Shown piece by piece: positions 1 to 64,000 of a stretch of 64,000 bases of DNA. The translations under genes were made by a program, and so were the position numbers. Origin of the DNA: a phage; the NCBI GenBank assembly GCA_023551395.1, contig GCA_023551395.1_3945.1; one strand, written 5' to 3'. The notes under the pieces were generated by a model. It ran no database searches. It was not told where the DNA came from and saw only the letters and a list, made by a program, of their open reading frames with translations. The number at the start of each line of letters is the position of its first letter. Positions within the stretch are counted from its first letter, which is position 1.

Positions 1-2
1 TT

Positions 3-484
<482 letters not shown>

Positions 485-486
485 TA

Positions 487-1674
487 ATGGCAGTAGGTGA
501 AATTCAAATTAGTGCCTTGCCTCAAGCAGCCTTACCAATTGACCTTAGTGATATCTTCCATCTTAAACAAGGTATTGAGGATAAGAGATGCACTCTTGAG
601 CAATTACTTGCTCCACACTCAAGCCTAAGAAATAACCCTCATGGTGTTACTAAAACACAAATTGGTTTAGATAACGTTATCAATGCTCTTCAGTTAGTTG
701 CTGCAAATAACTTATCAGACGTTACTAATGTAGCTCAGGCAAGAGCAAATCTACAGATTATGTCTTCAGAAGAGGTTAATAATCTTGTTCAACAGCATAT
801 TCAGGACAAGAGCAACCCACATAATACAACTAAGGCACAGGTAGGATTGAGTAATGTTCAGAACTGGACAACATCTAACCTTTATAACGAAGATGCAGAT
901 AAGTATGCTACAGCAAGAGCAGTAAATAACTTGTACAAGGCTGTTCAGGCTTCTTATCCAGTAGGTACTATCCATCTTTCCATGAACTCTGCAAACCCTT
1001 CTACGTATTTAATTTGTGGAGGAACTTGGGAGTTAGTTTCAAAAGGTAGAGCATTGGTTGGTTATGACTCTGACACAAGACCAGCAGGTTCTGTATTTGG
1101 TGCTTCAACTGTCACTTTGTCAGTTAATAACATGCCTCAACACTCTCACTCTGTGTCTCTTAGTGGTGGTGGTCATACTCATAATGCAACGGTGTCAATT
1201 TCAGCTTTTGACTATGGGACTAAGACTACCAACTCTTTTGACTATGGAACTAAGACCACTAACACAACTGGTAACCACAACCATGTTGGTAGTGGGTCAA
1301 CAAGTTCTGCTGGTGCTCATAACCACAGATTGACCTATGAATCAGGTGGTGGTTTATCGGAAAGACCTGCAATGGTTTGGTCTTCAAGGAATGACCAATC
1401 ATGGTACTCAGCAGATGCTGTCTGTGAAGTAGCTGGTGCACACACTCACTCTTTCAGTGTTACCACTAACACAACTGGTAACCACAACCATACGGTTGGT
1501 ATTGGTGCTCATAGCCACACAGTTGGTATTGGTTCGCATACACATAATGGTACTGTAACAGTTTCTTCTTCTGAACATACGCATAGCGGGAACACTAATA
1601 GTGTTGGTGGTGGACAAGCTTTCAATATTGAGCAGCCATCCTTCGTACTGTATGTATGGCAGAGAACGGCTTAA
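487..1674 (+). CDS. tail fibre / receptor-binding protein with His-x-His boxes
   Basis: C-terminal half is Gly/Ser/Thr-rich with repeated HxH boxes (HSHS, GGHTHN, GNHNH, GAHNH, GAHTHS, GAHSHT, GSHTHN, EHTHS) as in T4 gp37-type fibre tips; GGAG RBS; tandem duplications FDYGTKTTN x2 and HTVGIG x2. Confidence 0.7.
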   Translation: MAVGEIQISALPQAALPIDLSDIFHLKQGIEDKRCTLEQLLAPHSSLRNNPHGVTKTQIGLDNVINALQLVAANNLSDVTNVAQARANLQIMSSEEVNNLVQQHIQDKSNPHNTTKAQVGLSNVQNWTTSNLYNEDADKYATARAVNNLYKAVQASYPVGTIHLSMNSANPSTYLICGGTWELVSKGRALVGYDSDTRPAGSVFGASTVTLSVNNMPQHSHSVSLSGGGHTHNATVSISAFDYGTKTTNSFDYGTKTTNTTGNHNHVGSGSTSSAGAHNHRLTYESGGGLSERPAMVWSSRNDQSWYSADAVCEVAGAHTHSFSVTTNTTGNHNHTVGIGAHSHTVGIGSHTHNGTVTVSSSEHTHSGNTNSVGGGQAFNIEQPSFVLYVWQRTA

Positions 1675-1684
1675 TTTCTTTACA

Positions 1685-1704
1685 GGGGCTTTATAGCCCC
1701 TTTT
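1685..1704 (+). terminator. Rho-independent terminator
   Basis: GGGGCTTTATAGCCCC hairpin followed by TTTT, just after the stop of 487..1674. Confidence 0.5.
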
Positions 1705-1720
1705 AAGAGGAAAATTTATA

Positions 1721-4099
1721 ATGGCAGATTACAAGTTGAGTGAATTAAACTCAATCGATACAATCCGTTCAGATGACCTTCTTCATGTCAGAGTTAAAAA
1801 GAGACCTGAAATGCTGGGTGATGAAGACCGTCGAATGACCTATCAAGACTTCTTAGCATCTTTTAAACTCGAAAGATTTGTTCAGATTGCTGGTAGCACT
1901 ATGACGGGTGACTTAGGTATTGTCAAACTTCTTTATGGTGGTAAGGCAGTATTTGACCCAACAGGCTCTTCTGAGATTAATATTGGGGACGTTTTAAAGA
2001 CTTTTAAAATTAACTCAAACGGTCTTAAGCTAACTATTGCAGACGCTTCAAGGTCGGCAACTGTTTATCACACTCTGAATAAACCAAGTCCTAATGAACT
2101 TGGAATGAGAACTAATGAAGAGAATGATGCAAGATACTCAAGATTAGCTGCAAATAACATCTTTACCTTCCAACAGGTTATTCAAGCAAATGGCGAAGCT
2201 ATTAGACTAAAAAACTCTTCTGAGAACTCCCCGTTGTATATTAGAGGTCAGGATAGCACTGGTGCTAATAGGTGGTATGTAGGTAATGGTTCAGGGAATG
2301 ATGATGTTATTATCCACAACTACAAGACAGGTTGTGAAGTTAATCTGTCTAGTGTTGCTGCTATTAGCAAGACACTAAGAATCACTGGTCAAGTTCAACC
2401 ATCTGACTTCTCTAACTTAGATGCTAGATATTTTACTCAGACAGTAGCTAATCAGAGATTTGCACAGTTAAATGCTAGTAATGTTCTTTATGGTGCTAAT
2501 ACATTTAAAAAAGATGTTGTATTTAACTCAGATATCCCTGTCATTCTTAAGAGTCTAACAGCTAACAAACCATTATATATTCTAGGTAGAGATGACCAAA
2601 ACTCCAACTTGTGGTTTGTTGGTAAAGGTGGTTCGGGAACAGAGATTAAATTCTATAACTATGTGAGTGATACGGTTTTAGAGTTGTCTGAGACGGCAAG
2701 ATTTAATAAAACTTTGAAGATTACTGGTCAAGTTCAACCATCTGATTGGACTAACATTGACTCTAGATATATTCCAGCAGCAACTTTGAGTAATCTTGCT
2801 AAGATTAATGTGGCTAACACTTTTACAAATGTGCAGACTATTGTATCTAACAATGAAGGTCTAGTATTGAGGAACTTAACACAGGGTCAGCCACAATATA
2901 TCCGTGGTGTTGATACTGCGAATGTATCTAGGTGGTGGGTAGGTGTAGGTGGTACAAATTCTACTGATGTAGCCTTAAACAACAGCTCATCTGGGACTCA
3001 AATTACCCTTATGACTTCAGCGATTAAGGCTAATAAGAATCTAACCATTACTGGTCAAGTTCAACCTTCTGATTGGTCTAACTTAGATGCTAGATATTTT
3101 GTTAAAACTCAGTTATTAAACCAATCCTTAATGACTGTCTCTGTAGATAACCTTGAAAACCCTTCAGGTTTTAATCTTGGATATTCAGGTTTTGTCAGAA
3201 ACAATGCGGTTACTAGTGGACTGAAAGAATTGGCAATCCATGTTGCGCACTCTAATAAGACTGCTGCACATGCAAGAGGAATCTCTTTTGTGTATGGCTC
3301 AAATGGACTGGCAACATTTACCTATGCCTATGACAAAAATGGTGACTATGCCGGAGAAGCACAGATTTATACAACTGATTTTAAACCAACCCCTTCAGAT
3401 ATTGGTGCATACACTAAAGCTGAAACTGACCAGAAGATTGCACAAGCTGTAAGCGACTCCACAGACCTTAACAAAATCTATCCAGTGGGTATTGTAACGT
3501 GGTTTAACAGTAATGTTGACCCTAATACGGCACTTCCTGGTCTAACTTGGACGTACCTGAACAATGGTGTTGGTAGAACTATCAGAATTGCAGCAGCAAA
3601 CGGTTCAGATGTTGCTACAACTGGTGGTTCAGATTCTGTGACGTTAGCTGTTGGTAACTTACCATCACACACCCATAGTTTCTCTGCTACCACTTCATCT
3701 TTTGATTATGGTACGAAGAACACTAATAGCACTGGTGGTCATACTCACTCTGTAAGTGGTACAACAAGTGCTGCTGGTAACCACGCTCACCACTTAGGTC
3801 TGCTATTGGTTAATGGTGGTGATGCTCAGTACGGATATACCACTATTGGTAACAATAAGACAAGAACTCTTGACTGGCTTGACAGAACTGATAACAAATT
3901 CCCTAACACTAACACAACTGGTAACCATACACACACATGGTCTGGTACTACAAGTAACACTGGTGCTCACACCCACTCTGTAGGTATCGGTGCTCACACT
4001 CATACAGTTAGTGGTAACACTGGTGGTACAGGTTCTGGTTCAGCATTTAGTGTTACTAACCAGTTCTACAAGTTAATGGCTTGGGTAAGAACTGCTTAA
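1721..4099 (+). CDS. long tail fibre protein with three shaft repeats and HxH-box tip
   Basis: 792 aa; three ~105 aa internal repeats each ending ITGQVQPSD(F/W)(S/T)N(L/I)D(A/S)RY; C-terminus has HxH boxes; C-terminal end (LMAWVRTA) resembles that of the preceding gene (LYVWQRTA). Confidence 0.75.
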
Positions 4100-4178
4100 T
4101 CCCTTGTTGACTGATTGTTGAGATGGTGTTAATATTCTTTATTGGTATTCTCACCATCTTGGCTGATGAGGTGATTAA

Positions 4179-4376
4179 ATGCCTACAATCCTAGCAATTC
4201 TTCTAAAAAATCTAGGTAGCTTCTTCTGGAAACTCATTTTATCCCTTCTAAGTGAATACATGATTGAGAAAGTGTTCTTTAGGCTTGCAAGATACCTTGC
4301 GAGTAAAACAGACACACCTATTGATGATGAGTTCGTAGATAACTTAGAAAAAGCTTTTAAGGGGGAGAATAAATGA
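4179..4376 (+). CDS. small hydrophobic protein
   Basis: 65 aa, hydrophobic N-terminal half; stop overlaps next start. Confidence 0.4.
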   Translation: MPTILAILLKNLGSFFWKLILSLLSEYMIEKVFFRLARYLASKTDTPIDDEFVDNLEKAFKGENK

Positions 4377-4744
4377 AGTGGCTAGAGGAAGCTTTTAAAA
4401 ATAATATTGGTGCAATTGTTGTTGGTATTTTTAGTGTTATTGGGATGTATACCACTATGCAAGTTTCAAGTGGTAAGCAAGAAGTGTCTGTCACAACAAA
4501 GTTACAGCAGCTAGATAATTATTCCAAAAGTAACTATTCAGCTATTCGTGATTTACAGTCTGACATGAGACTGATTCAGCTAGGGATGGAGAACCAGAAA
4601 GTTCAGTTAGAGAACGTTAAGGGTGAGAATGCAAAACTTACCAAAACTCTTGATAAATTCTCTGACAGTGTGAATAATCTGGCTCAATCAGTATCAGCCT
4701 TGCAAGCTATTACTGAAAAGAACACAAAGAATACTGAAAAATAA
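4373..4744 (+). CDS. membrane-anchored coiled-coil protein
   Basis: N-terminal TM helix (IGAIVVGIFSVIGMY) then heptad-like helical region. Confidence 0.45.
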   Translation: MKWLEEAFKNNIGAIVVGIFSVIGMYTTMQVSSGKQEVSVTTKLQQLDNYSKSNYSAIRDLQSDMRLIQLGMENQKVQLENVKGENAKLTKTLDKFSDSVNNLAQSVSALQAITEKNTKNTEK

Positions 4745-4750
4745 AGTTTA

Positions 4751-4781
4751 AGGCTCCTTTTTACGGGAGCCTTTTTTGTTT
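4751..4781. terminator. Rho-independent terminator at convergent gene junction
   Basis: GGCTCC-TTTTTAC-GGGAGCC hairpin followed by TTTTTTGTTTT, between a plus-strand stop (4744) and a minus-strand stop (4781). Confidence 0.6.
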
Positions 4782-5680
4782 TACTTGCCTACTGACAGAG
4801 GTGCTTCAATCTTCCCTGCATGTTGGTAGTTGTTAATTCCACCAATAAAGTCACTTGCAGTAAGATGTTTTAAGTCACTTAAAGTGTTAAGCTGTACACC
4901 AATCTCAAAAGTAGGTGCATGGAACTCTTCATTGTTCATCAGTTCATAAACCTGCTTCATATGGTTCTGATAAATCTGAGTATCTCCAAAGACACCTATC
5001 AAGTACCGTGGAGTGTATCCAGTCATCTTGCAAAGAACTTCCAGAATAAAACCATAAGACGCAATATTAAATGGAAGTCCTAAAAAGGTGTCTACAGAAC
5101 GTTGATACCATTGTAAGTCAACTTCACCTTCATTAGTGATATAAATCTGAAACAGAACATGACAAGGTGCTAAAGCCATTGAGTTTGCTGCAATATCTGC
5201 TGCATTCCAAGCATTAACAAGCATGTAACGGTCTGTGATATCACCCTTCATCTTCGTTACTAAGGCCTCTAACTGGTCTACAACACAACCATTATGACCT
5301 TCGAAGTTTCTCCACTGAACCCCGTAGATTCTCCCACCTGCATCTTCTAACCAGTCTTGCTCAGAAGAATAGTTAGAGCTTAACCAACGTTTAAAATCAT
5401 CTGACCAGATGGTCCAACGTTCTCCATCATTTTCACCCCAAGTGCGATAACGGAGTTCACCAAGTTTATTCTCACCATTCAGGAACCATAAAGCTTCCCC
5501 AATAACTTGCCGTGTAAACACCTGTTTAGATGTTAAGAGTGGGAAACCAGTACGCATATCAAAACGAAACTGTGGTGGAGCAAATGCAGAGATAACATCT
5601 CCAGTTCGTGTAGTACGCAGTTCACCAACGGATAAAACATGGTTCAGGATATTTTTGTAACTTGAATCTGCTTGTGACAT
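4781..5680 (-). CDS. thyA: thymidylate synthase
   Basis: 299 aa; active-site Cys motif ALAPCH; ThyA-like overall features. Confidence 0.85.
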   Translation of the reverse strand: MSQADSSYKNILNHVLSVGELRTTRTGDVISAFAPPQFRFDMRTGFPLLTSKQVFTRQVIGEALWFLNGENKLGELRYRTWGENDGERWTIWSDDFKRWLSSNYSSEQDWLEDAGGRIYGVQWRNFEGHNGCVVDQLEALVTKMKGDITDRYMLVNAWNAADIAANSMALAPCHVLFQIYITNEGEVDLQWYQRSVDTFLGLPFNIASYGFILEVLCKMTGYTPRYLIGVFGDTQIYQNHMKQVYELMNNEEFHAPTFEIGVQLNTLSDLKHLTASDFIGGINNYQHAGKIEAPLSVGK

Positions 5681-5681
5681 A

Positions 5682-6227
5682 TCAAAAGTGTCCTTTTACT
5701 TGTGGAACATAAATTTCAAAAGTTGCTTTACCATCCTCTGATGGTTTTGACTGTACCTTTGTAAATACACGGTTATCATACAGCTTCTCAAAGAAGTTTT
5801 CAAAAGGTAAATGCACAGTAGCCTCTTCAGTAACTTTATGGAAGACTGTATGGAACACCACACCAGCATACGGTAAAGCATTGACAAGGACACCTGCACC
5901 ACCAATTACAAAGACATCTTCATCAATAGAGCTATCAAGATACTTCAAAAATGCTCCAAAGGATTCTTTGCTGGCCTTAGCATACATTACACCATCTTTG
6001 CCAAAATCTATACCTAAGTATGGTACAGAATTTGTTAAGATTAGGTTTGCACGTTCTGGTAGAGGTTTACTACCCAGAGTCTTAAAAGTCTCATTACCCA
6101 TGACTACTAAGTTATTTTTAGTGAGTCTCTTAAACTCTTGCATGTCCTGTTTATGTCGAGGCCACGGCATACCAGTTGGAGTACCAAATTCACCGTTTTC
6201 ACCACTTGCAAATATCAGCTTAATCAT
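5682..6227 (-). CDS. folA: dihydrofolate reductase
   Basis: 181 aa; N-terminal MIKLIFA...GMPWP...F and LPERANLILT match DHFR signatures; immediately upstream of thymidylate synthase. Confidence 0.8.
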   Translation of the reverse strand: MIKLIFASGENGEFGTPTGMPWPRHKQDMQEFKRLTKNNLVVMGNETFKTLGSKPLPERANLILTNSVPYLGIDFGKDGVMYAKASKESFGAFLKYLDSSIDEDVFVIGGAGVLVNALPYAGVVFHTVFHKVTEEATVHLPFENFFEKLYDNRVFTKVQSKPSEDGKATFEIYVPQVKGHF

Positions 6228-6484
6228 TTTGTAAACCCTTTCTTAATGAACCAGTTGATGACACTCTTCACAACTTTACTACGATGGTAGATAAAATGTG
6301 GAGAGGGTTGGTATGAACCATAAGCCCAGAAAGCGATAATTTCATTACACCCTGTGCATCGGGTACTTTCTTCAGCAATATGACCGTTGACTATTTCACT
6401 TACCTCACCTTGTAAGTCTGTACACCCGCAATGTGGACATCGGATAGGTGTTCCATCAGACTCATAGCAGTGTTCAATTTTCAT
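6224..6484 (-). CDS. small zinc-ribbon protein
   Basis: CPHCGC ... CTGC cysteine pairs. Confidence 0.4.
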   Translation of the reverse strand: MKIEHCYESDGTPIRCPHCGCTDLQGEVSEIVNGHIAEESTRCTGCNEIIAFWAYGSYQPSPHFIYHRSKVVKSVINWFIKKGFTK

Positions 6485-7000
6485 TTATTTAACCTCAAAA
6501 ACTGGTTCAAGAACCAATATAAAATCTACACAGTCATCTTCTTCATCCAGAATACCATCAAAGTTCTTAGGAACGAAGTCGAAGAGGCTCATAACAAAGC
6601 AGTCAGAAGTAACCCTGATAGTTCCTCCCATATTCTCTACAGTCAACACTGTACGACTTTCTTTTACCTCTCTCAGAAGATTACTCACAAAGTCATCTAA
6701 GAAGTACTTCATCAGTGACTTAAAGCCTTTAGGGTAATCTGTACCAGAGTATGTTTCAATTTGAGGTACAAGCTTAACATTTATACTGGTCTTTGTTAAG
6801 AATGTGCTAGAGAACATGCTATCAGGTAACTTACAAACAGTCTTTCCAGTACCTTCATGTTCAATCTCAACAAAACCAGCTTCGTCGCCACATGTAACTA
6901 TTTTAAAAGATGCTTCATTCTCATACTGTGAAGCCATAAACTTTTTAAGCATTTCCTTAAGGAAATCTGCATGAGCATCTTGTAAGTAGATATCAATCAT
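6485..7000 (-). CDS. hypothetical protein
   Basis: 171 aa ORF, tight packing with neighbours. Confidence 0.5.
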   Translation of the reverse strand: MIDIYLQDAHADFLKEMLKKFMASQYENEASFKIVTCGDEAGFVEIEHEGTGKTVCKLPDSMFSSTFLTKTSINVKLVPQIETYSGTDYPKGFKSLMKYFLDDFVSNLLREVKESRTVLTVENMGGTIRVTSDCFVMSLFDFVPKNFDGILDEEDDCVDFILVLEPVFEVK

Positions 7001-7013
7001 AGTTAATTACCTA

Positions 7014-7373
7014 TTATGGGAACAGACACTTGATGTCATCATTTTTGAAAACGAAACTTGTGTAGTTGTGACCGTCAACATCCAACCAAACAGCCTGAAC
7101 ATCTACACCATCAAGATTCTGGTAAAGCTCTTTGATGAAGTGGTCTTTCACAACCTGACTGCTAGTGGTTTCCAGCTTAATGTTTGAGATTGCTGAACCT
7201 ACAGCCATATAACCCATGACACGTTTCTTCTCAGTATGCTTAATCTTACCATCTTTGTAAGCCATAATGAGATTGGAAAGAATCTTCACACCATAATATT
7301 TTTCAAGGTGAGTAGGTACACCATAAAAGCCTAATGCGAAGTTTTCAGAGTGGATAATGTTTTCACGTTTCAT
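7014..7373 (-). CDS. hypothetical protein
   Basis: 119 aa ORF. Confidence 0.5.
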   Translation of the reverse strand: MKRENIIHSENFALGFYGVPTHLEKYYGVKILSNLIMAYKDGKIKHTEKKRVMGYMAVGSAISNIKLETTSSQVVKDHFIKELYQNLDGVDVQAVWLDVDGHNYTSFVFKNDDIKCLFP

Positions 7374-7374
7374 A

Positions 7375-7704
7375 TTAATCTGCCAGCCTTAAATTAAAAT
7401 TAACACCAAATTTTTCGCATACTTCCAACATATACTCAAGGGAGACATTACCAGTGAGGTGGATTATGTTGGATACACGAGCCTGAGAGATACCACAAAT
7501 TTTAGCAACTTGCTCTTGAGAAAGACCTCTGGATTTAATCTCTCTCTTAAAACGATGTGCAACGAAGTCTCTCATTTCGTCTACATCCATTGGACAAATA
7601 TAACTCTCCATTTCAGCCTCTCTATCAGCCTCCCAATCATCTTGTGGAGCATAAGGGTCAAAAACCTCATTCATCTTTCTTCTTCCGTTTACGTGAAGTA
7701 TCAA
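7375..7704 (-). CDS. helix-turn-helix (XRE-like) DNA-binding protein
   Basis: LSQEQVAKICGISQARVSNI is a typical HTH; true start may be the Met at 7674, which would overlap the upstream stop by a few nt. Confidence 0.55.
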   Translation of the reverse strand: MILHVNGRRKMNEVFDPYAPQDDWEADREAEMESYICPMDVDEMRDFVAHRFKREIKSRGLSQEQVAKICGISQARVSNIIHLTGNVSLEYMLEVCEKFGVNFNLRLAD

Positions 7705-7879
7705 TTAATGAGTCTATGTTTGTAGCTCTGACCTTTTCACGTTCATCATTAAGATAATCGTCAAGAGCCTTTTCAATCTGTGAATCATCCTGACAGATGA
7801 CTGTAAAGACTGTAAAGCCGTCTGTATCGTCAATTATCTTACCATAACCGCTTCTGGGATGTAACTTTTTAAGAGCCAT
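7667..7879 (-). CDS. hypothetical small protein with basic C-terminus
   Basis: 70 aa ORF overlapping the start of the HTH gene. Confidence 0.4.
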   Translation of the reverse strand: MALKKLHPRSGYGKIIDDTDGFTVFTVICQDDSQIEKALDDYLNDEREKVRATNIDSLIDTSRKRKKKDE

Positions 7880-7880
7880 A

Positions 7881-8264
7881 TCAAATACCTGTGCAGCTTC
7901 TGTTTTCTAAGAAATACTCAACACCATACATAGCTTTTTGCATCAAATCTTCTTTAAACTGGATACGATGATTGAGCATAGCCTGTACATCAATATCATC
8001 AGGGTGCTTCTCTTTAATATTTGCAGATTGCAGGAAATACTCTGCAAGAACACGATACTGATAGTCAGTTACCTTATCAGTCATCTCTGTTAAAGACTCT
8101 TCAGAGATTGGTTTAAGTAGTTCACCTTTAGATAGGGCAACACCTTTAACAATCTGGCAAGTGTCTTCTGGAACACCTGATAAGTCCACATTTGGAAGTT
8201 CTGTTGCATTGACTGGTAAATTCATTGCCATAACCATTGCAGCAGCTAATAAAATCTTTTTCAT
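7881..8264 (-). CDS. secreted / periplasmic protein
   Basis: N-terminal signal peptide MKKILLAAAMVMAMNLPVNA. Confidence 0.5.
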   Translation of the reverse strand: MKKILLAAAMVMAMNLPVNATELPNVDLSGVPEDTCQIVKGVALSKGELLKPISEESLTEMTDKVTDYQYRVLAEYFLQSANIKEKHPDDIDVQAMLNHRIQFKEDLMQKAMYGVEYFLENRSCTGI

Positions 8265-8371
8265 AATGACCTCAAAGTTATATTAAATTTTGTATTACAT
8301 TGAGTATAAAAATAAGCTATAACACCTGACTTGTCAACAGATTTTATAGCTTATTTGGCAGATTTTTTATA

Positions 8372-8641
8372 AGGCTACTGCCATCCTTCCATACCTTACC
8401 TTACCACACCTAACCATACCTAACCATACCTAACCAAACTACACCATACAATACCTTGTTAAAAGACCCTTTTAAAGACCTTTTAAAAAGGTAAGTCTCA
8501 TTTTAATGTAGCTGAGACTAACTACCCATACCAGACCCTACCTTACCAAACCAGACCTCACCCTACCCCACCATACCGTATACTACCTCATTAAAAGACC
8601 CTCTTAAAGACCTTTTAAAAAGGAGCCTCCGAAGAGGCTAC
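8372..8641. repeat. composite intergenic repeat block, copy 1
   Basis: Plus strand nearly G-free tandem CCATACC/TTACC units, then AAAGACCTTTTAAAAAGG palindrome and hairpin GTAAGTCTCA...TGAGACT; second sub-unit ends in GGAGCCTCCGAAGAGGCT hairpin. Shares long stretches with 9774-10075. Confidence 0.7.
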
Positions 8642-8650
8642 CTAGTCAAC

Positions 8651-9091
8651 TTAGAAAGGTTTTCTGCGTTGCTTGTTAATGTTAGCTTTCATAGCAACTA
8701 AGTGGTTTTGCTGTTCAATTAGTCGTGAACGTTCTTGGTGGCTAAGTGCCATAGTGTTCACATTCTCAATTGCTTGAGTAGCTTGCTTTAAAGCACGACC
8801 AATTTTACCAGACATTTTACGTTTTGCAATAGTTGCTTGATGTTTAGGCTCAACCACACGATAACCAACACCCATTGAAGCAACCAGATAAATCTTCTCT
8901 TCTTTAAGAAGCTTTTCAATAAACTTCTCAAGTCGGTTTAGTCGTGTAAGTGCATAAGCCTTCATTTCATCTTCGTACTTAACAATGTCACCTTGATAAG
9001 TTGGCTTCACAATACCTAAGAAGGTATCCATCTCAGAATGTGATACAGTGTCACCGTAACTAAACTTTGCTGCTAATGCTTTTGTATTCAT
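8651..9091 (-). CDS. hypothetical protein
   Basis: 146 aa ORF between the two repeat blocks. Confidence 0.5.
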   Translation of the reverse strand: MNTKALAAKFSYGDTVSHSEMDTFLGIVKPTYQGDIVKYEDEMKAYALTRLNRLEKFIEKLLKEEKIYLVASMGVGYRVVEPKHQATIAKRKMSGKIGRALKQATQAIENVNTMALSHQERSRLIEQQNHLVAMKANINKQRRKPF

Positions 9092-9093
9092 AA

Positions 9094-9699
<606 letters not shown>

Positions 9700-9773
9700 T
9701 TAGTTGATTGTTAAGTTGTTTGTAAAGAACCCTCAACAGAAGACTCTTTAGAAACTTGGTAGATTTTTAACGT

Positions 9774-10075
9774 GGCTACTACCATCCACCCATACCATAC
9801 CGAACCTTACCTTACCAAACCAGACCGCGCCTTACCAAACCAGACCAAACATTACTTTACCCTACCTCATTAAAAAACCCTCTTAAAGACCTTTTAAAAA
9901 GGTAAGTCTCATTTTAATGTAGATGAGACTAACTACCCATACTGTACCGCACCTGACCCGACCTGACCAGACCTAGCATTACCGTGCCACACCGTACCGA
10001 ACAGAACACTACCATACCTCACATCACTTAAAAACCCTCTTAGAAGACTCTTAAGTGATGCTGGTGAGTACCCGT
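9774..10075. repeat. composite intergenic repeat block, copy 2
   Basis: Same architecture as 8372-8641: GGCTACTACCATCC start, G-depleted CA/T-rich tracts, CCTCATTAAAA(G/A)ACCCTCTTAAAGACCTTTTAAAAAGGTAAGTCTCATTTTAATGTAG(C/A)TGAGACTAACTACCCATAC shared almost verbatim. Confidence 0.7.
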
Positions 10076-10275
10076 TGGTTTATGCTGCTCAGTATACTCA
10101 CCAAATTTTCTATGTCAACAACTTTTTATAAAAAAGTTCTGATAGCTATATGTGTCACGAAACAAAAGATTGTAAACAAGACACCCATTGCAAAAGATGT
10201 GTCCAAAAGCTTACTTGCAACGTATGACAATACAAAGACAACCAGTATAAACAGAATGACTGTACTGAACATAGT

Positions 10276-11376
10276 TTATTCATAATCCCTAATAACTAGC
10301 CCGACAGGGAACTGTAAAGAACCCTTACGAGTCATCTTCTGGAACTGTACCGTTAAAGGTTTCCCGATAAACTCTTCAGGATGCTCAGCAAGATACTGTT
10401 TCTTCTCATGAGTAGTCTTCCATGAGACATCTACAAAGACGTTAGGAAGAGTCTCTACAACGAACTTACCGTGGCCACGCTTATCAGTCTTTACACCAGT
10501 CACTTTAAACTCTTCAGTGTGCATCTTCTTGTGCTTAATCAAGAAGTATGAACGGTGACAACACTCATAGAATGAGTCTTCAGAGATTGAACGGTACATT
10601 GCACCTTCAAACTTAGCCTCAACCCACTTATCATGAGCTTCATCAAATTCTTCCCAAGAGTTCACACGGATAGTCTGTACAGGAACCACTCTACAGGTAT
10701 CACCAAGCTCAACAATGGGTGAATTATCAATAACTTCACGACGCTCAGGCCAAGATTTTGAATTGTCACAGATATCATACCAGTAGAATTTAAGAAGGTG
10801 GCGGTCTGGATTGTCAGCATTCTTAATCATAGAGACAATATCTTCTAAGTCCCAACCATGAGCATAAATCTCACCATCAAAGTCTTCAACTTGTGGATGT
10901 AATTTAAGCAACAAAAGCAAATCTGGAATTAGTTCTGCTGGAACGTTGTAAACAGTATTCTCACGAGAATAAGCCGTGAAGTTAACTAAATCAGCATCTC
11001 TTGAAATTCTACAACGGACACCATCAAGTTTTGGTTGAGCATCAGCAGGGAACTTCAGATACTTTGCATGACTAACCTTTGCAGCATCATGAGCAAGCTG
11101 TACACCTACCTTCTCAGTATTCTGTGCAGATTCTTTTGTGTAAGCATAACCTTTACGGTCAACTTGCTTTTTATACTTAGCAGCAACTTCAAAGAGAGCT
11201 TGCTGTTCAGCATTACGCTCATTCTTTTTACCGATGTTCTTAGGCTCTGCTGTGTACTCTTCAAACATCATCTTGCCATTTTCTTTGCCATAGGTTGTAA
11301 TAACTTTGTCACCTACAGCGACACATGACCAGACGTTAAAAGAGCCATCTTTATTTTGTTTGTATAGAATTGTCAT
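10276..11376 (-). CDS. ATP-dependent DNA ligase
   Basis: 366 aa; adenylation motif I KLDGVR; size and layout like T7-type ligases. Confidence 0.85.
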   Translation of the reverse strand: MTILYKQNKDGSFNVWSCVAVGDKVITTYGKENGKMMFEEYTAEPKNIGKKNERNAEQQALFEVAAKYKKQVDRKGYAYTKESAQNTEKVGVQLAHDAAKVSHAKYLKFPADAQPKLDGVRCRISRDADLVNFTAYSRENTVYNVPAELIPDLLLLLKLHPQVEDFDGEIYAHGWDLEDIVSMIKNADNPDRHLLKFYWYDICDNSKSWPERREVIDNSPIVELGDTCRVVPVQTIRVNSWEEFDEAHDKWVEAKFEGAMYRSISEDSFYECCHRSYFLIKHKKMHTEEFKVTGVKTDKRGHGKFVVETLPNVFVDVSWKTTHEKKQYLAEHPEEFIGKPLTVQFQKMTRKGSLQFPVGLVIRDYE

Positions 11377-11381
11377 TCAAA

Positions 11382-11939
11382 TTACCTTAGCATGTGTGAT
11401 TTTACTGGAATAAAGATACCAAATTGTGAGACTGCTAAATCAGATAGTGACATACACTGTTCAGGTAAGTACACAAAAACCCCTGTGTAGAAGTCTATAA
11501 AAGAACCATCATCTTGTTTGCAGGCTAGTTTTCCATAACCATAGTTGTACAACTTTAATGAACCATCATCATACTTTAAGTAGTTCTTGAACTGAACATT
11601 AAAAGCATATTCAGAGAACCTTGTGTACAGGTCATAAAGCAATCCAATACTGTCGTCGACTATTGCTACACCAAACTTTTTACAAACATCTACATAGTTT
11701 TTGTATAATTTATTATGATTTTCAGGTGTTGCAAAGTTTGTATACCAATGTTCTAAGATAGATAACTTAATTGGCTGATTTTTAGAATATTCTAATACCT
11801 TCATGTCATACCAAGATTTCCTAAGTCTGACATCATCTAGCCTTAAATTTTGAGACACTTCGCGGAAGTTTTTGATGATTATATTTCTGCGCCTATTGTC
11901 AATCATAATCAATCCTCTGAGTGATACCAAGTATTGCAA
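11382..11939 (-). CDS. hypothetical protein
   Basis: 185 aa ORF. Confidence 0.5.
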   Translation of the reverse strand: MQYLVSLRGLIMIDNRRRNIIIKNFREVSQNLRLDDVRLRKSWYDMKVLEYSKNQPIKLSILEHWYTNFATPENHNKLYKNYVDVCKKFGVAIVDDSIGLLYDLYTRFSEYAFNVQFKNYLKYDDGSLKLYNYGYGKLACKQDDGSFIDFYTGVFVYLPEQCMSLSDLAVSQFGIFIPVKSHMLR

Positions 11940-12100
11940 GCATTACATGCGTAAAGCTCTAAGTCATTTTTATCTGGTTTATGAAAACAGTTTGCTCCGC
12001 AGTGGCAACGAAACGGCTTTCCACCAACTGTCAGGATGAAGGATTGAACCTTTCCATCAGGAGTCCGTACAGCATTTTTATGCTTATCTTCTTTGTTCAT
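11909..12100 (-). CDS. small zinc-ribbon protein
   Basis: CHCGANC ... CNACN cysteine pairs. Confidence 0.4.
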   Translation of the reverse strand: MNKEDKHKNAVRTPDGKVQSFILTVGGKPFRCHCGANCFHKPDKNDLELYACNACNTWYHSED

Positions 12101-12402
12101 TTTCTCTTACCACCAATCTCTACGTCAATAACTTGAACATCACCAGCAACATCAAACTTATGAATGATGTTTTCCACAGTGTAAGTCCAACCCTCAATGC
12201 GAACCAATTCACCTTCTCGCGGTACGATTGGGTTACGTTGGGCCACGGTTGCAGTGGAATAAACAACATCGTAGCAGTAGATATAGTGTACTAAAACTTG
12301 CATATTAGTCTCATCCATCAATAACAGTAGTGTGTGATTGACCATTTTTGCCATATCTATAAGATGTTGTTGTTTGAGAGTTTGGGCATCTGACAACAAC
12401 AA
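12097..12402 (-). CDS. hypothetical protein (start uncertain)
   Basis: ORF overlaps the lipoprotein gene; an internal Met near 12303 would avoid the overlap. Confidence 0.4.
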   Translation of the reverse strand: MLLSDAQTLKQQHLIDMAKMVNHTLLLLMDETNMQVLVHYIYCYDVVYSTATVAQRNPIVPREGELVRIEGWTYTVENIIHKFDVAGDVQVIDVEIGGKRK

Positions 12403-12571
12403 TATCCCTGCTTATAGCATCCCCATTGAGTTTGTAGATTTTGCAGTCTTGCATCTCTGGAGGGAGGCTGTAAGAGGCATCTTTGTTTTCATAAGATGGG
12501 TTACAGCCAGCCAGAAAAATTACTACAAGTGCAACCATTGCTTTCACACAACTCTTAACCTTATTGTTCAC
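12311..12571 (-). CDS. small lipoprotein
   Basis: Signal peptide with lipobox VIFLAGC followed by a short mature domain. Confidence 0.5.
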   Translation of the reverse strand: MNNKVKSCVKAMVALVVIFLAGCNPSYENKDASYSLPPEMQDCKIYKLNGDAISRDIVVVRCPNSQTTTSYRYGKNGQSHTTVIDG

Positions 12572-12703
12572 GATAATCTACCTCTCTGTATGTTTTTAAA
12601 TAGTGAGTGATGAGTTCTGGTAATTCACTACGTTTAACGTTTGAACGAAGAAGTGTCCAGTCAAAACCTTTACCAACCCTCCCCCAGAGACTGTACATTT
12701 TCT

Positions 12704-12937
12704 TCATAGCAACTCCAGAATATCAATACGTTCACCTTTGAGTACTCCAGTACGGTCTTTTGCAATCTTACCTTCAACAATAAGAATGTGTGCAGACCTT
12801 AAAGTGTCACTGTTAAAGGTTTTTACGAACCTACTAGGCATGACTACAATGCACATCTCCTGAATCAGCTCTGGAGTATAGCAGTTATCATGAAGTTGCT
12901 GAATAACGTCTGCAAGTGTCATTTTTGATGTCTCCAA
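12704..12937 (-). CDS. hypothetical protein
   Basis: 77 aa ORF. Confidence 0.4.
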   Translation of the reverse strand: METSKMTLADVIQQLHDNCYTPELIQEMCIVVMPSRFVKTFNSDTLRSAHILIVEGKIAKDRTGVLKGERIDILELL

Positions 12938-13128
12938 TATTCAATGTCTATAAGCTCTTGTGCAATGCTTTTCAGATTACCTTTCAAGAAAACCTTCTCA
13001 GAACCTGAAAGAGATGAATTGTCAATTAACCTGTTCATTCTCTCAAACAACTTCTGCTTACGATTTTTGATAGTTTCCTTTGAAGCACCTTTCATCATCG
13101 CTGCATGGGTTCTTCCACGATGGCTCAT
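12919..13128 (-). CDS. hypothetical basic protein
   Basis: 69 aa ORF. Confidence 0.4.
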   Translation of the reverse strand: MSHRGRTHAAMMKGASKETIKNRKQKLFERMNRLIDNSSLSGSEKVFLKGNLKSIAQELIDIEYWRHQK

Positions 13129-13189
13129 AAGCCCTCCTATATAAGATATAGTATAAGGTACTCTTCCATGAGCACCTTGTCAACACTAA

Positions 13190-15889
13190 TTAGTGAACCT
13201 CAAGCCAGCTTTTACCAACCTTACCAGTACCTGTAACAAGCGTTTCTTTCTTAAGACCTAAGTTCTTAGAAGCTTGTCCATAATACCAGTCAGTAACTGC
13301 TTTCACTTCTGCCGTCATACTTTCTGGACATTCCCAACTCGTCTCGTCGTGATATGCGCAGAGTAAACGAGCACCAATAGCTGGTTTACGCCCATTTAAC
13401 TTCATTAAGCCTTCGTCAATCATACGACGGCAAGCAAGGTTAATTGCCTCATTTTGAATCTGAGCCTCTGAACCCATGAGCAAATAATTCAATAGCTTAT
13501 GCGGAGATTTACACCACAACCAAGCTCCAGCAACCTTTACAAAACCCCCTTTAGAGATTGCAGCAGTCTTACCAAACACCTCTTCAAGTGCCTTTTTAGT
13601 TGCTTTGTAGTCAGCTTCCAAGTCATCTAACAGCTTCTTAATTTTAGGCAAACGTATAAAGTAAGTCTGTTTAGTCAGCGCACCTTCCTGAGTAGTCGCA
13701 GCTTTAATCGTCTTAGCAAACTTCTCATCACCTGCACCGAACAGCAGTGCATAGATACCATTCTTAGCTTTCTTACGACCTTTGCTAATCTCATGAAGAA
13801 GATTCTCATCCTGAGTAGCTCGACAAGTCAAGATGTCCTGCTCATCATTCAAGCTAAAGTAAATACTGTTCAGTGTATGTGCATCAGTCCCTGAATAGAC
13901 AACGTACAGGTCATTCTCAGAGTCATAGCGAAGGTACTTATCAATCTCTGGGTTGAGGTACTCATCAAAGTGTTTGCAGTAATAGCGTCCATCTTCTTGA
14001 CGAATGAACTCAATTTCTTCTTTACCTTGCGTTACCGCTTTGGTGAAGTCTTTATCACCCATAAAGTTACAAAGTAGAACTAGCTGGGCTGAGTTCATAT
14101 CTACAGAGACAACGTTAGTACCTTCCTCACAAATCCACACTGCCCTCATTGGTTCCCCATAGACAGCAGCACCAGACGGTACGTTTACAATACCATATTG
14201 TGTCATACGTCCAGTTGAAGTACCAAACACCATTGCACCAGCACTAAGGCGACCATCAGGACGAATCTGGTTCAACCAACCTTTTTCATCATCCTTTGAG
14301 TTCTCAATAGTTCTGCGTCGGTGCATCAAAGTATAGTACTTAGCAATCTTCTGTCCAAGCTCACCTTCAATCGTATCATAAGATGATTCAGTAAGTTTTG
14401 GTGAAGTACGGATTAAGCAAGGCTCAAGCAAATCTGTGTACTTCTTCACAGACCAGTTATGCTCAATGTACTGTACACCTTCATGTTCAACATAGCTCAA
14501 ACCACACCGCTCAACCATTTCCTGCCACTTAGGATGTTTTGTAATCATCTTTTTATTGTCTTTGAAACGACAAACTTTGACAGGGCGACCGTCTGAGTCT
14601 TTCTTGTAGTTCCAGTCATCTGGAATCCAACCAACTGATTTCAAGTAGTCTTTTACAACTGCTACCTGAGTCATACGAGAAACTTCAAACTCAATTGGTG
14701 TATATGGTGCATCAATCAATCCTGTGTAGCGACTTGACTCAAGTTCAAAGTGGTTAACAACGTGGCTGTTATAGTACTTCACAGTTTTGACTGTTTTTAC
14801 TGGCTTCCAGTCTTTGCATTTCTTACCAATCTTTGCATTCAACTCATTGCAAATTGCACGAGCATCCTTCATTGCTACAAAGCCTTCCTTGTACTCTTCA
14901 CCAGTTACAGAGTTGGTTGGTGTATAGCAATTTCTCTTTTCAATGTTAAAAATCTTTGTAGTTGGCTTACCAAATGGTTTGATTTCATAAGTCTGCATCT
15001 CACCATTACGCACCTGCTGACGATACTTCGTCTTAGGGTACTTGGTAATTCTTTTCAGTCCATCTGCATGACCAAATGCTTCAACATACTCATTCCAAGC
15101 TTTTGCAAACTCTTCTCCAGTGACTTTACCTTTGGTCTTAATAGTTGGAGGTAGATGTGGTTCAACCTCTGAAGCAAGCTCATTAGTCAACTTGTCAAGT
15201 TCCTTTACATGGAACTCCATAAGCTCTTTATCAGCTTTCCAACCATTGATAGCTTGCTGGCTCATCCAGAAAGATGTTTCTTTAGCTCGCATGTAGGTTT
15301 CATAAGTATCTATGCCACACTTCTTAAGCTTGAGATACTCATTATCAAGTGCCCGTTTAGTTTTGGCGTTAATACGGATATCTTCTACAACACGAGTGAA
15401 GATTTCTGCATTCCACACACCCCAATGTTCAATCTCTGGTTTACGAACACCAACACGAGCACCCCATGCAGCCAAACCATGAGCACCTTTATAGCCCTTT
15501 GGAGTTGGTCTATCCATCCACTGAACACGAGACTGGATAAGAGAATCCTGAAAGAAATTACTCCACGGTTTACACTTTGGATTATCAAAGTTCCATAAAT
15601 CAGGTGCAATGTGATTGAAAACCCACCAGTCATAACCGAGACCATTATGGATGCAAAGACGTTTTGCCTTTAACGCAAACTCAATACCTTCACGTAAACC
15701 ACCCTTAATGTACTTGGTATACTTGTGACCGAGGATAGGTTCATCTGTAAAGACCCATACAGGTGGCTCTTCATCGTCAGATTTATAGTCTGCGAAAGCC
15801 ATTACGTGCACTTTAGTGAACTCAAGGAGTAAACCATCAGTTTCTGTATCACCAACTAAATGTAAGTTTTTAAAATCTACGTTTTCCAT
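13190..15889 (-). CDS. DNA polymerase, family A, with 3'-5' exonuclease domain
   Basis: Exo I motif DTETDGL; Pol A motif B KKAKNGIYALLFGAG; motif C YHDE. Start placed at MENVDF (15889) because a GAGGGAG RBS precedes it; the ORF track extends to 15919. Confidence 0.9.
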   Translation of the reverse strand: MENVDFKNLHLVGDTETDGLLLEFTKVHVMAFADYKSDDEEPPVWVFTDEPILGHKYTKYIKGGLREGIEFALKAKRLCIHNGLGYDWWVFNHIAPDLWNFDNPKCKPWSNFFQDSLIQSRVQWMDRPTPKGYKGAHGLAAWGARVGVRKPEIEHWGVWNAEIFTRVVEDIRINAKTKRALDNEYLKLKKCGIDTYETYMRAKETSFWMSQQAINGWKADKELMEFHVKELDKLTNELASEVEPHLPPTIKTKGKVTGEEFAKAWNEYVEAFGHADGLKRITKYPKTKYRQQVRNGEMQTYEIKPFGKPTTKIFNIEKRNCYTPTNSVTGEEYKEGFVAMKDARAICNELNAKIGKKCKDWKPVKTVKTVKYYNSHVVNHFELESSRYTGLIDAPYTPIEFEVSRMTQVAVVKDYLKSVGWIPDDWNYKKDSDGRPVKVCRFKDNKKMITKHPKWQEMVERCGLSYVEHEGVQYIEHNWSVKKYTDLLEPCLIRTSPKLTESSYDTIEGELGQKIAKYYTLMHRRRTIENSKDDEKGWLNQIRPDGRLSAGAMVFGTSTGRMTQYGIVNVPSGAAVYGEPMRAVWICEEGTNVVSVDMNSAQLVLLCNFMGDKDFTKAVTQGKEEIEFIRQEDGRYYCKHFDEYLNPEIDKYLRYDSENDLYVVYSGTDAHTLNSIYFSLNDEQDILTCRATQDENLLHEISKGRKKAKNGIYALLFGAGDEKFAKTIKAATTQEGALTKQTYFIRLPKIKKLLDDLEADYKATKKALEEVFGKTAAISKGGFVKVAGAWLWCKSPHKLLNYLLMGSEAQIQNEAINLACRRMIDEGLMKLNGRKPAIGARLLCAYHDETSWECPESMTAEVKAVTDWYYGQASKNLGLKKETLVTGTGKVGKSWLEVH

Positions 15890-15949
15890 TTTTACTCCCT
15901 CTAAAATCATTAACCTCATACATTACTGCAAAAAATTATAAAAAGCAAG

Positions 15950-15990
15950 TTGACAATGCACTTGACAAGGTGTTAATCTTTGCGAAGTGG
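15950..15990 (+). promoter_or_regulatory. promoter-like element with conserved CTTGACAAGGTG motif
   Basis: Two overlapping TTGACA hexamers in an AT-rich divergent region; the 12-mer CTTGACAAGGTG recurs at 31220 and 61448. Confidence 0.4.
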
Positions 15991-16147
15991 GTTTTTTACT
16001 TAAAAGGTTACTTAACAGTTTAACTATACAGATACTTTAAAACTCTTAAAAGATTATTTAATAGCTTTTAAAAAGCTTTAAAGTATAACGTATAGAATAC
16101 GTTAAGATAAAAGATTAAAACTTAATAGTTACTTAAAAGAGGCTTAC

Positions 16148-16570
16148 ATGCAGAAAATGTTTGTTCACCCAGACATAGCTGACTTTGTTAGAGCTTTGCA
16201 GAAGTTGGAAGAACTTGACATTGCTGCTCAACGGGAATATGCTCACCATCACAGGAGGATGGTTGATATACAACATGAAATAGAGTTGTCTGAAAACTAT
16301 GAAGATGACTTAAAATGCTCTGTATTTGAGCATATGAAAGATGTTGCTACAGCGAGACGTAAAGCTAAAGACACAGTTGCTTTACTAGATTCTCTTAAAA
16401 AGAGGTTGCAAAGTGGTACAGACCTGTGTAATCTAGCGTCACTGATTAACGATGTTGAAACTTCTTGGGATAGGCACTATTATCCACGTTCTGAAAAGAC
16501 ACTTGACTTTTCTTCATCCGAAAACTTAAAATGTTCTAGAAAGAAACTTAACCAACTGAGAGAGAAATAA
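16148..16570 (+). CDS. hypothetical protein
   Basis: 140 aa ORF, first gene after the divergent promoter region. Confidence 0.5.
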   Translation: MQKMFVHPDIADFVRALQKLEELDIAAQREYAHHHRRMVDIQHEIELSENYEDDLKCSVFEHMKDVATARRKAKDTVALLDSLKKRLQSGTDLCNLASLINDVETSWDRHYYPRSEKTLDFSSSENLKCSRKKLNQLREK

Positions 16571-16571
16571 T

Positions 16572-17372
16572 ATGAATATCAATGTAGAAAAGATGCTTGA
16601 AGAGAAAGGTGTTGATGAAGCATTCTTAATCAATGCCGTAGAAAGCATGGCTATGATTCTTCGTGGTAATAACTACACAGAACAGTTTATGCCTGCAAGC
16701 TATAACTTGCCTGAAGACAAGTCTGATAACGGTGCTTTTGCAGAACAGGTTAATATGATGTTGACAGACACTACACTTGCTCTGGCATCTATTGCGGTTG
16801 GTGTTGATGCACTTGCTGAGTTCATTTTTTATGAAATGCAAAAGAATGACTATATCAGGATGTCAGACGAAGATAAGGAACTGTTGCTGACTAAGGACAC
16901 TGATTTCATTATTGATACGCTTATCTCATCAACGAGTGCTGTTATGGCTGTTCTTGAGAAGCGTATGGAAGAGAAACTTTCACGATATGAAAAACTTGAT
17001 TGGGGCGTAGAAGAATTAAACCCACGAATCAAAGAGATTATACAGCAAACTAAAGAGTCTTTGGAAGAAGCTGTTGAAAATGACTCTGTAGCTGATATAG
17101 AACCACTTCAGGTGAAAGTTGCACTGATGATTCCAGCTATCTCCACGATGATGAATATCGTTGCACTAATCCAACTTTCACAGATGATGGGTGTGAGTAT
17201 TGAGTTCATTGAGGAGATGACTGGTGGCGTTAGTATGCAAGCAATCAATGATGTTTTGGTGAACATTGGTGCTTCAATCATTGAAGAGAAACTACGCATT
17301 AACTTCGGTGATGATTTTGTGAAGCAAATCTCAGCTATGGCTGAAAAAGAGTCTGCTGAGCAAATGCACTAA
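16572..17372 (+). CDS. hypothetical acidic protein
   Basis: 266 aa ORF, translationally coupled to upstream gene. Confidence 0.5.
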   Translation: MNINVEKMLEEKGVDEAFLINAVESMAMILRGNNYTEQFMPASYNLPEDKSDNGAFAEQVNMMLTDTTLALASIAVGVDALAEFIFYEMQKNDYIRMSDEDKELLLTKDTDFIIDTLISSTSAVMAVLEKRMEEKLSRYEKLDWGVEELNPRIKEIIQQTKESLEEAVENDSVADIEPLQVKVALMIPAISTMMNIVALIQLSQMMGVSIEFIEEMTGGVSMQAINDVLVNIGASIIEEKLRINFGDDFVKQISAMAEKESAEQMH

Positions 17373-17390
17373 GTCTTTATAAATCTTACA

Positions 17391-17414
17391 AGCCTCCTTA
17401 GTTGGGGGCTTTTT
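17391..17414 (+). terminator. Rho-independent terminator
   Basis: AGCCTCC-TTAGTT-GGGGGCT hairpin plus TTTTT. Confidence 0.45.
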
Positions 17415-17433
17415 AGTAATTAAGGGAGATAAA

Positions 17434-18177
17434 ATGAGTAATATTATCGCATTTACTGGAAAGGCACGTTCTGGAAAAGACACCTCATGTTCTATTGTGA
17501 AGAACATCTTAGAGGATGAGTATGGCTACAATGTTGCTGTAATGGCCTTTGCAGACAACCTTAAACTGTCTGCATCAAAGATATTTGACCTGACTTGGAA
17601 TGACCTGTATGGTGAAACTAAAGAGACTCCACAGGTTTTTGACTTATCATATCCTGAACTGATGTTTAAAGTTACGGAAGCTATGGAGTTCACCTTCAGA
17701 GATGAACGTTACCATATGGACTTCAAGCTTATATCAGAGTTAACCGGACGATTAATCATGGAGCTTAAGAATGTTGCTAAACCGACTCTATTGACACGTC
17801 TGGGGTTTAGTAAAAAGTATAAATTCTCATCAAGACAAATTCAACAGATTTGGGGTACTGAAGTTGTCCGTAAAGTAATGGGCGACAAGTTCTGGTCTAA
17901 AGACCTTGAAAAAAGAATGGTTAGATTCCATGAAATGTGCTCACTTAGAAACCAATATGGTTTTGTCTTAATCAGTGATTTAAGATTTGACTCTGAAGCT
18001 GAATGGCTGAGTAGATTTGCACACCAAACTATTGAAGTAAAAAGAGACAATGTGGACAAAGTTTCATCACATGTTTCAGAAAATGGGATTTCTACAAAAT
18101 ATGAGCGTGACATTATTCATAATAATGGTACTCTTGCAGACCTTGAGAACAAGCTAAGAGCCATCATTAAAGTTTAA
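17434..18177 (+). CDS. P-loop kinase, probably deoxynucleoside monophosphate kinase
   Basis: N-terminal Walker A FTGKARSGKDT; resemblance to phage dNMP kinase N-termini is from memory. Confidence 0.5.
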   Translation: MSNIIAFTGKARSGKDTSCSIVKNILEDEYGYNVAVMAFADNLKLSASKIFDLTWNDLYGETKETPQVFDLSYPELMFKVTEAMEFTFRDERYHMDFKLISELTGRLIMELKNVAKPTLLTRLGFSKKYKFSSRQIQQIWGTEVVRKVMGDKFWSKDLEKRMVRFHEMCSLRNQYGFVLISDLRFDSEAEWLSRFAHQTIEVKRDNVDKVSSHVSENGISTKYERDIIHNNGTLADLENKLRAIIKV

Positions 18178-18185
18178 AAGAGAGA

Positions 18186-18386
18186 ATGAAGATGAGAGTA
18201 AAAGACAATTTTAAAGTTATTGACCACCGTTTAGTGGAACTCTCATCTCTTTCCAATGAGGTAATGATTGAACGTCTTAAGAGAGTTGAATCACGAAGGA
18301 AAGAGATTGCAGATGAAATTCATGAACTGGACAAGATTGAAAATGGATTGAAGGAAGAACTACAACGAAGAGGTGCTAATGTCTAA
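18186..18386 (+). CDS. small coiled-coil protein
   Basis: 66 aa ORF. Confidence 0.4.
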   Translation: MKMRVKDNFKVIDHRLVELSSLSNEVMIERLKRVESRRKEIADEIHELDKIENGLKEELQRRGANV

Positions 18387-20364
18387 AGGTCGTAAATTGA
18401 AAGAGGCTGGTCAGTTTGTTGGTCATTGCGCATGTCCACGTTGTGGTTCATCAGATGCTGGTTCAATCTATCATCATGACGATGGTTCTTATTCAATGAC
18501 TTGCTTTAGTTGTAACAAAGGTTTCCCAGAGTGGGATTTTGATAAAGGACAAATCGTGAGCACTTATTCTACTGGTTCAGACAATAAAAACCGTACTTTC
18601 CGTGGAATGGATTTAGACGATGTGAAAGAAAACCTTGAAGCGATGGACTTGAAAGACAGGAAGATTCCTGCAAAAGTTCTTGAGCGTTTGGGTATCAAGG
18701 TTGACATTGACAGTGATGGTGAAATTGACGCGCATTTCTACCCAACTTACAAACGCAATGAAGATGGCAAGCTAGAGCATGTTGGATACCGTGTTCGTCA
18801 CCGTTACCCAGAAGACCATCCAAAAGAGCACCTACGAGGTAAGTTAAAAGACTTTTCTGGTGGTGTTGGAGACATTAAAGGTGAACTGGCAATGTTCGGT
18901 TCATGGATTGCTCCAGAAGGTGGTAACCGTCTATTCATCTGGGAAGGTGAGATGGAATGTGCGACAGCAATCTATATGACTTCTCTTGCGATTAAGGACA
19001 AGTCTCGTCGTAAGAATTACTGTCACGTATCTGTTCCATCAGGTGCAAACATTAAGTCTATCAAAGACAACTATCAGTACATCACATCATTTGATGAGAT
19101 TTACTTGTGCTTTGATAACGATGAAGCAGGTGCTAAAGCTACCAAAGAGGCTGCTGGTATCCTACCTATTGAGAAGGTTCGCTTATTCCAGTATCCAGAA
19201 GGTGTAAAAGACCTTAACGAGTGGTGGACAAAGTTCTATAAAGAGAAAGATACAGTTCTGGAAGGATTTAAGCAGCGTATCTACAATGCACCTCGTTACT
19301 GTCCTGCTGGTATCAAGAACTTCGCAGATGGTTTTGAGGCAATGAAGAATCGTGGTCAGATTCCATTGATTCCTTTCCCAGAATCTTTCGGAGATTTGAA
19401 CAGACTGACTTATGGTGGTTACGGTTTAGGTGAGATTACAACTCTGGCAGCACCATCTTCAGTGGGTAAATCTGCATACACTCGTGAAATGATTTATACT
19501 GCTTGGAAAGATACCGATTACAATATTGGTGTAATTCCTGTAGAAGATACCTATGAAGAGTTGATGGAGATGCTCTGTGCAATCCACCTCAGCAAGCAGA
19601 TTTCTGAGATTCCTTATGACGAACGTGATTGGGATGAATTGAAGGAAGCACACGCAGAACTATCTAAAGGTCGTCGTATCCACATCGTAGACCATCAAGG
19701 GGCAATTGACCAAGATAACTTGCTGGAGTTTGTTGATTATCTTGTTAATAGCTTAGACTGTAAGATTATTATTCTTGACCCTATTACATTGGCTCTGTCA
19801 CGTTCCGATACGGATGAAGAAGAAGTCTTGTCTGAGTTATTGCGTCGTTGCAAGCGCTACCAGTATGCACAGGTGAACGTCTGTCACGTTCGTAAGAGCG
19901 CAGGGGGTCAGAAAGCCAACTCTGAAGGTGGAGATATCTCTGAAGAGGATATCAAAGGCTCTGGTGCGTATTTCCAGATTTCTATGAACAACATTCTGTT
20001 AATGCGTAACAAGGTTGACCCAGACCCTGTTAAGAAAAACTTGACAAAAATCAAGTTAACTAAGTGCCGTCGGCATGGTAAGTCAACTGGTATTGCTGGT
20101 CATACTTGGTACAATCCAGATACAGGACGTCTCATCAAAGCATCTGGTTGTGGAGTTGACATTGATGGTGCAGCAGAAAACATTCGCCAGCAGTTTGGTA
20201 TTGGTGAAGCTGAAGACCATTACGATGACTCTTTGCCACATTATGAGGATGAAGTGTTTGACCGTGAGACTGGTGAAGTCTATACTGAAGAGCAGCGTCA
20301 AAGCTCAACGATTCCCCCTGTATTAAGTGAGGATGTAGATGACTGCCCGTTCGAAACTGAGTGA
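18373..20364 (+). CDS. bifunctional primase-helicase (T7 gp4-like)
   Basis: N-terminal zinc ribbon CACPRCG...CFSCN; TOPRIM region EGEMECATA ... FDNDEAG; helicase Walker A APSSVGKSAYT and Walker B IIILDPI. Confidence 0.9.
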   Translation: MLMSKGRKLKEAGQFVGHCACPRCGSSDAGSIYHHDDGSYSMTCFSCNKGFPEWDFDKGQIVSTYSTGSDNKNRTFRGMDLDDVKENLEAMDLKDRKIPAKVLERLGIKVDIDSDGEIDAHFYPTYKRNEDGKLEHVGYRVRHRYPEDHPKEHLRGKLKDFSGGVGDIKGELAMFGSWIAPEGGNRLFIWEGEMECATAIYMTSLAIKDKSRRKNYCHVSVPSGANIKSIKDNYQYITSFDEIYLCFDNDEAGAKATKEAAGILPIEKVRLFQYPEGVKDLNEWWTKFYKEKDTVLEGFKQRIYNAPRYCPAGIKNFADGFEAMKNRGQIPLIPFPESFGDLNRLTYGGYGLGEITTLAAPSSVGKSAYTREMIYTAWKDTDYNIGVIPVEDTYEELMEMLCAIHLSKQISEIPYDERDWDELKEAHAELSKGRRIHIVDHQGAIDQDNLLEFVDYLVNSLDCKIIILDPITLALSRSDTDEEEVLSELLRRCKRYQYAQVNVCHVRKSAGGQKANSEGGDISEEDIKGSGAYFQISMNNILLMRNKVDPDPVKKNLTKIKLTKCRRHGKSTGIAGHTWYNPDTGRLIKASGCGVDIDGAAENIRQQFGIGEAEDHYDDSLPHYEDEVFDRETGEVYTEEQRQSSTIPPVLSEDVDDCPFETE

Positions 20365-20616
20365 TAGCTATAAAAGAGAGGGGTTCATACCCTTCTTTGA
20401 AGAAAAAAGTTTAAATAAATTTCAGGAAGAGTGTTTGACAAAGATTGATAGGTTCTATAGAATGCTCTACATGAAATGTGATGGAGGCGTTGAGGTAGAA
20501 GAAAACTTCCATCACAGTATTATTACAGTCACTATTACTATACCTCAGCATAATATTGGTTGGCTGTTTATAATGAAAGAAAATGTGTTTGAATATCAAG
20601 TATATCGGAGAATATC

Positions 20617-20766
20617 ATGAAACACTCTAAAGCATTTGAAAAAATTTTTGGGGATTCCTTAAAAGCCACTGCTGGAAAACCAGCAAAATACTATGAAGAA
20701 AAACGTGTAAGAACTGGAAAAACTGCACGTAAAGCAGCTTCTAAAGATAAGCACAACTTCCAGTAA
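20617..20766 (+). CDS. small basic protein (below the ORF-track size cutoff)
   Basis: 49 codons MKHSKAFEKIFGDSLKATAGKPAKYYEEKRVRTGKTARKAASKDKHNFQ with a GGAG RBS 6 nt upstream. Confidence 0.3.
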   Translation: MKHSKAFEKIFGDSLKATAGKPAKYYEEKRVRTGKTARKAASKDKHNFQ

Positions 20767-20838
20767 TTAGTATTTGACAATAGAGTATCAACAAACTAGA
20801 ATTGGTACTCTTCATAAATTGAGATAGAGGTTTAAATA

Positions 20839-21696
20839 ATGTCTAAAGTTGTTAAAATGAAAGCTCCGGTAGAGAAGTACAACGGTACTGAACGCCAAAC
20901 TCTGCGTTACCTGCTGAAAGATGTCTGGTTTTATTACCTGAACACTTCACCACGTCCGGGAAAAGGTAAGTCTATTGATAAGAAATTCCCAGGCAAAGAC
21001 TGTAACTACAGCGTATCAATTCTGGCAGAAGACGGTAACAAACTGTTTAAAGAGTTTACTAAGTCTAAGAAGAACCCAGAAGGTTGGGATAAAGTTACTA
21101 CTGAAGCAGTTGATGCAGATGACTTCGAAGAGAAGTTTGGTTGCAAACCACCATTTGAAGCAGACACTTACTACATCTTGAAAGTAAGTCGTGCAGCAGC
21201 TTATAAAGATGGTGCTGTGTGGACAGCTAAACAGTCATTCCCTGTAATGCTGATTGAAGAAGTAAATGGTAAGCGTGTAGCTGTTAAGCAGCCGATGAAG
21301 AAAATCAAAGCTCAAGCATCTGATAAACATGAAGATGACAAGAACTATGACGTAATTCATCCAGATATCGCAGTTGGTAACGGTTCTTTTGGTAGTGTGA
21401 TTCTTTCTACTCACTTCTACACTTTTGAGAACAATGTTCTGACAAAACCTATTCAGGAACAGTTTATCATTGATACTCTTGTACCTTACACTGGTGGTAA
21501 CGGTGCTAATGGTGAACCTGAACTGGATGAAGATGAACTGGCTATGCTTGGTCTTGATGGTGTTGAAGATAACGGTGAAATCACTGAAGAAGACGCAACA
21601 GACCATAAACCTTCGAATGATTCTGATGATGGTGATGATGAAGACTTGCCAGACCCAGATGACGAAGAAGATGAAGACTTCGATACAGAAGATTAA
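20839..21696 (+). CDS. single-stranded DNA-binding protein (candidate)
   Basis: Strongly acidic C-terminal tail (DDGDDEDLPDPDDEEDEDFDTED) as in phage SSBs; sits between helicase and exonuclease. Confidence 0.45.
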   Translation: MSKVVKMKAPVEKYNGTERQTLRYLLKDVWFYYLNTSPRPGKGKSIDKKFPGKDCNYSVSILAEDGNKLFKEFTKSKKNPEGWDKVTTEAVDADDFEEKFGCKPPFEADTYYILKVSRAAAYKDGAVWTAKQSFPVMLIEEVNGKRVAVKQPMKKIKAQASDKHEDDKNYDVIHPDIAVGNGSFGSVILSTHFYTFENNVLTKPIQEQFIIDTLVPYTGGNGANGEPELDEDELAMLGLDGVEDNGEITEEDATDHKPSNDSDDGDDEDLPDPDDEEDEDFDTED

Positions 21697-21713
21697 TCTC
21701 TAAAAGTTACTTT

Positions 21714-21744
21714 AAAGCCCTGTACTTAGTATGGGGCTTTTTCA
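21714..21744 (+). terminator. Rho-independent terminator (candidate)
   Basis: AAGCCC...GGGGCTT hairpin followed by TTTT after the SSB-like gene. Confidence 0.4.
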
Positions 21745-21758
21745 TATGGAGAGCCATA

Positions 21759-22799
21759 ATGGAGAAGTACACATTAACAAAACTTCCCGATTCAGTTACA
21801 CATGTTTTTATTGACTCTGACAGTATTGCCTATAAAGGTGCTTGTGTAGTTGAGAAAGCAAAATATAAATACATCAATAAACTCACAGCAGAAGAATCTG
21901 AGCCATTTGATAATGCGAAAGATGCTGCAAGATGGTTAGCAGACCAGAGAATCCTTGTGGAAGAGCTTGGCCTGACATTTGATGAAGATGAATGGGAAAG
22001 ACAGACTTGGAAAGAAGCTAAGAGTGAAAAAGAAGCTATCATGGCTACTCAACAGGTGCTTCAGGAATGGCTTAAGATTGTTGGTAAAGAGAGAACTTGG
22101 GTAGGTTATTTAACAGAGAAAGGTGTACATAAACATAAAGACATTAAAGGTCTTGAGCACCAATATCAAGGTAACCGTAAAGATGCTGTCACACCAACAC
22201 ACTTAGTTGCTTGTCGTGAGTATCTTCTGTCAAGACCAGAGTTCAAACTCTTAAAGGGTGGCTTCGAAGCCGATTCAATCGTAATTGCTAAAGCTGAAAA
22301 GATGGGTAAGAAAGCTGCTCTTATGAGTATTGACAAAGACCTTCGACAAGCTGAAGGAACTTATTGTATTGATATGACCTATGAAAAATCACCACTAATT
22401 TTTATTGCTGATAATAATGTTGGTGATATCTGGGATTGTCCTATCAAATCAAAACCAAAAGCTTCAAAAACAGTTGGTGTAGGTTTTAAATTCTTGTGTT
22501 ATCAGGCTGTTGCTGGAGATAATGCAGACAACTACTTTGGCCTTAAAGGTGCTGGTAAAGTAGCTGTGATGAATGCTTTAGACGGTAAAGAGACCTACAA
22601 AGAGTGTCTTGATGCTATCTATGAACTTTATGCTAAAAAAGACTCTTATACCTATGTGTCATGGGATGGACAGACTGTTACAAAGACACCGTTAGAGTTA
22701 ATGGAACAGCATTTCTGGATAGCATATCAAGAGAGAAATCCAAAAGACAATTTCTCTTTCAAGAAATATAATTGGGAGCCGTGTATGAATGAAGATTAA
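21759..22799 (+). CDS. 5'-3' exonuclease / flap endonuclease
   Basis: N-terminal VFIDSDSIAYKGA matches the FEN N-terminal Mg site; GDNADNYFGLKGAGKVAVMNAL matches the H3TH motif. Confidence 0.7.
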   Translation: MEKYTLTKLPDSVTHVFIDSDSIAYKGACVVEKAKYKYINKLTAEESEPFDNAKDAARWLADQRILVEELGLTFDEDEWERQTWKEAKSEKEAIMATQQVLQEWLKIVGKERTWVGYLTEKGVHKHKDIKGLEHQYQGNRKDAVTPTHLVACREYLLSRPEFKLLKGGFEADSIVIAKAEKMGKKAALMSIDKDLRQAEGTYCIDMTYEKSPLIFIADNNVGDIWDCPIKSKPKASKTVGVGFKFLCYQAVAGDNADNYFGLKGAGKVAVMNALDGKETYKECLDAIYELYAKKDSYTYVSWDGQTVTKTPLELMEQHFWIAYQERNPKDNFSFKKYNWEPCMNED

Positions 22800-23286
22800 A
22801 GGATTTGGCAATTGCCCCACCTATGGTCATTGGGTATCTTTATGTGGGGAAGTTGACCCCACTAAACATTTTGGCTTTGTCTATTTAGTACACTGTAAGA
22901 AGACTGGACAATATTATATCGGAAAGAAACAGCTTAATAGTGTGACTAAAAGAAAAGTTGCTGGCAAGACTCGGAAGAAGGTAGTCACTAAGGAGAGTGA
23001 TTGGATGACTTATGAGACTTCTTCTGAGTATATTAAAAAAGATATTGAGAGCTTTGGAAAAGAATTTTTTGACTTTTACATTATTCAGACCTACTACACA
23101 AAAGGTGGCCTAGTCTATGGTGAAGCAAACCTTCAACATAAATTCGATGTAATGACAAAAAGGATTGACTCGAAGCTCAGACTCTTCTACAATGCCAATA
23201 TTGCAGCAATTAAGTTTATTACTAAAGAAACTTATGAAGATGCTGAAAAAAGAATCCATAAGGTAATGAAAGCAAATTGTGCTTGA
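22789..23286 (+). CDS. GIY-YIG-like nuclease domain protein
   Basis: FGFVYLVHCKKTGQYYIGKK resembles a GIY-YIG motif. Confidence 0.4.
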   Translation: MKIKGFGNCPTYGHWVSLCGEVDPTKHFGFVYLVHCKKTGQYYIGKKQLNSVTKRKVAGKTRKKVVTKESDWMTYETSSEYIKKDIESFGKEFFDFYIIQTYYTKGGLVYGEANLQHKFDVMTKRIDSKLRLFYNANIAAIKFITKETYEDAEKRIHKVMKANCA

Positions 23287-23292
23287 TAACTA

Positions 23293-23556
23293 TTGAGAGA
23301 GAATAAAATGTTTAACAAAAGCAAAGCTGTGAGTCATGTAGCAAAAGTTGACAGCAAGATTGAAGAACTTGAGCGCATCCTTGCAAATGCTAGAGAGTCA
23401 ATAATCAAAGAAGTTGAAGCTGTTGAATCTCAAATGCAGCACCTAATGCTTAAACGTCAAGAGCTACGTGAGCATCTAGAATATATTGAAACACGAGAGC
23501 TAAAAGTTAACAGATATTTTAAGGAGTCCGAATGTTTAACTCAAGAGAATCAGTAA
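23293..23556 (+). CDS. small coiled-coil protein
   Basis: 87 aa ORF. Confidence 0.4.
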   Translation: MRENKMFNKSKAVSHVAKVDSKIEELERILANARESIIKEVEAVESQMQHLMLKRQELREHLEYIETRELKVNRYFKESECLTQENQ

Positions 23557-24287
23557 AAAACTGGAACCTTCGTTGTGGAAACACTCAAAAGCAACCTTAC
23601 AGTAATGAGTATTGGGAATCTTTAAAATCTCAATCTCTGTGTATGCTTGAAGAAGCAAAAGAGCTTGTAAAAGCAATTGAAGAGAAAGACCCCATTGAGA
23701 CACTGGATGCTCAGGCAGATTTACAATATGTTCTTGACGGTTTGATTTACCTGTCACAACATGACCATAACGGTGCTATGGAAGCTGTTTGCCATAATAA
23801 TGACCTGAAGTACACAGATGACTATGAAGAAGCTTTAAAACGTCTTGCAGACATTGAAAAGCGTACTGGTCAAGAGTGTATTATTCGAATGTCAGTGGTT
23901 GATGGTAAAGAGTGGTATGCGATTGTCCGTGCAGCCGATGGGAAGATTATGAAGCAATCAAATCTCCCTAAAGTACAGCTTGGTGAATACATTGTAGAGC
24001 TTGAAAGCCAAGAACTTTTTGTGGTAGTATCTGAGACATGCGTTATCTGCAAAGGTATTGTAGGTAGCTTAAAGGATTTGGGTGTAGATGGTTTTGTAGA
24101 AGTTAATCCAATTACCTCTAAAGCAGATAAAGACTTCTGTAAAGAGAATGGACTATGGATTGCAGATATTGTCTACTATGATGGTGAGCAGTTCCATGTA
24201 ACCTCATACCCGAAACTGAATTATGATGCTAATAACCTGAAGTGCTGGTTAAAAGGGGTTGGTTATAATGGATTCACAGAACATTAA
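23532..24287 (+). CDS. hypothetical protein
   Basis: 251 aa ORF. Confidence 0.5.
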   Translation: MFNSRESVKNWNLRCGNTQKQPYSNEYWESLKSQSLCMLEEAKELVKAIEEKDPIETLDAQADLQYVLDGLIYLSQHDHNGAMEAVCHNNDLKYTDDYEEALKRLADIEKRTGQECIIRMSVVDGKEWYAIVRAADGKIMKQSNLPKVQLGEYIVELESQELFVVVSETCVICKGIVGSLKDLGVDGFVEVNPITSKADKDFCKENGLWIADIVYYDGEQFHVTSYPKLNYDANNLKCWLKGVGYNGFTEH

Positions 24288-24591
24288 TAAAGAGGGTGTG
24301 GCTCAGAAGAGCCACTTCTCAAACTACAATATTTCTATGACGGTGTTTATGAATGACCCGTTACTTGAAAAGTATGGTGAGACTCCAGATACACTTCTGG
24401 ATAATGAACAAGTTTTAAAAGCAGTCCTGTACAAATACGGGATTGACATTGAGAAAGAGTATTCTTTTGAAATCTGCCAACACAGGAATACTTTTGGTAA
24501 AGTTGTGATGGCTCCACTTTTTATGGGTGTAGAAAGGACTGACTACGGTTGGTTATATCTAAAAAGAAACTTGGAGAAATACCGTGTTTAA
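24259..24591 (+). CDS. hypothetical protein
   Basis: 110 aa ORF. Confidence 0.4.
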   Translation: MVIMDSQNINKEGVAQKSHFSNYNISMTVFMNDPLLEKYGETPDTLLDNEQVLKAVLYKYGIDIEKEYSFEICQHRNTFGKVVMAPLFMGVERTDYGWLYLKRNLEKYRV

Positions 24592-24919
24592 AGCAAAGAA
24601 GTTAGATTACGATGCCATTATCTCTGGTGCTAAATTAGGTGTTGACAGTCTCGGACGGGACGTTAAACACGGAGACACAGTTATGTACTGTGATGACCGA
24701 AGAGGAAGAAGTGCAATCTTGTTTGGAAAAGTTGTATGTAAAATACGCGGTAATTATGTTGTTTCAGATATGGATGGCAACGTCGCACAAAAGCTCAAAA
24801 TAATCATGGATAGCAAGACTCCATCATGGCTCTTAAATTGTATGCACGCTTCGTCTATCACAAAAGTAAGTGATAAGTTTTACGATATGTGGCAGAATGA
24901 GCAAATTTTCAAGATTTAA
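24584..24919 (+). CDS. hypothetical protein
   Basis: 111 aa ORF. Confidence 0.4.
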   Translation: MFKAKKLDYDAIISGAKLGVDSLGRDVKHGDTVMYCDDRRGRSAILFGKVVCKIRGNYVVSDMDGNVAQKLKIIMDSKTPSWLLNCMHASSITKVSDKFYDMWQNEQIFKI

Positions 24920-24925
24920 ACTAGG

Positions 24926-24947
24926 GAGCCTCTTCGGAGGCTCTTTT
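24926..24947 (+). terminator. Rho-independent terminator
   Basis: GAGCCTC-TTCG-GAGGCTC hairpin plus TTTT. Confidence 0.55.
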
Positions 24948-24965
24948 CATCTGTAGGATTCGAAA

Positions 24966-27200
24966 ATGATTAAGACAATTAAAAAATCAAATGGTACAGT
25001 AGTAAGCTTTGACCCAGAAAGACTGAATAAGTGGGCATCATGGGCAGATAAACGTGGAATTATCTGGTCAGAAGTCACTATGGAAGCTATGAAACGTGTC
25101 TATGAGGGTTGCACTACAAAAGAGATGCACCAAGCCATGATTGATGTTTGTGTTGATAAACAAACTCAAGAGTACTCAGATATGGCTGGACGACTGCTTT
25201 TGGGTATTATCTACAAAGAAGCCTTTGGAGGCTTTACTAAGGTTCCTACGCTGATTACCTTCGTTAAAAATATGGAGAGAGCAGGACTTTGGGAGAAGAT
25301 GGATTATTCACAGGAAGAGCTTGAATACCTGCAAGGTTACATCGTGCACTCAAAAGATATCTCTTACGGTTATGCAGTCTTGAAACAGTTCAGAGACAAG
25401 TATGGTATCCGTGATATTAAAACGGGGAGACTGTTTGAGTCACCACAATTTATGTTTATGGGTATGGCTATGAAAGCCTTTGAGAAGCAACCAAAGCACC
25501 GTAGGCTGCAAGATGTTATCAAGCTGTACACTTATCTATCTGACCTGAAGATTAACGCTCCTACGCCTTATTTAAATGGTTTAAGAGCAACTAAATCCGG
25601 TTATGCGTCATGCTGTTTGATTAAGGCAAATGATACTGCTGAGTCTCTCGGTATTGCTGCAAAGGTTGCTTATGATATGACCACAAAGCAAGCTGGTATT
25701 GGTATGCTGATGGAGACACGTACTATTGGTGATGGTATCCGTCAAAATACGATTGAGCACATGGGTAAACTACCTTATTACAAGCTTGTACGTTCATCTG
25801 TAGAGGCAAACAAACAGAAGAGCCGTGGTGGTTCAGCTAACAACTTCTACACTGCTCTAGACCCACAGATTGAGGACTTACTGCGTTTGAAGCACCCTAC
25901 AACGGTTCCTTCTAAACGTATTAATGAGATGGACTACTCATTCGGCACAAACGATTATTTCTGGCAGTGTGTTCAGTATGATACGGATTGGTTGCTATTC
26001 TCTTACAAAGATGCACCAAAACTCTATGACATGTTCTACACAGCATCTGCTGATGAGTTTGCTATGGCAGTTGGTCACGCAGTACATTCAGGAGTTAAGC
26101 ACAGACGAGTAAAGGCTCGTGAAATTGCCAAGCTGTTTATTCAACAGCGTTATGCTACAGGTCGTGTGTATCCATTCTTCACTAACAATGCGAACACACA
26201 TACACCATTTAAAGAACCATTGAAGATGTCAAATCTTTGTATGGAAATTGTGTTGCCAGTGTATGGTTTTGAGAAAGAGACAGACCTTTACAGAGACGAT
26301 GCTGTGAAAGAGGATGGTGAGGTGGCTCTTTGCTTCCTAGCTAGTTTGGTTGCAGGGAGAATTTCAGAAGATGAATACGCTGACGTTGCTTATTATGCTC
26401 TTGCAATGGTTGACTCCGTTATTGACCTTATGGATTATCCGTATCCGTCGATGCGTAACCATGTTCAGAAGCGTCGTTCTGTTGGGATTGGCCTTACAAA
26501 TGTGGCTCATTACCTTGCGAAGAACTACGTGAACTACTCTTCACGAGCAGGTAAAACGAAACTTCATGAACTTGCAGAGATGCACTCTTACTATCTGCAT
26601 GAAGCCTCGCTGAGACTTGCTAAAGAGCGTGGCGTTCCAGAATACATGAAGTTCACTAAGTATCCCGAAGGCTGGGTTCCTCCAAAGACAGCTAACAAGA
26701 AGATTGATGAAAAGCATGATGCAAAACTACGATATGATTGGGATGACTTAGCACAACGTATCAAAGAAAATGGTGGAATCCGAAACTCTGTATTAGAAGC
26801 TTACATGCCTAATGAGAGTTCTTCACTGGCAACCAATACGACAAATGGCTTGTATCCAATTCGTGACTTTATTTTAACTAAAAAGTCTGCAACTGGTAAC
26901 GTACTGTTTATTGTTCCAGATTATGAAGAGTTGAAGTATGTATATGAAATTGCTTGGGGTATTGACACCTTTGACCTGATTGATTGTTATGCAATTGTTC
27001 AAAAGTTCACTGGTCAAGCTATCTCTTCAGATTTCTATGTTGACTACGCAAAAGCTAAGAAGGTATCATTGGCTCAAGCTTTGAAGTACATGATTTATGC
27101 CAACTCGGTAGGTATGAAAACCATGTACTACCTTAACAGTCGCATTGGTGTAGGTAAATCTGCACTGCAAGATGCTTATTGCGAGGGTTGTGGTGTTTAG
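24966..27200 (+). CDS. nrdA: ribonucleotide reductase class Ia, alpha subunit
   Basis: 744 aa; N-terminal ATP-cone-like segment; active-site NLCMEI; C-terminal Cys pair CEGCGV. Confidence 0.9.
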   Translation: MIKTIKKSNGTVVSFDPERLNKWASWADKRGIIWSEVTMEAMKRVYEGCTTKEMHQAMIDVCVDKQTQEYSDMAGRLLLGIIYKEAFGGFTKVPTLITFVKNMERAGLWEKMDYSQEELEYLQGYIVHSKDISYGYAVLKQFRDKYGIRDIKTGRLFESPQFMFMGMAMKAFEKQPKHRRLQDVIKLYTYLSDLKINAPTPYLNGLRATKSGYASCCLIKANDTAESLGIAAKVAYDMTTKQAGIGMLMETRTIGDGIRQNTIEHMGKLPYYKLVRSSVEANKQKSRGGSANNFYTALDPQIEDLLRLKHPTTVPSKRINEMDYSFGTNDYFWQCVQYDTDWLLFSYKDAPKLYDMFYTASADEFAMAVGHAVHSGVKHRRVKAREIAKLFIQQRYATGRVYPFFTNNANTHTPFKEPLKMSNLCMEIVLPVYGFEKETDLYRDDAVKEDGEVALCFLASLVAGRISEDEYADVAYYALAMVDSVIDLMDYPYPSMRNHVQKRRSVGIGLTNVAHYLAKNYVNYSSRAGKTKLHELAEMHSYYLHEASLRLAKERGVPEYMKFTKYPEGWVPPKTANKKIDEKHDAKLRYDWDDLAQRIKENGGIRNSVLEAYMPNESSSLATNTTNGLYPIRDFILTKKSATGNVLFIVPDYEELKYVYEIAWGIDTFDLIDCYAIVQKFTGQAISSDFYVDYAKAKKVSLAQALKYMIYANSVGMKTMYYLNSRIGVGKSALQDAYCEGCGV

Positions 27201-27255
27201 TTTTAACAATTATGAGGGTCGTAAAAGACCCTCTAAAAATAACTTTGGAGAGACC

Positions 27256-27513
27256 ATGAAAGATTTAATAGAAAAACATGAGCGACCAATATACTTGCTC
27301 TACAAACCCCGCAAAACATTGTACTATGTGAGCAGCACAGGTATCATGATAAAGCAGAATGATGACTTATGGGTCACTGGAGCCTCTTATATCTCTACAG
27401 CAGATGGTAAAATTTACGCAAGACCTTATGAGATGTTTAACAAAGAAAATTGGGAAGTTTTAGACAGAAAACAAGCCTTAGAAATGATAAAGAAAGGAGA
27501 AATCACGCTATGA
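27256..27513 (+). CDS. small protein between nrdA and nrdB
   Basis: ORF 27172..27513 starts inside nrdA; the internal Met at 27256 gives a non-overlapping 85 aa gene. Confidence 0.3.
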   Translation: MKDLIEKHERPIYLLYKPRKTLYYVSSTGIMIKQNDDLWVTGASYISTADGKIYARPYEMFNKENWEVLDRKQALEMIKKGEITL

Positions 27514-28583
27514 TTAACCAGCACCCAATCTTTTTAGGTGGTGAGAGAAAAACTTTTGACTCACTTAATAAGCACTACCCAAAAATCTTTGAACTTTATA
27601 AACAACAAAAAGCACAAGACTGGTCAGAAGATGAGTTCCCTTTTGAACAATCACGTCTTGATTTTGAGAGTGTTCCAGCATCAATGTCAGGTGTAATGCT
27701 TGAGATTCTTAAGTGGCAATGGGAAGCAGACACTCAAGTTGCTAAGAGCTTGGCATTTGCCTTTGCACCCTTTATCTCTGATGACATCTATGCAACTGCA
27801 ATTATGAAGCAGTCTGAGATTGAAAACCTACATGCTCTTACTTACTCAGAGATTGTAAGACAATGTATTAAAAACCCTGAAACAATCTTAGATGAGATTA
27901 ACCAGAATGTTGCTGTGCAAGACCGATTAAAAACTGTGAATCGTGTTCTTGAAGAATTACTGGATGAAGGTATAAACTATCGCCTGAGTTATGTGCGTGA
28001 TTCGCTTCTGGACAAAGACCCTTTACACTTCCATAAAGTGATTCTAAAAGGTCTATTTGCAGTGACTGCACTGGAAGGTATATCTTTTATGGCATCCTTT
28101 GCATGTACTTTTGCACTTGATGCTCAAGATAAATTTCAGGGTATTGCTCAAGCTGTGCAGAAGATTATGCTTGATGAAATCCTTCACACTAAAATTGATA
28201 TTGAAGTTTTAAAAGAAACTTTAAGAGATGATGAGTGGCAGAAAGCTTTTCAACAAATTCTTCCAGAGATTAAAGTAATCTTAGATGAAGTAGTTGAAAG
28301 TGAAGAGAAATGGTCGTATTATATCTTCTCCGAAGGACGTGCTGTAGTTGGCTTAAATACAAAGCTTCTTCATGAGTGGGTTTACTATAATGCTGCCCCA
28401 CTGTATGATATGTTTGGCATTCCCAGAGATTTTGTAGCTCCTAAAGAACCACCTTTGAAGTATATGATTAAGAAGATGGAAATTGATAAAGAGCAGAATG
28501 CTAATCAGGAGCAACAGAACGGTGCGTACCTGTTGAATACTATTGTAGATGATTTGAATAGTGGATTTTTAGAGGTTCCTTAA
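27510..28583 (+). CDS. nrdB: ribonucleotide reductase class Ia, beta subunit
   Basis: Follows nrdA; start placed at MINQHPIF (AAGGAG RBS upstream) rather than the track start at 27450; helical di-iron protein size; acidic C-terminus. Confidence 0.8.
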   Translation: MINQHPIFLGGERKTFDSLNKHYPKIFELYKQQKAQDWSEDEFPFEQSRLDFESVPASMSGVMLEILKWQWEADTQVAKSLAFAFAPFISDDIYATAIMKQSEIENLHALTYSEIVRQCIKNPETILDEINQNVAVQDRLKTVNRVLEELLDEGINYRLSYVRDSLLDKDPLHFHKVILKGLFAVTALEGISFMASFACTFALDAQDKFQGIAQAVQKIMLDEILHTKIDIEVLKETLRDDEWQKAFQQILPEIKVILDEVVESEEKWSYYIFSEGRAVVGLNTKLLHEWVYYNAAPLYDMFGIPRDFVAPKEPPLKYMIKKMEIDKEQNANQEQQNGAYLLNTIVDDLNSGFLEVP

Positions 28584-28825
28584 TGACTTATGTGATTTAC
28601 TCCAAAACTGGATGCCCTCAGTGTGAGACTGCAAAGAATTTTGCAAAAGCTCGTGGTATTGACCATGTTGTGAGAATGTTAGGGCAGGATTATGAACTGT
28701 CAGACCTGATGGATATTGCACAGATGCCAGTTCGTCAGATGCCGTTCATCATGAAAACTGATGGACAAAACCTAAAACCTGTTGGAACGCTACAGAATTT
28801 TATGGCAGAGGTGAATAATGCTTAA
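28583..28825 (+). CDS. glutaredoxin-like (NrdH-type) redoxin
   Basis: 80 aa with N-terminal CPQC active site, directly after nrdB. Confidence 0.6.
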   Translation: MTYVIYSKTGCPQCETAKNFAKARGIDHVVRMLGQDYELSDLMDIAQMPVRQMPFIMKTDGQNLKPVGTLQNFMAEVNNA

Positions 28826-29024
28826 ACGCCTTTGGGAAGGTTTGGTTGTTGATGCACCAGCTATTGTGATTGGTATGCTTATTGTTAACCTATTTACTGA
28901 CTTTGAACAAGGTTCATTGTTTGGAGCCATGTTACTATGGGTTATCTTCGAAATATTAGAGATACAGCTAGGCATCACTGAAAAACTGAGAAAACTCGTT
29001 TCTAAGTTTTCTAAAAAGATTTAA
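28818..29024 (+). CDS. small membrane protein
   Basis: 68 aa, two hydrophobic segments. Confidence 0.35.
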   Translation: MLKRLWEGLVVDAPAIVIGMLIVNLFTDFEQGSLFGAMLLWVIFEILEIQLGITEKLRKLVSKFSKKI

Positions 29025-29032
29025 AATGAAAG

Positions 29033-29053
29033 GGTCTCTTCGGAGACCTTTTT
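29033..29053 (+). terminator. Rho-independent terminator
   Basis: GGTCTC-TTCG-GAGACC hairpin plus TTTTT. Confidence 0.55.
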
Positions 29054-29072
29054 AGCATGTAAAGGGGCAATA

Positions 29073-31217
29073 ATGAACAAAGTACAGATTATTAAAAAGA
29101 ACGGCTCACTTGAAGAACCCGATATCAAAAAAGTTTTAGCAGCAGTAGCTAAGTCAGCTAACAGGGTTGGATATAAAGAACTTCCACCAGATGTTACCCA
29201 AGCTCTTGAGTCAGCATTCATGAGGATTTTGGTAAAGTCCACTAAGCAGAATAATTTGCTTATCTCGGTAAATGATATTCACAGTATTGTTGAAGGTGCT
29301 TTGGCAGAGGTCAATCACGAGATTTATGAGTCTTACTCAACATACAGAAATTACCGTAAAGAGGTTGCTCAAAATTGGGACGAACTCTACCAGAAGACTA
29401 AAGATACACTCTTCTTAGGTGACCGTGAAAATGCTAACTTTGACAGCAGTTTAATTTCTACGAAAGGTTCAATTATCCGTGGTTACCTGACTAAAGAAAT
29501 ATTTAAACAGTATCATCTAACACCAGAGGAACTTGAAGCCATTGAGAAAGGCTTTATCTATATCCACGATTTGAGAGACCTGATTTTTGGTGGTATTAAC
29601 TGTTGCCTGTTTGACATTGGTAAAGTACTAAAAGGTGGCTTTGAAATGTCCGGCATTGAGTACTGTGAACCTAAATCTGTACTGTCAGCGTTGCAGGTTA
29701 TTGGTGACGTAGTACTTTCAGCAACTGCACAGCAATTTGGTGGTTTTACTTTAGCAGAGATTGATAAGGTACTTGTACCGTATGCTAAGAAGTCTCTACG
29801 CTATCATGCTGAGAAAGCATCATCTTATGGTATTCCTAAAGAGCATTACCACAATTATGTAATGGAGCAGCTACAGATTGAACTAACTCAAGGTTTCCAG
29901 TCACTTGAAATGAAACTAAATACCGTACCTTGTAGCCGTGGGGATTTTGCATTTACAACTTTGACATTCGGGTTACTTGACTCAGATATGTCTAATGAAG
30001 ATAACCGACTGCAATATATGATTGCAAGTACTCTCCTAGATGTTCGTATGAATGGACAAGGTAAGAGCAAGAAACCTGTTGTATTCCCTAAACTGGTTTA
30101 TATTTATGACCAGAAGAGACACGATGAGAATATCTGTCAAGGCCAACTGTACAGCAAAGCTATTGAGTGTTGCTCTAAAGCGATGTATCCAGATTTCTTA
30201 AGTGTATCTGGTCATGGTGCTGTAGCAGAAGCTTTTGAGCGTTCTGGCAAGGTAATTTCACCGATGGGTTGCAGAGCTTTCTTATCCCCATATCTTAACG
30301 AGAATGGAGAAGAGTTCTACGTTGGTCGTGCTAATATTGGTGCTGCATCTTTGAACTTACCAATGATTTACCAGTATTCTAAAGAGAATGGTTTAGATTT
30401 CTGGAAAGAGCTTGATAAGTACCTAGAAATGATTCGCAGCTTCCATAAGAAACGTTACGAAATGATTGCCAATATGCCAGCAAGTTCTAACCCTCTTGCA
30501 TTCACACAAGGTGGTCTGTATAAAGGGACTAAGAAGCCTACTGACAAGGTTGGTTGGGATATTGTGAAATCCTTCACAGCTTCTTTTGGGGTTACTGCTC
30601 TTGATGAGTTATCTGTTCTTGCTGAAGGTAAACGACTTCATGAAGTTGGAAGTTCTAGTTTTGCATACGATGTTCTGGCATACATTAACATGAAAACTGA
30701 AGAGTTTAAGAATGAAGATGGCTTCCTGTATGCAGTATATGGCACTCCAGCAGAGTCATTGTGTGGAACTCAGCTAAAACAGTTCAGAGATATGTTTGGT
30801 GTTATTAAAGGCGTTTCTGACAAGGAATACTTTACAAACAGTTTCCATATGAATGTTGCAGCAAACATCTCACCATTTGAGAAGCAGGACTTAGAAGAGC
30901 CATTCTTCCATATCTGTAGAGGTGGCAGAATCCAGTATGTAAGGGTAGCTAACCCAGAAAACTTACCAGCACTTAAAAGTTGTATTACCAGAGGGATGTT
31001 GAAGGGTTTTTATCAGGGACTTAACTTTGACTTAGCAATCTGTGAACATTGTGGTAACAGACCAAAGGCTGATGTTGAAGAATGTGAGGTTTGCCATTCA
31101 CATGATATCTCTGTGATTAACAGGGTGTGCGGATATCTGGGATGGACTAAGATTAAAGGTGAATCCCGAATGAACGATGCAAAAATCGCTGAGATTCGTG
31201 ACAGGATTTCTATGTAA
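29073..31217 (+). CDS. nrdD: anaerobic ribonucleoside-triphosphate reductase (class III)
   Basis: 714 aa; C-terminal glycyl-radical motif RVCGYLG and zinc ribbon CEHCG...CEVCHS. Confidence 0.9.
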   Translation: MNKVQIIKKNGSLEEPDIKKVLAAVAKSANRVGYKELPPDVTQALESAFMRILVKSTKQNNLLISVNDIHSIVEGALAEVNHEIYESYSTYRNYRKEVAQNWDELYQKTKDTLFLGDRENANFDSSLISTKGSIIRGYLTKEIFKQYHLTPEELEAIEKGFIYIHDLRDLIFGGINCCLFDIGKVLKGGFEMSGIEYCEPKSVLSALQVIGDVVLSATAQQFGGFTLAEIDKVLVPYAKKSLRYHAEKASSYGIPKEHYHNYVMEQLQIELTQGFQSLEMKLNTVPCSRGDFAFTTLTFGLLDSDMSNEDNRLQYMIASTLLDVRMNGQGKSKKPVVFPKLVYIYDQKRHDENICQGQLYSKAIECCSKAMYPDFLSVSGHGAVAEAFERSGKVISPMGCRAFLSPYLNENGEEFYVGRANIGAASLNLPMIYQYSKENGLDFWKELDKYLEMIRSFHKKRYEMIANMPASSNPLAFTQGGLYKGTKKPTDKVGWDIVKSFTASFGVTALDELSVLAEGKRLHEVGSSSFAYDVLAYINMKTEEFKNEDGFLYAVYGTPAESLCGTQLKQFRDMFGVIKGVSDKEYFTNSFHMNVAANISPFEKQDLEEPFFHICRGGRIQYVRVANPENLPALKSCITRGMLKGFYQGLNFDLAICEHCGNRPKADVEECEVCHSHDISVINRVCGYLGWTKIKGESRMNDAKIAEIRDRISM

Positions 31218-31219
31218 AA

Positions 31220-31250
31220 CTTGACAAGGTGGTGTGGGTCTTGATAGGCT
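31220..31250 (+). promoter_or_regulatory. promoter-like element with CTTGACAAGGTG motif
   Basis: AACTTGACAAGGTGG immediately after nrdD stop. Confidence 0.35.
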
Positions 31251-31370
31251 TGCATCACCTTTTTATTGGATGTTAGATATGGCAGAGAGTATTATTGGGT
31301 TGTTCATAGGTTCTGTCTTACTAGGGTTCTTTTTAGGACTCTCTTATTGTGAATTGAGAGATAAGTTAAA

Positions 31371-31571
31371 ATGTTTAAGATATCAAAAACGATGATATAC
31401 ATACTCCACATTCTAATCTTCTTCTTTGGGGTTAGTGTTATGGTATGGGGTTTTTCAGACCCACAATGGGGTTTCTCATATCATGGTCAGATGGATTTAT
31501 GGTCATGCTTCAAACCATTTTTAGGGTTAGCTATAGCATTCAGTGCATTACCAACTAAGGTGAAATTATGA
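31371..31571 (+). CDS. small membrane protein
   Basis: 66 aa, two hydrophobic helices. Confidence 0.4.
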   Translation: MFKISKTMIYILHILIFFFGVSVMVWGFSDPQWGFSYHGQMDLWSCFKPFLGLAIAFSALPTKVKL

Positions 31572-31963
31572 TTAAGTTAAACCAAAAACAGTTAGAGTGG
31601 CTTAAAGATTACGCCTCAGAGTGTGGCTCTTGCGAAAAGAATCACGTAAAATACTCAACATTCCATACGACATTCACATTGTATATCAGCGACAACGTTC
31701 TAAGCGATTCCGTAGAAGATGGTGTAGCATTGCCTAATGAATTGCTTGATAAATTAGCTGTAGTCACTGGAACGTGGAGTGAAGAAGATGGTCACGAGCT
31801 ATCTGACGATGTTGTCTTCTACAGTCTTGAAAATATTATGAATCCAGAGTACATTATGCTAATGACTTGTGCACAAGACTGTGTGCCACTACAAAACTTC
31901 ATTAAAGAGCACTGTGAAGAGTTTATTACTAAACAGGTTCCTTGTCAGGTGGTGTTTGAATGA
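31568..31963 (+). CDS. hypothetical protein
   Basis: 131 aa ORF. Confidence 0.45.
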   Translation: MIKLNQKQLEWLKDYASECGSCEKNHVKYSTFHTTFTLYISDNVLSDSVEDGVALPNELLDKLAVVTGTWSEEDGHELSDDVVFYSLENIMNPEYIMLMTCAQDCVPLQNFIKEHCEEFITKQVPCQVVFE

Positions 31964-32022
31964 GCAAAACAATTCGAAGAAAAGGTTTAAAGAACGCTTA
32001 TATGTATTGGTGAGGTAACTAG

Positions 32023-32508
32023 ATGAATTACATGGAGATTAGACCATTTGACACAGCTAATGGTGAAGGGGTTCGTGTAAGCCTCTTCGTAGCTGGTTGT
32101 AAGCATCACTGTGAAGGCTGCTTTAACAGGGAGTCTTGGAAGTTTAATGCTGGTAAAGCATTTACTTATGCAAACCTCTACGGCATCATTAAGTTAATGG
32201 ATGATGAGGCCATCAGTGGGTTGTCAATACTTGGTGGAGAACCTCTGGATGATAGAAATATTCAAGAGGTTACCAACATATGCAAACGTATTAAAACTGT
32301 TTACCCAGAGAAGTCTATCTGGCTATGGACAGGTTTTCAGTTACACGAAAAAATTCACCTAGATGTAATGAAATATGTTGACGTGGTGATTGATGGTAAG
32401 TATGATTCATCTAAACCAACAGTTAAACCATATCGTGGTTCTGATAACCAAAACCTCTGGAGAAAAGAGTATGGGTGGCAAGGCGATTGTCAATGGAGAG
32501 CCGAGTAA
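32023..32508 (+). CDS. nrdG: anaerobic RNR activating protein (radical SAM)
   Basis: 161 aa; CKHHCEGC radical-SAM cysteine cluster near N-terminus. Confidence 0.8.
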   Translation: MNYMEIRPFDTANGEGVRVSLFVAGCKHHCEGCFNRESWKFNAGKAFTYANLYGIIKLMDDEAISGLSILGGEPLDDRNIQEVTNICKRIKTVYPEKSIWLWTGFQLHEKIHLDVMKYVDVVIDGKYDSSKPTVKPYRGSDNQNLWRKEYGWQGDCQWRAE

Positions 32509-32632
32509 GTCTCGTCGTAAAGTAGGTTATCGGTAAAGGGCACTTTACAATGTTCTACAGAACAAACTTAACCGTTTGTGTCACTGAAAAAGAACTTAAA
32601 ACATTTTGTGAAAAGATTGAGAGAGATATGAA

Positions 32633-32890
32633 ATGGGACTCTGGAATAGTTTTAAATCAAAAGTAAAAGCAGCACTAGCTTCATTAGGCATGCTCACTGG
32701 TGTTGATGTGACTCATCTTATGCAGAACTTTAAGATGGATGAGAAGCTGGCTAATGAGATTATGAAAAGTATCTATGTAGGCCGTGGCAAAGGTGGTAAG
32801 AAACAAGCCCACCGTCCGTCTGGTGCAGCAGCTATTAAACGAGCAGCTAAGAAAGCTCGTAACCGTAAACGTAATAAGAAGGCTAAATAA
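32633..32890 (+). CDS. small protein with Lys/Arg-rich C-terminus
   Basis: 85 aa ORF. Confidence 0.4.
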   Translation: MGLWNSFKSKVKAALASLGMLTGVDVTHLMQNFKMDEKLANEIMKSIYVGRGKGGKKQAHRPSGAAAIKRAAKKARNRKRNKKAK

Positions 32891-32892
32891 TC

Positions 32893-33213
32893 ATGAGCAA
32901 AGTTTATAACACTCGTAAATTACAGATTTTCGTACTGTGCCAGTTTATGGCTAAAGAATATAACTTCTACTATTGTGGCACAGGATTCATTAGTGACGAT
33001 GATGGCTCGTATCTACCATTCAAAGAGGCTGTAAAACTCTTCAATGAAGAGAAAAGCTCTAAGAAAGATATTGAAAAGGTTAAGCTAACCTACAGCAAGA
33101 AAGATAAGAAGATTATCTGCCTAGATAACTTTGTAAAAGTTACTGGAGAAGCAAAAGAGTTTATGGATGAGAGTGAGATTTCATTCACAAGCATCTTGAA
33201 AGTAGCTCAGTAA
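32893..33213 (+). CDS. hypothetical protein
   Basis: 106 aa ORF. Confidence 0.4.
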   Translation: MSKVYNTRKLQIFVLCQFMAKEYNFYYCGTGFISDDDGSYLPFKEAVKLFNEEKSSKKDIEKVKLTYSKKDKKIICLDNFVKVTGEAKEFMDESEISFTSILKVAQ

Positions 33214-33226
33214 ATAGATACTATAA

Positions 33227-33251
33227 GGGAACTGTAAAGGTTCCCTTTTTA
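33227..33251 (+). terminator. Rho-independent terminator
   Basis: GGGAAC-TGTAAAG-GTTCCC hairpin plus TTTTT. Confidence 0.5.
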
Positions 33252-33264
33252 TTTTGGAGATGAT

Positions 33265-33780
33265 ATGTATCTGTCAAACCTAAAACGTTCTGCTGCAATG
33301 TCAGTGTTAAGACTCAGCTTTGAGGAACGTCAAGAGTTCATTGACTCCCACCAATACGACCCCTCAAACTCCAATCACATGATTCTCTGGAATCGTGAGA
33401 GTACTCGTGAAAGAGCATTATTCCGATATTACCCACACTACACCATAGATAACCTGTATGAATGTTTTGTTGTGAAGAACACCATTACAGTGCTCAATAA
33501 ACTCTGTAGATACACAGGCAGTCAATCCTTCACATTAGGCCATCACAAACCTGTTACAAAGGGTGGTGAGCATCACTGTGCAAACTGGTTTATTCAGACT
33601 AAACTTGATAACCAGAAGCAAGGGGATAACCTTCTAAGCACCCCTAAGATGACCTACGAAGAGCAAGAGAAATATATCAAAAATAATATGCCAGATGTGC
33701 TTGACAACAACTATACAGATTTGGCAATATCTCTCCTGTTGAAGTTCGAGACAGTTTATAGGGCAACTTACAATGGCTAA
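33265..33780 (+). CDS. HNH endonuclease (candidate homing endonuclease)
   Basis: CRYTGSQSFTLGHHKPVTKGGEHHCANW contains the HNH pattern. Confidence 0.5.
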   Translation: MYLSNLKRSAAMSVLRLSFEERQEFIDSHQYDPSNSNHMILWNRESTRERALFRYYPHYTIDNLYECFVVKNTITVLNKLCRYTGSQSFTLGHHKPVTKGGEHHCANWFIQTKLDNQKQGDNLLSTPKMTYEEQEKYIKNNMPDVLDNNYTDLAISLLLKFETVYRATYNG

Positions 33781-34051
33781 AGAAAAGTGGGAGATTTTAC
33801 CATTAGTCAGTGAAGGTGGTAATGGTTGTGAGATGTACATGATACGTGGTCATGTTCCAGAACCAATTGCGCTTGAGATGGTAAACAACTTTACAGATGG
33901 TTCTTACAAAGACTTAGGAGAGCCAACTATAAAGCATCAATGGGTAAAACCTGTACCAGACAGCACAGGTAACTGTAGTGTACTTTACCACGTTGTAGAC
34001 CCTGTAAAATGCAAATCTGCAATGGCAGTAACAAACGTAACCTTTGATTGA
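33773..34051 (+). CDS. hypothetical protein
   Basis: 92 aa ORF. Confidence 0.4.
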   Translation: MAKEKWEILPLVSEGGNGCEMYMIRGHVPEPIALEMVNNFTDGSYKDLGEPTIKHQWVKPVPDSTGNCSVLYHVVDPVKCKSAMAVTNVTFD

Positions 34052-34944
34052 GAGACAAAACTATGAAAACTGTTATTGAAGCCGTCGTCACCGCACAAGA
34101 GAAATTCTTCCACACAGAAAAATTTAATATCATTCAATTCCCATCTGGAGAAATTGGTGGAAACTTCTCTGAAGATTTTGTTAAGTTTACTGAGCGTAAT
34201 GCTGGTAAGATTGATAATGTTATACTTACTGTACAGGGATATGACAAAGATACACTGTTTGCATTGGCTTTGGCTAAGGATGCCGTTGACAGTCTTGTTC
34301 CCCAGAAATCAGCGATGAAAACCGTTGTTTTCGGGTTCTTACCAAATGCTCGATATGACCGCCACATGTTCAAAGGTGATGCAGCAGCACTGAAAGTCTT
34401 TGCCAACCTAGTTAATGCAATGGGCTTTGATGCAGTATGTGCTCTTGACCCTCACAGCAATGTTGCAGAAAACCTATTTAAGTGCTTTCAGAGCATGAAG
34501 CAAAAAGATGTGGCAGTACACTTTGCAAGTGACCCACGCATTGATTTCTTGGTAGCCCCAGATGCAGGTGCAGCTAAGAAGACTGAAGATGCCGCTAAAG
34601 AGGTGGATAAACCATATATCACAATGACTAAGGTGCGAAACCTTAAGACTGGAGAAATCACTGGTATGCGAATCCTTGACGATGTTGATTTAACCGATAA
34701 AACCGTCATGATTCTTGATGATATCTGTGATGGTGGTCGAACTTTCGTAGAGGCAGCTAAACACCTACGTGAAGCAGGTGCAAAACGTGTGGAACTCTAT
34801 GTAACTCATGGTATTTTCTCTAAAGGTGTTGAAAACTTACTTGACAATGGTATTGACCATATCTACACTACAAACACTTTAGGTGAAGCTAAAGACCGTG
34901 GCTTAACACATTATAGTCAAGTTACTGTAGCAACCATTGATTGA
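34048..34944 (+). CDS. ribose-phosphate pyrophosphokinase-like enzyme (Prs family; possibly ADP-ribose pyrophosphokinase)
   Basis: 298 aa; type I PRTase/PRPP-binding loop VMILDDICDGGRT; directly upstream of the NAMPT-like gene. Confidence 0.7.
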   Translation: MRDKTMKTVIEAVVTAQEKFFHTEKFNIIQFPSGEIGGNFSEDFVKFTERNAGKIDNVILTVQGYDKDTLFALALAKDAVDSLVPQKSAMKTVVFGFLPNARYDRHMFKGDAAALKVFANLVNAMGFDAVCALDPHSNVAENLFKCFQSMKQKDVAVHFASDPRIDFLVAPDAGAAKKTEDAAKEVDKPYITMTKVRNLKTGEITGMRILDDVDLTDKTVMILDDICDGGRTFVEAAKHLREAGAKRVELYVTHGIFSKGVENLLDNGIDHIYTTNTLGEAKDRGLTHYSQVTVATID

Positions 34945-34991
34945 AACTTTATAGGGGCTTGAAAGACCCATTTTGAGAGAGAGATTAAAAG

Positions 34992-36773
34992 ATGACTAAA
35001 TCACTTTATGCAGTACCAGCAGGTTTAAACGCGGATGCTTACAAATCTGGCCATGTTTACCAGTACCCTAGTGCAACAGAATACTTGATGTTCAACCTGA
35101 CACCACGTAGTGACAAATGGTTTAACAGCCCCTTAGCAATTGATGGTGTAGTAGCTTTTGGTATTCAACGTTTCGTTAAAGATTACTTGATAGACCACTG
35201 GAACGCCACTTTCTTTGAACGTGATAAAAAAGAAGCCATTGATGAAATCTTAGAAGTCATGAATGGTGTTCTGGGTAAAGATGCTATCGGTCGAGAGCAT
35301 TGGGAAGCACTTCACGACTTAGGCTATCTACCAGTTGAAGTATACGCTGTAGAAGAAGGTACAGTTGTTCCTATGCGTGTCCCAATGATTGTCTTCCAGA
35401 ATACTGTTTCAGGCTTCCATTGGGTAGCGGGATATCTGGAAGATGCTTTCTCTGCTGAGATTTGGAAGGCTTGTACCATTGCAACTATTGCATTGCATTA
35501 TAAACGCATCTGTAAGAAGTGGGCTGACCTTACTTGTGACAATGACTTGCATTTACCTTACCAGTGCCATGACTTTGCTATGCGCGGTATGTCCGGCTTT
35601 ACTGATGACGCATTTAACGCTGTAGGTCACTTAACCAGCTTTAAAGGAACTGATAGTTTCCCTGCTGTTTATACAGCTAAACGTATCTATGGACAGTCCT
35701 ACCCAATCTCTGATATTGGTAGCTCTGTACCAGCCACTGAACACTCTGTAATGTGTGCAAACATTGCTTGGGAAGGCGGTAATGAATTGATTGAAGAAGA
35801 AAGACGCTTTAAAGGTGAGTTACAAACCTTCCGCCGTTTCTTAACAGAAACTTACCCAACTGGTATTGCAAGCATTGTTTCAGATACTTATAACTTCTGG
35901 AGAACTGTGTCAGAAATCTTACCAGCACTCCGCAAAGAAATTATGGAACGTGACGGCAAACTGGTAATTCGTCCTGACTCTGGAGACCCTGTACATATTG
36001 TCACAGGTTATAAAGCAATCCACTTAGAGTGTGCTAAGAAGGCTTATTACGAACACCTAAGCAAGCTGGAAGCCAGCGACACAATGTTGAATGCTGTCCT
36101 GAACATGAAGCTTGAGAACATCAACTATGGTATTGCTGGATGGCTACTGTCAGAAGGCTACGAAATGGTTGTTGACAGAGAAGATTTTGAAGCTGCTGAT
36201 ACGGTGCTATTGAAGAATACTTATATGGTTGGCTCTGCAAACGTTGTAACACGTCCTGTAGCGGAGATTGATGGAGCTATTAAGACACTGTATAACATCT
36301 TTGGAGGAACTATTAACTCTAAGGGTTTTAAGGTACTGGATGAACACATTGGCCTTATTTATGGTGACTCTATCACACTGGAACGTGCAAACGAAATCCT
36401 GAAGCGTCTGTATGAAATGGGTTTTGCAAGCTCTAACGTAGTGTTTGGCGTAGGCTCTTACACTTACCAGTACATGACTCGTGACACCTTTGCATTTGCT
36501 GTTAAAGCAACTCTTGCAAGCATTGGTGGTAAAGAGATTATGCTTGCAAAAGACCCTAAAACAGATAGTGGTGTTAAGAAGTCTGCTTTTGGTGGTGTAG
36601 CACCTATGTGGGATGGTGATAAGTTGAAAGCTGTAGATGGCTATGGATTCCAGAGCTTTGCAGATGTACTTGAACATCCAGCTTGTGCTCTACGTTTAGT
36701 CTTTAGTGACTCTGAGCAGTACGGTTACACATCTCTTGGTGATATTCGAAATAATATTGACAAGCAGCTTTAA
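34992..36773 (+). CDS. nicotinamide phosphoribosyltransferase-like enzyme
   Basis: 593 aa; assigned from overall resemblance to NAMPT-family proteins, no specific motif checked; paired with the Prs-like gene. Confidence 0.7.
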   Translation: MTKSLYAVPAGLNADAYKSGHVYQYPSATEYLMFNLTPRSDKWFNSPLAIDGVVAFGIQRFVKDYLIDHWNATFFERDKKEAIDEILEVMNGVLGKDAIGREHWEALHDLGYLPVEVYAVEEGTVVPMRVPMIVFQNTVSGFHWVAGYLEDAFSAEIWKACTIATIALHYKRICKKWADLTCDNDLHLPYQCHDFAMRGMSGFTDDAFNAVGHLTSFKGTDSFPAVYTAKRIYGQSYPISDIGSSVPATEHSVMCANIAWEGGNELIEEERRFKGELQTFRRFLTETYPTGIASIVSDTYNFWRTVSEILPALRKEIMERDGKLVIRPDSGDPVHIVTGYKAIHLECAKKAYYEHLSKLEASDTMLNAVLNMKLENINYGIAGWLLSEGYEMVVDREDFEAADTVLLKNTYMVGSANVVTRPVAEIDGAIKTLYNIFGGTINSKGFKVLDEHIGLIYGDSITLERANEILKRLYEMGFASSNVVFGVGSYTYQYMTRDTFAFAVKATLASIGGKEIMLAKDPKTDSGVKKSAFGGVAPMWDGDKLKAVDGYGFQSFADVLEHPACALRLVFSDSEQYGYTSLGDIRNNIDKQL

Positions 36774-36788
36774 AAGTATATGATAAGA

Positions 36789-36809
36789 GGCTCCTACGGG
36801 AGCCTTTTT
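36789..36809 (+). terminator. Rho-independent terminator
   Basis: GGCTCC-TACG-GGAGCC hairpin plus TTTTT. Confidence 0.55.
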
Positions 36810-36826
36810 AATTTCTGGAGAAGACT

Positions 36827-37162
36827 ATGAAAATCAAAGAAATGAACATCAACATTGTCTTAGAAGAACGTTGGGAGAACATCAAGAAGCCTGAAGATGG
36901 CCATAAGTTTCTTAACAAAATTTTAGTAGCAGCTAAAGAAGAACTAACTGGCAAGGTCGCAGCAGCAATTACAATAAAGGTCTGTGTAAAAGGTCTTCCA
37001 GATAATCACCAATTTGCACTTGACGAGTTTAAAGAAAGCTTCTACAATCCAAACAAACAGATGCTTGAAAGTAACTTTGCAGTGTCTACAAGTATCGTCC
37101 ATGACAGAAGCTTTATCCTTTACAAGAATATGAGAGGTGAGTCATGCAAGCATATTGGATAG
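36827..37162 (+). CDS. hypothetical protein
   Basis: 111 aa ORF. Confidence 0.45.
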   Translation: MKIKEMNINIVLEERWENIKKPEDGHKFLNKILVAAKEELTGKVAAAITIKVCVKGLPDNHQFALDEFKESFYNPNKQMLESNFAVSTSIVHDRSFILYKNMRGESCKHIG

Positions 37163-37320
37163 AAATTTTACTGTCACTTGGTAGTGTAGCAGTATTTGTC
37201 TACCTCCTTTGTAAGTACTTTGCAGAGCACAAAAAATGTGACTACTGTAATGGAGAGGGGTACATAAGGGCAGGTTGTTGCCCTATGTGTGGTGGTTCTG
37301 GTAAAATGTTTAATAAGTAA
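37144..37320 (+). CDS. small membrane protein with DnaJ-type zinc finger (below track cutoff)
   Basis: 58 codons; hydrophobic N-terminus then CDYCNGEGY and CPMCGGSGK (CxxCxGxG x2). Confidence 0.35.
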   Translation: MQAYWIEILLSLGSVAVFVYLLCKYFAEHKKCDYCNGEGYIRAGCCPMCGGSGKMFNK

Positions 37321-37348
37321 TTTAACAGTAAACTAAGAGGAAAGTATT

Positions 37349-39715
37349 ATGCGCATGGTAAACGACCACGCAGAAGTGATTAAGAGTTCAACTTCTTTAG
37401 AGACGTCTCAAGCACAGATTACAATGACACCTGAAATGTTCAGCCTTTTGAGTTCCGGTGTATACACATTTAAAGAAAGGGCAGTGATTCGTGAACTGTC
37501 ATGTAACGCAGTAGATGCTCAAAAAGAATCTGGAAAAGAGAACATCCCGTTCCATGTGCATTTACCTACTCGATTTGAGCCTTACTTTGAAGTCCGTGAC
37601 TTTGGAACTGGTTTAACCCATGACAAAGTAATGAGTTTGTATCTGAACTATGGGGCTTCTACGAAGAATGACTCTAATGACTACATTGGTGCAATGGGTA
37701 TCGGCTCAAAGTCACCGTTTGCGATTGCTCAGTCATTCACAGTGTCTAGTTATGTTGATGGTGTTGTTAATAAGTACTCTGTTTACCTTGAGAATGGTAT
37801 TCCTCAAGTAACTAAGCTTACTACTAACCAAACAAATGAACCTAATGGTTTAGCTGTACGTGTGGCAGTTGCTGACCACCGTATTTCAAAGTTCTTTGAA
37901 GAGGCTGGTAATGTATACTCATACTTTGCTGTAAAACCAGAGAGTAATGTGGAGTATAATGATATATTAGCAGATATGGATGTGATTGCTCGTGAAGAAG
38001 GTGTCTATGATGCCATGACTCATAAGCATAGCTGGCGTTCAAGCAGCAATAGAACAGAGTTTAACGTGGTTATGGGTAATATTGCCTACCCAGTTAATAT
38101 GGAGGCATTACTTGGTGATGATTTCTTCAAAGTATTACCAGAATTTTTCCGCAGGAGCATAGACCTTGTAAACATCTACATGCCTATTGGTTCAGTTGCT
38201 ATTGCAGCTTCTCGTGAAGCATTGCAGATGAATGACACGACAAAAAATGTTATCATCGAGGCTACTAAAAAGATAACTGAAGCAATTACAAAGGATGTTA
38301 TCAAGAAAGTTAATAGTCAACCTACACTCATGGATGCTGCACAGGCTTATGCTGAGTTACGCTTGAACTCACGAGAGATGTTTAATGCTGTGTGTCCAAA
38401 GCTAGAGTGGGGAGGCGTTAAGCTTGATTCTCTGGAAGAAGAATTGTTAAACATTCGTCGTGGAATTATCTACGCAGAAGACGGCTCAGTCATTTATGAA
38501 CGTGACGGTAAAGGCAATATTAAGGTTGATAGGAACGGGAACAATATCCCTAAAGTAGATTATCTTTATGACCCAGTTGCTTATGTCAAGTTCAACTCTT
38601 TAGAGAGTAAGATTCGTGCAACAGCACTTTCCTACACTCAAGAGGCAAGCATGTTCAATATCTTTGGTGCAATGCGTAAAAGCCAAATTGAACAGTTTTT
38701 GTTCGTGATTAATGACCGTCGCAATAAAAACGGTACTGAGAAGACTGTAGGACGCAATCAAATTTTGCGTGGTGCATGTCGAGACTACGCCAGTGAGTCA
38801 AATCTGTTTCACAGATACAATGGTATTGTCTTTGTATTCTCTACAGAGAAAGAGCTAGATGACTTAATCAATCTGCACAAACTTGATAAAAGCTTGTTAA
38901 AGATTGTGAAAATGTCTGATAAGGAACACCATTACCAACGTAAAGAAGCTGTAAGAGGTGTTGTAAAACTCTGGAAAGCTGTTCCAGCAGAAGGTGTAGC
39001 CTCCTACAAAGAGGTGTCAGAGGACTTAGACACAATTGAAGAACCTCAGCTTTACATTAAGGCAATTGGTGACACAGTTGATGGTGAATGTTTTTGCTCA
39101 TCTCCAGAAGATGTAGCTAAGTCAGTTGCTAATGTTACAGGTAAGACAGTCTATGTTTTCCGAAAAGCAAATTGGAAAAAGATACCAGAAGATTGGATTG
39201 AAGTAGATGAGAAACTCTTGAACGACAGCTTAACTGATGTTCACTGGATTAACCATAACAGATATATGACGCGTATCTATATGAATGGTGTCCTTGACCT
39301 TACAAGCAGTTGGATTATTGCCAGAAACTTTACGTTTAATAACAGGAAGATTTCTCGCGGGTATTGTTATTCAAGGGATACAAACAAAACTATCTTCCTA
39401 GAAGGAAATGAAGAGGCTGTAGAGGCAATGTTCGGTAAAATCCAATACGTTGCTGCACCATTTGCATACACTTATACCATTAGTGTATTGAAAACTTTGA
39501 AAGACTGTCTTGACAACGATACAAAGCTTTACAAGAAAATTAAGAAAGCTGGTGACCGTATGGTTATTAAGGTGACAAACTATCTTTCAAAAAGAAAACA
39601 AGAAAACTTCTTGCTTTCTCATTTGGATTGGAATAAAGTGTCACCCATCGAAGTGAGTAAGTTCTTAGGCTTTGATGTAAAATGTGTTCCAGAAGGGACT
39701 ACAATTTACGATTAA
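37349..39715 (+). CDS. rIIA: GHKL-type ATPase domain protein, rIIA-like
   Basis: 788 aa; Bergerat-fold boxes: N-box ELSCNAVDA, G1 VRDFGTGL, G2 GAMGIGSKS; size similar to rIIA proteins. Confidence 0.5.
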   Translation: MRMVNDHAEVIKSSTSLETSQAQITMTPEMFSLLSSGVYTFKERAVIRELSCNAVDAQKESGKENIPFHVHLPTRFEPYFEVRDFGTGLTHDKVMSLYLNYGASTKNDSNDYIGAMGIGSKSPFAIAQSFTVSSYVDGVVNKYSVYLENGIPQVTKLTTNQTNEPNGLAVRVAVADHRISKFFEEAGNVYSYFAVKPESNVEYNDILADMDVIAREEGVYDAMTHKHSWRSSSNRTEFNVVMGNIAYPVNMEALLGDDFFKVLPEFFRRSIDLVNIYMPIGSVAIAASREALQMNDTTKNVIIEATKKITEAITKDVIKKVNSQPTLMDAAQAYAELRLNSREMFNAVCPKLEWGGVKLDSLEEELLNIRRGIIYAEDGSVIYERDGKGNIKVDRNGNNIPKVDYLYDPVAYVKFNSLESKIRATALSYTQEASMFNIFGAMRKSQIEQFLFVINDRRNKNGTEKTVGRNQILRGACRDYASESNLFHRYNGIVFVFSTEKELDDLINLHKLDKSLLKIVKMSDKEHHYQRKEAVRGVVKLWKAVPAEGVASYKEVSEDLDTIEEPQLYIKAIGDTVDGECFCSSPEDVAKSVANVTGKTVYVFRKANWKKIPEDWIEVDEKLLNDSLTDVHWINHNRYMTRIYMNGVLDLTSSWIIARNFTFNNRKISRGYCYSRDTNKTIFLEGNEEAVEAMFGKIQYVAAPFAYTYTISVLKTLKDCLDNDTKLYKKIKKAGDRMVIKVTNYLSKRKQENFLLSHLDWNKVSPIEVSKFLGFDVKCVPEGTTIYD

Positions 39716-39721
39716 AGTGTT

Positions 39722-39755
39722 TGACAAGGGGCTTCAAAGCCCCTTAAAATGGCAT
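39722..39755 (+). promoter_or_regulatory. TTGACAAGG promoter-like element with hairpin
   Basis: TTGACAAGGGGCTTCAAAGCCCC between rIIA-like gene and next gene. Confidence 0.3.
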
Positions 39756-39794
39756 CACAAAATGATTTATTAACTAACAAGAGAGAGTAATAAG

Positions 39795-40904
39795 ATGACT
39801 ACTAAAACTAAAGCACAGATTGACGCAGAAATTTACAAACTGGTTAAAGAGGGCAAGCTGACTAAAACCGCTATTGCACAGAAATTTAACACCTCAACCC
39901 GTTCAGTCGGTCGTGCTGTAGAGCGTCATGAAGCAACCTTAAAAGGGAATAAGAAGGTGACTTCTACACCAGCTACGAAGACTTTGAAGCAAGTTGCTAA
40001 GACCTTTAAAAAGAAAGCTGACAAACCAGTTGAAAAGGTTGTTAAAGATGCTGTACAGAAAGCTCCAGTAAATAAACTGCATGAAGCTATGCAGAAAGAT
40101 GACAAGATTGAGTACATGATTACTGGTGACTCTGTAATTATGACTTACGGTTCAGAGTCTGAAATTGTTGAATCTACTCATCCGAACTATCAAGAGATTG
40201 TAGTTCATGTTGTGAAAGGTGAGTTTAAGAAAGCCTTTGAACTGATGAACATTCGTAAGTCTATCGAAAACTTCACTCAGGGTGCTATCACAATCAAAGG
40301 CGACAAACTATTCTACGGTGCTGTTGAGATGCGTTCTACTCTGGTTGACCGTATTCTCCACATGATGAAGACTGGAGATAAAGGTTTCGAACGCCTTGTG
40401 ATGTTCTTCGAAAAACTGATGGAAAACCCATCTAAAGATTCCGTAGAACAACTTTGGGGCTTCGTATCTCACCTTGATGTTGAAATTGATGAAGAAGGCT
40501 ACATCATTGGTTGGAAGAAAGTATCTACTCGTGAAGGCAAGCTGGTTGACTCCCACACCTACAGAGTACCTAATGATTTGGGTAACATTGTAGAAATGCC
40601 ACGTTGGATGGTTGATAATAACCGTAACGTGACTTGCTCTCAAGGTCTTCATGTTGGTGCTTGGGATTATGTTCGTTGTTTCTCAGGTGATACAATTCTG
40701 AAGGTTCGTGTCCATCCACGAGACGTTGTATCCGTACCAACTGATTACAACGATATGAAGATGCGCTCGTCTCGTTATGAAGTTGCAGCAATCGTTGATA
40801 ATCAACGTAAAGTGCTGAAAGCATGGGATGGCAAGACTGAAGCTTTACATGTCATCGTTGGTACTGCTGGAGAACTTATCTCCCAACGTAAACGTGAAAT
40901 CTAA
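39795..40904 (+). CDS. hypothetical protein, possibly rIIB-like (synteny only)
   Basis: 369 aa ORF directly after the rIIA-like gene; no motif recognised. Confidence 0.3.
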   Translation: MTTKTKAQIDAEIYKLVKEGKLTKTAIAQKFNTSTRSVGRAVERHEATLKGNKKVTSTPATKTLKQVAKTFKKKADKPVEKVVKDAVQKAPVNKLHEAMQKDDKIEYMITGDSVIMTYGSESEIVESTHPNYQEIVVHVVKGEFKKAFELMNIRKSIENFTQGAITIKGDKLFYGAVEMRSTLVDRILHMMKTGDKGFERLVMFFEKLMENPSKDSVEQLWGFVSHLDVEIDEEGYIIGWKKVSTREGKLVDSHTYRVPNDLGNIVEMPRWMVDNNRNVTCSQGLHVGAWDYVRCFSGDTILKVRVHPRDVVSVPTDYNDMKMRSSRYEVAAIVDNQRKVLKAWDGKTEALHVIVGTAGELISQRKREI

Positions 40905-40920
40905 TAAGTAATTTCTTAAA

Positions 40921-40945
40921 AGGCTGCTTCGGCGGCCTTTTTTAT
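40921..40945 (+). terminator. Rho-independent terminator
   Basis: GGCTGC-TTCG-GCGGCC hairpin plus TTTTTT; a TATAAT box follows at about 40965. Confidence 0.5.
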
Positions 40946-41004
40946 TTGTATTTTGTGCAGAGTGCTGTATAATTGTTGTCACGATAAACTAAACAGGAGA
41001 ACCA

Positions 41005-41553
41005 ATGAAGAAATTGATTCTAGGTTTGTGCTTAATGTTTACAGCACACTTATCTTATGCAGTTGACTGCCCAGAGCTATCAATTAGCCAAAAAGTAAAC
41101 ATGTTAAAAGCTTACCAGTATGGTGAGAATAACATGGGTAAAGGTTGGGGTATCACTCTAGCTGCTATAGCCTTACAAGAGTCAGAGTTAGGTCTGAAGG
41201 TAGAGAATAAAAAGACACATGATTATGGTATTTTCCAGAATCACTTGAAGACTGTTGTAAAGCGTAACAAAATTAGTCCTAATGTGGCTAAAAAGAAACT
41301 CTTAAGAGACTTTGACTATGCTGCAAAGGAAACGCACAAAGAACTTGAATTTTGGACAAAGGTGCATGGTCAGCCAAAGTCAAAGAAAACTTTACAAAAA
41401 GTTTTAGCATCATATAATGCTGGGTATTCGTACAGAATCCCTAAAGCTAAAAAATATTCTCAAGATGTCTATAACAACATGAAAGTTATCGCTCAATGTG
41501 AATTTGCAACAAACATTTCTAAGGTAAATCATGAAAAAATTAAGAAAGTCTGA
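41005..41553 (+). CDS. lytic transglycosylase (SLT-like) with signal peptide
   Basis: Signal peptide MKKLILGLCLMFTAHLSYA; catalytic-Glu region ALQESELG; AYNAGYS motif. Confidence 0.55.
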   Translation: MKKLILGLCLMFTAHLSYAVDCPELSISQKVNMLKAYQYGENNMGKGWGITLAAIALQESELGLKVENKKTHDYGIFQNHLKTVVKRNKISPNVAKKKLLRDFDYAAKETHKELEFWTKVHGQPKSKKTLQKVLASYNAGYSYRIPKAKKYSQDVYNNMKVIAQCEFATNISKVNHEKIKKV

Positions 41554-42226
41554 TGAAGTACTGTGTCATGCTTATGACTTACATCCTCATGAGTTAGGTC
41601 TTGATTCCTGTGTATGGACTCCAGAACAGTGTAGGGATTTTGAAGACACTGCAAGAGAAGTTGTATGTTCACTTGAAGAGTTTCACACATCAGAGCCAAT
41701 TGTGAATGTTGTAGATAAAGAGACTGGACAAACTATAGGGGTAAGTCGTGATAGTTTAGTCATAGTCAATAAAGACCTTGTAGAAAAAGGTAACCTCATC
41801 TTAGCAGATATTGATGGTGTTCTTACAAATTTTAATCACGAAGATTGCTCAACGGAATTGACTGATGGGTCATTCTCACAGTACACTAATCTTCTTGACT
41901 CTGTAAGAGCAAAACCAACGTATGTTTTTAGTATTATTGATGCAATTGCTAATCATGCTGCCATTGGACTCTTGACAGCGAGAGGTGAATCTCAGAGAAT
42001 ACCTACTGAGATGTTTTTAAGGCATAACATAGAGCATGACTACATGCTTTTTATGCGTGGTTTTGGAACTAACTCTATAAGTGCAGAAAGTTTGAAAGTG
42101 AGGATGATTCAGTCTTGCATCCTGCCTTACTTTAATATAGTATGTTTTATAGAAGACACAGAGAAGAATGTGCAGAAGGTGAACAGAATCCTTCCACACA
42201 TTAAAACCATGTTAGTTAAACATTGA
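41531..42226 (+). CDS. putative 5'(3')-deoxyribonucleotidase-like HAD protein
   Basis: LILADIDGVLTNFN resembles the DxDGVL nucleophile motif, but it lies about 95 aa from the N-terminus, so the call is weak. Confidence 0.35.
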   Translation: MKKLRKSDEVLCHAYDLHPHELGLDSCVWTPEQCRDFEDTAREVVCSLEEFHTSEPIVNVVDKETGQTIGVSRDSLVIVNKDLVEKGNLILADIDGVLTNFNHEDCSTELTDGSFSQYTNLLDSVRAKPTYVFSIIDAIANHAAIGLLTARGESQRIPTEMFLRHNIEHDYMLFMRGFGTNSISAESLKVRMIQSCILPYFNIVCFIEDTEKNVQKVNRILPHIKTMLVKH

Positions 42227-42236
42227 GAGAAAACTT

Positions 42237-42701
42237 ATGAACAATATCATTACGGTAGCACTGGACGATACGGTAAACAAATCCGCAGTAGTTCGTAAAA
42301 TGATTCAAGGTAACTTTGAAGGTAAAATTTTTCGTGCTGTTAATGTAAAAGCTGATGGCAGCATTCGTGAATATCGTGCATTGTTGAACGTTAAGAAGCA
42401 CGTAAAAGGTGTTGGTTCAACGACTGCACACAAAGAAAACCTGATGACTATCTATGATATGGGTAAGGCTTCAGAGTTAGGTGCTGAAGGTATCGTTAAA
42501 GAAGGTGCTCCGTATCGCTCTTTCAATCTGGAAACTACTCTTATGCTTTCCTTTACAAGTGGTTCCAAAACAATCACTTATCTCTTTACTGATGCTGCAA
42601 CGGTATCTGCTATTAAGGATAGCACTGTCAAAGCTGGCGTAGTTGCTGCTGCAAAAGCTTCTTCGATGGCTGCGAATATCCTTGCTAAAGTCCTCGGTTA
42701 A
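42237..42701 (+). CDS. hypothetical protein
   Basis: 154 aa ORF with good RBS. Confidence 0.5.
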   Translation: MNNIITVALDDTVNKSAVVRKMIQGNFEGKIFRAVNVKADGSIREYRALLNVKKHVKGVGSTTAHKENLMTIYDMGKASELGAEGIVKEGAPYRSFNLETTLMLSFTSGSKTITYLFTDAATVSAIKDSTVKAGVVAAAKASSMAANILAKVLG

Positions 42702-42713
42702 GGTTAAGATACA

Positions 42714-42734
42714 GGCTCCTTCGGGAGCCTTTTT
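42714..42734 (+). terminator. Rho-independent terminator
   Basis: GGCTCC-TTCG-GGAGCC hairpin plus TTTTT. Confidence 0.6.
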
Positions 42735-42753
42735 CATTTCAGGAGATTGTTAA

Positions 42754-43101
42754 ATGACATTTAAAGAGTTCTGTCAAGCTACTTTCATAATTGTTTTCTT
42801 AGTTGGGGCGGGTGTCTGGGGAGGGTACTCTTACAGAGACTACCAAGTTGCTGAAACTGAGCTAAACAATCAAAAGCTCATAAGTGTTGCTAAAGATGCT
42901 TATCAGGAAGGATTAGTTACACTGAGCGCCAATTACAAAAATGATTTGAAAGATGTGCTTGCTAAGAATAAGCACACAAAAGAGGTACTAACATATGAAA
43001 AAACTAAGCCAGAGTTTTATAATGTTTGTGTTACTGATAATTATGTCAGGGTGTTCAACGAACAAAGTGAACAGTACATTCAAAAACTCCCAAGTAAGTG
43101 A
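42754..43101 (+). CDS. membrane-anchored periplasmic protein (i-spanin-like candidate)
   Basis: N-terminal TM (FIIVFLVGAGVWGG) then helical domain. Confidence 0.35.
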   Translation: MTFKEFCQATFIIVFLVGAGVWGGYSYRDYQVAETELNNQKLISVAKDAYQEGLVTLSANYKNDLKDVLAKNKHTKEVLTYEKTKPEFYNVCVTDNYVRVFNEQSEQYIQKLPSK

Positions 43102-43264
43102 GAGTGATAAGTACACTCAAGAAGAATCACGGTATATCATCAAAGGCAACACAGGCAGTGATGTAGCAGCAGCACTTGAGTTCTACCGTGACGGCTTTTA
43201 CCAGTGTACAATTAAAGCTAATAACCTTATTGACATGATTTTATTAGGGAATAAGCAGCAATGA
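42995..43264 (+). CDS. lipoprotein encoded out of frame across the 3' end of the preceding gene (o-spanin-like candidate)
   Basis: Signal peptide with lipobox IIMSGCS; overlaps 42754..43101 by about 100 nt in another frame; not proline-rich, so spanin identity is uncertain. Confidence 0.4.
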   Translation: MKKLSQSFIMFVLLIIMSGCSTNKVNSTFKNSQVSESDKYTQEESRYIIKGNTGSDVAAALEFYRDGFYQCTIKANNLIDMILLGNKQQ

Positions 43265-43530
43265 CAGAGAATCAAGACACTTTCTATGTAGAAGGTTACT
43301 TACTGTTGCCACGACCAAAAGAAACTTATATGCGAATCGATTTCTTACCAACCATTATGGATAATGTGATGTGTCATATCTTTATGCAAGGTGTCACAGC
43401 ACAGCTTAAGCATGTTGGTAAAGATTGCAAAATAAAGGTTGACACTCATCCAGAAATCAAAGAGAATCACTACACATGGTTCTTACCAGATTCTAAAGAA
43501 ATCTTAGCAGTTCTTAAAACGAGGAAGTAA
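43261..43530 (+). CDS. hypothetical protein
   Basis: 89 aa ORF. Confidence 0.4.
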   Translation: MTENQDTFYVEGYLLLPRPKETYMRIDFLPTIMDNVMCHIFMQGVTAQLKHVGKDCKIKVDTHPEIKENHYTWFLPDSKEILAVLKTRK

Positions 43531-43532
43531 CT

Positions 43533-43859
43533 ATGCAGATTAATGGAAGAGACTTTGTAGCCGTTTACTACGAGAAAGATAAAGAAGTTGGCGTAGCACA
43601 AGTAACTTACGGCAATGGTAAGTGGCTATATGGAACAATTGCAGTGGTCGGAACAAGAAGTGACACAAAAACTTTTAAAGATTGTGTTGACCTTCTTGAA
43701 GAATCCATTCAGAATCATTGGTGTCTGATATGGATGACTGACAACGAAGTGATAGAACGCTTCAAAAAGATTGATATCAACATTGATAGTATTGAGCATG
43801 TTGATTTATATGAGCTAACTGAGAAGGTAAACTATGAAAGTAATACTAGCCAGAGATAA
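43533..43859 (+). CDS. hypothetical protein
   Basis: 108 aa ORF. Confidence 0.4.
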   Translation: MQINGRDFVAVYYEKDKEVGVAQVTYGNGKWLYGTIAVVGTRSDTKTFKDCVDLLEESIQNHWCLIWMTDNEVIERFKKIDINIDSIEHVDLYELTEKVNYESNTSQR

Positions 43860-44061
43860 AAAGACACGAAAGCTTATCAGGTCAGCAGTGTTCATTGGAC
43901 GAAATGAGGTCATCCCATTTACAGCAAATGATGTGATAGCTTACAGGAAGAACTTAGTATTCACTGACTGCTTACGTGGCTTCATCTCTGAACCATTGGA
44001 AGACTTTAAAAGTCGTTGTGGTAAAGGTATCATCATTCAAGAGGCAATTATTCATGGCTGA
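43834..44061 (+). CDS. hypothetical protein
   Basis: 75 aa ORF with GAGAAGG RBS. Confidence 0.4.
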   Translation: MKVILARDKKTRKLIRSAVFIGRNEVIPFTANDVIAYRKNLVFTDCLRGFISEPLEDFKSRCGKGIIIQEAIIHG

Positions 44062-44254
44062 CTTCTGTAAAGATTGTTCTATCGAAATGTTCGGACGTGA
44101 TACAGGTGACTTAAAAGGTCTTATCACTGAAGATGACTTTAAAGCTGGCTACGCAATGCCAGTAATCTGTGAAGGTTGTGGGTGCATCTGGGTAGACCAC
44201 GAAGGGCAACGTGTAAAACCTTCAGAAGATAAAGAATCTTGGGAGAGATGTTAA
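44054..44254 (+). CDS. small zinc-ribbon protein
   Basis: Start placed at MADFCKDCS (AGAGG RBS upstream); CKDC ... CEGCGC cysteine pairs. Confidence 0.4.
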   Translation: MADFCKDCSIEMFGRDTGDLKGLITEDDFKAGYAMPVICEGCGCIWVDHEGQRVKPSEDKESWERC

Positions 44255-45040
44255 ATGGGTATTGTAAAAATCATCAATGGCGATATCTTTGCAGCATTTG
44301 ATAAAGGTAAGTTTGACATCATTGGTCACGGTTGCAACTGTATGAATTTAATGGGTGCAGGTATCGCTGACAAGATTTCTAAACTTTACCCAAAAGCATA
44401 TGAGACCGATACAGAAGTTTACCTCTATGCAGGTGGTATAGTTCACAAACCCTGTGAAAATCTACTGGGTAATTTCTCTGTAGCACGTTTAGAACAAGGC
44501 CGTATAGCTAACCTTTACACTCAGCTTAAGACTGGTAAAGATGCCCGATACAGTGCTTTAGAGTCATCTTTGAAACAACTTAACAGATACTGTGAAGTCA
44601 ATCAGTTGAAGAAAGTTGGGTTACCTATGATTGGTGCAGGTATCGGTGGACTAGACCCTCAAGCCGTCACAGTTATCATTAATCAGGTGATGAAGAGTGT
44701 AGATGTGTATCTTTATGTCTACGAAGGAGAGATGTACCACAAGTTACGCTCAGGTTGGAAGAACTACTGTGAACCAGAATACTTTGCAGGTGTAGCAGTG
44801 TTCACAGATAACGCAGTTACCCTCTTCAGACGAAGAAAAGGTAAGATACATCAAAGTAACCCTCCGGTTGAAAAGATGTCTCTAAGTAACGCTCTAGTTA
44901 CCCACCTGTCGAAGAGCAATCACAGGATTGCAGTAACATTTGGCAGTGATGCAGATACTTATATCTATGCAAGAACTGATGAGGATATCGAGACAGTTTT
45001 CTCTTCACCAGAAGTTACCTTCTTAGACGCAAAGAACTAA
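44255..45040 (+). CDS. macro-domain (ADP-ribose-binding/processing) protein
   Basis: N-terminal IINGDIF...IIGHGCNCMNLMGAGIADKI and later GLPMIGAGIGGLDP match the macro-domain glycine-rich loops. Confidence 0.5.
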   Translation: MGIVKIINGDIFAAFDKGKFDIIGHGCNCMNLMGAGIADKISKLYPKAYETDTEVYLYAGGIVHKPCENLLGNFSVARLEQGRIANLYTQLKTGKDARYSALESSLKQLNRYCEVNQLKKVGLPMIGAGIGGLDPQAVTVIINQVMKSVDVYLYVYEGEMYHKLRSGWKNYCEPEYFAGVAVFTDNAVTLFRRRKGKIHQSNPPVEKMSLSNALVTHLSKSNHRIAVTFGSDADTYIYARTDEDIETVFSSPEVTFLDAKN

Positions 45041-45106
45041 GAAACTCTGTAGGATATTCACAATAGCCTAAGCCTTTCTTATCTGGTAAATTTTTCAGGT
45101 AAGGAG

Positions 45107-45405
45107 GGCTTTTTCATTTCAGAATTGTGCAGGTAGAGTTCTGTAGAGAAATCTGTAGAGAGAATTTTGAACTCCAAAGAGAAAATTCATTTTCAAACTG
45201 TGCAGATAATCTCCAAAGAGCTTTTTCATTTTCAAAACGTGCAGACCACACTCAGGTCGGGCAAGAAAAATCATTTTAGATTTGTGCAGGTAGGTTTTTA
45301 TAGAGAGCCAGACCAACCCCTCTCCCCCTCTTACTCCCCCTCTCCCCAAAAGTCAAGAGAAAAATTTGTAGCGGATTGAAAAATAATTCTTGATTTGTGT
45401 TCTGT
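45107..45405 (+). repeat. array of about 5 direct repeats, consensus TTTTCATTTTCAAAACGTGCAG
   Basis: Copies near 45107, 45177, 45219, 45262 and a degenerate one near 45375; ORFs drawn here by the track are probably spurious. Confidence 0.6.
45314..45348 (-). other. G-quadruplex-capable tract (G-rich on minus strand)
   Basis: Plus strand CCCCTCTCCCCCTCTTACTCCCCCTCTCCCC gives four G-runs of 4 or more on the minus strand. Confidence 0.4.
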
Positions 45406-45469
45406 TTTGTGGTAGTCGTGTGCGCCCGTTTCATTACAGTTTTGCCAAAAATATTTTTAAAATTTTTTC

Positions 45470-45529
45470 TTGACTCTTTGAACGTGGTTATCTAGTATTT
45501 GCATCAACGGGGAGGGAATGACCTTCCCC
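45470..45529 (+). promoter_or_regulatory. sigma70-like promoter plus conserved leader hairpin (type A module)
   Basis: TTGACT-17 nt-TAGTAT, then ATCAACGG and hairpin GGGGAGGG-AATGA-CCTTCCCC, then ACTAAATAAAGTCCTAAACTGGAGATTCAAAAATG. Confidence 0.6.
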
Positions 45530-45561
45530 ACTAAATAAAGTCCTAAACTGGAGATTCAAAA

Positions 45562-45945
45562 ATGGCATATCGTGCACCTAAATTCATCAACAAAGACAAC
45601 TTTCGCAACGCACTGGAGAAGTCACTTGATGAGAATTTTAAAGGTAACATTATCGTTGTTCACGCATTCAATTTTAAGTATGATGTAAACGGGAATAGAA
45701 TCAACCATTACACGGCAACCATGTTAGATGGTACACTTTCAAGTGAAAAAGCCGTACTAAATGCACTGGCAGGACGTGGAAAGGTATTAGTAAGATGTGA
45801 TAAGAGACGTTATCAGGGCGGCGCATATGGTTATGATGATGCTGTTTACCATCTTGAAAATATGGGCTATCAAGTAGAAAAAGCTGGAGCATCACAAATC
45901 ATCGGCAGCGATGGTTATGTAACTATCTTCAAAATTAACAAATAA
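45562..45945 (+). CDS. hypothetical small protein (cluster gene 1)
   Basis: 127 aa; type A leader upstream. Confidence 0.5.
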   Translation: MAYRAPKFINKDNFRNALEKSLDENFKGNIIVVHAFNFKYDVNGNRINHYTATMLDGTLSSEKAVLNALAGRGKVLVRCDKRRYQGGAYGYDDAVYHLENMGYQVEKAGASQIIGSDGYVTIFKINK

Positions 45946-46031
45946 AGTACTTTACAAGGGGCTTATAGTTCGATAAAGTAAGCCCCAGATAAAGAGCTTT
46001 ACCACTCAATCCTAAATTGGAGAACTTAAAA

Positions 46032-46325
46032 ATGGCTATTATCAAAAACGTTGTAATTACTGCAAAGACTCGTGATGACGCTCGCGTTATGGCTAAAAAG
46101 TTATGCGGGAAAGTGGTTGACAACGGAAAACAATCTGCTGTAAGGTGGGGCGTGAAGGTTGATAAACAGTTGAAGTTAAAAAATTCACCGATAAACCTTT
46201 TTACATGTGTAAACACTATCGGGAAGACAAATGTATACACGAAAAAGGCATACATTAGACGCGTAGCATTAACATCCCCCATTCGTACAATGAGAAGTTA
46301 TGCAAAGCTGAAAATTAACAAATAA
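46032..46325 (+). CDS. hypothetical small protein (cluster gene 2)
   Basis: Start at ATG 46032 after GGAG RBS (track ORF starts earlier, in the leader); type B leader; ends KLKINK. Confidence 0.5.
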   Translation: MAIIKNVVITAKTRDDARVMAKKLCGKVVDNGKQSAVRWGVKVDKQLKLKNSPINLFTCVNTIGKTNVYTKKAYIRRVALTSPIRTMRSYAKLKINK

Positions 46326-46410
46326 AGTACTTTACAGGGGGCTTAAAAGCTGATATCTTAAGCCCCAGATAAAGAGCTTTACCACTAAATCCTAAACTGG
46401 AGATTCTAAA

Positions 46411-46923
46411 ATGAAAACTGTAGACGCTACCTTTGAAGTTGTAAAAGAAAAATTTTCCATCATTTACGAAGCAGTTAATTGCTTTGAAGCAAGCCATAAT
46501 CTTGATAATTGGGAATTTACAGATGACCATCAAGGCGGTGTGACGATTAAAAATCCTAGCTGTCAGCGTAATGAATTTAAATATGCAATCCCTTTACATT
46601 ACAGCCTTAAACAGCTTTCAAGTGACTATGCAAAACAAGGCCGGGAAAACCCATCAAAAGAGGCTTACATCAGCTTACAGAAAGAACTAGAAAGAGATTT
46701 AGAGGCTTCAGAATATAACATCGCCGCGAAAGTTGTAGATGCAAACGGTAGCACGGTTTTAGAGAGTTTTTATATTGGTTATGCTTTCGATTGGTGCTAT
46801 CATGACGGCGATGATTTAGAGGATAGACTAAAAGAAGAGGTGAACAACGCAGACGCAGAATCTGAAGTATTAGAACGTTTGGAATCGTTGAAAGACTCAG
46901 TGATGAATATCTTTAAGAACTAA
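46411..46923 (+). CDS. hypothetical acidic protein (cluster gene 3)
   Basis: 170 aa, Asp/Glu-rich; type B leader. Confidence 0.5.
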   Translation: MKTVDATFEVVKEKFSIIYEAVNCFEASHNLDNWEFTDDHQGGVTIKNPSCQRNEFKYAIPLHYSLKQLSSDYAKQGRENPSKEAYISLQKELERDLEASEYNIAAKVVDANGSTVLESFYIGYAFDWCYHDGDDLEDRLKEEVNNADAESEVLERLESLKDSVMNIFKN

Positions 46924-47015
46924 ATAGATTTCTTTACACGGGGTTATCAGACTGATAAGATAGCCCCAGATAAAGAGCTTTATTCAAATCAACCCTTAAA
47001 CTAGGAGATTCTAAA

Positions 47016-47312
47016 ATGAAATTATCAAATCAAGTGCGTGAGAATCTGAGCAAATTACTCAACAAAATTGATTTCATTGAAACATCAAGGAATAGTCATG
47101 ATGTTATGGAATGGTTACACGGCAAAATAAAAGGCCGTCGTGTAGTGATTTGCTTATGGAACAGTTGCAGGGAGTATAAAAAACCTGTATTGCAAGTCAA
47201 TATCTATGATGATACTTTTAAAAGCCCTGTAAAGTCTAAAAACGACTTATTAGAATCCTATGAGATAACTGTAAGTGGCAAAGTATCACGTAAAGAGGAA
47301 ACACCATGTTAA
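47016..47312 (+). CDS. hypothetical small protein (cluster gene 4)
   Basis: 98 aa; type B-like leader. Confidence 0.5.
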   Translation: MKLSNQVRENLSKLLNKIDFIETSRNSHDVMEWLHGKIKGRRVVICLWNSCREYKKPVLQVNIYDDTFKSPVKSKNDLLESYEITVSGKVSRKEETPC

Positions 47313-47638
47313 TGACTGGTATCACTGCAATCATTGCCATTTTCGCGCTATATAAGGCATATAAAGCCTATAATCTAGCAAATAAGGCAATCACACAGCA
47401 GGTTAGAAATAACCTTGTAGAGAGCTTTCTAGGGCGTCTCAGTGATGAGCAAATAAAGCGGCTAGAGATGAGCTTCAGATACAAAGCGAAAACCTATCAG
47501 ATAAGTGACATCTTCAAAGATAATTTTCAGTTAGTTGATGATTATAATTCTCTGATAAATGCTTTAAATGTCAGTGACTTAAAAGACTACTACGCTGTAA
47601 TTGTTCAAGAGTTGAGCAAACGAAAACAAAACTGTTGA
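47306..47638 (+). CDS. small membrane protein (cluster gene 5)
   Basis: 110 aa; N-terminal TM helix. Confidence 0.45.
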   Translation: MLMTGITAIIAIFALYKAYKAYNLANKAITQQVRNNLVESFLGRLSDEQIKRLEMSFRYKAKTYQISDIFKDNFQLVDDYNSLINALNVSDLKDYYAVIVQELSKRKQNC

Positions 47639-47695
47639 CACTGGTTTTTAGATAGATTAAATTACACATCAACGGGGAGGGAATGACCTTCCCCA
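47635..47695 (+). promoter_or_regulatory. sigma70-like promoter plus type A leader hairpin
   Basis: TTGACA-17 nt-TAAATT, then ACACATCAACGGGGAGGGAATGACCTTCCCC. Confidence 0.6.
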
Positions 47696-47727
47696 CTAAA
47701 TAAAGTCCTAAACTGGAGATTCTGAAA

Positions 47728-48000
47728 ATGTATACTACTAACAACGGTCGCACCTTAAATGTCACCTTGCGTCACTATGTAGACGGTGTGATGTGCTTTG
47801 AAGATTTACGGGCTGAGCAACACATCTTAAATTGGCAAGTTGCAGGACTCCAAAAAACTGCTACAGGATACGGGAAAAAGATTCCAACCAGTTGGAAAGT
47901 ACACTACGAAGGACGTTTGCGCAGAATTTATCAGGATGTGCAAAGCAATAGCGCATCGAGTTACATTATAGTAAAAGGCAAAAAACTGCATTTAATGTAA
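47728..48000 (+). CDS. hypothetical small protein (cluster gene 6)
   Basis: 90 aa; type A leader. Confidence 0.5.
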   Translation: MYTTNNGRTLNVTLRHYVDGVMCFEDLRAEQHILNWQVAGLQKTATGYGKKIPTSWKVHYEGRLRRIYQDVQSNSASSYIIVKGKKLHLM

Positions 48001-48086
48001 AGTACTTTACAAGGGGCTTATAGTTCGATAAAGTAAGCCCCAGATAAAGAGCTTTACCACTAAATCCTAAATTGGAGAACTTAAAA

Positions 48087-48491
48087 ATGGCTATTAATAA
48101 CCGTGAATTATCAATTTTAAAAGCACGTTTGACCGTTAACCGGATTAATGTTATCACGTCATCAGCACCAGATGAAACACTGCAAAACATTATTGGGAAG
48201 ATTCAAAGTGTTATCTTAGACGTTGAAAGCGTAAAAAACTCATTGACTGACGTTGCAGCAGGTATCACGCTAGACGGTGCACAACATGAAATGGCCGACA
48301 TGTTAGGCAAATCTAAGGTAATGAATAAAGAGTTAGATTTGAAAATGTTCCGATTTGCTGTTAAAGTGTGGTTATCTGTCGAGTATGATGCTAACTTTGC
48401 AATCGCTGACTTTTTCGCCACTTGGTTGCAGCGTAATTTGACTAATCATGACTTCCGTAATATCTGTGATGCAATCTATGCAGAACTTTAA
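48087..48491 (+). CDS. hypothetical small protein (cluster gene 7)
   Basis: Start at ATG 48087 after GGAG; type B leader. Confidence 0.5.
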   Translation: MAINNRELSILKARLTVNRINVITSSAPDETLQNIIGKIQSVILDVESVKNSLTDVAAGITLDGAQHEMADMLGKSKVMNKELDLKMFRFAVKVWLSVEYDANFAIADFFATWLQRNLTNHDFRNICDAIYAEL

Positions 48492-48500
48492 AAAATTTTG

Positions 48501-48560
48501 TTGACACTGGTTTTTAGATAGATTAAATTACACATCAACGGGGAGGGAATGACCTTCCAC
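48501..48560 (+). promoter_or_regulatory. sigma70-like promoter plus type A leader hairpin
   Basis: TTGACA-17 nt-TAAATT then conserved leader (near-identical copy of 47635-47695, hairpin has one change). Confidence 0.6.
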
Positions 48561-48592
48561 ACTAAATAAAGTCCTAAACTGGAGATTCAAAA

Positions 48593-48796
48593 ATGGCTAT
48601 TATTAATGGTTTAACCATTGAAACTACACACATCAAAGATATCAAAGTTGGTGATATAGTCCTTTCCCACGGCGTAGAAAAAACTGTCACTGCAAAGGAT
48701 ATCAAAGAGGATTCTTTCATGGGTAGGACTCTCTTCGGTGATTCTTATTGCTTAGGCTATCTTGCAGTTTTAAAAGTTGTCAAAAATAACAAATAA
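48593..48796 (+). CDS. hypothetical small protein (cluster gene 8)
   Basis: 67 aa; type A leader. Confidence 0.5.
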   Translation: MAIINGLTIETTHIKDIKVGDIVLSHGVEKTVTAKDIKEDSFMGRTLFGDSYCLGYLAVLKVVKNNK

Positions 48797-48881
48797 AGCA
48801 CTTTACAAGGGGCTTATAGTTCGATAAAGTAAGCCCCAGATAAAGAGCTTTACTACTCAATCCTAAACTGGAGATTCAAAA

Positions 48882-49424
48882 ATGAAATGTTATCACGGAA
48901 CTACTCAAGAAAATTTCCTCAACCTGATTAATAACGGTGATAAACCATCAGGCGCATGGAATTGTTCGGATATGGACGGCAATTTTTACGTGTATCCAGA
49001 AAATAAAATCTATGGCGACGATGATGAAGAGATAACATCGGAGGGCATTCAGCAAGCTCTAGGGAACGCCACTATTACGGCGGCCTTCCAGATGAAAACC
49101 CAAAATATTGTTATCTTAGAACTCGATATTCCAGATGATGAGCTAAATGATGATTATTCTTGTGATAATATGTCGAGTGTAGCAAGTTTTACAGAGTACT
49201 TTGATGTAAACTGGATTAAAAAGGTCTATACAACAGAGTTTAACGCTATGTATTCGCCTTTTTGTCTTCCTTCACTGGATAACCCAAATATGAACTATCT
49301 TGATGAGACATTAGAACTACTTGCTAAAAGTGTTCAACAGTCGGACAGTATTCAGGTTTTTTGTGACATCATGGATACACTGACAGGAAACATCGCAGAA
49401 GAGGATTTAAAGAGCTTTTTCTAA
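48882..49424 (+). CDS. hypothetical highly acidic protein (cluster gene 9)
   Basis: 180 aa, many Asp/Glu; type B leader. Confidence 0.5.
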   Translation: MKCYHGTTQENFLNLINNGDKPSGAWNCSDMDGNFYVYPENKIYGDDDEEITSEGIQQALGNATITAAFQMKTQNIVILELDIPDDELNDDYSCDNMSSVASFTEYFDVNWIKKVYTTEFNAMYSPFCLPSLDNPNMNYLDETLELLAKSVQQSDSIQVFCDIMDTLTGNIAEEDLKSFF

Positions 49425-49490
49425 AAACCTATGCAATCACCTTATAAACACTATTTAGCCCCTTACAGGGGCTTTTGGGAGGCTTAAATC

Positions 49491-49724
49491 ATGCTTACAA
49501 CCGTTTACCTCATCCTTTCTATTTGTAACGGTCATTCATGCGATTTTAAAGGGCTTGAAGAGTTTACAGGAAGTAAAGAAAATGCTATTCAAGTTTGCCA
49601 GATAGCAAGGAAAGACTATCCCGCTAGTGATGATATACAATGTTACTTTAAGACAGAAGATGACGACGGAATCTATTTCGACAGCGTAGATGGTCAGTAT
49701 GAAATTATCATTGAAAAAGACTAG
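49491..49724 (+). CDS. small secreted-type protein (cluster gene 10)
   Basis: 77 aa; hydrophobic N-terminus. Confidence 0.45.
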   Translation: MLTTVYLILSICNGHSCDFKGLEEFTGSKENAIQVCQIARKDYPASDDIQCYFKTEDDDGIYFDSVDGQYEIIIEKD

Positions 49725-49780
49725 ACAAGCCTGATAAAAATCTGTAAATTGTCAATCAACGGGGAGGGAATGACATCCCC
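49722..49780 (+). promoter_or_regulatory. promoter plus type A leader hairpin
   Basis: TAGACA-17 nt-TAAATT, then GTCAATCAACGGGGAGGGAATGACATCCCCC. Confidence 0.5.
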
Positions 49781-49815
49781 CACTAAGTACAATCCTTAAA
49801 CTAGGAGATTCAAAA

Positions 49816-50157
49816 ATGGCTTATGTAACCGTAATTACCGATAAAGAAAATTCATCTTGGTCAACTCAAGTAAGTGATAAGATGTCACCTATGCAGTGCC
49901 TAAAATACTTTGAACAGTGGAACAAAGGCGAGGACACAAGCCCCTTTCAAGTGATGCAGATTATCCATGTAGACAACGAAGGGAATAAAACGACCTTGAA
50001 CAGTGAATACTACGCAAGCCGTTTTGAAACGAGAAGTAAAACAATGAAGCTTTTACGTGAATCCGGTTATGCCCATATCGCCGCGTTAATCTGGGATGAC
50101 CTGCTAAAAAGTCAGCGTATCAGCTATGTAAAGCCTGAAAAAATATTCATCAGTTAA
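49816..50157 (+). CDS. hypothetical small protein (cluster gene 11)
   Basis: 113 aa; type A leader. Confidence 0.5.
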   Translation: MAYVTVITDKENSSWSTQVSDKMSPMQCLKYFEQWNKGEDTSPFQVMQIIHVDNEGNKTTLNSEYYASRFETRSKTMKLLRESGYAHIAALIWDDLLKSQRISYVKPEKIFIS

Positions 50158-50377
50158 TCAATAACTTACAAAAAACTTTTAAAAAAGTGTTGACAATACC
50201 CCTTGACATTGGTAACTTTGTTCGAGGGGGTTTATCTAAAAGGGATTCACTTAAAAGATTCTTTATAGATAAGCTCAAAAAATTACTTGCAATCAACTAT
50301 CAAAACAAGTAAATTACTAATCAACGGGAAGGCAATAGCCTCCCCACTAAATAAAGTCCTAAACTGGAGATTCTAAA

Positions 50378-50908
50378 ATGAACAAATTTCAAGCTATCAA
50401 CTTCATTCGTTCAAATGCTGTAATGTCTAAGCCTGTAAAAGATACATACGAATTCCGTTGTAATGGGGTACATTTCGCAACAATCACCAAATCAGAAAAC
50501 GGGGCTTATTACGTTCATCGTCGTAATGTTGCAACCGTTGTAGTCTCTCACTTTATGCAAGCTGTAGCGGAATTATTACCGTTATTCTTAGAGATTTACT
50601 TAGATGAGTGTAAAAACGTTCACAACCACGTTAAAAGCCTTTTAAACGGTTATAAAATGGCTTATGAACGCTCTATCAAGTCCTTAAACAAGTTTTACAA
50701 TGCACCTGCAAATACTGTTTCAATGGCTTATGATGTAAATGGTGAGTTAGTTAGTCTCTTTAAAGTGGAAGAAATTAAACTGTATAATTTACGTCCTAGT
50801 GGTTACTCTAAGACTCTTGGTGAAGGTTTAACATTCAATATCAAGAACTTAGAAAAAACTTTAAAAGATATTGAAAAAGATATTGACGAGACAATCAAAA
50901 GTCTGTAA
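50378..50908 (+). CDS. hypothetical protein (cluster gene 12)
   Basis: 176 aa; type A leader with covarying hairpin GGGAAGGC-AATA-GCCTCCCC. Confidence 0.5.
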   Translation: MNKFQAINFIRSNAVMSKPVKDTYEFRCNGVHFATITKSENGAYYVHRRNVATVVVSHFMQAVAELLPLFLEIYLDECKNVHNHVKSLLNGYKMAYERSIKSLNKFYNAPANTVSMAYDVNGELVSLFKVEEIKLYNLRPSGYSKTLGEGLTFNIKNLEKTLKDIEKDIDETIKSL

Positions 50909-50974
50909 ATTGTCAATCAACGGGGAGGGAATGACCTTCCCCACTAAATAAAATCCTAAACTGGAGTTATCAAG

Positions 50975-51238
50975 ATGGAAAACGTAGAATTAACCACACT
51001 TTTACAAATTGCAACCGACAAAGAAGATGTAGCATTATTTCACCGTATCGAAAGTGATTTGTTCAATGGTGAAATCATCAAAGAATCTTACGAAGTTGTT
51101 GGATTCAAAGATGGTAAAGCGTTTGGCTTTTTTGACCTCGATAAAGGCAACGCTGTTACAAAGTATGATGTTGTATCTTGTGAGATTCTTACAAAATACA
51201 ACGAAAAAAGGCTTGCAACATACGCCAATATGCAGTAA
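50975..51238 (+). CDS. hypothetical small protein (cluster gene 13)
   Basis: 87 aa; TTGACG-17 nt-TAAATT promoter and type A leader. Confidence 0.5.
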   Translation: MENVELTTLLQIATDKEDVALFHRIESDLFNGEIIKESYEVVGFKDGKAFGFFDLDKGNAVTKYDVVSCEILTKYNEKRLATYANMQ

Positions 51239-51304
51239 ATTACTAATCAACGGGAGGCGATAACCTCCCCACTAAATAAAACCCTTAAACTAGGAGATTC
51301 AAAA

Positions 51305-51553
51305 ATGGCAACTATCCGCGCTACTGTTAACGAGTTCGGTTTTTCCTCTCTGGATGTTAAATTTGACATTACAGGCACTGATAACGCCTTTGAAATGGTG
51401 AAAGGTCTTATCAGTCAGACCATCAAAGATTATAATCCTTCGGATGAGTTCTGGGAGGAAACAAAACAAGAAGTTATCAAGGATGGTTATACTTATCACT
51501 ATTGGGGAGAAAAAATCGTCTCCCTGTACTACAACAAACAAGATTATAACTAA
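51305..51553 (+). CDS. hypothetical small protein (cluster gene 14)
   Basis: 82 aa; type A leader with variant hairpin GGGAGG-CGATAA-CCTCCC. Confidence 0.5.
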   Translation: MATIRATVNEFGFSSLDVKFDITGTDNAFEMVKGLISQTIKDYNPSDEFWEETKQEVIKDGYTYHYWGEKIVSLYYNKQDYN

Positions 51554-51589
51554 TCGACGCAGCGGGGCTAAATAGCCCCAGATACCTGA

Positions 51590-51616
51590 AAAGCTCCTTC
51601 TCATAGGGGCTTTTTT
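51590..51616 (+). terminator. Rho-independent terminator ending the small-gene cluster
   Basis: Hairpin followed by TTTTTT at 51607-51616. Confidence 0.45.
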
Positions 51617-51619
51617 ACG

Positions 51620-53180
51620 TCTATTGAATCATTATACAATCCCTTTCCCTCACCTTTCCAGAATCTTATCAGACCTTAAAAGCAATAACTCTATAGTCTA
51701 CTCTATAACCTTTTATCAAATCAACTTAAATAAAAGCCAATAACCCCAGAAAGGGGATGGCCCATTTAAACGCTCTATAAAGCTCTATAACAGCCTTATC
51801 AACCTAACTTAAGGGATTGCATTAACCAACCTTAAAAAGCTCTTTACAGGGCTTTATAGAGGCTTAAAAGAATCTTATAAGGTTATAAGCTTTATTATCT
51901 CGTTAGCTATCTTGTGAACTACTAAAAAGGGCTTGTTATTGTCTTAAAAGTATGTTATATGGGCTTTAAAGTTACTTTGAAGTAGCTTAAAAGTTACGTA
52001 AATGCTAGCCCCCTTAACATTTTCTTAACAATTTCTTAACAAACCCTACATAGTTATGCTTTTAAGGCACTTGTTAGCAACTTGTTAGTCCCTTGTTAAA
52101 TCTCTGTTAAGACCACGTAAAAGCCTTGTAAGAGTCTTTGACATAGCCTTTAAAGCCCCTGTAAAGCCCTATAAAGAGGTATCTGTACAGTTGGGGGGTA
52201 GATACTAGGAAGAGACTTAAAAGAGCTTACAAGGAGCTATAGAGAGCTTTTAAGAGGTATGTTTAAAGAATCACTAAGAAAGGAAAGGGAACGATAAGAA
52301 AAGAGATAGTGACCATGTTAATAGCTTGTTAAAAAGATTAAACACTTGTTAGAGACTTGTTAATTATCTTAACAAAATAACTCTTAAAAATTAACTTGTT
52401 AGCTCTTGTTAGCCATCTGTTAAGACTCTGTAAAGCCTATGTATCAACTGTTAAGAAACTGTTACGCTCTTGTTAGTTCTGTTGAGAATCTGTTAAGACC
52501 TTTGAAGAGATGTTAAGGAGATGTGAGAACTGTTAAGAGATTGTTAAGGATATTTTAAAATTTTGCAAAGTACTTGTAAGGGAGCTGTTAAGGGCTACCA
52601 AGCAGATATACATCTTCTACAGATATTTTTCAGTTCCTTCAAAGACCCTAAAAAATGACTTGATAGTCCTATTTTATAAAAATTTTAAAAATCTGAATAA
52701 TTACCTATACAGTCTTTCTAAAATACAGGTAATAACAGGCTTATAAGATACCTTGTTAGTACCGTGTTAGACCTTGTGAGATAAGGTCTGTAAAGATATT
52801 CCTGTTAAGTTTGTTAAAACAGTCTATATAGAGGCTTAGTAATACCTAGTGAACACCTATAGAGAGTGTCATAGCTAACCTAGAGATTAAGAGGTGTATA
52901 GGAGCTTCTAAGAGGGTATAGAAAGATGGTTAAGGTGATTGTATAGGTTGTTAAGAAGGCTTGTTAGAGGGCTTGTTAGAAGGGTTATACAGAGGGCTAT
53001 TAAGACCACTAGATAGATACTAAGATACTATATAGTACTATATAACTATATATAGAGAGTAAGCTTAAGAAGGTTGTTAAGAAGGGTAGATATTTTGTTC
53101 ACATATGATGGTGACCCAGAGGTTGGGACAACCGATAAAAATTTTATAAAAATTAAAAAGCCCCCAATTAAGGAGGCTCT
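51620..53180. repeat. 1.5 kb ORF-free region with dense short direct repeats
   Basis: More than 25 copies of (C)TTGTTAG / CTGTTAAGA / TGTTAAG at 9-12 bp spacing (densest 52040-52120, 52320-52560, 52740-52800, 52920-52990), plus repeated CTATAAAG/CTTTATAGA motifs; lies between convergent gene blocks. Confidence 0.7.
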
Positions 53181-53189
53181 TAAGATATT

Positions 53190-53813
53190 TTAAATCAGTG
53201 TTTCCAGAACTGTTTTTAATGATGACTTGGTTGTCTGATAAAAATGAGTAAAGCCATTGTTGTTATCAAATACCTGCATCATGATATCATCTCCCTTGAT
53301 TGGGTACACTCGGATATCATAGTGAAAACCATTAAAGACACAAGAGCCATTACAGAATGCACTAAAGTCATCAACTGAGATATACTCTTCATGTCCTGTG
53401 ATTTTTATACAAACACCTTTACTCGGTCTCTTAGGGTTGATATCTTCCATCACAGACATACTCTGTCCACCAAGAGATACCATAGTGACCACTTTACGGT
53501 TCTTCTGTCTAAAGTACATTTTAACTTTCTGCAAAGTGTCTTCATAGAACGGATAAGACCTTTCTACAAAGATTCCTTCAAGTGGCTCTTTACCATTTTC
53601 AACTTCTCTGTTATGCCGTACTGCAAAGATAATTTGTTCGAACCAGTCAAGATTTTCTTCGGAGAGTGCTTCCCGAACATCCTTCCAGTCAAGTACTAAG
53701 TAGTTACCTTCAACTTCTTTTAAGTTATCTTTTTCCATATCTATCACACCATTATCGTAAAACTTGATATTCTGGTACTGCGAATTTATTACTATTGTTC
53801 TTGATGAGGTCAT
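53190..53813 (-). CDS. hypothetical protein
   Basis: 207 aa; start may be the internal Met near 53738. Confidence 0.45.
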   Translation of the reverse strand: MTSSRTIVINSQYQNIKFYDNGVIDMEKDNLKEVEGNYLVLDWKDVREALSEENLDWFEQIIFAVRHNREVENGKEPLEGIFVERSYPFYEDTLQKVKMYFRQKNRKVVTMVSLGGQSMSVMEDINPKRPSKGVCIKITGHEEYISVDDFSAFCNGSCVFNGFHYDIRVYPIKGDDIMMQVFDNNNGFTHFYQTTKSSLKTVLETLI

Positions 53814-54216
53814 CCTCTGAAACTAAAAATGTAATACCACATAAGTGTCTGTAACGACTATCATACTCGAATATCTTAAACAGATATTTACCATCATGAT
53901 AAACCTGTTGCACTTCACCTTCTGCAACAATCTCACCTGTAATAAAATTTTTTAGTTTATACACATTACCAACTTTAGGTACTGTTTTCATCTCAGGCTC
54001 TTTTAGTGCTACACCTATTTTTGCATCACCGAGTAAATGAGAACTCTCAAAAGCTACGTGTTTCATATAGGCTTCTGAGCATTCCCAAATAAAACAATGT
54101 ACAAGAACCTTAGCAGCATGTCTTGAGCAGTTCAACTTATCACAAATTTCTGTGTACATCTCATCTTTAGTAGAATTGTCAAGCATTGCTCTTTGCACTA
54201 CTTCTTTAATTTTCAT
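53752..54216 (-). CDS. hypothetical protein
   Basis: 154 aa ORF. Confidence 0.45.
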   Translation of the reverse strand: MKIKEVVQRAMLDNSTKDEMYTEICDKLNCSRHAAKVLVHCFIWECSEAYMKHVAFESSHLLGDAKIGVALKEPEMKTVPKVGNVYKLKNFITGEIVAEGEVQQVYHDGKYLFKIFEYDSRYRHLCGITFLVSEDDLIKNNSNKFAVPEYQVLR

Positions 54217-54628
54217 AAGCTCTCCGAATAACCCTATTAAGCATCTCTAAAGTCAGCTTTCCAGATTCTAAATGCGGCATAACAAGCTTTAAAGCTTTTT
54301 CAACATCATGCACAATATCAATTATACCTTCTTCATAGGCTTCTACGAGGATATCTTTTACACAGATATAGCCTTCATTGATAAGGATTTGCATATCAAA
54401 ATCTTTTGATTGCTTGTTTAACTTACCTCTCCAATACCCATCAGCATTAAAAGATATCACTTCACACTCTTTAAAATCCATATCATCTGCATTGAATGGA
54501 GTAATTATTGTGCATTGGATTGGGTACTCTACACCAGTGGTGTCAACATCAAAAACCTTCACAGAAGTGAGTGGTTTCTTTGTTTTAGAGCAGTAAACTG
54601 TCAATCTTTTACCAATAAGCTCTTTCAT
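54206..54628 (-). CDS. hypothetical protein
   Basis: 140 aa ORF. Confidence 0.45.
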   Translation of the reverse strand: MKELIGKRLTVYCSKTKKPLTSVKVFDVDTTGVEYPIQCTIITPFNADDMDFKECEVISFNADGYWRGKLNKQSKDFDMQILINEGYICVKDILVEAYEEGIIDIVHDVEKALKLVMPHLESGKLTLEMLNRVIRRAYEN

Positions 54629-54680
54629 TTCGCTACCTTCTAAGTTTCTACAAAGGGGCTATCAAGTAACCCCTAAGTTA

Positions 54681-54905
54681 TTACTCAGACTTTTCAGTCT
54701 TCTTATCGGATTTCTTACTAGTCTTCTTCTCAGCTTTCTGTTCAGGTTCCTTCTCAGAAGTTGCCTTGATAACCATATCAAGAAGCTCTGATAAGTCACT
54801 CTTCAGCAAAGTAACAGGCTGCTCATTGTAGAAGTTTTTGTCAAGATAAACTTTAAACTCTTCTATAGAAGGAAATCCAAAAATTGGTACAGGTGTCTTA
54901 ATCAT
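54681..54905 (-). CDS. small protein with Lys-rich C-terminal tail
   Basis: 74 aa ORF. Confidence 0.4.
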   Translation of the reverse strand: MIKTPVPIFGFPSIEEFKVYLDKNFYNEQPVTLLKSDLSELLDMVIKATSEKEPEQKAEKKTSKKSDKKTEKSE

Positions 54906-54981
54906 TACTTAGTCTCTCCATAGGCATCTTTTAAGATTGCCTTGTTAATCATTTCAGCGATTGCAAAACGAACACATACAG

Positions 54982-55515
54982 CTATAATTGTAGGTTGCAT
55001 TCTTTACTTACCTCTTCAAGTTTAACCTCAGAATCCTTAAGTCGTTTCTTATGAACTCTGAACCTCATTAGTGAGATGATGATACCAGCTAAAGGAACAA
55101 CATACAAGTACCAGACATCATGCAACTTTGCAGTAATCTGTGTAATGGTCAAGTCTTGAGCTATGTAGCTGATTGCTGATACAGCTAGTAATGTTGCTAA
55201 GAAGAAAACCAGTATCATAACAATATTCAGACAACCTCTGGCATGGTATTCATGCTTAATGCACTTATTCTTCTCTTCAACAACCCTGTTGTAGTCATTT
55301 GTAAAGTCTCTGTAGAAAGCTTTTAAGTATTCTTGAGTGTAGCCTTCAAAGCAACCTGTACCGTACCAATAATCACCACCAAAATGTGCTATGATACCAG
55401 TATCCCCATTTGGTTTGGTTACTCTTAGTGAAGTATGATGACCAGTCTTCTGATAATCTATCTTGTATCTTTCTTCGTAAATCATTTCCCAACCCCTCTC
55501 AATCGTTTGTTCCAC
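54982..55515 (-). CDS. membrane protein
   Basis: 177 aa; two hydrophobic helices in the C-terminal half. Confidence 0.45.
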   Translation of the reverse strand: MEQTIERGWEMIYEERYKIDYQKTGHHTSLRVTKPNGDTGIIAHFGGDYWYGTGCFEGYTQEYLKAFYRDFTNDYNRVVEEKNKCIKHEYHARGCLNIVMILVFFLATLLAVSAISYIAQDLTITQITAKLHDVWYLYVVPLAGIIISLMRFRVHKKRLKDSEVKLEEVSKECNLQL

Positions 55516-55700
55516 TCAAGGTCAACAAGTCTTTGCAGGACTTTCCCTCTAGGTGTTACACCTTTTAAATCTGCATCGTAGCAACGGTAAAAGTCACCTT
55601 CAGCGTGTTTACCGTAGCATTTTCTGATATTCTGGCTCCTACGATACTGCTCTAACAGGGACAGTTTGTAGTAGTCTTCAACTGTAGTTAGTTTTTTCAT
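55482..55700 (-). CDS. hypothetical small protein
   Basis: 72 aa ORF. Confidence 0.4.
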   Translation of the reverse strand: MKKLTTVEDYYKLSLLEQYRRSQNIRKCYGKHAEGDFYRCYDADLKGVTPRGKVLQRLVDLEWNKRLRGVGK

Positions 55701-56242
55701 TCTTTCACCATAGCGTTTCTGAACTGGCGTTGTGTTTCTCTTGTAATTTCGTTTGGAGTAAACCCTGCTTTTAGCATATCTCTGAAAAGAACTTCTAAAT
55801 GGTTCCTCTCAATGATGTAAATAGCATTCTGAATAGCTGTTTTGCGCTCCTTCAGGTCACTACTAATCTCTTCGCACTTACTGGTAAGTTCTGTATCAAC
55901 TTTCTTATAGACTGGCATAACATGTGCGTAGCAACCTTTATTAGTCTCCATGAAAAATTTAAAAGATTCTTCAGAGTCCTTTAGAGCAATCCCTATAAAG
56001 TTTTTGTAAGCACCTGTGAAAGATAAGGAATCAATCTCAGCAGTTGAGTATACAGTCCCTGCACACAGTCTTGCAGAAGTACTGAATGTGTGATTTGGTG
56101 TTGTGTCAAAGTCTAAATTCTTCAGTGGTCGGAAATAAACTGTACCATTGTGTGAGATGTGTGTTACAACAGCCTCAACACTCTTTGAAGGGTTCTGTTT
56201 AACATACAAAATAATTTTATCGTGCTCTTTCACTTTAGCCAT
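55697..56242 (-). CDS. hypothetical protein
   Basis: 181 aa ORF. Confidence 0.45.
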   Translation of the reverse strand: MAKVKEHDKIILYVKQNPSKSVEAVVTHISHNGTVYFRPLKNLDFDTTPNHTFSTSARLCAGTVYSTAEIDSLSFTGAYKNFIGIALKDSEESFKFFMETNKGCYAHVMPVYKKVDTELTSKCEEISSDLKERKTAIQNAIYIIERNHLEVLFRDMLKAGFTPNEITRETQRQFRNAMVKE

Positions 56243-56314
56243 AACTATTCTCCAGAAACTAAAAAGGGAACTACCTCTCGATAGCTCCCATCATAGTCAA
56301 TATTGTATACTCGG

Positions 56315-56896
56315 TCAAGAGTATTTTTTAGGCAGTAATGCACTGCGCTTGTTACTCTCTTCACTCAATAGTGCAATGAAATCATCACTTTTACCTTTCC
56401 ACGGGCTGAATGAAGGGATATGCTCACGAATGGCTTCAATCACCGTTTTCAGTGCTGTATTTTTCATCCACCAATCAGAATCTGCTGATGCTACCACGTA
56501 GTATCCACCGTCATCAGTTAAAATTGGCTCTGAAATACATGGTGAAATCAAAGTGGTGATGATTGAACCGTTGTTCATGTAGTATGTGCGCTTCATAACC
56601 TTTTCAAGAAGCTTGTGAAGGTCACCAAACAGTGTTACAAGCTCTTTGTGGTCAATGTCTTTTTCGAGATTTGCACGATACTTCAACAAAGCTGCATCAA
56701 CTTCTCTATCATTGAACTTGAAGTATTGAACTTCTTCAACAAGGCAAACACTAATGTTGTTAACATTCATAGTCAACTTACAAACTTTTACAGGAGAGTT
56801 GATGTTTGGTTGAAAAAGTGCAATACACCCTTCAATATTTCCAAAATGTTGTACCAATGTTACTTGTGGAGTGATATTCTGTTGCTCTTCGGACAT
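56315..56896 (-). CDS. hypothetical protein
   Basis: 193 aa ORF. Confidence 0.45.
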   Translation of the reverse strand: MSEEQQNITPQVTLVQHFGNIEGCIALFQPNINSPVKVCKLTMNVNNISVCLVEEVQYFKFNDREVDAALLKYRANLEKDIDHKELVTLFGDLHKLLEKVMKRTYYMNNGSIITTLISPCISEPILTDDGGYYVVASADSDWWMKNTALKTVIEAIREHIPSFSPWKGKSDDFIALLSEESNKRSALLPKKYS

Positions 56897-57240
56897 TACA
56901 GTTTCCTCATTAAATACTTTTTAAGTTGTGTGTTAGGTTTCTCAAAAACTTCTATAGAAGATATCTTGACAGATTCACCACGCATACCAGTATGTTTGAA
57001 TATATAGTACTCTAACATCCCTATGTACTTTGCTGGCAAGTCATACTTGACATACACCGTTACAGAATCTTCAAATTCAACAACCTTCGTACCATCTTTG
57101 TAGTTAAACTCTTTAGGATGGTTGTAGTTGTCTATGTCATACATTAAAAAGAGTCTTTTACGTTGTAAATCAAGCTTATTTGTTAAAGACTCTTTGATAT
57201 CTGAGAAGTTTTTGTACACTGTGACATGGAGCTTACTCAT
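56896..57240 (-). CDS. hypothetical protein
   Basis: 114 aa ORF. Confidence 0.45.
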   Translation of the reverse strand: MSKLHVTVYKNFSDIKESLTNKLDLQRKRLFLMYDIDNYNHPKEFNYKDGTKVVEFEDSVTVYVKYDLPAKYIGMLEYYIFKHTGMRGESVKISSIEVFEKPNTQLKKYLMRKL

Positions 57241-57526
57241 CGTTAAACTCTCTGACGAAGAAATAGTTGACTTTGTTATTACCTACCATAAGGTCAAAGC
57301 AGGTATTTTCAAAAGGTTTGTTGCAGGCATCATATGAAGTGTATGTATCAGCTACTTGCTTAGTAGTGAGCTTTTTACTTGATGGATTTAAGAGGCCACC
57401 ATACAGTTTCTTGATAGCCTCTTCTACAACAGACCAGATGATTTCGTCAGTAATCTCTTCGTACAGGTCAAGTTCACGCTCTAGTGAGAAGTCACAAATA
57501 GGGAAAATAACCTGCACTTTACTCAT
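57233..57526 (-). CDS. hypothetical protein
   Basis: 97 aa ORF. Confidence 0.45.
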   Translation of the reverse strand: MSKVQVIFPICDFSLERELDLYEEITDEIIWSVVEEAIKKLYGGLLNPSSKKLTTKQVADTYTSYDACNKPFENTCFDLMVGNNKVNYFFVREFNDE

Positions 57527-57921
57527 TAACGAATCACCTGTGAGACTTGAATTGCTTCAGTTACTGACAAGTCACCTACTTTCTCTTCTTTGATAAAAGT
57601 GAAGGTGAGTTCAACAGGTTCTTCTTCTTGCTCAACTGGAACACCATTAAGCTCATCAAAGATTGATTGGGTTGTCCAGTCTTCACCACCATCTGGGTAG
57701 TGGATTGCGTAAAGAGGGAACTCTATATCAAACCAACCAAATACAGGACAACCATCTTCATCATCTCGTACTCGATGAAGTGTGCTTCCAGACCCTGTAA
57801 ACTGAAGGAATAAATCTCCGTTGCACTTGTATATTACTGCATCGGCAAAACCTATATCTTCTCGACCATCATGACCAAACGTGTCAACTTTTACTTGGAT
57901 ATCTCTAACATCTTTATTCAT
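57526..57921 (-). CDS. hypothetical acidic protein
   Basis: 131 aa ORF. Confidence 0.45.
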   Translation of the reverse strand: MNKDVRDIQVKVDTFGHDGREDIGFADAVIYKCNGDLFLQFTGSGSTLHRVRDDEDGCPVFGWFDIEFPLYAIHYPDGGEDWTTQSIFDELNGVPVEQEEEPVELTFTFIKEEKVGDLSVTEAIQVSQVIR

Positions 57922-58312
57922 AAAAACCTCTCTCTGCTTGTTCGATTTTTGCTCTTAAAGTTTCGCAATGATGTAGGTGGTAGTTAGCTTCTTGTTCATG
58001 TGTTGCTAACTGCCTTTCCAGAACAGTTTTATAGTAACCTGCAAGTTGCTCTTTTGTCAATGGGTGCTCTGAAATAATATCAAGTCCACTTTCGCCAAGA
58101 GGGTTGAATTGTCCATACTCATTGACATTGTAAGTCTCAAACTTGAATAGACCATTGTTCACAGACTCAATAGGTGACAGTTCAACAAGCTCTACAGTAA
58201 ACCGTGTATACACCTTGTCACCTCTTGAAACTACATTGTTTCCAACAATGCGTACAAGCGAGCCATTACGAGTGTACTTAAAAGTCCCAAAGTCACTAGC
58301 CCAAAGTTTCAT
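57914..58312 (-). CDS. hypothetical protein
   Basis: 132 aa ORF. Confidence 0.45.
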   Translation of the reverse strand: MKLWASDFGTFKYTRNGSLVRIVGNNVVSRGDKVYTRFTVELVELSPIESVNNGLFKFETYNVNEYGQFNPLGESGLDIISEHPLTKEQLAGYYKTVLERQLATHEQEANYHLHHCETLRAKIEQAERGFYE

Positions 58313-58330
58313 AGTTTTCTCCTTAGAAAA

Positions 58331-58352
58331 TAAAAAAGGCTCCCGAAGGAGC
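58331..58352 (-). terminator. Rho-independent terminator (minus strand)
   Basis: Reverse complement reads GGCTCC-TTCG-GGAGCC followed by TTTTTT, downstream of the lysozyme gene. Confidence 0.55.
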
Positions 58353-58363
58353 CTATGAAGATA

Positions 58364-58828
58364 TTACTTTGGGTATACACTGTCAAGATAAATGTCAGCT
58401 TCCATTCTACGTCTGTTTTTCAGGCCGTTTGAAGTGACCTTCTGACCTTTGACTGTAACCTTGTTCCACCACTGCATAGCTTCTGCACAACCTACCTTAT
58501 TACCAGCGTTGTGGCGCTTGATAAATGTAGAGTCCTGCATAGCTGTGATACCAATGTTGTATGTTTCACTTACAAGTGCATCAAACTCGTTCTGAGAAGT
58601 TGGAACCTTGATGGCTTTGTTCACTGCTGCAACGAATTTCTCAACATCTGCAAGAAGATACTGTTCAGCTTGTTCAGCAGTAATCTTCATACCCATCTTA
58701 ACAGGCTTCCCACCAATACGAATTGTCCCATACCCAATTGTGGGGATTCCAGCAGAATCTTCGTAAGCCTCAAGCTTAAGACCTTCAAAGAACTTAATAG
58801 CTTCTAAACCTTTTCTTGAGAGTTGCAT
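58364..58828 (-). CDS. T4-type lysozyme (endolysin)
   Basis: N-terminal FEGLKLEAYEDSAGIPTIGYG matches the T4 lysozyme catalytic region (Glu, Asp, TIGxG). Confidence 0.8.
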   Translation of the reverse strand: MQLSRKGLEAIKFFEGLKLEAYEDSAGIPTIGYGTIRIGGKPVKMGMKITAEQAEQYLLADVEKFVAAVNKAIKVPTSQNEFDALVSETYNIGITAMQDSTFIKRHNAGNKVGCAEAMQWWNKVTVKGQKVTSNGLKNRRRMEADIYLDSVYPK

Positions 58829-59961
58829 TATGCCTCCCCTGCTGGGTTAACTGTAACTGTTGCTGCATTAGATGTTACAGAGCCACCTGCACCAGTAACT
58901 ACACAAGTGTAGCTTCCTGCATCAGCAGTGGTTGCACCTTCTTTGGTGTAAGTTGCAGCAGTTGCATCGAGGATGTCTTCCTCACCTTTCTTCCACTGGT
59001 AACCTGTTGCACCTGTTGCCACAACATTCAGTGTTAAAGTCTCACCTTCAGTGATTTCTTGATTGGTTGGCTGTTGAGTGATTACCGGAAGTGCGTTAAC
59101 AATAATCGTTGCAGGGCTAGAAGTGACAGAACCACCTGCACCTGTTACAACGCAAGCGTATGAACCTGCATCTGCTGGCAGAGCACCAGACTTGCTATAG
59201 GTAGCATTTGTCGCTGAAGGAATGTCAGAGCCATCTTTCTTCCATTGGTAACCGGTTGCACCAGTTGCAGTAACTGCTAAGTTGATGTTTCCACCTTCAT
59301 TAATAGTCTGGTTAGAAGGTTGCTTGGTAATCACAGGTAGTGCGTTCACAGTCACTGTTGCTGCATCTGAGGTAACACTTGTTCCACCCTCTCCAGATAC
59401 AACACAAGTGTATGAACCAGCGTCAGAAGGTGCTACTGACTGTTTTGTGTAAGTTGCAGAATTGGCACTAGGGATATCCTCACCATCCTTCTTCCACTGA
59501 TATCCAGTGGCGTTAGTTGCTAGAATGCTTAGAGTAAGTGTGCCACCCTCATTGACTGTTTGACCTGTTGGTTGCTGAGTAATTGCTGGTGGCTTAATAG
59601 CATCCTTCAACTTAGCATTCAACATTGAGAACGGCTTAACTCTTGCCAACCATTCACAATACACTGTGTCAATGTCTTTACCATTGATGATTGCATACTG
59701 TAAATCCATGAAGAAATCAGCAGTCCTCATCTGTGCACCAACACTGTAAAGGAGTTCATCACTAAAAGGAACTTTGTAGTCTGGTTTGTAGTCAAACTTC
59801 GCAACCTCTGCAATATCAGCTTCAGGCCAATATGAGCTATAGGTTAGCGGTAAAATAGCTTCTTGATATGTTCTAAAATCATATCTCTTACCAGCCTTTA
59901 CATTTGCAACGAAACCTTTTACAAATTCTTTGAAGTCTGGGTAAGTCTTTGCTTTAATCAT
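58828..59961 (-). CDS. protein with three tandem Ig-like repeats
   Basis: Three ~95 aa repeats each with TGYQWKK(D/G)xxDIxxAxxATY(T/S)K...ADAGSY(T/A)CVV(T/S)G; N-terminal domain is paralogous to 59958..60329. Confidence 0.6.
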   Translation of the reverse strand: MIKAKTYPDFKEFVKGFVANVKAGKRYDFRTYQEAILPLTYSSYWPEADIAEVAKFDYKPDYKVPFSDELLYSVGAQMRTADFFMDLQYAIINGKDIDTVYCEWLARVKPFSMLNAKLKDAIKPPAITQQPTGQTVNEGGTLTLSILATNATGYQWKKDGEDIPSANSATYTKQSVAPSDAGSYTCVVSGEGGTSVTSDAATVTVNALPVITKQPSNQTINEGGNINLAVTATGATGYQWKKDGSDIPSATNATYSKSGALPADAGSYACVVTGAGGSVTSSPATIIVNALPVITQQPTNQEITEGETLTLNVVATGATGYQWKKGEEDILDATAATYTKEGATTADAGSYTCVVTGAGGSVTSNAATVTVNPAGEA

Positions 59962-60329
59962 TTCTTTTTAGCCTCTAAACGTGCGTTTAATCTAAAATAG
60001 CCTTTATGTTGTGGAGACACATCACTAACAACAATACCTTCAACTTTATAGCCCTTACCAATTACATACTGGATATCCATAAGAAACGTACCAAGCCCAA
60101 CAATGTGGAACATTGGGTATAGTAACTTATCTGAATCTGGGAGTTTAATTTCTGGTTTATAGGTAGGTTGTTCGGCAGTTGGTGTAATATCTTCTTCAGG
60201 CCATTTGCTAAGTCTCCATGTTAAAGGTGATGCAATAACATCGTTAAGATTATATCTCTCACCTTTCTCCACGGAATTAATATAGGATTGTAGGAAGCAA
60301 TAAAAGTCTTTTGCACTCTTAGCCTTCAT
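59958..60329 (-). CDS. hypothetical protein, paralog of the N-terminal domain of the Ig-repeat protein
   Basis: Shared motifs (KxxxDFxxFxxxxxxxVxxGxRYxxxxxxxxxLxxxxSxWPExDI ... LLY ... FxMDxQYxIxxG). Confidence 0.5.
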   Translation of the reverse strand: MKAKSAKDFYCFLQSYINSVEKGERYNLNDVIASPLTWRLSKWPEEDITPTAEQPTYKPEIKLPDSDKLLYPMFHIVGLGTFLMDIQYVIGKGYKVEGIVVSDVSPQHKGYFRLNARLEAKKK

Positions 60330-60376
60330 TAAATATCCTTATAAATAGATAAAGGGGCATTAGCCCCTGTTTATAC

Positions 60377-60967
60377 TTAAGCTTTGGTCTTAAGTAGGTT
60401 CTTAAGTTTTTTGAGATTCATGCTCTCGTCAAACTTAAAACCAAATCCATTGACATAATCAATGAACTCGGATTTCTTACTAAGTGATAGTGCGTAACTC
60501 ATATCAAAGTTATTACTTGTTTCTGCGTCTGGACTAGAGTTCACATCAAATGAAATTTCTGTAGGCTCTTGTTTACTTTTTCTCATATTATCAACCAACA
60601 AACATGTATAGTTTGCTGGATAGAAGTTTACACTACCATCAACGTAGCTGTACTTATTATTATGGATAAGGTTTGAAAATACCTTAAGAAATGTTTCTGA
60701 GTCGTGACAAACAAGTTTGAATTGGCTGCTCTCTCCAAGCGCAACTAATGAGTACGGACTTTCACTATCAAAGTCATAATTTGGATTCGATGCCGTCACT
60801 GTTACACGCATCAAGTTATTAGCAATAGTCTTCTGTTTAAAAGAATTTTGAACATAGTGAAGACCTCTATCACACTGATTGACTAGCTCTTTAAGTAGGT
60901 CATTTGCATATGGTGAATTAATTGATACAGAGCCATCACTATTGTAATTAAAACTTACTGTTAACAT
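60377..60967 (-). CDS. hypothetical protein
   Basis: 196 aa ORF. Confidence 0.45.
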   Translation of the reverse strand: MLTVSFNYNSDGSVSINSPYANDLLKELVNQCDRGLHYVQNSFKQKTIANNLMRVTVTASNPNYDFDSESPYSLVALGESSQFKLVCHDSETFLKVFSNLIHNNKYSYVDGSVNFYPANYTCLLVDNMRKSKQEPTEISFDVNSSPDAETSNNFDMSYALSLSKKSEFIDYVNGFGFKFDESMNLKKLKNLLKTKA

Positions 60968-61194
60968 TTTTCAGTTCTCCTGCGATTTATAATTTTGCTG
61001 CAATAGAGAAACGAAGTAAACTCACTGGAAGAAACCATTAAGTGTTGTTCACTAGATTGAGCCATTGCCCTGAAATACATTCCAGTCAAAGCATCATAGT
61101 GACTATTCTTTCCAATTGAGGTTATATAGCCATGACTCTTTGCAGTTTGATATAAATCTATAATATCTGCGATTTCTAATTGGGAACTACACAT
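60961..61194 (-). CDS. hypothetical small protein
   Basis: 77 aa ORF. Confidence 0.4.
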   Translation of the reverse strand: MCSSQLEIADIIDLYQTAKSHGYITSIGKNSHYDALTGMYFRAMAQSSEQHLMVSSSEFTSFLYCSKIINRRRTEKC

Positions 61195-61358
61195 AGATAA
61201 TCCTCTTGTCTTCTGTAATTTTGAAAGAACAGGTACAGACCAATTTCAGAGGATGAATAGTAGATTAACTCTACCCTTTTTGATTCCTTACAGTGATTGG
61301 TATTCTTACCTTTCTTCGGTTTATTTGATTTTCTCATTAAGTCTCCTTTGTAGAACAA
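61176..61358 (-). CDS. small basic protein
   Basis: 60 aa ORF, Lys-rich N-terminus. Confidence 0.35.
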   Translation of the reverse strand: MFYKGDLMRKSNKPKKGKNTNHCKESKRVELIYYSSSEIGLYLFFQNYRRQEDYLCVVPN

Positions 61359-61436
61359 GGCAGACCTACAGCTTTAAGTAAGATGGTACAGTAATCCATA
61401 CAACAAGTCAAGAACTATTGCAAGTTAAAAAAGTTG

Positions 61437-61477
61437 TTGACAAAGTACTTGACAAGGTGTAGGCTTATAAATACTTA
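61437..61477 (+). promoter_or_regulatory. promoter-like element with CTTGACAAGGTG motif
   Basis: TTGACAAAGTACTTGACAAGGTGTAGGCTTATAAAT in divergent intergenic region. Confidence 0.4.
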
Positions 61478-61586
61478 GAAGATAACTTAAAAGGTTCCTC
61501 TAAAAAGGCTATTTAAACAGATATCTTTCTGGATATCTATCTTTTATCTTAAAAGCCTTTTAAGAGGTCTTATAAGAGGCATACCA

Positions 61587-61958
61587 ATGAAAAACAGAAC
61601 AAACAAAGGCCAGTTTAAAAAAGGCCAATCTGGAAACCCATCTGGAAGACCAAAAGGCTCTCGCAACAAAAGCTCACTTGTAAAAGCTCAACTGACCATT
61701 GATAATTCTGCTGAGTTTGCTGCAAAGTTGTTTGAGGCGATTGTTACAAGGGACGCTGCTAAGCTTGCAGAGTTCGGGTTAAACACAGATGATGTAACCA
61801 TCAAGAGTATGATTGAGGTCGGTAAAACTATCTTTACTCACTCAGCAGGTGAGATGAAAGCACTTGCAGCAGACACTAAGAAGACTCCTGATAATGGTGG
61901 TCAACCACAGACAGATAACAAACCAACGTTCTCTGCTGTAGCGACTCTTAAAAAATAA
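61587..61958 (+). CDS. hypothetical protein with Gly/Pro/basic N-terminal motif
   Basis: N-terminal KGQFKKGQSGNPSGRPKGSRNK. Confidence 0.45.
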   Translation: MKNRTNKGQFKKGQSGNPSGRPKGSRNKSSLVKAQLTIDNSAEFAAKLFEAIVTRDAAKLAEFGLNTDDVTIKSMIEVGKTIFTHSAGEMKALAADTKKTPDNGGQPQTDNKPTFSAVATLKK

Positions 61959-62039
61959 TTTTAAAAGGTGTTGACAGACTCTATAAAGTTGCTCTAAAGT
62001 CTGTCACATCAAACAACAAATGAGAGAAGAGAGTAAAAT

Positions 62040-63455
62040 ATGAGCGAATTATTTAAACATGCGCACCTTCATGCAGGTCGAACTGAAAATGGTGCTGTAA
62101 ACCATACTTCATCAATGTCTGCTCTTGTAGACTTTTACAAAGCTGCTGGTTCTAGCCGTAGCAATGTAGAAATCTTACCAGACTTGTTCTACAAAGCTTT
62201 GCATGAGGATGTTGATGTTGCAGTTCGTATTTTACTGCATATGCGAGATGTACGAGAAGGTATGGGTGAGCGTAAAGCTTTCCGAACTGTTTTACTTCAA
62301 GCGATTGAAGATAAAGTTTTAGAGCCTACGCAGGTTCTTCGCATTATGGATAAGATTGCAGAGCTTGGTCGCTTTGATGACTTCAAAATCTTTGTAGGTA
62401 CTCGTTTCGAGACAGATGCCTTCAAACATTTAGAAGCAGCTTTACTAGACCCTGCAACAGCAGGTTTGGCGGCTAAGTGGTTACCACGAGTCAAACCACG
62501 TCATAAGCAGTTTGTAAAACGTTTCTGCAAGTTTGCAAACTTGAGTGAGAAAGAGTACCGCACACTGCTGTCTGCACTATCTGATACAGTTGAACAAAAA
62601 ATCTCTGCTAATGAGTTTGGTAATATTGACTACAGTAAGATTCCTTCACTTGCTGCTGCACGTTACCAAAAACTGTTTAACCGTAAAGATGGAGAGCGTT
62701 ACAAAGCTTACATCGAGTCCTTATCAAAAGGTGAGACTAAGATTAATGCTGGTGCTGTTTATCCATACGATGTGATTAAATCTCTCAAGTATGGTAATGC
62801 AGATGTTGCTAATGAGCAGTGGAAAGCACTACCAAACTGGATGGCAGAAGGTGAAAACATCCTATGTATGACTGATGTTTCAAGCTCAATGTCTTGGGTG
62901 AATTTTGGTTCAATCACTGCACTTGATATTGGTGTATCACTTGCCTTGTATGTAGCAGAACGCAATACAGGTTGCTTTAAGGATGAGTTGATGGTTTATT
63001 CAACAAACCCTCACTTCATCGAACTGAGTGGTGATTTACGAAACCGTCATCGTCAGGTGATGCGACACGTTGAATATGGCTCAACTAACTTACAAGCAGC
63101 TTTTGACCGCATTCTTGAGACAGGTAAAAGAAATAACTTGACTCAGAAAGATATGCCAAGTAAGCTTATCATCTTCTCCGATATGGAGTTCAATCAGGTT
63201 GATGGAGCTAACGGTCGTACAAACTTTGAAGCAATTCAGAGTAAGTACAAAAAAGCTGGATATGAGATGCCACAACTGGTATTCTGGTACTTAGCAAACC
63301 GTAATGGCACTTGCGAAGTATCTGTTAAGGATAACGGTGTAGCAATGGTATCTGGTTTCTCTCCAGCCACTTTAAAAGCTCTGCTTGGTGGTGAGAAGTT
63401 TGACCCAATTAGTGTAATGCTCAAAGCAGTAATGATTGACCGTTATATCTGGTAA
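62040..63455 (+). CDS. von Willebrand factor A (vWA) domain protein with helical N-terminal domain
   Basis: MIDAS-type DxSxS motif in ILCMTDVSSSMSW, later LIIFSDMEF; N-terminal ~250 aa helical. Confidence 0.5.
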   Translation: MSELFKHAHLHAGRTENGAVNHTSSMSALVDFYKAAGSSRSNVEILPDLFYKALHEDVDVAVRILLHMRDVREGMGERKAFRTVLLQAIEDKVLEPTQVLRIMDKIAELGRFDDFKIFVGTRFETDAFKHLEAALLDPATAGLAAKWLPRVKPRHKQFVKRFCKFANLSEKEYRTLLSALSDTVEQKISANEFGNIDYSKIPSLAAARYQKLFNRKDGERYKAYIESLSKGETKINAGAVYPYDVIKSLKYGNADVANEQWKALPNWMAEGENILCMTDVSSSMSWVNFGSITALDIGVSLALYVAERNTGCFKDELMVYSTNPHFIELSGDLRNRHRQVMRHVEYGSTNLQAAFDRILETGKRNNLTQKDMPSKLIIFSDMEFNQVDGANGRTNFEAIQSKYKKAGYEMPQLVFWYLANRNGTCEVSVKDNGVAMVSGFSPATLKALLGGEKFDPISVMLKAVMIDRYIW

Positions 63456-63473
63456 AAAGTTTTAAAAAGGGTA

Positions 63474-63502
63474 TTGACAATGTGTTTAATACCCTTTAAT
63501 AT
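63474..63502 (+). promoter_or_regulatory. sigma70 consensus-like promoter
   Basis: TTGACA - 17 nt - TAATAT. Confidence 0.6.
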
Positions 63503-63564
63503 GTTCTACATAGAAACGAAATGAGAGCTTTTCTAAGATACTGAAAAATATTTTAAAAAAGTTC

Positions 63565-63594
63565 TTGACAACCACTAAAAAATAATGTTAAAGT
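63565..63594 (+). promoter_or_regulatory. sigma70-like promoter upstream of tRNA cluster
   Basis: TTGACA then 17-18 nt then TTAAAGT about 25 nt before first tRNA. Confidence 0.45.
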
Positions 63595-63620
63595 GGTTAC
63601 ATAGAGTTTGAAAAGTTTAT

Positions 63621-63697
63621 CTCTGTTTAGCTCAGCTTGGTAGAGCGTTCCGTTTGGGGCGGTAAGGCCGGAGGTTCAAGTCCTCCAACAGAGACCA
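63621..63697 (+). tRNA. tRNA-Pro (anticodon UGG)
   Basis: Hand-folded cloverleaf: 7 bp acceptor CTCTGTT/AACAGAG, D-arm GCTCAGCTTGGTAGAGC, anticodon loop TTTGGGG, T-arm GGAGGTTCAAGTCCTCC, encoded CCA. One U-U mismatch in anticodon stem. Confidence 0.65.
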
Positions 63698-63704
63698 AAT
63701 TAAT

Positions 63705-63782
63705 GTTCCAGTAGACAAAACGGTAAAGTCACCACTCTTTCAAAGTGGATATTTGAGGGTTCAAATCCCTTCTGGAACGCCA
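63705..63782 (+). tRNA. tRNA-Glu (anticodon UUC)
   Basis: Acceptor GTTCCAG/CTGGAAC, perfect anticodon stem CCACT/AGTGG with loop CTTTCAA, T-loop TTCAAAT, encoded CCA. Confidence 0.6.
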
Positions 63783-63873
63783 GTTTTGACAGAAGACCAA
63801 TTACAGCAAACTTAATCTTATTCATCTGAAGGTAAATCGGACAAAGAAGAGATTTGGTCTGGTCATTAAGAAT

Positions 63874-63950
63874 TGCGGGTATAGAGAAAGGGCGTCTCAC
63901 ATGTCTCATTAGCATGGTATCGGCAGGTTCGACTCCTGCACCCGCCTCCA
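63874..63950 (+). tRNA. tRNA with CAU anticodon (Met or Ile2)
   Basis: T-arm GCAGGTTCGACTCCTGC, anticodon stem CATGT/GCATG with loop CTCATTA, encoded CCA; unpaired 1-72 position and one extra nt before the D-stem. Confidence 0.45.
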
Positions 63951-64000
63951 ATTTTGCAGAAGACCGTTTACAGCAACAAAATACTTTTTGCGGATAAAAG

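Follow-up and report, generated by a model that had tools for sequence, protein, structure and literature searches.

Tandem peptide units in the fibre tips of a Felixounavirus phage appear to be paired rungs of a T4 gp37-type needle

Two adjoining genes in a 64,000-nucleotide stretch of phage DNA (hereafter, the window) encode tail fibres with T4 gp37-type tips, in which short tandem doublets probably act as paired rungs of a needle and host range probably changes through the exchange of cassettes. Judged from the sequences of the window and its homologues, the doublets are old, fixed building blocks of a putative metal-binding needle and not the product of fresh slippage.

Two Felixounavirus fibre genes with gp37-type tips

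The window belongs to Felixounavirus, and its DNA is ~97% identical to that of known phages (LF82P5, KhF2). Its first 6,000 nucleotides match 265 phage records, 38 of which cover at least 80%, with a best identity of 97.1%. The short tail fibre gene (STF) is orthologous to Bas63 gp26, Sf14 gp52 and VpaE1 gp74 and matches PHROG 2097 (tail fibre; E=8.6e-137); the long tail fibre gene (LTF) is orthologous to Bas63 gp27, Sf14 gp53 and VpaE1 gp75 and matches PHROG 4277 over its full length (1223 bits). The encoded proteins of 395 and 792 aa compare with 391 and 792 aa for Sf14 gp52 and gp53. Phage EF202P1 has annotated fibre CDSs at the same coordinates, and Felixounavirus genomes share the gene order of the window, with the fibre pair upstream of small ORFs and thyA/frd. 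Both genes are ordinary and already known, and their architecture is already published for near-identical Felixounavirus fibres: a cryo-EM study of Bas63 (2025) identified gp26 as the short fibre (430 Å) and gp27 as the long one (630 Å), each with a collar, an HxH needle and a head resembling T4 gp37, and homology of VpaE1 gp74 and gp75 to the T4 adhesin was recorded by sequence in 2015. The features of the two genes are as follows.

487..1674 (+): STF, ORF of 395 aa
634..858 (+): STF N-terminal shaft, with two NPHxxTKxQ(I/V)GLxNV copies (aa 50-64 and 110-124, 60 aa apart), read from the translation
907..1137 (+): STF collar, aa ~141-217, T4 gp10 C-terminal / gp37 D10-like (Pfam, PDB)
1138..1329 (+): STF outgoing (ascending) needle arm, aa 218-281, HxH at aa 219, 230, 264 and 278 (2XGF alignment)
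1204..1263 (+): two 10-aa FDYGTKTTN units, putative His-free half of two needle rungs (Tandem Repeats Finder, unit table)
1255..1284 (+): perfect 30-nt direct repeat ACCACTAACACAACTGGTAACCACAACCAT (TTNTTGNHNH), copy 1 (exact-repeat search)
1330..1434 (+): STF head (putative receptor-binding) cassette, aa 282-316 (identity pattern among 29 relatives)
1435..1584 (+): STF returning (descending) needle arm, aa 317-366, HxH at aa 319, 333, 342, 351 and 364 (2XGF alignment)
1462..1491 (+): perfect 30-nt direct repeat, copy 2, 207 nt (69 codons) past copy 1
1483..1536 (+): two 9-aa HxHTVGIGx units, putative His-bearing half of the same two rungs (Tandem Repeats Finder, unit table)
1585..1671 (+): STF C-terminal return to the collar, ending in FVLYVWQRTA
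1684..1701 (+): GC-rich hairpin AGGGGCTTTATAGCCCCT followed by TTTT, between the two genes (RNA fold)
1721..4099 (+): LTF, ORF of 792 aa
2126..3094 (+): three LTF shaft modules, aa 136-236, 238-349 and 350-458, gp37_trimer / T7 gp17 pyramid-like (Pfam, self-HMM)
2369-2434, 2708-2773 and 3035-3100 (+): conserved module junction (direct-repeat family D3, 76-86% identity)
3461..3661 (+): LTF collar, aa ~581-647 (BLASTP against the STF collar)
3662..3790 (+): LTF outgoing needle arm, with one FDYGTKNTN unit (3698-3727) and HxH at aa 650, 674 and 688 (HAHH)
3791..3919 (+): LTF head cassette, aa 691-733
3920..4096 (+): LTF returning arm, with one HTHSVGIGA unit (3968-3994), HxH at aa 736, 750 and 759, and C-terminus KLMAWVRTA

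An initial annotation of this DNA had proposed two paralogous HxH fibre genes with T4 gp37-type tips and related C-termini, and both proposals are borne out. In phmmer searches of the PDB, STF aa 146-367 aligned with residues 18-228 of the 242 in 2xgf (E=2.3e-26) and LTF aa 645-771 with residues 94-218 (E=1.3e-20), while the C-terminal parts of STF and LTF are 35% identical to each other (E=3e-22 for the whole tip, BLASTP). The window tips are collinear with the T4 gp37 tip (2XGF; D10, D11) through the collar, both arms and the C-terminus, and STF carries the same two FDYGTK-type and two HxHxVGIG units. Differences from T4 lie in the number of HxH boxes (9 and 6 in the window, 7 in T4 gp37), in the heads, whose sequences are unrelated, and in the fibre itself, since the window tips sit on one-gene fibres of 395 or 792 aa and the T4 tip on a four-protein assembly with a 1026-aa gp37. 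Each window fibre has a single head, flanked by 4+5 boxes in STF and 3+3 in LTF. Both tips are rich in Gly, Ser and Thr (together 42-45%) and in His (9-10%). As in Bas63, LTF has an extra HHxH-type box beside the head. The 9 boxes of STF, with 2+2 units, differ from the 7 reported for Bas63; among the relatives here, 7 boxes occur only with 3+3 units (loci L020-L024).

Outside the needles, the STF collar matches Pfam PF21939 Gp10_C (E=1.4e-18; 68.6 bits, cut-off 27) as well as the gp10 structures 2fkk and 5hx2 and, from residue 18, 2xgf. The LTF collar falls under the Gp10_C cut-off at 18.1 bits, yet aligns to the STF collar by BLASTP; it is 94-100% conserved in Escherichia-type relatives and 64-70% in the most divergent loci. 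Most residues of both NPHxxTKxQ(I/V)GLxNV copies are invariant or nearly so in 45 STF orthologues, in which the C-terminal residues Y389, W391 and R393 are invariant; T4 gp37 ends in ...NIAFNYIVRLA, as read in its T-even homologues P0165 and P0167. The three LTF shaft repeats of the initial annotation are also present, although it placed their start ~50 nt off: Pfam PF20744 recognises three copies (E=2.6e-71; 236.1 bits, gathering threshold 21.7), with a weak match to T7 gp17 (PDB 4a0t, E=0.002). The modules, whose borders come from an HMM built on the repeats of LTF itself, are 38-44% identical to one another, with DNA repeats at spacings of 339 and 327 nt.

An AF2 monomer model of STF (45-sequence alignment; pLDDT 61.8, pTM 0.25) has strands on both arms and a disordered head (276-315), and its confidence is lowest in the head cassette, the counterpart of the T4 gp37 tip at 932-959. 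Foldseek of this model against the PDB returned nothing below E=0.001; the weaker matches were to gp10 C-terminal domains and to pore toxins with long beta-hairpins. A monomer cannot represent an obligate interwoven trimer, and because the model neither supports nor refutes the fold, the argument for a fibre fold is carried by the 2XGF sequence match. The fold-back topology is supported by the cryo-EM of the Bas63 orthologue.

STF and LTF are the short and long side fibres of a Felix O1-like myophage. By analogy with these structures, each would be a homotrimer docked on the baseplate by its N-terminus and bearing a T4 gp37-type receptor-binding tip at its C-terminus. From the collar, each chain would run out along a thin needle to a small head and then back to the collar. 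The needle core would be lined by the His-x-His boxes of the three chains, and homology with T4 gp37 suggests that these boxes hold a row of metal ions, with one ion per box giving 9 in STF and 6 in LTF; octahedral Fe(II) coordination by six His per site is likewise presumed from T4. The head between the arms is expected to touch the receptor, which in related phages is an LPS core structure.

The 61-nt intergenic stretch has a minimum free energy of -16.5 kcal/mol (-12.9 for the hairpin alone, centroid). Because shuffled sequences fold almost as well (z=-2.0), we make no functional claim for the hairpin, which a terminator scan did not call, the T run being too short. The small flanking ORFs (182-484, 4179-4376 and 4373-4744) matched no gp38- or gp57A-like chaperone family in Pfam or PHROGs; likewise, the authors of the Sf14 study reported no chaperone homologues.

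Age and pairing of the tandem units

Tandem Repeats Finder reports two arrays of 2.0 copies each, one of 30-nt units at 1205-1263 (89% matches, score 97) and one of 27-nt units at 1488-1540 (84% matches, score 78). These are the two top-scoring tandem arrays of the window, in which only 7 rows score at least 60. They are also conserved in homologues, and a chance or low-complexity origin was ruled out on both counts. At the peptide level the copies are AFDYGTKTTN (1204-1233) and SFDYGTKTTN (1234-1263), with 26 of 30 nucleotides the same, three of the four differences synonymous and the fourth an Ala/Ser change at the first codon, and HNHTVGIGA (1483-1509) and HSHTVGIGS (1510-1536), with 21 of 27 the same. 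The initial annotation had located both repeats to within a few bases and took them for signatures of recent slippage or recombination, with length polymorphism among relatives as the expected trace.

A recent origin of the doublets through slippage in replication or through unequal recombination, reflecting ongoing length variation in a host-range determinant, is very improbable. The units are tandem, in frame and alike, as such an origin would have them, and across the genus the copy number is 2, 3 or 4. Against it, T4 gp37 has both doublets at homologous, aligned positions (STF 1204-1263 corresponds to T4 891-910, and 1483-1536 to 980-997), and many E. coli prophage fibres carry both as well. 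Copy numbers are identical among close relatives: all protein clusters of the same tip type down to 72% identity have exactly two units of each kind, as do all 40 members of the closest clusters. These members are 395 or 390 aa long bar three shorter ones, two of which start late and one of which has a head deletion, and the proteins in all 13 clusters at 93-99% identity have 395 aa. Of 29 IMG/VR loci, the 22 with this tip type all have 2/2 units by eye (21 by a strict motif count, the second unit of L022 being degenerate). The unit copies differ synonymously, and since most of these differences are common to the closest relatives, L001-L004, they are older than the clade. Finally, copy number never changes in one array alone; the genus-wide states (2/2, 3/3 and 4/4) always come with replacement of the tip.

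One observation fits less easily with age, namely that FDYGTK units are closer to each other within genomes of the window clade (25-27/30 nt) than in other clades (18-24/30). It counts toward recent slippage and also toward a different history, in which ancient doublets were partly homogenised here by gene conversion between neighbouring units, a form of concerted evolution. Such conversion would explain why the FDYGTKTTN peptides are almost the same and why the head is flanked by a perfect 30-nt repeat, whose copies at 1255 and 1462 match at 30/30 while neighbouring repeated motifs differ synonymously. Consistent with it, unit 1 of the window is only 17-21/30 identical to unit 1 of distant 2/2 fibres and ends in ..TN, compared with ..TS in T4 and most other clades, and the two HxH units of L019 are 26/27 identical. 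However, about 20/30 is the expected baseline for 27-30 nt units under strong peptide constraint, no average signal is clear (23.6/30 for the same position between genomes, 22.5/30 within a genome), and no tract can be delimited. We consider conversion rather unlikely overall, though re-duplication or some homogenisation of the FDYGTK units may have occurred in the ancestor of the clade.

The preferred reading, that the doublets are long-standing structural units, draws on their numbers. An automated count finds outgoing and returning units equal in number in 164 of 192 distinct complete tips and one apart in another 25 (Spearman rho 0.88). These counts depend on motif definitions. Before inspection by eye 28 tips were off the diagonal, and most of those inspected become equal once degenerate units are counted; the exceptions are P0051 and a few distant proteins with different needles. 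Nor are the 192 tips phylogenetically independent, with perhaps 5-10 independent coordinated changes among them. Six states, 1 to 6, all fall on the diagonal: 1/1 in the LTFs; 2/2 in the window STF, T4 and many E. coli prophage fibres; 3/3 and 4/4 in other Felixounavirus STFs, with 3/3 also in T-even gp37 variants; 5/5 in P0183 and P0212; and 6/6 in P0283. Arm length measured with the largest HxH gap as the head failed, as His-free FDYGTK runs form the largest gap in 3/3 and 4/4 tips, and unit counting was used instead.

Published contacts in T4 gp37 (G921-F970 and H929-G964) give a register of i+j ~1892, which places the T4 units at 891-910 opposite 982-1000. Together with the counts and the published topology, they suggest that the doublets are opposite faces of the same two needle rungs, so that FDYGTKxTx decapeptides on the outgoing arm and HxHxVGIGx nonapeptides on the returning arm would lie at the same height. 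Because the arms must match in length, a change of copy number in one array alone should be selected against, and this constraint would account for 2+2 units being fixed in close relatives and common to T4 gp37.

Equal numbers could instead reflect nothing more than the shared ancestry of whole tip cassettes, with no structural requirement, given that tips move as cassettes, both arrays are inherited together and many 2/2 tips are closely related. We find this improbable. Besides the spread of six states along the diagonal, states vary within families (2/2, 3/3 and 4/4 in Felixounavirus STF; 2/2, 3/3 and 5/5 in T-even gp37), and the published hairpin topology demands matched arms. P0049 has one unit of each kind per arm, ordered so that FDYGTK still faces HxHxVxIG, and this swapped arrangement keeps the pairing. 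The recombinant P0051 has 4 outgoing units and 3 returning units plus an 8-aa spacer; arm length is thereby preserved to within one or two residues, although the units are not equal in number, so the unit rule does not hold strictly in every case. Tentatively, at somewhat under even chances, we propose that the gp37-type needle is a modular ruler of one to six FDYGTKxTx decapeptide/HxHxVxIGx nonapeptide pairs that change jointly on both arms.

Exchange of heads and shaft modules

The initial annotation also saw in these fibres a host-range determinant shaped by recombination, a view that agrees with the mosaic of heads and shaft modules among relatives. The STF head is either 94-100% or 0-14% identical among 29 relatives, against 47-100% for the flanking needle, and the LTF head reaches 91-95% identity in three relatives but 5-12% in the remaining ones whose LTF is complete; head cassettes thus differ between the window and other Felixounavirus phages. 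The LTF shaft modules vary independently of one another, and islands of 75-88% identity lie between swapped modules, making the module junction a likely crossover site on sequence grounds. Relative to the T7 gp17 pyramid and PF20744, the window LTF is distinguished by three tandem copies, each exchanged independently between phages.

Loci L013, L014 and L019 carry the same head on both fibres, with 113 identical nucleotides in L019, and the LTF of L005 has a T4-like head. The head therefore appears to act as a specificity module that can be moved between fibres, given that the same head occurs on STF or LTF and that a Felixounavirus fibre can carry a T4-like one. Overall, the recombination signals read from these sequences are head cassettes replaced between His boxes, shaft modules shuffled at the junction, and the perfect 30-nt repeat bracketing the STF head, which is the longest exact direct repeat of the fibre region and has a 21-nt copy in LTF at 3907-3927. 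Host range at this locus probably changes by exchange of heads between His-box sequences, of whole needles, and of LTF shaft modules at the junction.

This pattern resembles that of T-even gene 37, in which, as Tetart et al. reportedly described (1996 and 1998, J Mol Biol), the variable adhesin segment lies between stretches of conserved His-box DNA that are the likely crossover sites. In the fibres studied here, heads are replaced between His boxes, and the 30-nt His-box repeat brackets the STF head. The same authors are said to have found T4 host-range mutants that duplicate a segment including the adhesin region. Unlike those mutant alleles, the window doublets are fixed structural units of 9-10 aa outside the head, and neither fibre has a duplication that includes the head. 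Only the reciprocal deletion was seen, once, in protein P0140, which is without exactly the 69 aa between the copies of the 30-nt repeat. We dropped P0140 as proof of His-box recombination, as it comes from one 2.8-kb MEGAHIT contig (k141 name) and a 30-nt repeat could mislead small-k assembly.

Consequences for host range and fibre engineering

The value of these results lies in fibre engineering and in the prediction of host range from sequence. It would be a mistake to take small tandem repeats in gp37-type tips for contingency-like hot spots. Heads or modules can be swapped at natural seams, namely the His boxes on either side of the head and the shaft-module junction, and a needle that is to be made shorter or longer should probably lose or gain one unit per arm.

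We did not find the pairing rule stated in the literature searched, the original description of the T4 tip structure and a review of T4 fibres aside, and it is possibly an unreported, if modest, addition. If the rule is true, length would change mainly through exchange of whole tips, and one slippage event would yield a mismatched, probably defective fibre. Needle length would then be an evolvable trait of these phages, perhaps setting the reach of the head through surface glycans.

Two Felix O1-like side fibres

By megablast, positions 1-6000 of the window match 265 GenBank phage records, nearly all of them Escherichia, Salmonella or Shigella Felixounavirus, and the top match shares 97.1% identity and an identical gene order. 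Escherichia phage EF202P1 carries coding sequences at matching coordinates, both annotated as fibre proteins, and both predicted products fall in tail fibre families (PHROGs; E=8.6e-137 and 1223 bits). Based on this Felixounavirus identity and gene order, the EF202P1 annotation, and the PHROGs families, we assign the window to a Felix O1-like myophage and the two genes to its side fibres, the short tail fibre (STF) and the long tail fibre (LTF). The locus is organized as follows:

upstream of STF: ORF of 100 aa
487-1674, + strand: STF, 395 aa
1721-4099, same strand as STF: LTF, 792 aa
4179-4376, directly after LTF: small ORF, 65 aa, PHROG 402 (PHROG function unknown)
4373-4744, directly after LTF and overlapping the preceding ORF: small ORF, 123 aa, PHROG 4038 (PHROG function unknown)
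beyond these two small ORFs 3' of LTF, opposite strand: thyA and frd

One relative's annotation calls the 65-aa ORF a holin, and the 123-aa ORF has weak coiled-coil and spanin-like matches. The fibre genes are separated by a 46-nt spacer, a length kept in most relatives. At 1684-1701 this spacer contains a GC-rich hairpin, AGGGGCTTTATAGCCCCT, and then TTTT; the hairpin folds at -12.9 kcal/mol alone, with z=-2.0 for a 61-nt stretch, and could act as a weak terminator or in RNA stability.

Gly, Ser, Thr and His are abundant in both tips, which have nine His-x-His (HxH) boxes in STF and six in LTF, and the C-terminal parts of the two proteins align at 35% identity (E=3e-22). STF matches the T4 gp37 receptor-binding tip structure (2XGF) over nearly its whole chain (E=2.3e-26), LTF also matches it (E=1.3e-20), and STF possesses a gp10-type collar domain (PF21939, 68.6 bits). 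An AF2 monomer model of STF was of low confidence, and a fold search with that model found nothing. The motif NPHxxTKxQ(I/V)GLxNV occurs twice in the STF N-terminal shaft (634-678 and 814-858, 60 aa apart), with most residues invariant or nearly so among orthologues.

All elements listed in the initial annotation are present, namely two fibre genes, HxH tips, related C-termini, two tandem doublets in STF, and three shaft repeats in LTF; the 2XGF matches and the C-terminal alignment confirm its reading of the genes as paralogous gp37-type HxH fibres. This identity is correct but already published knowledge. The 2015 VpaE1 paper likened both fibres to the T4 adhesin, a structural paper on Sf14 describes two fibres, 391 and 792 aa long (395 and 792 aa here), and a cryo-EM paper on Bas63 reports STF as gp26 (430 A) and LTF as gp27 (630 A). 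The specificity of VpaE1 is for E. coli B LPS. Because related phages rely on the LPS core, with no dependence on protein receptors, an LPS-core receptor is likewise inferred for the fibres of the window.

Age and proposed pairing of the STF needle units

The two doublets are the top two tandem arrays of the entire 64 kb in Tandem Repeats Finder, the 30-nt array at 1205-1263 (x2, 89% matches, score 97) and the 27-nt array at 1488-1540 (x2, 84% matches, score 78). Other tandem repeats in the window lie at 8393-8449 (10 nt x5.7, ACCATACCTA), 9790-9855 (25/20 nt x2.3) and 52948-53005 (25 nt x2.3). In codon phase, the doublets encode a 10-aa FDYGTK unit on the outgoing arm of the needle and a 9-aa HxHxVxIG unit on the returning arm:

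1204-1263: AFDYGTKTTN + SFDYGTKTTN
1483-1536: HNHTVGIGA + HSHTVGIGS

The initial annotation read these doublets as signatures of recent slippage or recombination and called for relatives to be compared for length polymorphism. T4 gp37 has both at homologous positions in a HMMER alignment to 2XGF, and every Felixounavirus relative with this tip type, across protein clusters down to 72% identity and in 22 of the 29 related IMG/VR loci, carries two outgoing and two returning units (2/2), including one locus (L022) scored by eye with a degenerate second unit. All 13 clusters at 93-99% identity are exactly 395 aa long, and the 40 members of the closest clusters that were read are all 2/2 and 395 or 390 aa long, except for two late starts and one deletion variant (P0140). 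Copy numbers are thus identical at the relevant evolutionary distance, which argues against the slippage reading. The 30-nt units differ from one another at four positions (three synonymous) and the 27-nt units at six; the closest relatives share most of these differences, which are therefore older than the clade. The sequences do not support the doublets as recent duplications.

Across fibres, the unit numbers of the two arms change together. Felixounavirus STFs are 2/2, 3/3 (seven HxH boxes) or 4/4 (nine HxH boxes), LTFs are 1/1, T-even gp37 variants are 2/2, 3/3 or 5/5, and other fibres reach 5/5 (P0212) and 6/6 (P0283) when degenerate decapeptides with 10-residue spacing are counted. In an automated count of 192 distinct complete tips, the numbers were equal in 164 and off by one in 25 (rho 0.88), and most of the off-diagonal tips that we inspected come out equal; a largest-gap heuristic for arm lengths gave no usable result. 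The main exception, P0051, pairs four units with three units and an 8-aa spacer, so that arm length agrees within a residue or two. The tip of this protein (Shigella phage vB_SflM_004, 331 aa, annotated ORF with a late start) looks chimeric: its four units are FDYGTK, the three that go with the spacer are HxHxxxIG, and the head is a hybrid. In P0049, a metagenomic STF-like fibre of 453 aa, each arm has one FDYGTK and one HxHxxxIG unit in mirror order; because the arms are antiparallel, FDYGTK still faces HxHxVxIG at both levels, a natural compensatory arrangement.

Two published contacts in T4 gp37, G921-F970 and H929-G964, set the register at i+j about 1892 (T4 numbering rebuilt from residues that the contact paper names), which places T4 units 891-910 opposite 982-1000 and, on the STF of the window, aa 240-259 opposite about 335-354. 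From the counts, the topology and these two contacts, we infer that the two doublets belong to the same pair of needle rungs, one doublet on each face. Each rung would combine a metal-binding His pair from one arm with a His-free spacer from the other. This pairing would account for the lack of independent variation in either array, because slippage on one side would leave mismatched arms. The paired-unit rule is a modest addition that may already be in the literature.

A better candidate recombination substrate in the window than the doublets is the longest exact direct repeat of the fibre region, a perfect 30-mer (1255-1284 and 1462-1491) that encodes TTNTTGNHNH. Its copies are 207 nt apart and flank the STF inner needle and head, and 21 nt of it also occur in LTF (3907-3927). 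P0140 is a window-type STF without exactly the 69 aa that separate the copies; it derives from one 2.8-kb MEGAHIT metagenome contig (L030), and the missing stretch is either a genuine His-box deletion or a collapse during assembly.

Exchange of heads and shaft modules

We compared the window segment by segment with the 29 related loci (L001-L029). Identity of the STF head (aa 282-316) falls into two classes, 94-100% and 0-14%, against 47-100% for the flanking needle. For the LTF head (aa 691-733), three loci show 91-95% identity and the other complete LTFs 5-12%. The LTF shaft contains three copies of PF20744 (236 bits versus a cut-off of 21.7), 38-44% identical to one another:

aa 136-236: shaft module 1
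aa 238-349: shaft module 2
aa 350-458: shaft module 3

These modules and the next domain (2126-3460) vary independently, even among otherwise near-identical phages. Locus L002, for example, differs from the window essentially in module 2 (44% aa identity, versus 96-100% for modules 1 and 3). DNA islands of 75-88% identity separate the swapped modules at the junction TGQVQPSD(W/F)xNxDxRY, and the corresponding 66-nt junction repeats (2369, 2708 and 3035) are likely crossover points.

While the STF and LTF heads of the window are unrelated, both fibres share one head cassette, VGG(R/H)YGGDSIGGKQRVQ..., in L013, L014 and L019, the last with 113 identical nt (STF about 4335-4447, LTF about 6794-6906). 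The LTF head of L005 (88,403 nt) shares about 89% identity with that of T4 gp37, which suggests exchange with T-even phages, and the LTF head of L028 is the STF head of phage SPJ41. Head exchange at this locus fits the classic picture of T-even gene 37, in which adhesins reportedly swap at conserved motifs (Tetart and colleagues, 1996 and 1998). Portability between STF and LTF is a modest addition and may already be in the literature. Judged from these alignments, heads move from fibre to fibre and from phage group to phage group.

Follow-up and report, generated by a model that had tools for sequence, protein, structure and literature searches.

Organization of the adps-namat locus

The analyzed DNA, a stretch of 64,000 nucleotides hereafter called the window, belongs to a Felixounavirus-type phage genome with ~94-96% nucleotide identity to many Escherichia coli and Salmonella phages. 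All features given here with start and end coordinates lie on its plus strand. A Prs-like and a NAMPT-like open reading frame (ORF), together spanning 34063-36773, are both genuine genes and sit next to each other on the same strand, as an earlier sequence-only reading of the window had described. The first, adps (34063..34944), encodes a putative ADP-ribose pyrophosphokinase of 293 amino acids (aa); the second, namat (34992..36773), encodes a putative nicotinamide ADP-ribose transferase of 593 aa and follows after a gap of 47 nt. Osterman et al. count a Prs-family and a Nampt-family gene as associated if they are at most 10 genes apart, and here they are immediate neighbors. The two genes are conserved together across 256 phage records. 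The sequence-only reading placed it at 34048-36773, of which the end holds but the start does not. The TTG at 34048 lacks a Shine-Dalgarno-like site upstream, whereas ATG 34063 is preceded at proper spacing by such a site (GAGAG) and is the codon from which the relatives are annotated. Because both observations point to ATG 34063, we rejected the TTG and regard the ATG as the most likely start of adps.

The transcription unit is delimited at its upstream end by a terminator-like hairpin with a T-run (33225..33247; 9-bp stem, T tail) and closed by an intrinsic-terminator-like hairpin with a 10-bp GC-rich stem and a T-run (36785..36808), which begins 12 nt past the namat stop codon. Two small ORFs of 171 aa (33265..33780) and 92 aa (33773..34051) occupy the interval between the upstream terminator and adps (33265..34051) and are possibly co-transcribed with adps-namat. 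They belong to PHROG 3500 and 4726, both families of unknown function, and are orthologous to bas63_0077 and bas63_0078 of the phage discussed below; no Pfam family matched them, and a weak similarity to HNH endonucleases was seen (E 2e-4). An Rfam scan across the window returned nothing but tRNAs.

Orthology to the NARP1 operon of phage Bas63

The window pair is a near-identical copy of the operon with which NAD+ reconstitution pathway 1 (NARP1) was discovered, and the system as such is therefore already known. Over their full length and without gaps, Adps and Namat share 98% identity with the respective products of bas63_0079 and bas63_0080 of Escherichia phage JohannRWettstein (Bas63), on which NARP1 was defined by deletion, metabolomics, and host genetics (10.1101/2024.02.11.579819; Nature 2024;634:1160). 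The operon DNA is ~95% identical, and the two phages share a genus-level backbone and gene order, with NrdG upstream and rIIA/rIIB downstream in both. Five substitutions in Adps and ten in Namat separate the proteins, none of them at the catalytic or clamp residues listed below. Two features of Bas63 are absent from the window: an additional small gene (0081) that follows namat, and an nrdD intron that carries a homing endonuclease. We consider it about 95% probable that adps-namat is the NARP1 operon of a Felixounavirus phage.

The proposed pathway would act after defense systems such as SIR2-HerA/Nezha, type I Thoeris, DSR1/2, or SEFIR have cleaved NAD+ to ADP-ribose and nicotinamide. Briefly, Adps would use ATP to pyrophosphorylate ADP-ribose at its 1'' position, forming ADPR-pyrophosphate (ADPR-PP), and Namat would then replace the pyrophosphate of ADPR-PP by nicotinamide and so regenerate NAD+ directly. 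Such a route would require neither an NMN intermediate nor an NMN adenylyltransferase (NMNAT). For Bas63, deletion of genes 79-80 lowered plaque numbers ~20-fold on cells with SIR2-HerA, and NAD+ was not restored (10.1101/2024.02.11.579819). Rescue from NAD+-depleting defense has thus been demonstrated for Bas63 on SIR2-HerA; by analogy, the window pair may confer the same protection, and its two proteins presumably have the activities of their Bas63 counterparts.

The enzymology of NARP1 was carried out with homologs from the Bacillus phage SpβL1, as purification of the Bas63 protein was poor; with these homologs both steps, from ADPR and ATP to ADPR-PP and from ADPR-PP and nicotinamide to NAD+, were demonstrated in vitro (10.1101/2024.02.11.579819). 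SpβL1 encodes NARP1 as a two-gene Adps-Namat operon, as in the window; both of its enzymes are biochemically characterized, and structures of its Namat are available (PDB 9W5X, 9W5W; PMC12774641). SpβL1 Namat preferred ADPR-PP (10.1101/2024.02.11.579819), and Namat retains some NMN formation from PRPP in vitro (PMC12774641). A minor Nampt-like contribution by the window Namat is therefore possible by analogy.

Sequence features of Adps and Namat

Pfam, PHROG, NCBIfam, and the GenBank annotations of all relatives still name these genes Prs and NAMPT/NAPRTase, and the NCBIfam models TIGR01251 (subfamily) and NF006629 (equivalog) score above their cut-offs. Taken at face value, these labels describe ordinary salvage, in which a true PRPP synthetase and a true NAMPT (NadV) make NMN, which host NadR or NadD completes to NAD+. 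The sequence-only reading had named this alternative beside the two-enzyme pathway from ADP-ribose and held that sequence could not separate the two. This proved wrong, as orthology to a characterized operon and the clamp signature of Namat tell them apart. The cellular Prs and NadV/NAMPT enzymes have folds and catalytic chemistry in common with the window pair; the differences are a shift of substrates to ADP-ribose and ADPR-PP and an adenine clamp added to the NAMPT fold.

Window Adps matches PHROG 619 (E 3e-99) and among the NCBIfam Prs models passes only the broad subfamily model TIGR01251 (139.7 vs 113 bits). All Prs equivalog models remain far under their cut-offs, the best being NF002095 (113.5 vs 296 bits), and no match to Pribosyltran_N was obtained against Pfam at E<=0.01. 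The protein thus lacks both marks of a canonical ribose-phosphate diphosphokinase, which speaks against salvage. Its best matches among PDB structures are nevertheless ordinary Prs enzymes (4TWB, E 1.5e-18), with no Adps structure among the entries. Both elements expected of an Adps active site, a catalytic lysine and a phosphate-binding PRTase loop, are in place. The segment T-K190-V-R192 (34627..34638) lines up with the catalytic Lys/Arg in the flexible loop of PRPP synthetases, K190 falling on the lysine of human HKER and S. solfataricus EKER. From this alignment we infer that K190 is the equivalent of K197 in B. subtilis Prs and K162 in SpβL1 Adps, the lysines mutated by Osterman et al. 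(10.1101/2024.02.11.579819). The PRTase-type phosphate-binding loop DDICDGG (aa 219-225; 34717..34737) is conserved, and DDI.DGG is invariant in Adps from the NARP1 loci of Thalassavirus and Pakpunavirus.

Namat matches PHROG 448 (E 2e-202). In the PDB it is matched best by 9W5W/9W5X, the structures of SpβL1 Namat (E 5e-128); human NAMPT is matched at E about 1e-40. Alignment to 9W5X places the Nampt-type catalytic core of SpβL1 Namat (D13, Y15, F189, R192, D215, R306, D308, and the catalytic histidine) on D15, Y17, F195, R198, D221, R327, D329, and H251 of the window protein; His251 (35742..35744), which stands in PATEHSV, is by this alignment the conserved catalytic (phospho-)histidine of the Nampt/Namat core. 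The residues that contact NAD+ in 9W5W map to D15, Y17, F195, R198, D221, A248, and R327, and further to D329, G458-D459, G488-S489-Y490, Y494, and T496-R497-D498. All NAD+-contacting and catalytic residues of SpβL1 Namat are conserved or conservatively replaced in the window. The window protein has A196 in place of S190, S460 in place of A362, and Y490 in place of F392. The two proteins differ in length (about 490 aa in SpβL1 vs 593 aa), the window Namat being extended at its C-terminus and by an insertion of ~85 aa (aa ~344-427).

Both parts of the clamp are present. The selectivity-clamp helix (SCH) is defined by GS-X-Φ-X-Φ-X-Φ-TRD, a motif whose third and seventh residues are aromatic (PMC12774641). 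SpβL1 Namat carries this motif, and the window Namat matches it with GSYTYQYMTRD (aa 488-498; 36453..36485), in which Y490 and Y494 are the aromatic residues and Φ3 is Met, usually Asn or Val. The motif is also kept in the IW18 and EM Namats. In the selectivity-clamp loop (SCL), either a stacking Arg occupies the third position or Lys/Tyr is followed by the stacking residue. SpβL1 has the first arrangement (Arg40), whereas the window SCL, S40-D-K42-W43-F44 (35109..35123), has the second, with Lys at the third position and the aromatic W43 as the stacking residue (S40-D41-K42-W43). This is the arrangement of Bas63 Namat, the cited example of a Lys-type SCL (PMC12774641), and the SCL and SCH residues of Bas63 are identical to those of the window.

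The presence of this Namat-specific adenine clamp argues against salvage, as do the experiments with the 98%-identical operon. Bas63 counter-defense was independent of host pncC (PncC) and nadR (NadR); ADPR-PP (m/z 720.010) appeared only when wild-type Bas63 and the defense system were present together; and the homologous Adps of SpβL1 used ADPR as substrate with no detectable PRPP-synthetase activity (10.1101/2024.02.11.579819). Salvage is already contradicted for Bas63, and we consider it highly improbable for the window. The comparison with characterized Adps, Namat, and Prs proteins that the sequence-only reading had proposed thus supports its favored two-enzyme pathway. NARP1 is recognizable from sequence here by near-identity to the Bas63 operon and by the Namat clamp motif. 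As a discovery, another copy of the founding NARP1 operon in a Felixounavirus offers nothing new.

Search for an NMN adenylyltransferase

NAD+ depletion is also countered by NARP2 of Vibrio phage KVP40 (Nampt plus Nmnat/Nudix), which likewise involves a Nampt-family enzyme but uses PRPP and needs an NMNAT. Since namat is a Nampt homolog and ~23 kb of the phage genome lie beyond the window, a KVP40-like pathway with its NMNAT encoded elsewhere in the genome was considered. Comparison of the 95 other ORFs of the window with Pfam, in three batches, gave no NMNAT (CTP_transf_like), Nudix, or NadR family, in line with the sequence-only reading, which had seen no NMNAT. For the ~23 kb beyond the window, absence of an NMNAT rests on the annotation of Bas63, in the remainder of which none of these three families is listed; the two larger proteins annotated there as hypothetical are DUF7338 and DUF7217. 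Moreover, Osterman et al. saw no phage with NARP1 and NARP2 together, and the Nampts of NARP2 branch apart in a clade of their own and have no Adps partner (10.1101/2024.02.11.579819), whereas the window Namat has both the Adps partner and the clamp motif. The probability of a NARP2-like pathway in this phage is therefore negligible, and NARP1 remains the preferred reading.

A distal macro-domain protein

The only lead of some value at this locus is a gene for a 261-aa macro-domain protein (44255..45040), which is present, as noted by the sequence-only reading, 7.5 kb downstream of namat. Thirteen ORFs and terminator-like sites at 36785, 40918, and 42713 lie between the two genes. The protein has an N-terminal macro domain of the Poa1p/TARG1/DarG class (aa 1-157), and its C-terminal ~100 aa form a beta-rich domain without recognizable fold. 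In some phages NARP1 is extended by a macro-domain phosphatase, Adpp, encoded within the operon (NARP1-AP; 10.64898/2026.01.28.702374). The window protein belongs to PHROG 335 like this ADPR-1''-phosphate phosphatase, and the catalytic H23 and N26 of Poa1p are kept as H25 and N28. NARP1-AP of Vibrio phage Gary and the window genome have Adps, Namat, and a PHROG-335 macro protein with the Poa1p-type His and Asn in common. However, Adps, Adpp, and Namat form one operon in Gary, whereas the window gene lies outside the operon and beyond the limit of two genes that defines linkage in NARP1-AP; its product shares just 28% identity with the Gary-type Adpp, from which it also differs by the additional ~100-aa domain.

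It is possible, judging from these sequence features, that the macro protein is an accessory to NARP1, namely an unlinked Adpp-like ADPR-1''-phosphate phosphatase. We tentatively extend this proposal to Felixounaviruses including Bas63, which could run a dispersed NARP1-AP with the ortholog of bas63_0095 as Adpp, although we consider this rather unlikely. The macro protein would then supply Adps with ADPR made from ADPR-1''-phosphate, which RES-type NAD+ phosphorolysis releases, and the Ounavirinae-specific C-terminal domain might add a further function, e.g., regulation or targeting. The survey that defined NARP1-AP reached two genes to each side of NARP1 and would thus have missed a dispersed arrangement; the aRES preprint makes no mention of Bas63 (10.64898/2026.01.28.702374).

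More probably, the macro protein is unrelated to NARP1 and removes ADP-ribose from DNA or protein in the manner of DarG/TARG1, or clears other ADPR derivatives. Some phages indeed carry the macro family without a NARP1 gene within 10 kb, and among 49 more distant macro loci in IMG/VR, NARP1 was found within 10 kb only in L072, L077/L079, L081, and partly L045. With so few distant loci linked, genomic linkage of the family to NARP1 in IMG/VR is weak and does not settle the function of the protein. Against an unrelated role stand the PHROG shared with the validated Adpp type and the conserved H25/N28; Ser30 and Gly33 are missing from the Adpp-type protein too. In addition, Pakpunavirus, Thalassavirus, and the IMG/VR loci L077, L079, and L081 have homologs with 31-37% identity beside NARP1 or within it, and in every Felixounavirus-like locus with enough upstream flank NARP1 precedes the macro gene by ~7.5 kb. 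If the macro protein were a working Adpp, the estimate of 15% NARP1-AP among NARP1 phages would be too low, and Bas63-like phages should withstand aRES defense.

A neighbor-joining tree of 59 macro homologs was star-like; it gave no placement of the window macro domain in an Adpp-specific clade and set the Ounavirinae proteins on a branch of their own.

Results and Discussion

The window comes from a Felixounavirus-type phage genome. The 2.7 kb spanning the gene pair gave hits in 256 phage records, most of them from Escherichia, Salmonella, and Shigella; the best hits reach 96% identity, and a 22-kb stretch around the pair agrees with the best records at about 94%. The sequence-only reading of a Prs-like gene beside a NAMPT-like gene was borne out. 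Two long ORFs lie on the plus strand, adps (34063..34944, 293 aa) and namat (34992..36773, 593 aa, with GAGAGAGAG upstream), and Pfam, PHROG, and NCBIfam gave very strong scores to the PRPP-synthetase families for Adps, which has the DDICDGG loop at aa 219-225, and to the NAMPT/NAPRTase families for Namat. TTG 34048 is a possible start of the first reading frame; adps is best placed from ATG 34063, because this codon has a GAGAG Shine-Dalgarno-like site upstream and relatives are annotated as starting there.

A terminator-like hairpin (33225..33247) precedes two small ORFs (33265..33780 and 33773..34051) and a strong one (36785..36808) lies 12 nt past the namat stop; the small ORFs, adps, and namat therefore probably form one transcription unit. 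Lying between the upstream terminator and adps, the small ORFs may thus be co-transcribed with the pair. Their products (171 and 92 aa) belong to PHROG 3500 and 4726, and the longer of the two weakly matches an HNH endonuclease (E 2e-4).

Near-identity to the founding NARP1 operon

Among the records matching the pair region is Escherichia phage JohannRWettstein (Bas63), whose genes bas63_0079 and bas63_0080 share the context of the window pair, with NrdG upstream and rIIA/rIIB downstream. They constitute the operon in which NAD+ reconstitution pathway 1 (NARP1) was discovered (Osterman et al., bioRxiv 10.1101/2024.02.11.579819). Gap-free identity to the Bas63 proteins, at 288 of 293 residues for Adps (bas63_0079) and 583 of 593 for Namat (bas63_0080), supports the two-enzyme ADP-ribose pathway initially proposed as the right one. 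The window pair is one more copy of the founding NARP1 example.

When genes 79-80 are deleted, the sensitivity of Bas63 to SIR2-HerA rises about 20-fold and NAD+ is no longer restored; host pncC and nadR are dispensable for the Bas63 phenotype, which rules out an NMN route for it, and untargeted metabolomics detected ADPR-pyrophosphate (ADPR-PP) only when wild-type Bas63 and the defence system were together (Osterman et al.). Because the Bas63 protein purified poorly, the enzymology was done on SpβL1 homologs: Adps used ADP-ribose and ATP and gave no PRPP-synthetase product, and Namat formed NAD+ from ADPR-PP and nicotinamide, preferring ADPR-PP to PRPP (Osterman et al.).

The window differs from Bas63 in nrdD, which is uninterrupted (29073-31217, 714 aa), whereas Bas63 nrdD is joined from two pieces annotated around a homing-endonuclease gene (bas63_0067/0068). 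With nrdD as a single ORF, the window phage thus lacks this intervening element.

Discrimination from an NMN route

It had been stated that sequence alone cannot separate NARP1 from an ordinary PRPP synthetase plus NAMPT. This is incorrect, because the selectivity clamp of Namat, the failed Prs equivalogs, and the missing Pribosyltran_N domain do separate them. Adps keeps the PRTase loop and the flexible-loop Lys/Arg (T-K190-V-R192), and passes just the broad NCBIfam model TIGR01251. It falls below all curated Prs equivalog models by a wide margin, and Pfam detects no Pribosyltran_N domain in it; on these grounds a canonical Prs identity was rejected.

The two-part clamp recognises the adenine of ADPR-PP, one part being a variable loop that gives a further stacking residue (PMC12774641; PDB 9W5X, 9W5W). 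Window Namat has the clamp motif GSYTYQYMTRD (aa 488-498) and the loop S40-D-K42-W43, the Lys-then-aromatic arrangement exemplified by Bas63 Namat (PMC12774641). In a HMMER alignment to 9W5X, with the numbering of PMC12774641, all NAD+-contacting residues map to conserved or conservatively replaced positions: D13/Y15 to D15/Y17, F189/R192 to F195/R198, D215 to D221, A242 to A248, R306/D308 to R327/D329, G360-D361 to G458-D459, G390-S391-F392 to G488-S489-Y490, Y396 to Y494, and T398-R399-D400 to T496-R497-D498. H251 aligns with the catalytic histidine of the Nampt core. The proposed comparison with a characterised Namat pocket found the clamp motif and loop present and the NAD+ contacts kept or conservatively replaced. 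By every feature testable in sequence, the pair is a predicted member of NARP1.

Compared with SpβL1 Namat, window Namat carries an insertion of about 85 aa (aa ~344-427; 36021-36272), within which most of its differences from Bas63 Namat fall. Roughly 55 aa of the insertion also occur in the Thalassavirus and Pakpunavirus Namats, and a segment of about 25 aa (AADTVLLKNTYMVGSANVVTRPV) is confined to the Felixounavirus type.

The sequence-only reading saw no NMN adenylyltransferase (NMNAT) in the window, and this stands: the 95 other window ORFs, searched against Pfam in three batches that each returned fewer than 25 families and hence complete lists, included no CTP_transf_like, Nudix, or NadR-type family. 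The suggested check of the rest of the genome, about 23 kb, was made on its Bas63 counterpart, where structural genes and tRNAs are accompanied by a few hypothetical proteins, the two larger of these being DUF7338 and DUF7217. Osterman et al. report no phage with both NARP1 and the NMNAT-dependent NARP2. With no NMNAT family among the window ORFs and none annotated in the Bas63 counterpart of the remainder, a NARP2 identity of the pair was rejected.

NARP1 genes are still mislabelled in current family libraries. Namat passes the equivalog cut-off of the NCBIfam model NF006629 'nicotinate phosphoribosyltransferase', and in Pseudomonas phage EM the Adps (locus L005, 3150-4007), 41% identical to window Adps, was deposited as 'baseplate protein'.

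The macro-domain gene

The RES-domain defence aRES splits NAD+ into nicotinamide and ADPR-1''-phosphate; the latter is no substrate for Adps, and some phages carry NARP1-AP, a NARP1 operon with an internal Poa1p-like macro-domain phosphatase, Adpp (bioRxiv 10.64898/2026.01.28.702374). NARP1-AP occurs in 15% of NARP1 phages, in a survey spanning two genes either side (same preprint). The window encodes a macro-domain protein (44255..45040, 261 aa) whose Bas63 ortholog, bas63_0095, bears the label 'putative phosphatase'. PHROG 335 takes in its first 157 aa, and likewise the macro protein from an Adps-macro-Namat operon of Vibrio phage IW18; this IW18 protein and the validated Gary Adpp are 94.9% identical. 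Between the window protein and IW18 gp176, identity is 28% (E 2e-14), and both have the motifs HxCNC, N(L/V)Y(T/G)Q, and PxIG(A/C)G. The window protein has H25 and N28 at the positions of the Poa1p catalytic residues His23 and Asn26; Ser30 and Gly33 are kept neither here nor in the Adpp-type protein. Homologs (31-37% identity) adjoin or sit inside NARP1 in Pakpunavirus and in three IMG/VR loci (L077, L079, L081), and in L072 one lies 3.6 kb from the pair.

These likenesses make an Adpp-like role of the putative phosphatase plausible. The macro family is much wider than NARP1, however, occurring in 2849 phage records, T4-like phages included, against 1570 with an Adps homolog, which counts against an Adpp link. 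Also against a link, NARP1 lies within 10 kb of a macro homolog in only four to five of 49 non-Ounavirinae loci, a neighbour-joining tree of the homologs is star-like, and thirteen genes and several terminators separate the window macro gene from namat. An operon-type NARP1-AP was rejected. That Felixounaviruses carry a dispersed NARP1-AP is a testable possibility. Between NARP1 and the macro gene, 41531-42226 encodes a 231-aa putative kinase or phosphatase, labelled 'polynucleotide kinase' in Bas63 and PHROG 3970, with no Pfam match at E<=0.05.

Other features of the window

Between convergent gene blocks, at the cumulative GC skew peak, about 1.5 kb (51650-53190) is free of ORFs of at least 45 aa, tRNAs, and Rfam matches. 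This stretch is dense in degenerate CTTGTTA(A/G) / TGTTAAG repeats in both orientations, spaced 11-12 nt; an iteron-like or protein-binding array located at an origin or terminus is one possible reading. The corresponding part of Bas63 (70,492-72,155) is unannotated. At 63621-63950 a phage tRNA cluster begins (tRNA-Pro, Glu, Met) and runs past the window end, as in Bas63.

Follow-up and report, generated by a model that had tools for sequence, protein, structure and literature searches.

Promoter-early stem-loop (PeSL) cassettes have been described in the T4-type phages RB49/phi1, T4/PST and KVP40/nt-1 (PMC2839356; PMC4122927), and in a published reporter assay the PeSL stem-loop terminated transcription strongly. 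The repeats of the matching Felix O1 region were listed in 2010 without interpretation (PMC3185647). We analysed a window of 64,000 nucleotides of phage DNA, assigned by its sequence to a Felix-O1-like myovirus (Felixounavirus), with Felixounavirus genomes matching the region at 89–94% identity. The repeat system in this window is of a known kind, that of the PeSL cassettes, of which it is a new member in Ounavirinae. Both systems have a repeat of ~100 bp that combines an A/T-rich tract containing the stop codon of the upstream gene with an early promoter of sigma70-like type and a stem-loop, then a Shine-Dalgarno sequence (SD) and a start codon. In both, the stem-loop is built of a G-tract and a C-tract with G-T pairs and may be placed between −35 and −10, across part of the −10 or downstream of it; the repeats are dense in a hyperplastic region, where they flank ORFans, and indel junctions between close relatives fall inside them. 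The module sequences match Ounavirinae records only, and the likeness to PeSL is therefore in kind and does not extend to the sequence family. PeSL belongs to T4-type phages, whereas the present modules occur in an Ounavirinae myovirus; they also show two sharply defined, highly conserved architectures, a type A stem-loop inside the transcript (from its predicted start) and a leader that carries an SD mini-hairpin. The morons of lambdoid phages, in which a gene lies between a promoter and a terminator of its own, are likewise autonomous expression units whose accessory genes are inserted between others and vary between relatives. Morons, however, are individually distinct and expressed from prophages, whereas here one family of control regions is repeated in a virulent phage, with hairpins lacking a U-tract.

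The cluster corresponds approximately to Felix O1 genes 14/15–23, bounded by terminators t13 and t23, and forms a hyperplastic variable early-gene region that probably adjoins the right-hand terminal repeat. The genes, modules and terminators mapped below lie on the plus strand. The upstream boundary is an intrinsic terminator (45070..45111), equivalent to Felix O1 t13, 3' of a macro-domain gene. Fourteen ORFs of 67–180 aa span 45562–51553, and the starts of g2 and g7 were reset to the ATG after the SD (46032 and 48087) instead of TTG at 46017 and 48072. The sequence-only reading had described 14 genes, each with a module; the 14 ORFs hold, but only 12 of them carry a module (7 type A and 5 type B). 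The two exceptions are g5 (47306..47638), whose start overlaps the end of g4, and g10 (49491..49724; 77 aa, acidic), which has its own SD, GGGAGG, and lies 3' of a terminator-like hairpin AGCCCCUUACAGGGGCU followed by UUUU between g9 and g10 (49457..49477). The cluster ends with a promoter-less stem-loop CAGCGGGGCUAAAUAGCCCCAGAUA plus terminator (51561..51616). This stem-loop reads CAACGGGG... in most relatives and has a type-A-like 5' flank and a type-B-like 3' flank; a canonical terminator (hairpin and U6) follows at about 51589–51616.

A module runs ~85–95 bp from −35 to ATG, within ~105–115 bp of repeat homology, and comprises in order an A/T-rich tract with the upstream stop codon, a sigma70-type promoter with a spacer of exactly 17 bp, a stem-loop with a G-C clamp, a conserved leader with its SD inside a 3–4 bp mini-hairpin, and the ATG. 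Coordinates are given here in the order module, −35, −10, hairpin and ATG. The type A modules precede g1 (45470..45564; TTGACT 45470–45475, TAGTAT 45493–45498, 45509–45529, then SD, 45562), g6 (47635..47730; TTGACA 47635–47640, TAAATT 47658–47663, 47674–47694, 47728), g8 (48501..48595; 48501–48506, 48524–48529, 48541–48558 with the hairpin weakened by one C>A mismatch, 48593), g11 (49722..49818; TAGACA 49722–49727, overlapping the g10 stop, 49745–49750, 49761–49780, 49816), g12 (50287..50380; TTGCAA 50287–50292, 50310–50315, 50326–50345 with arms GGGAAGGC/GCCUCCCC, 50378), g13 (50883..50977; TTGACG 50883–50888, TAAATT 50906–50911, 50922–50942, 50975) and g14 (51213..51307; TTGCAA 51213–51218, 51236–51241, 51252–51269, 51305). 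The −35 before g13 lies within g12, whose stop TAA opens the −10 TAAATT, and the −35 before g14 lies within g13. The type B modules precede g2 (45951..46034; TTTACA 45951–45956, TAAAGT 45974–45979, 45958–45986 covering the spacer and −10, 46032), where the conserved CAGATAAAGAGCTTTA is followed by the SD, g3 (46331..46413; 46331–46336, TATCTT 46354–46359, 46338–46366, 46411), g4 (46933..47018; 46933–46938, TAAGAT 46956–46961, 46940–46967 with arms GGGGUUAUC/GAUAGCCCC and a U.G wobble, 47016), g7 (48006..48089; 48006–48011, 48029–48034, 48013–48041, 48087) and g9 (48802..48884; 48802–48807, 48825–48830, 48809–48837, 48882).

The repeats are genuine and non-random. The type A motif ATCAACGGG(R)(R)GG has 7 plus-strand copies, all inside 45503–51258 (chance expectation 1.6), and one extra match with 2 mismatches on the minus strand at 44860; the type B motif CCCCAGATAAAGAGCTTTA has 5 copies, all inside 45983–48852 (0.02 expected), and the ribosome-binding motif common to the modules, CCTWAAYTRGAG, has 9 copies in the cluster. 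No plus-strand module was found beyond 45.4–51.6 kb in the window and Felix O1 1–50 kb, which together should cover essentially one whole genome, judged from the coordinate offset. The quoted type A promoter (TTGACx-17-TAAATT/TAGTAT) and the hairpins agree with those of the sequence-only reading, as do the shared C-terminal codons (...KINK, ...KINK and ...KNNK at the ORFs ending at 45945, 46325 and 48796).

The genes between these modules had been taken as unrecognised, and they are indeed unannotated early-region ORFans of a virulent phage: no known function could be assigned to any of the 14 proteins. They comprise g1 (45562..45945; 127 aa, PHROG 4495), g2 (46032..46325; 97 aa, strongly basic, pI 10.7), g3 (46411..46923; 170 aa, acidic), g4 (47016..47312), g6 (47728..48000; 90 aa), g7 (48087..48491; 134 aa), g8 (48593..48796; 67 aa), g9 (48882..49424; 180 aa), g11 (49816..50157; 113 aa), g12 (50378..50908; 176 aa), g13 (50975..51238; 87 aa, missing from several relatives) and g14 (51305..51553; 82 aa), besides g5 and g10. 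Two products had been singled out as strongly acidic and possible DNA mimics. Their acidity is borne out (g3, pI 4.56 and net charge −16; g9, pI 4.05 and net charge −24). For g3, a confident AF2 model gave no informative neighbour in the structural search, while for g9 the idea of a DNA mimic is unsupported, as the protein models as an ADP-ribosyltransferase-like fold. The predicted g9 fold resembles ADP-ribosyltransferases (ARTs) and Tpt1, and HGT, W26 and DDYSCxNM are conserved throughout the family. Virulent phages have such enzymes, T4 Alt, ModA and ModB (PMC10468400), and g9 shares with these an early-region position and a predicted ART-superfamily-like fold. In contrast to the R-S-E motif of the T4 enzymes, g9 has its conserved HGT motif; its candidate catalytic Glu varies within the family, and it belongs to no Pfam ART family. 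Separately, the macro-domain gene lies 3.8 kb upstream of g9.

The view of the repeats as regulatory modules is supported. Type B had been described as a leader placed after a stop codon. The position after the stop holds, but the element is not only a leader, since its hairpin occupies the spacer and −10 of a promoter; by its pattern, type B doubles as a sigma70-type promoter, TTTACA-17-TAnnnT, present in 5/5 copies. Across 43 distinct variants of type B, drawn from 15 loci, the bases that never change are the −35 TTTACA and −10 positions 1, 2 and 6, and no others. Positions 1 and 2 sit in the hairpin loop, and their conservation therefore has no structural reason. Of 84 type A copies, 83 carry TAnnnT at a fixed offset together with a −35, matching in 4/6 positions or more, at exactly 17 bp; this pattern persists in no fewer than 6 unrelated upstream contexts, some within coding sequence. 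A sigma70 start 2–4 nt inside ATCAACGG, at AAC, is more likely than the earlier proposal of a 5' end at ATCAACGG; a type B transcript would begin at the A of CCCCAGAUAAAG, with the hairpin excluded. Promoter use and start sites are predictions because no mapped transcript ends, 5' or 3', of a Felix-O1-like phage turned up in the literature that could be searched; we infer promoter activity, transcript ends and RNA-level hairpin function. RT-PCR of Felix O1 placed the peak of ORFs 16, 20, 21 and 22 at 5 min and ORFs 14, 17, 19 and 23 at 25 min, and immediate-early behaviour is therefore not general to the cassettes.

Compensatory changes, which had been claimed for the hairpins as a whole, are clear in type B and weaker in type A. 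In the type B stem, 91.1% of cells were paired versus 78.3% after shuffling, and two-sided changes occurred in 31 cells versus 8.6 expected, neither value being reached in any of 500 shuffles; controls with slid partners gave 20–52% pairing. In Erwinia-type loci, U-A replaces G-C at pair 3, and the wobble at pair 5 is invariably 5'U.G3', which points to the plus strand as the folded strand. For type A, 53 distinct 36-nt variants were folded (mean −10.9 kcal/mol, mean z −4.4; −9 to −15 kcal/mol in the window copies and −6 to −17 kcal/mol over all variants), and 47 were carried into a strand comparison, in which the stem began at one offset after ATCAAC in 41/47 and the plus strand folded better than the minus strand by a mean of only 0.7–1.5 kcal/mol. 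Pairing of 88.8% versus 74.5% after shuffling was obtained for type A in a count that depends on anchoring by the folded structure; an unbiased sequence alignment recovered just 4 pairs, all of them outer, invariant and G-C, and showed no covariation. All shuffle-based statistics are inflated by the descent and gene conversion that relate the module copies, and these processes could, without selection, explain part of the sequence conservation. Selection of the hairpins as plus-strand RNA structures is supported. The type A stem-loop starts 11 nt after the −10, which would put it ~3–5 nt behind the start of its own message. After the last gene, a canonical terminator stands directly 3' of the promoter-less stem-loop in 11/12 loci, which argues for a role at the mRNA 3' end and against the stem-loop itself being an efficient terminator.

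Shuffling of cassettes at the repeats, suggested before, was borne out by 15 related loci, in which cassettes are present, absent or reordered, and by two indel junctions inside modules. Among 299 related records, some covered 100% of the cluster region and others no more than a few per cent of it; the cassette map showed cassettes present in some loci and absent from others and, in phage DE7, one change of order. A given gene may have type A upstream in one phage and type B in another, and all 4 combinations of hairpin type and ribosome-binding allele were seen. The Felix O1 g7–g11 junction consists of the left half of the window's pre-g8 module and the right half of its pre-g11 module; at the humlepung g12–g14 junction, the crossover lies at the SD.

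Between consecutive T7 early genes lie RNase III processing sites, and type B might similarly be a post-transcriptional intercistronic element, cleaved in a long polycistronic early mRNA from type A promoters so that the hairpin stays as a 3' stabiliser of the upstream message and the downstream ribosome-binding site is freed. Its hairpin lies directly 3' of the stop codon, covaries and hence acts as RNA, and a 5-bp lower stem (CUUUA/UAAAG), set apart from the 9-bp stem by a 3x3 internal loop, extends it to an interrupted helix of ~14 bp. This is short for RNase III, however, and shorter than the T7 structures; the lower stem never varies, and the bases that do not change spell a sigma70 promoter (−35 hexamer, 17-bp spacer, TAnnnT), with two structure-free loop bases among them. 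The helices coincide with promoter hexamers. We regard processing as unlikely to be the explanation, although it is compatible with a promoter, as the RNA hairpin could be processed while the DNA still serves as promoter. Somewhat more doubtful is that the stem-loops are Rho-independent terminators, making each gene a promoter-gene-terminator moron, as annotated in some GenBank records and as might be read from record ASO1A, which labels the type A hairpin a plus-strand terminator, from record XTG1, which labels it a minus-strand one, and from the RB49 PeSL stem-loop, which lowered reporter expression as much as rrnB T1. Yet neither hairpin is followed by a U-tract (ACUAAAUAAAG after type A, AGAUAAAGAG after type B; GUUGAU on the minus strand), a terminator scan of the window called neither type, and the promoter-less copy after g14 has a true terminator 10–20 nt downstream. 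Efficient termination at the type A hairpin, ~4 nt into its own transcript, would also silence the downstream gene.

As is typical of operators, the inverted repeats cover part of the −10 in type B or of the +1 region in type A, and their outer GGGG/CCCC is conserved; such DNA could be bound by a dimeric repressor, of phage or host origin, that silences early promoters. Arms that vary (CUUAU, CUUAA, UUAUC, UUUAUA, UGUUUAGA) while complementarity is kept, changing stem lengths and loop sizes, and a wobble that is always U.G on the plus strand, equal to an A.C mismatch on the other, make this reading very improbable. We give just as little credence to neutral scars or selfish small repeats, spread by recombination and homogenised by gene conversion without a regulatory role. 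The very high identity between copies and the recombining copies at the junctions would fit, but all copies are on the plus strand and placed exactly between stop and start codons, promoter-critical bases are invariant among variable neighbours, the stems covary, and the Erwinia phages keep the architecture with diverged sequence.

We therefore favour an early region in which promoter-hairpin-leader modules on 12 of the 14 ORFan genes are shuffled as cassettes, and consider this account probable. Its observed part comprises the repeat anatomy, the conservation of the promoter pattern, the hairpin covariation and the cassette variation with junctions in modules. Each of the 12 ORFans would be driven by its own host sigma70-type promoter module. 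Hairpins at the 5' end of E. coli mRNAs are well established as a basis for protection from decay, and Emory, Bouvet and Belasco in 1992 reportedly described stabilising 5'-terminal stem-loops, as in the ompA 5' UTR, which the type A hairpin resembles in its stability and its place within a few nt of the predicted 5' end; it may thus shield the message from 5'-end-dependent decay by RppH and RNase E. The type B hairpin, lying within the spacer and −10, would be found only in read-through RNA from the upstream cassette, where it may serve as a 3'-end protector or attenuator insulating neighbouring cassettes. For the hairpins, the absent U-tract makes us prefer a stabilising or weakly attenuating role to termination. 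Near-identical as they are, the modules serve as sites for homologous recombination, by which complete gene-plus-module units are lost, gained or put in a new order.

The cluster at 45400-51620 contained 14 plus-strand ORFs, here numbered g1 to g14. The sequence-only reading had assigned a conserved module to each of them; all 14 ORFs were recovered, but modules preceded only 12. The two others start at 47306 (g5), overlapping the end of the preceding gene, and at 49491 (g10), after a terminator-like hairpin and with a Shine-Dalgarno (SD) sequence of its own. Seven type A cores were found on the plus strand (1.6 expected), together with one unrelated minus-strand match, and five type B cores (0.02 expected). 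The modules were confined to 45.4-51.6 kb, and the cluster held nine copies of a common ribosome-binding motif. The earlier reading was correct in the sequences it quoted, in the (K)INK C-terminal tails common to several ORFs and in the acidity of two products, for which pI values of 4.56 and 4.05 were obtained.

The region 45400-51620 aligned over its full length with many Felixounavirus genomes at 89-94% identity, and 258 records matched at high identity and 299 at lower identity. One of the matches, the 147-kb record GU169904.1 (Staphylococcus phage SA1), contains 89% of the region at 91% identity and is probably a chimeric or contaminated assembly. The counterpart in Felix O1 is ORF15-23, a block flanked by a macro-domain "phosphatase" gene with terminator t13 and by a 1.6-kb non-coding stretch. 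The Felix O1 genome paper lists 57-bp and 39-bp direct repeats in this block without interpretation, and its promoter list omits them (PMC3185647). The 57-bp repeat corresponds to the type B core and the 39-bp repeat to the type A core. Between t13 and the first type A promoter, 45112-45420 holds four to five copies of a ~40 bp repeat (...TTTTTCATTTTCAAA(A/C)YGTGCAGA...), possibly iterons or protein-binding sites, and a CCCCTCTCCCCCTCTTACTCCCCCTCTCCCC tract. On the other side, linear relatives' records terminate at window equivalents of ~52002, 52039 and 52599, in the non-coding 51620-53190, and the annotation of phage HP1 gives a 570-bp terminal repeat from the equivalent of ~52008. On this evidence the right-hand direct terminal repeat (~52010-52600) probably adjoins the cluster, which would be transcribed towards the genome end. 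An Rfam scan of the whole window returned only two tRNAs, with no match inside the cluster; these tRNA genes (63621-63779) are the start of the Felix-O1-type tRNA cluster.

Type B had been read as a hairpin leader placed after a stop codon. The hairpin does lie right after the upstream stop, but type B also carries a promoter pattern, TTTACA-17-TAnnnT: a consensus promoter scan found TTTACA-17-TAAAGT/TATCTT/TAAGAT in all five copies. Type B sequences gathered from 15 related loci in Felixounavirus, Mooglevirus, Erwinia Kolesnikvirus and phage PMBT37 gave 43 distinct variants. Every one of them had the same six -35 bases, the same bases at -10 positions 1, 2 and 6, and a spacing of 17 bp. Since -10 positions 1 and 2 lie in the hairpin loop, only promoter function accounts for their invariance. 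By this pattern, type B is also a predicted sigma70-type promoter. For type A, 83 of 84 copies had TAnnnT 4 nt before ATCAAC and a -35 with at least four of six matches at exactly 17 bp. The type A -35 often falls in unrelated sequence, within the upstream gene or across its stop codon, and the -10 TAAATT begins with the TAA stop codon in the case of g12 and g13. The upstream gene ends in the A/T-rich tract before the -35 (e.g., AAAATTAACAAATAAAGTACTTTACA), and stop codons lay 0-12 nt upstream of the promoter hexamers or within them.

The earlier claim that hairpin copies differ by compensatory changes was borne out for type B. This hairpin folds into a 9-bp upper stem and an invariant 5-bp lower stem separated by a 3x3 internal loop. 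The upper stem took at least 10 forms, among them GGGGCUUAU/GUAAGCCCC, GGGGCUUAA/UUAAGCCCC, GGGG(U/C)UAUC/GAUAGCCCC, GGGGUUUAUA/UAUAAGCCCC and, in Erwinia phages, GGUGUUUAGA/UCUAAGCACC. Direct MAFFT alignment placed a gap within the 3' arm of one stem class, and a base-anchored alignment of the arms of 27 distinct stems was used instead. In this set, whose copies are related to one another and whose alignment is anchored on the stem, 91.1% of cells were paired versus 78.3% after shuffling, and 31 cells had both sides changed versus 8.6; none of 500 shuffles reached either observed value. The covariation score was 0.370 versus 0.127 for shuffled stems, and only 20-52% of cells paired in the slid-partner control. 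The 3' arm takes in the last one to four bases of the -10 hexamer, and these covary with the 5' arm. Wherever pair 5 is a wobble, it reads 5'U.G3', which on the other strand is an A.C mismatch, so the selected structure is plus-strand RNA or single-stranded plus-strand DNA.

The case for type A is less rigorous. Of 53 distinct 36-nt variants folded, 47 were used for the strand comparison, and in 41 of these the stem began at the same offset, directly after ATCAAC; folding energy averaged -10.9 kcal/mol, with a mean z of -4.4. The arms, runs of purines and of pyrimidines, differ mostly through paired insertions and deletions, with forms such as GGGGAGGG/CCUUCCCC, GGGAGG/CCUCCC, GGGGGA/UCCCCC, GGGGC/GCCCC and GGGAAGGC/GCCUCCCC. 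Unbiased MAFFT alignment with RNAalifold gave four invariant G-C pairs and no covariation, the indel-rich stems being misaligned, whereas a structure-anchored count gave 88.8% paired cells versus 74.5% and 36 cells with both sides changed versus 12.8. That count is biased by its anchoring, and compensatory change in type A is therefore supported less rigorously than in type B. By folding energy, the plus strand was better by only 0.7-1.5 kcal/mol; the U.G wobble, with its constant orientation, is more informative about the strand.

The two hairpins would stand differently relative to their transcripts. The type A hairpin starts 11 nt after the -10, and with a transcription start 7-8 nt after the -10 the mRNA would begin at about AAC-GGGG, leaving the hairpin 3-4 unpaired nt from the 5' end. 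Hairpins of the ompA type, with about 0-4 unpaired nt at the mRNA 5' end, protect E. coli mRNAs from 5'-end-dependent decay. A type B transcript would begin after the hairpin, at the A of CCCC-A-GAUAAAG; the type B hairpin would therefore be present only in read-through RNA, right after the upstream stop. A literature search found no transcriptomes or transcript start maps for Felix-O1-like phages.

Terminator and processing functions were weighed for these hairpins. Terminators are how some database records describe them: the ASO1A record has a promoter followed by a plus-strand terminator at the type A hairpin, the XTG1 record annotates the type A hairpin as a minus-strand terminator, and the Mordin record gives a 14-nt repeat before the ribosome-binding site. 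This annotation is inconsistent and probably wrong. No U-tract follows the hairpins, which continue instead into ACUAAAUAAAG (type A) or AGAUAAAGAG (type B), and a terminator scan passed over both types. The true terminators are those at 45070-45111 (t13) and ~51589-51616. After the last gene, 51561-51616 contains a promoter-less stem-loop, CAGCGGGGCUAAAUAGCCCCAGAUA (CAACGGGG... in most relatives), followed by the second of these; its 5' flank is type-A-like and its 3' flank type-B-like, making it a hybrid. This stem-loop was kept in all 12 loci with g14, and a canonical terminator directly followed it in 11 of the 12, an arrangement that fits a role at mRNA 3' ends; the presence of that terminator argues that these hairpins, having no U-tract, do not by themselves terminate efficiently. 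As to processing, the early-type RNase III site of T7 is an interrupted duplex of ~20 bp between cistrons. The type B hairpin, with its interrupted 9 + 5 bp stem, is shorter than such a site, and an RNase III reading of type A was rejected on its stem of only 6-8 bp.

Downstream of the hairpins, each of the 12 modules had GGAG or AGGAG at a distance of 7-9 nt from the ATG, and two ribosome-binding alleles occurred, CCUAAAYUGGAG and CCUUAAACUAGGAG. Whole leaders folded better than shuffled sequences (z -1.8 to -3.0). Every module was also seen to have a 3-4 bp mini-hairpin 10-25 nt upstream of the ATG (e.g., 47705-47717), with the SD in its 3' arm. Both sides of this mini-hairpin differ from allele to allele and from genus to genus: UCC-UAAACU-GGA and UCCU-UAAACU-AGGA, and in Erwinia phages CCUU-AUA-AAGG and CCUC-AAA-GAGG. 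Reading GGGGCTTA as a MotA box of T4 middle promoters was rejected because its spacing to the -10 is wrong. The invariant leader parts, namely the 5' hairpin directly following ATCAAC, the CAGAUAAAGAGCUUUA with which type B transcripts would start and the SD within its covarying mini-hairpin, might form a common recognition code. A single trans-acting factor, from the phage (an early or middle protein) or from the host (an RNase), would then switch off or stabilise all cassettes together; we consider this improbable. Such a regulon-wide post-transcriptional switch would be comparable to T4 RegA or RegB, but carried on a mobile cassette. In a wilder variant, leaders initiated with A would be NAD-capped substrates of the ADP-ribosyltransferase (ART)-like g9 protein.

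The anatomy of the modules matched, point by point, the published definition of the promoter-early stem-loop (PeSL) cassettes of T4-type phages (PMC2839356). A PeSL has a sigma70 promoter, an A/T-rich tract in which the upstream gene stops, and an SD and start codon at its 3' end; its stem-loop, a G-tract and a C-tract with G-T pairs, lies between -35 and -10, over the -10 or after it; and PeSLs are densely packed in hyperplastic regions around ORFans, with indel junctions within the repeats (PMC2839356). Here, each repeat carries a sigma70-consensus-like promoter, recognised by its sequence pattern, together with the stop-codon tract and the 3' SD and start codon. The type B stem-loop lies in the spacer over the -10 and that of type A after the -10, the modules occur only at 45.4-51.6 kb among genes without known function, and two resolved junctions fall inside repeats. 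Measured promoter and terminator/attenuator activity and minicircle formation also belong to the PeSL class; the likeness here is one of sequence pattern and predicted structure. No sequence relatedness to the T4-type repeats was found: module queries matched essentially only Ounavirinae records (Felixounavirus, Mooglevirus, Suspvirus and Erwinia Kolesnikvirus), with few exceptions including the SA1 record. Since PeSLs are defined by architecture, this does not disqualify the modules, which would form an independent family of the same kind. A literature search found no report of PeSLs in Ounavirinae or elsewhere outside T4-type phages. PeSL-type cassettes are therefore newly placed in Felix-O1-like phages; the feature is real and now explained, and less novel than the sequence-only reading held.

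Comparison of related phages supported the proposal that cassettes are shuffled by recombination at the repeats. Coverage of the cluster region among relatives ranged from 100% down to a few per cent. In a map of 15 loci, g1, g2, g8, g9-g10 and g13 were present or absent as whole cassettes, 11 further gene families absent from the window occurred, and phage DE7 had the cluster reordered. One gene can have different module types in different phages, g1 being found with A1, A2, B1 and B2, and each of the two hairpin types was found with each of the two ribosome-binding alleles. Two junctions were resolved inside modules. Felix O1 lacks g8-g10, and its g7-g11 junction consists of the left half of the window's g8 module joined to the right half of the window's g11 module; phage humlepung lacks g13, and its junction changes parent at the SD. 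Erwinia phages have kept type B with diverged and compensated stems while the genes around it are mostly different, and they have further promoter/stem-loop designs, such as TTGACA-18-TAAAAT with the -10 as the loop of GGGGG/CCCCC. A 160-nt non-coding element at 50158-50320, which separates g11 from the g12 type A module, was 88-98% identical across Felixounavirus and Mooglevirus, above the neighbouring ORFs. It contains tandem TTGACA hexamers, a promoter-like TTGACA-17-TAACTT enclosed by a CCCC...GGGGG stem, and a 19-bp hairpin (-21.3 kcal/mol, z -4.9); a small RNA, an RNase III site and an orphan cassette are possible readings of it.

None of the 14 proteins matched Pfam, and in PHROGs all were of unknown function. 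The two acidic products had been proposed as DNA mimics. Anti-restriction mimics of the Ocr/ArdA type are acidic proteins with a fold that arrays its charges over a surface resembling DNA. For g9 (48882-49424) this is unlikely: the protein is acidic, but its AF2 model (17-sequence alignment; pLDDT 83.8, pTM 0.81) has an enzyme-like alpha/beta fold of the ART type. The top 33 Foldseek matches were all ART toxins, with weak statistics (E at least 0.016, TM 0.3-0.4). The catalytic motif set of ARTs is H-Y-E or R-S-E; in an alignment of 31 family members, HGT, W26 and DDYSCxNM were invariant and Y36 nearly so, and the candidate Glu80 was replaced in ~30% of homologues. Pfam gave no ART family match for g9. 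Profile searches found no annotated relatives in a large protein database, and in the PDB nothing beyond a Tpt1 match over the HGT motif that was not significant (E 1.2). The predicted fold of g9 is likely ART- or Tpt1-like. Immediately upstream of the cluster, 44255-45040 encodes a macro-domain protein (Pfam PF01661, E 1e-7; annotated as a phosphatase in relatives), which is a possible functional partner of g9. The model of g3 (46411-46923; pLDDT 88.7) had no meaningful neighbour in the structure search.

These results extend the range of promoter/stem-loop shuffling cassettes beyond T4-type phages to virulent enterobacterial phages of a second, unrelated group, correct the reading of type B and define RNA elements and genes that can be tested. 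Cassette shuffling explains why the cluster is the main variable block among ~300 sequenced relatives. The results also set right a conflict in GenBank, where these hairpins appear as terminators now on one strand, now on the other. The modules provide a compact natural set of promoter and leader parts of predicted high strength, and the ~25 cassette genes form a defined list to screen for host-takeover or anti-defence activity, including a previously unrecognised family with a predicted ART-like fold. Felix O1 relatives find wide use in typing, biocontrol and therapy for Salmonella and E. coli. The occurrence of such cassettes in two phage groups suggests a general route by which virulent phages build and exchange their early-gene arsenals.
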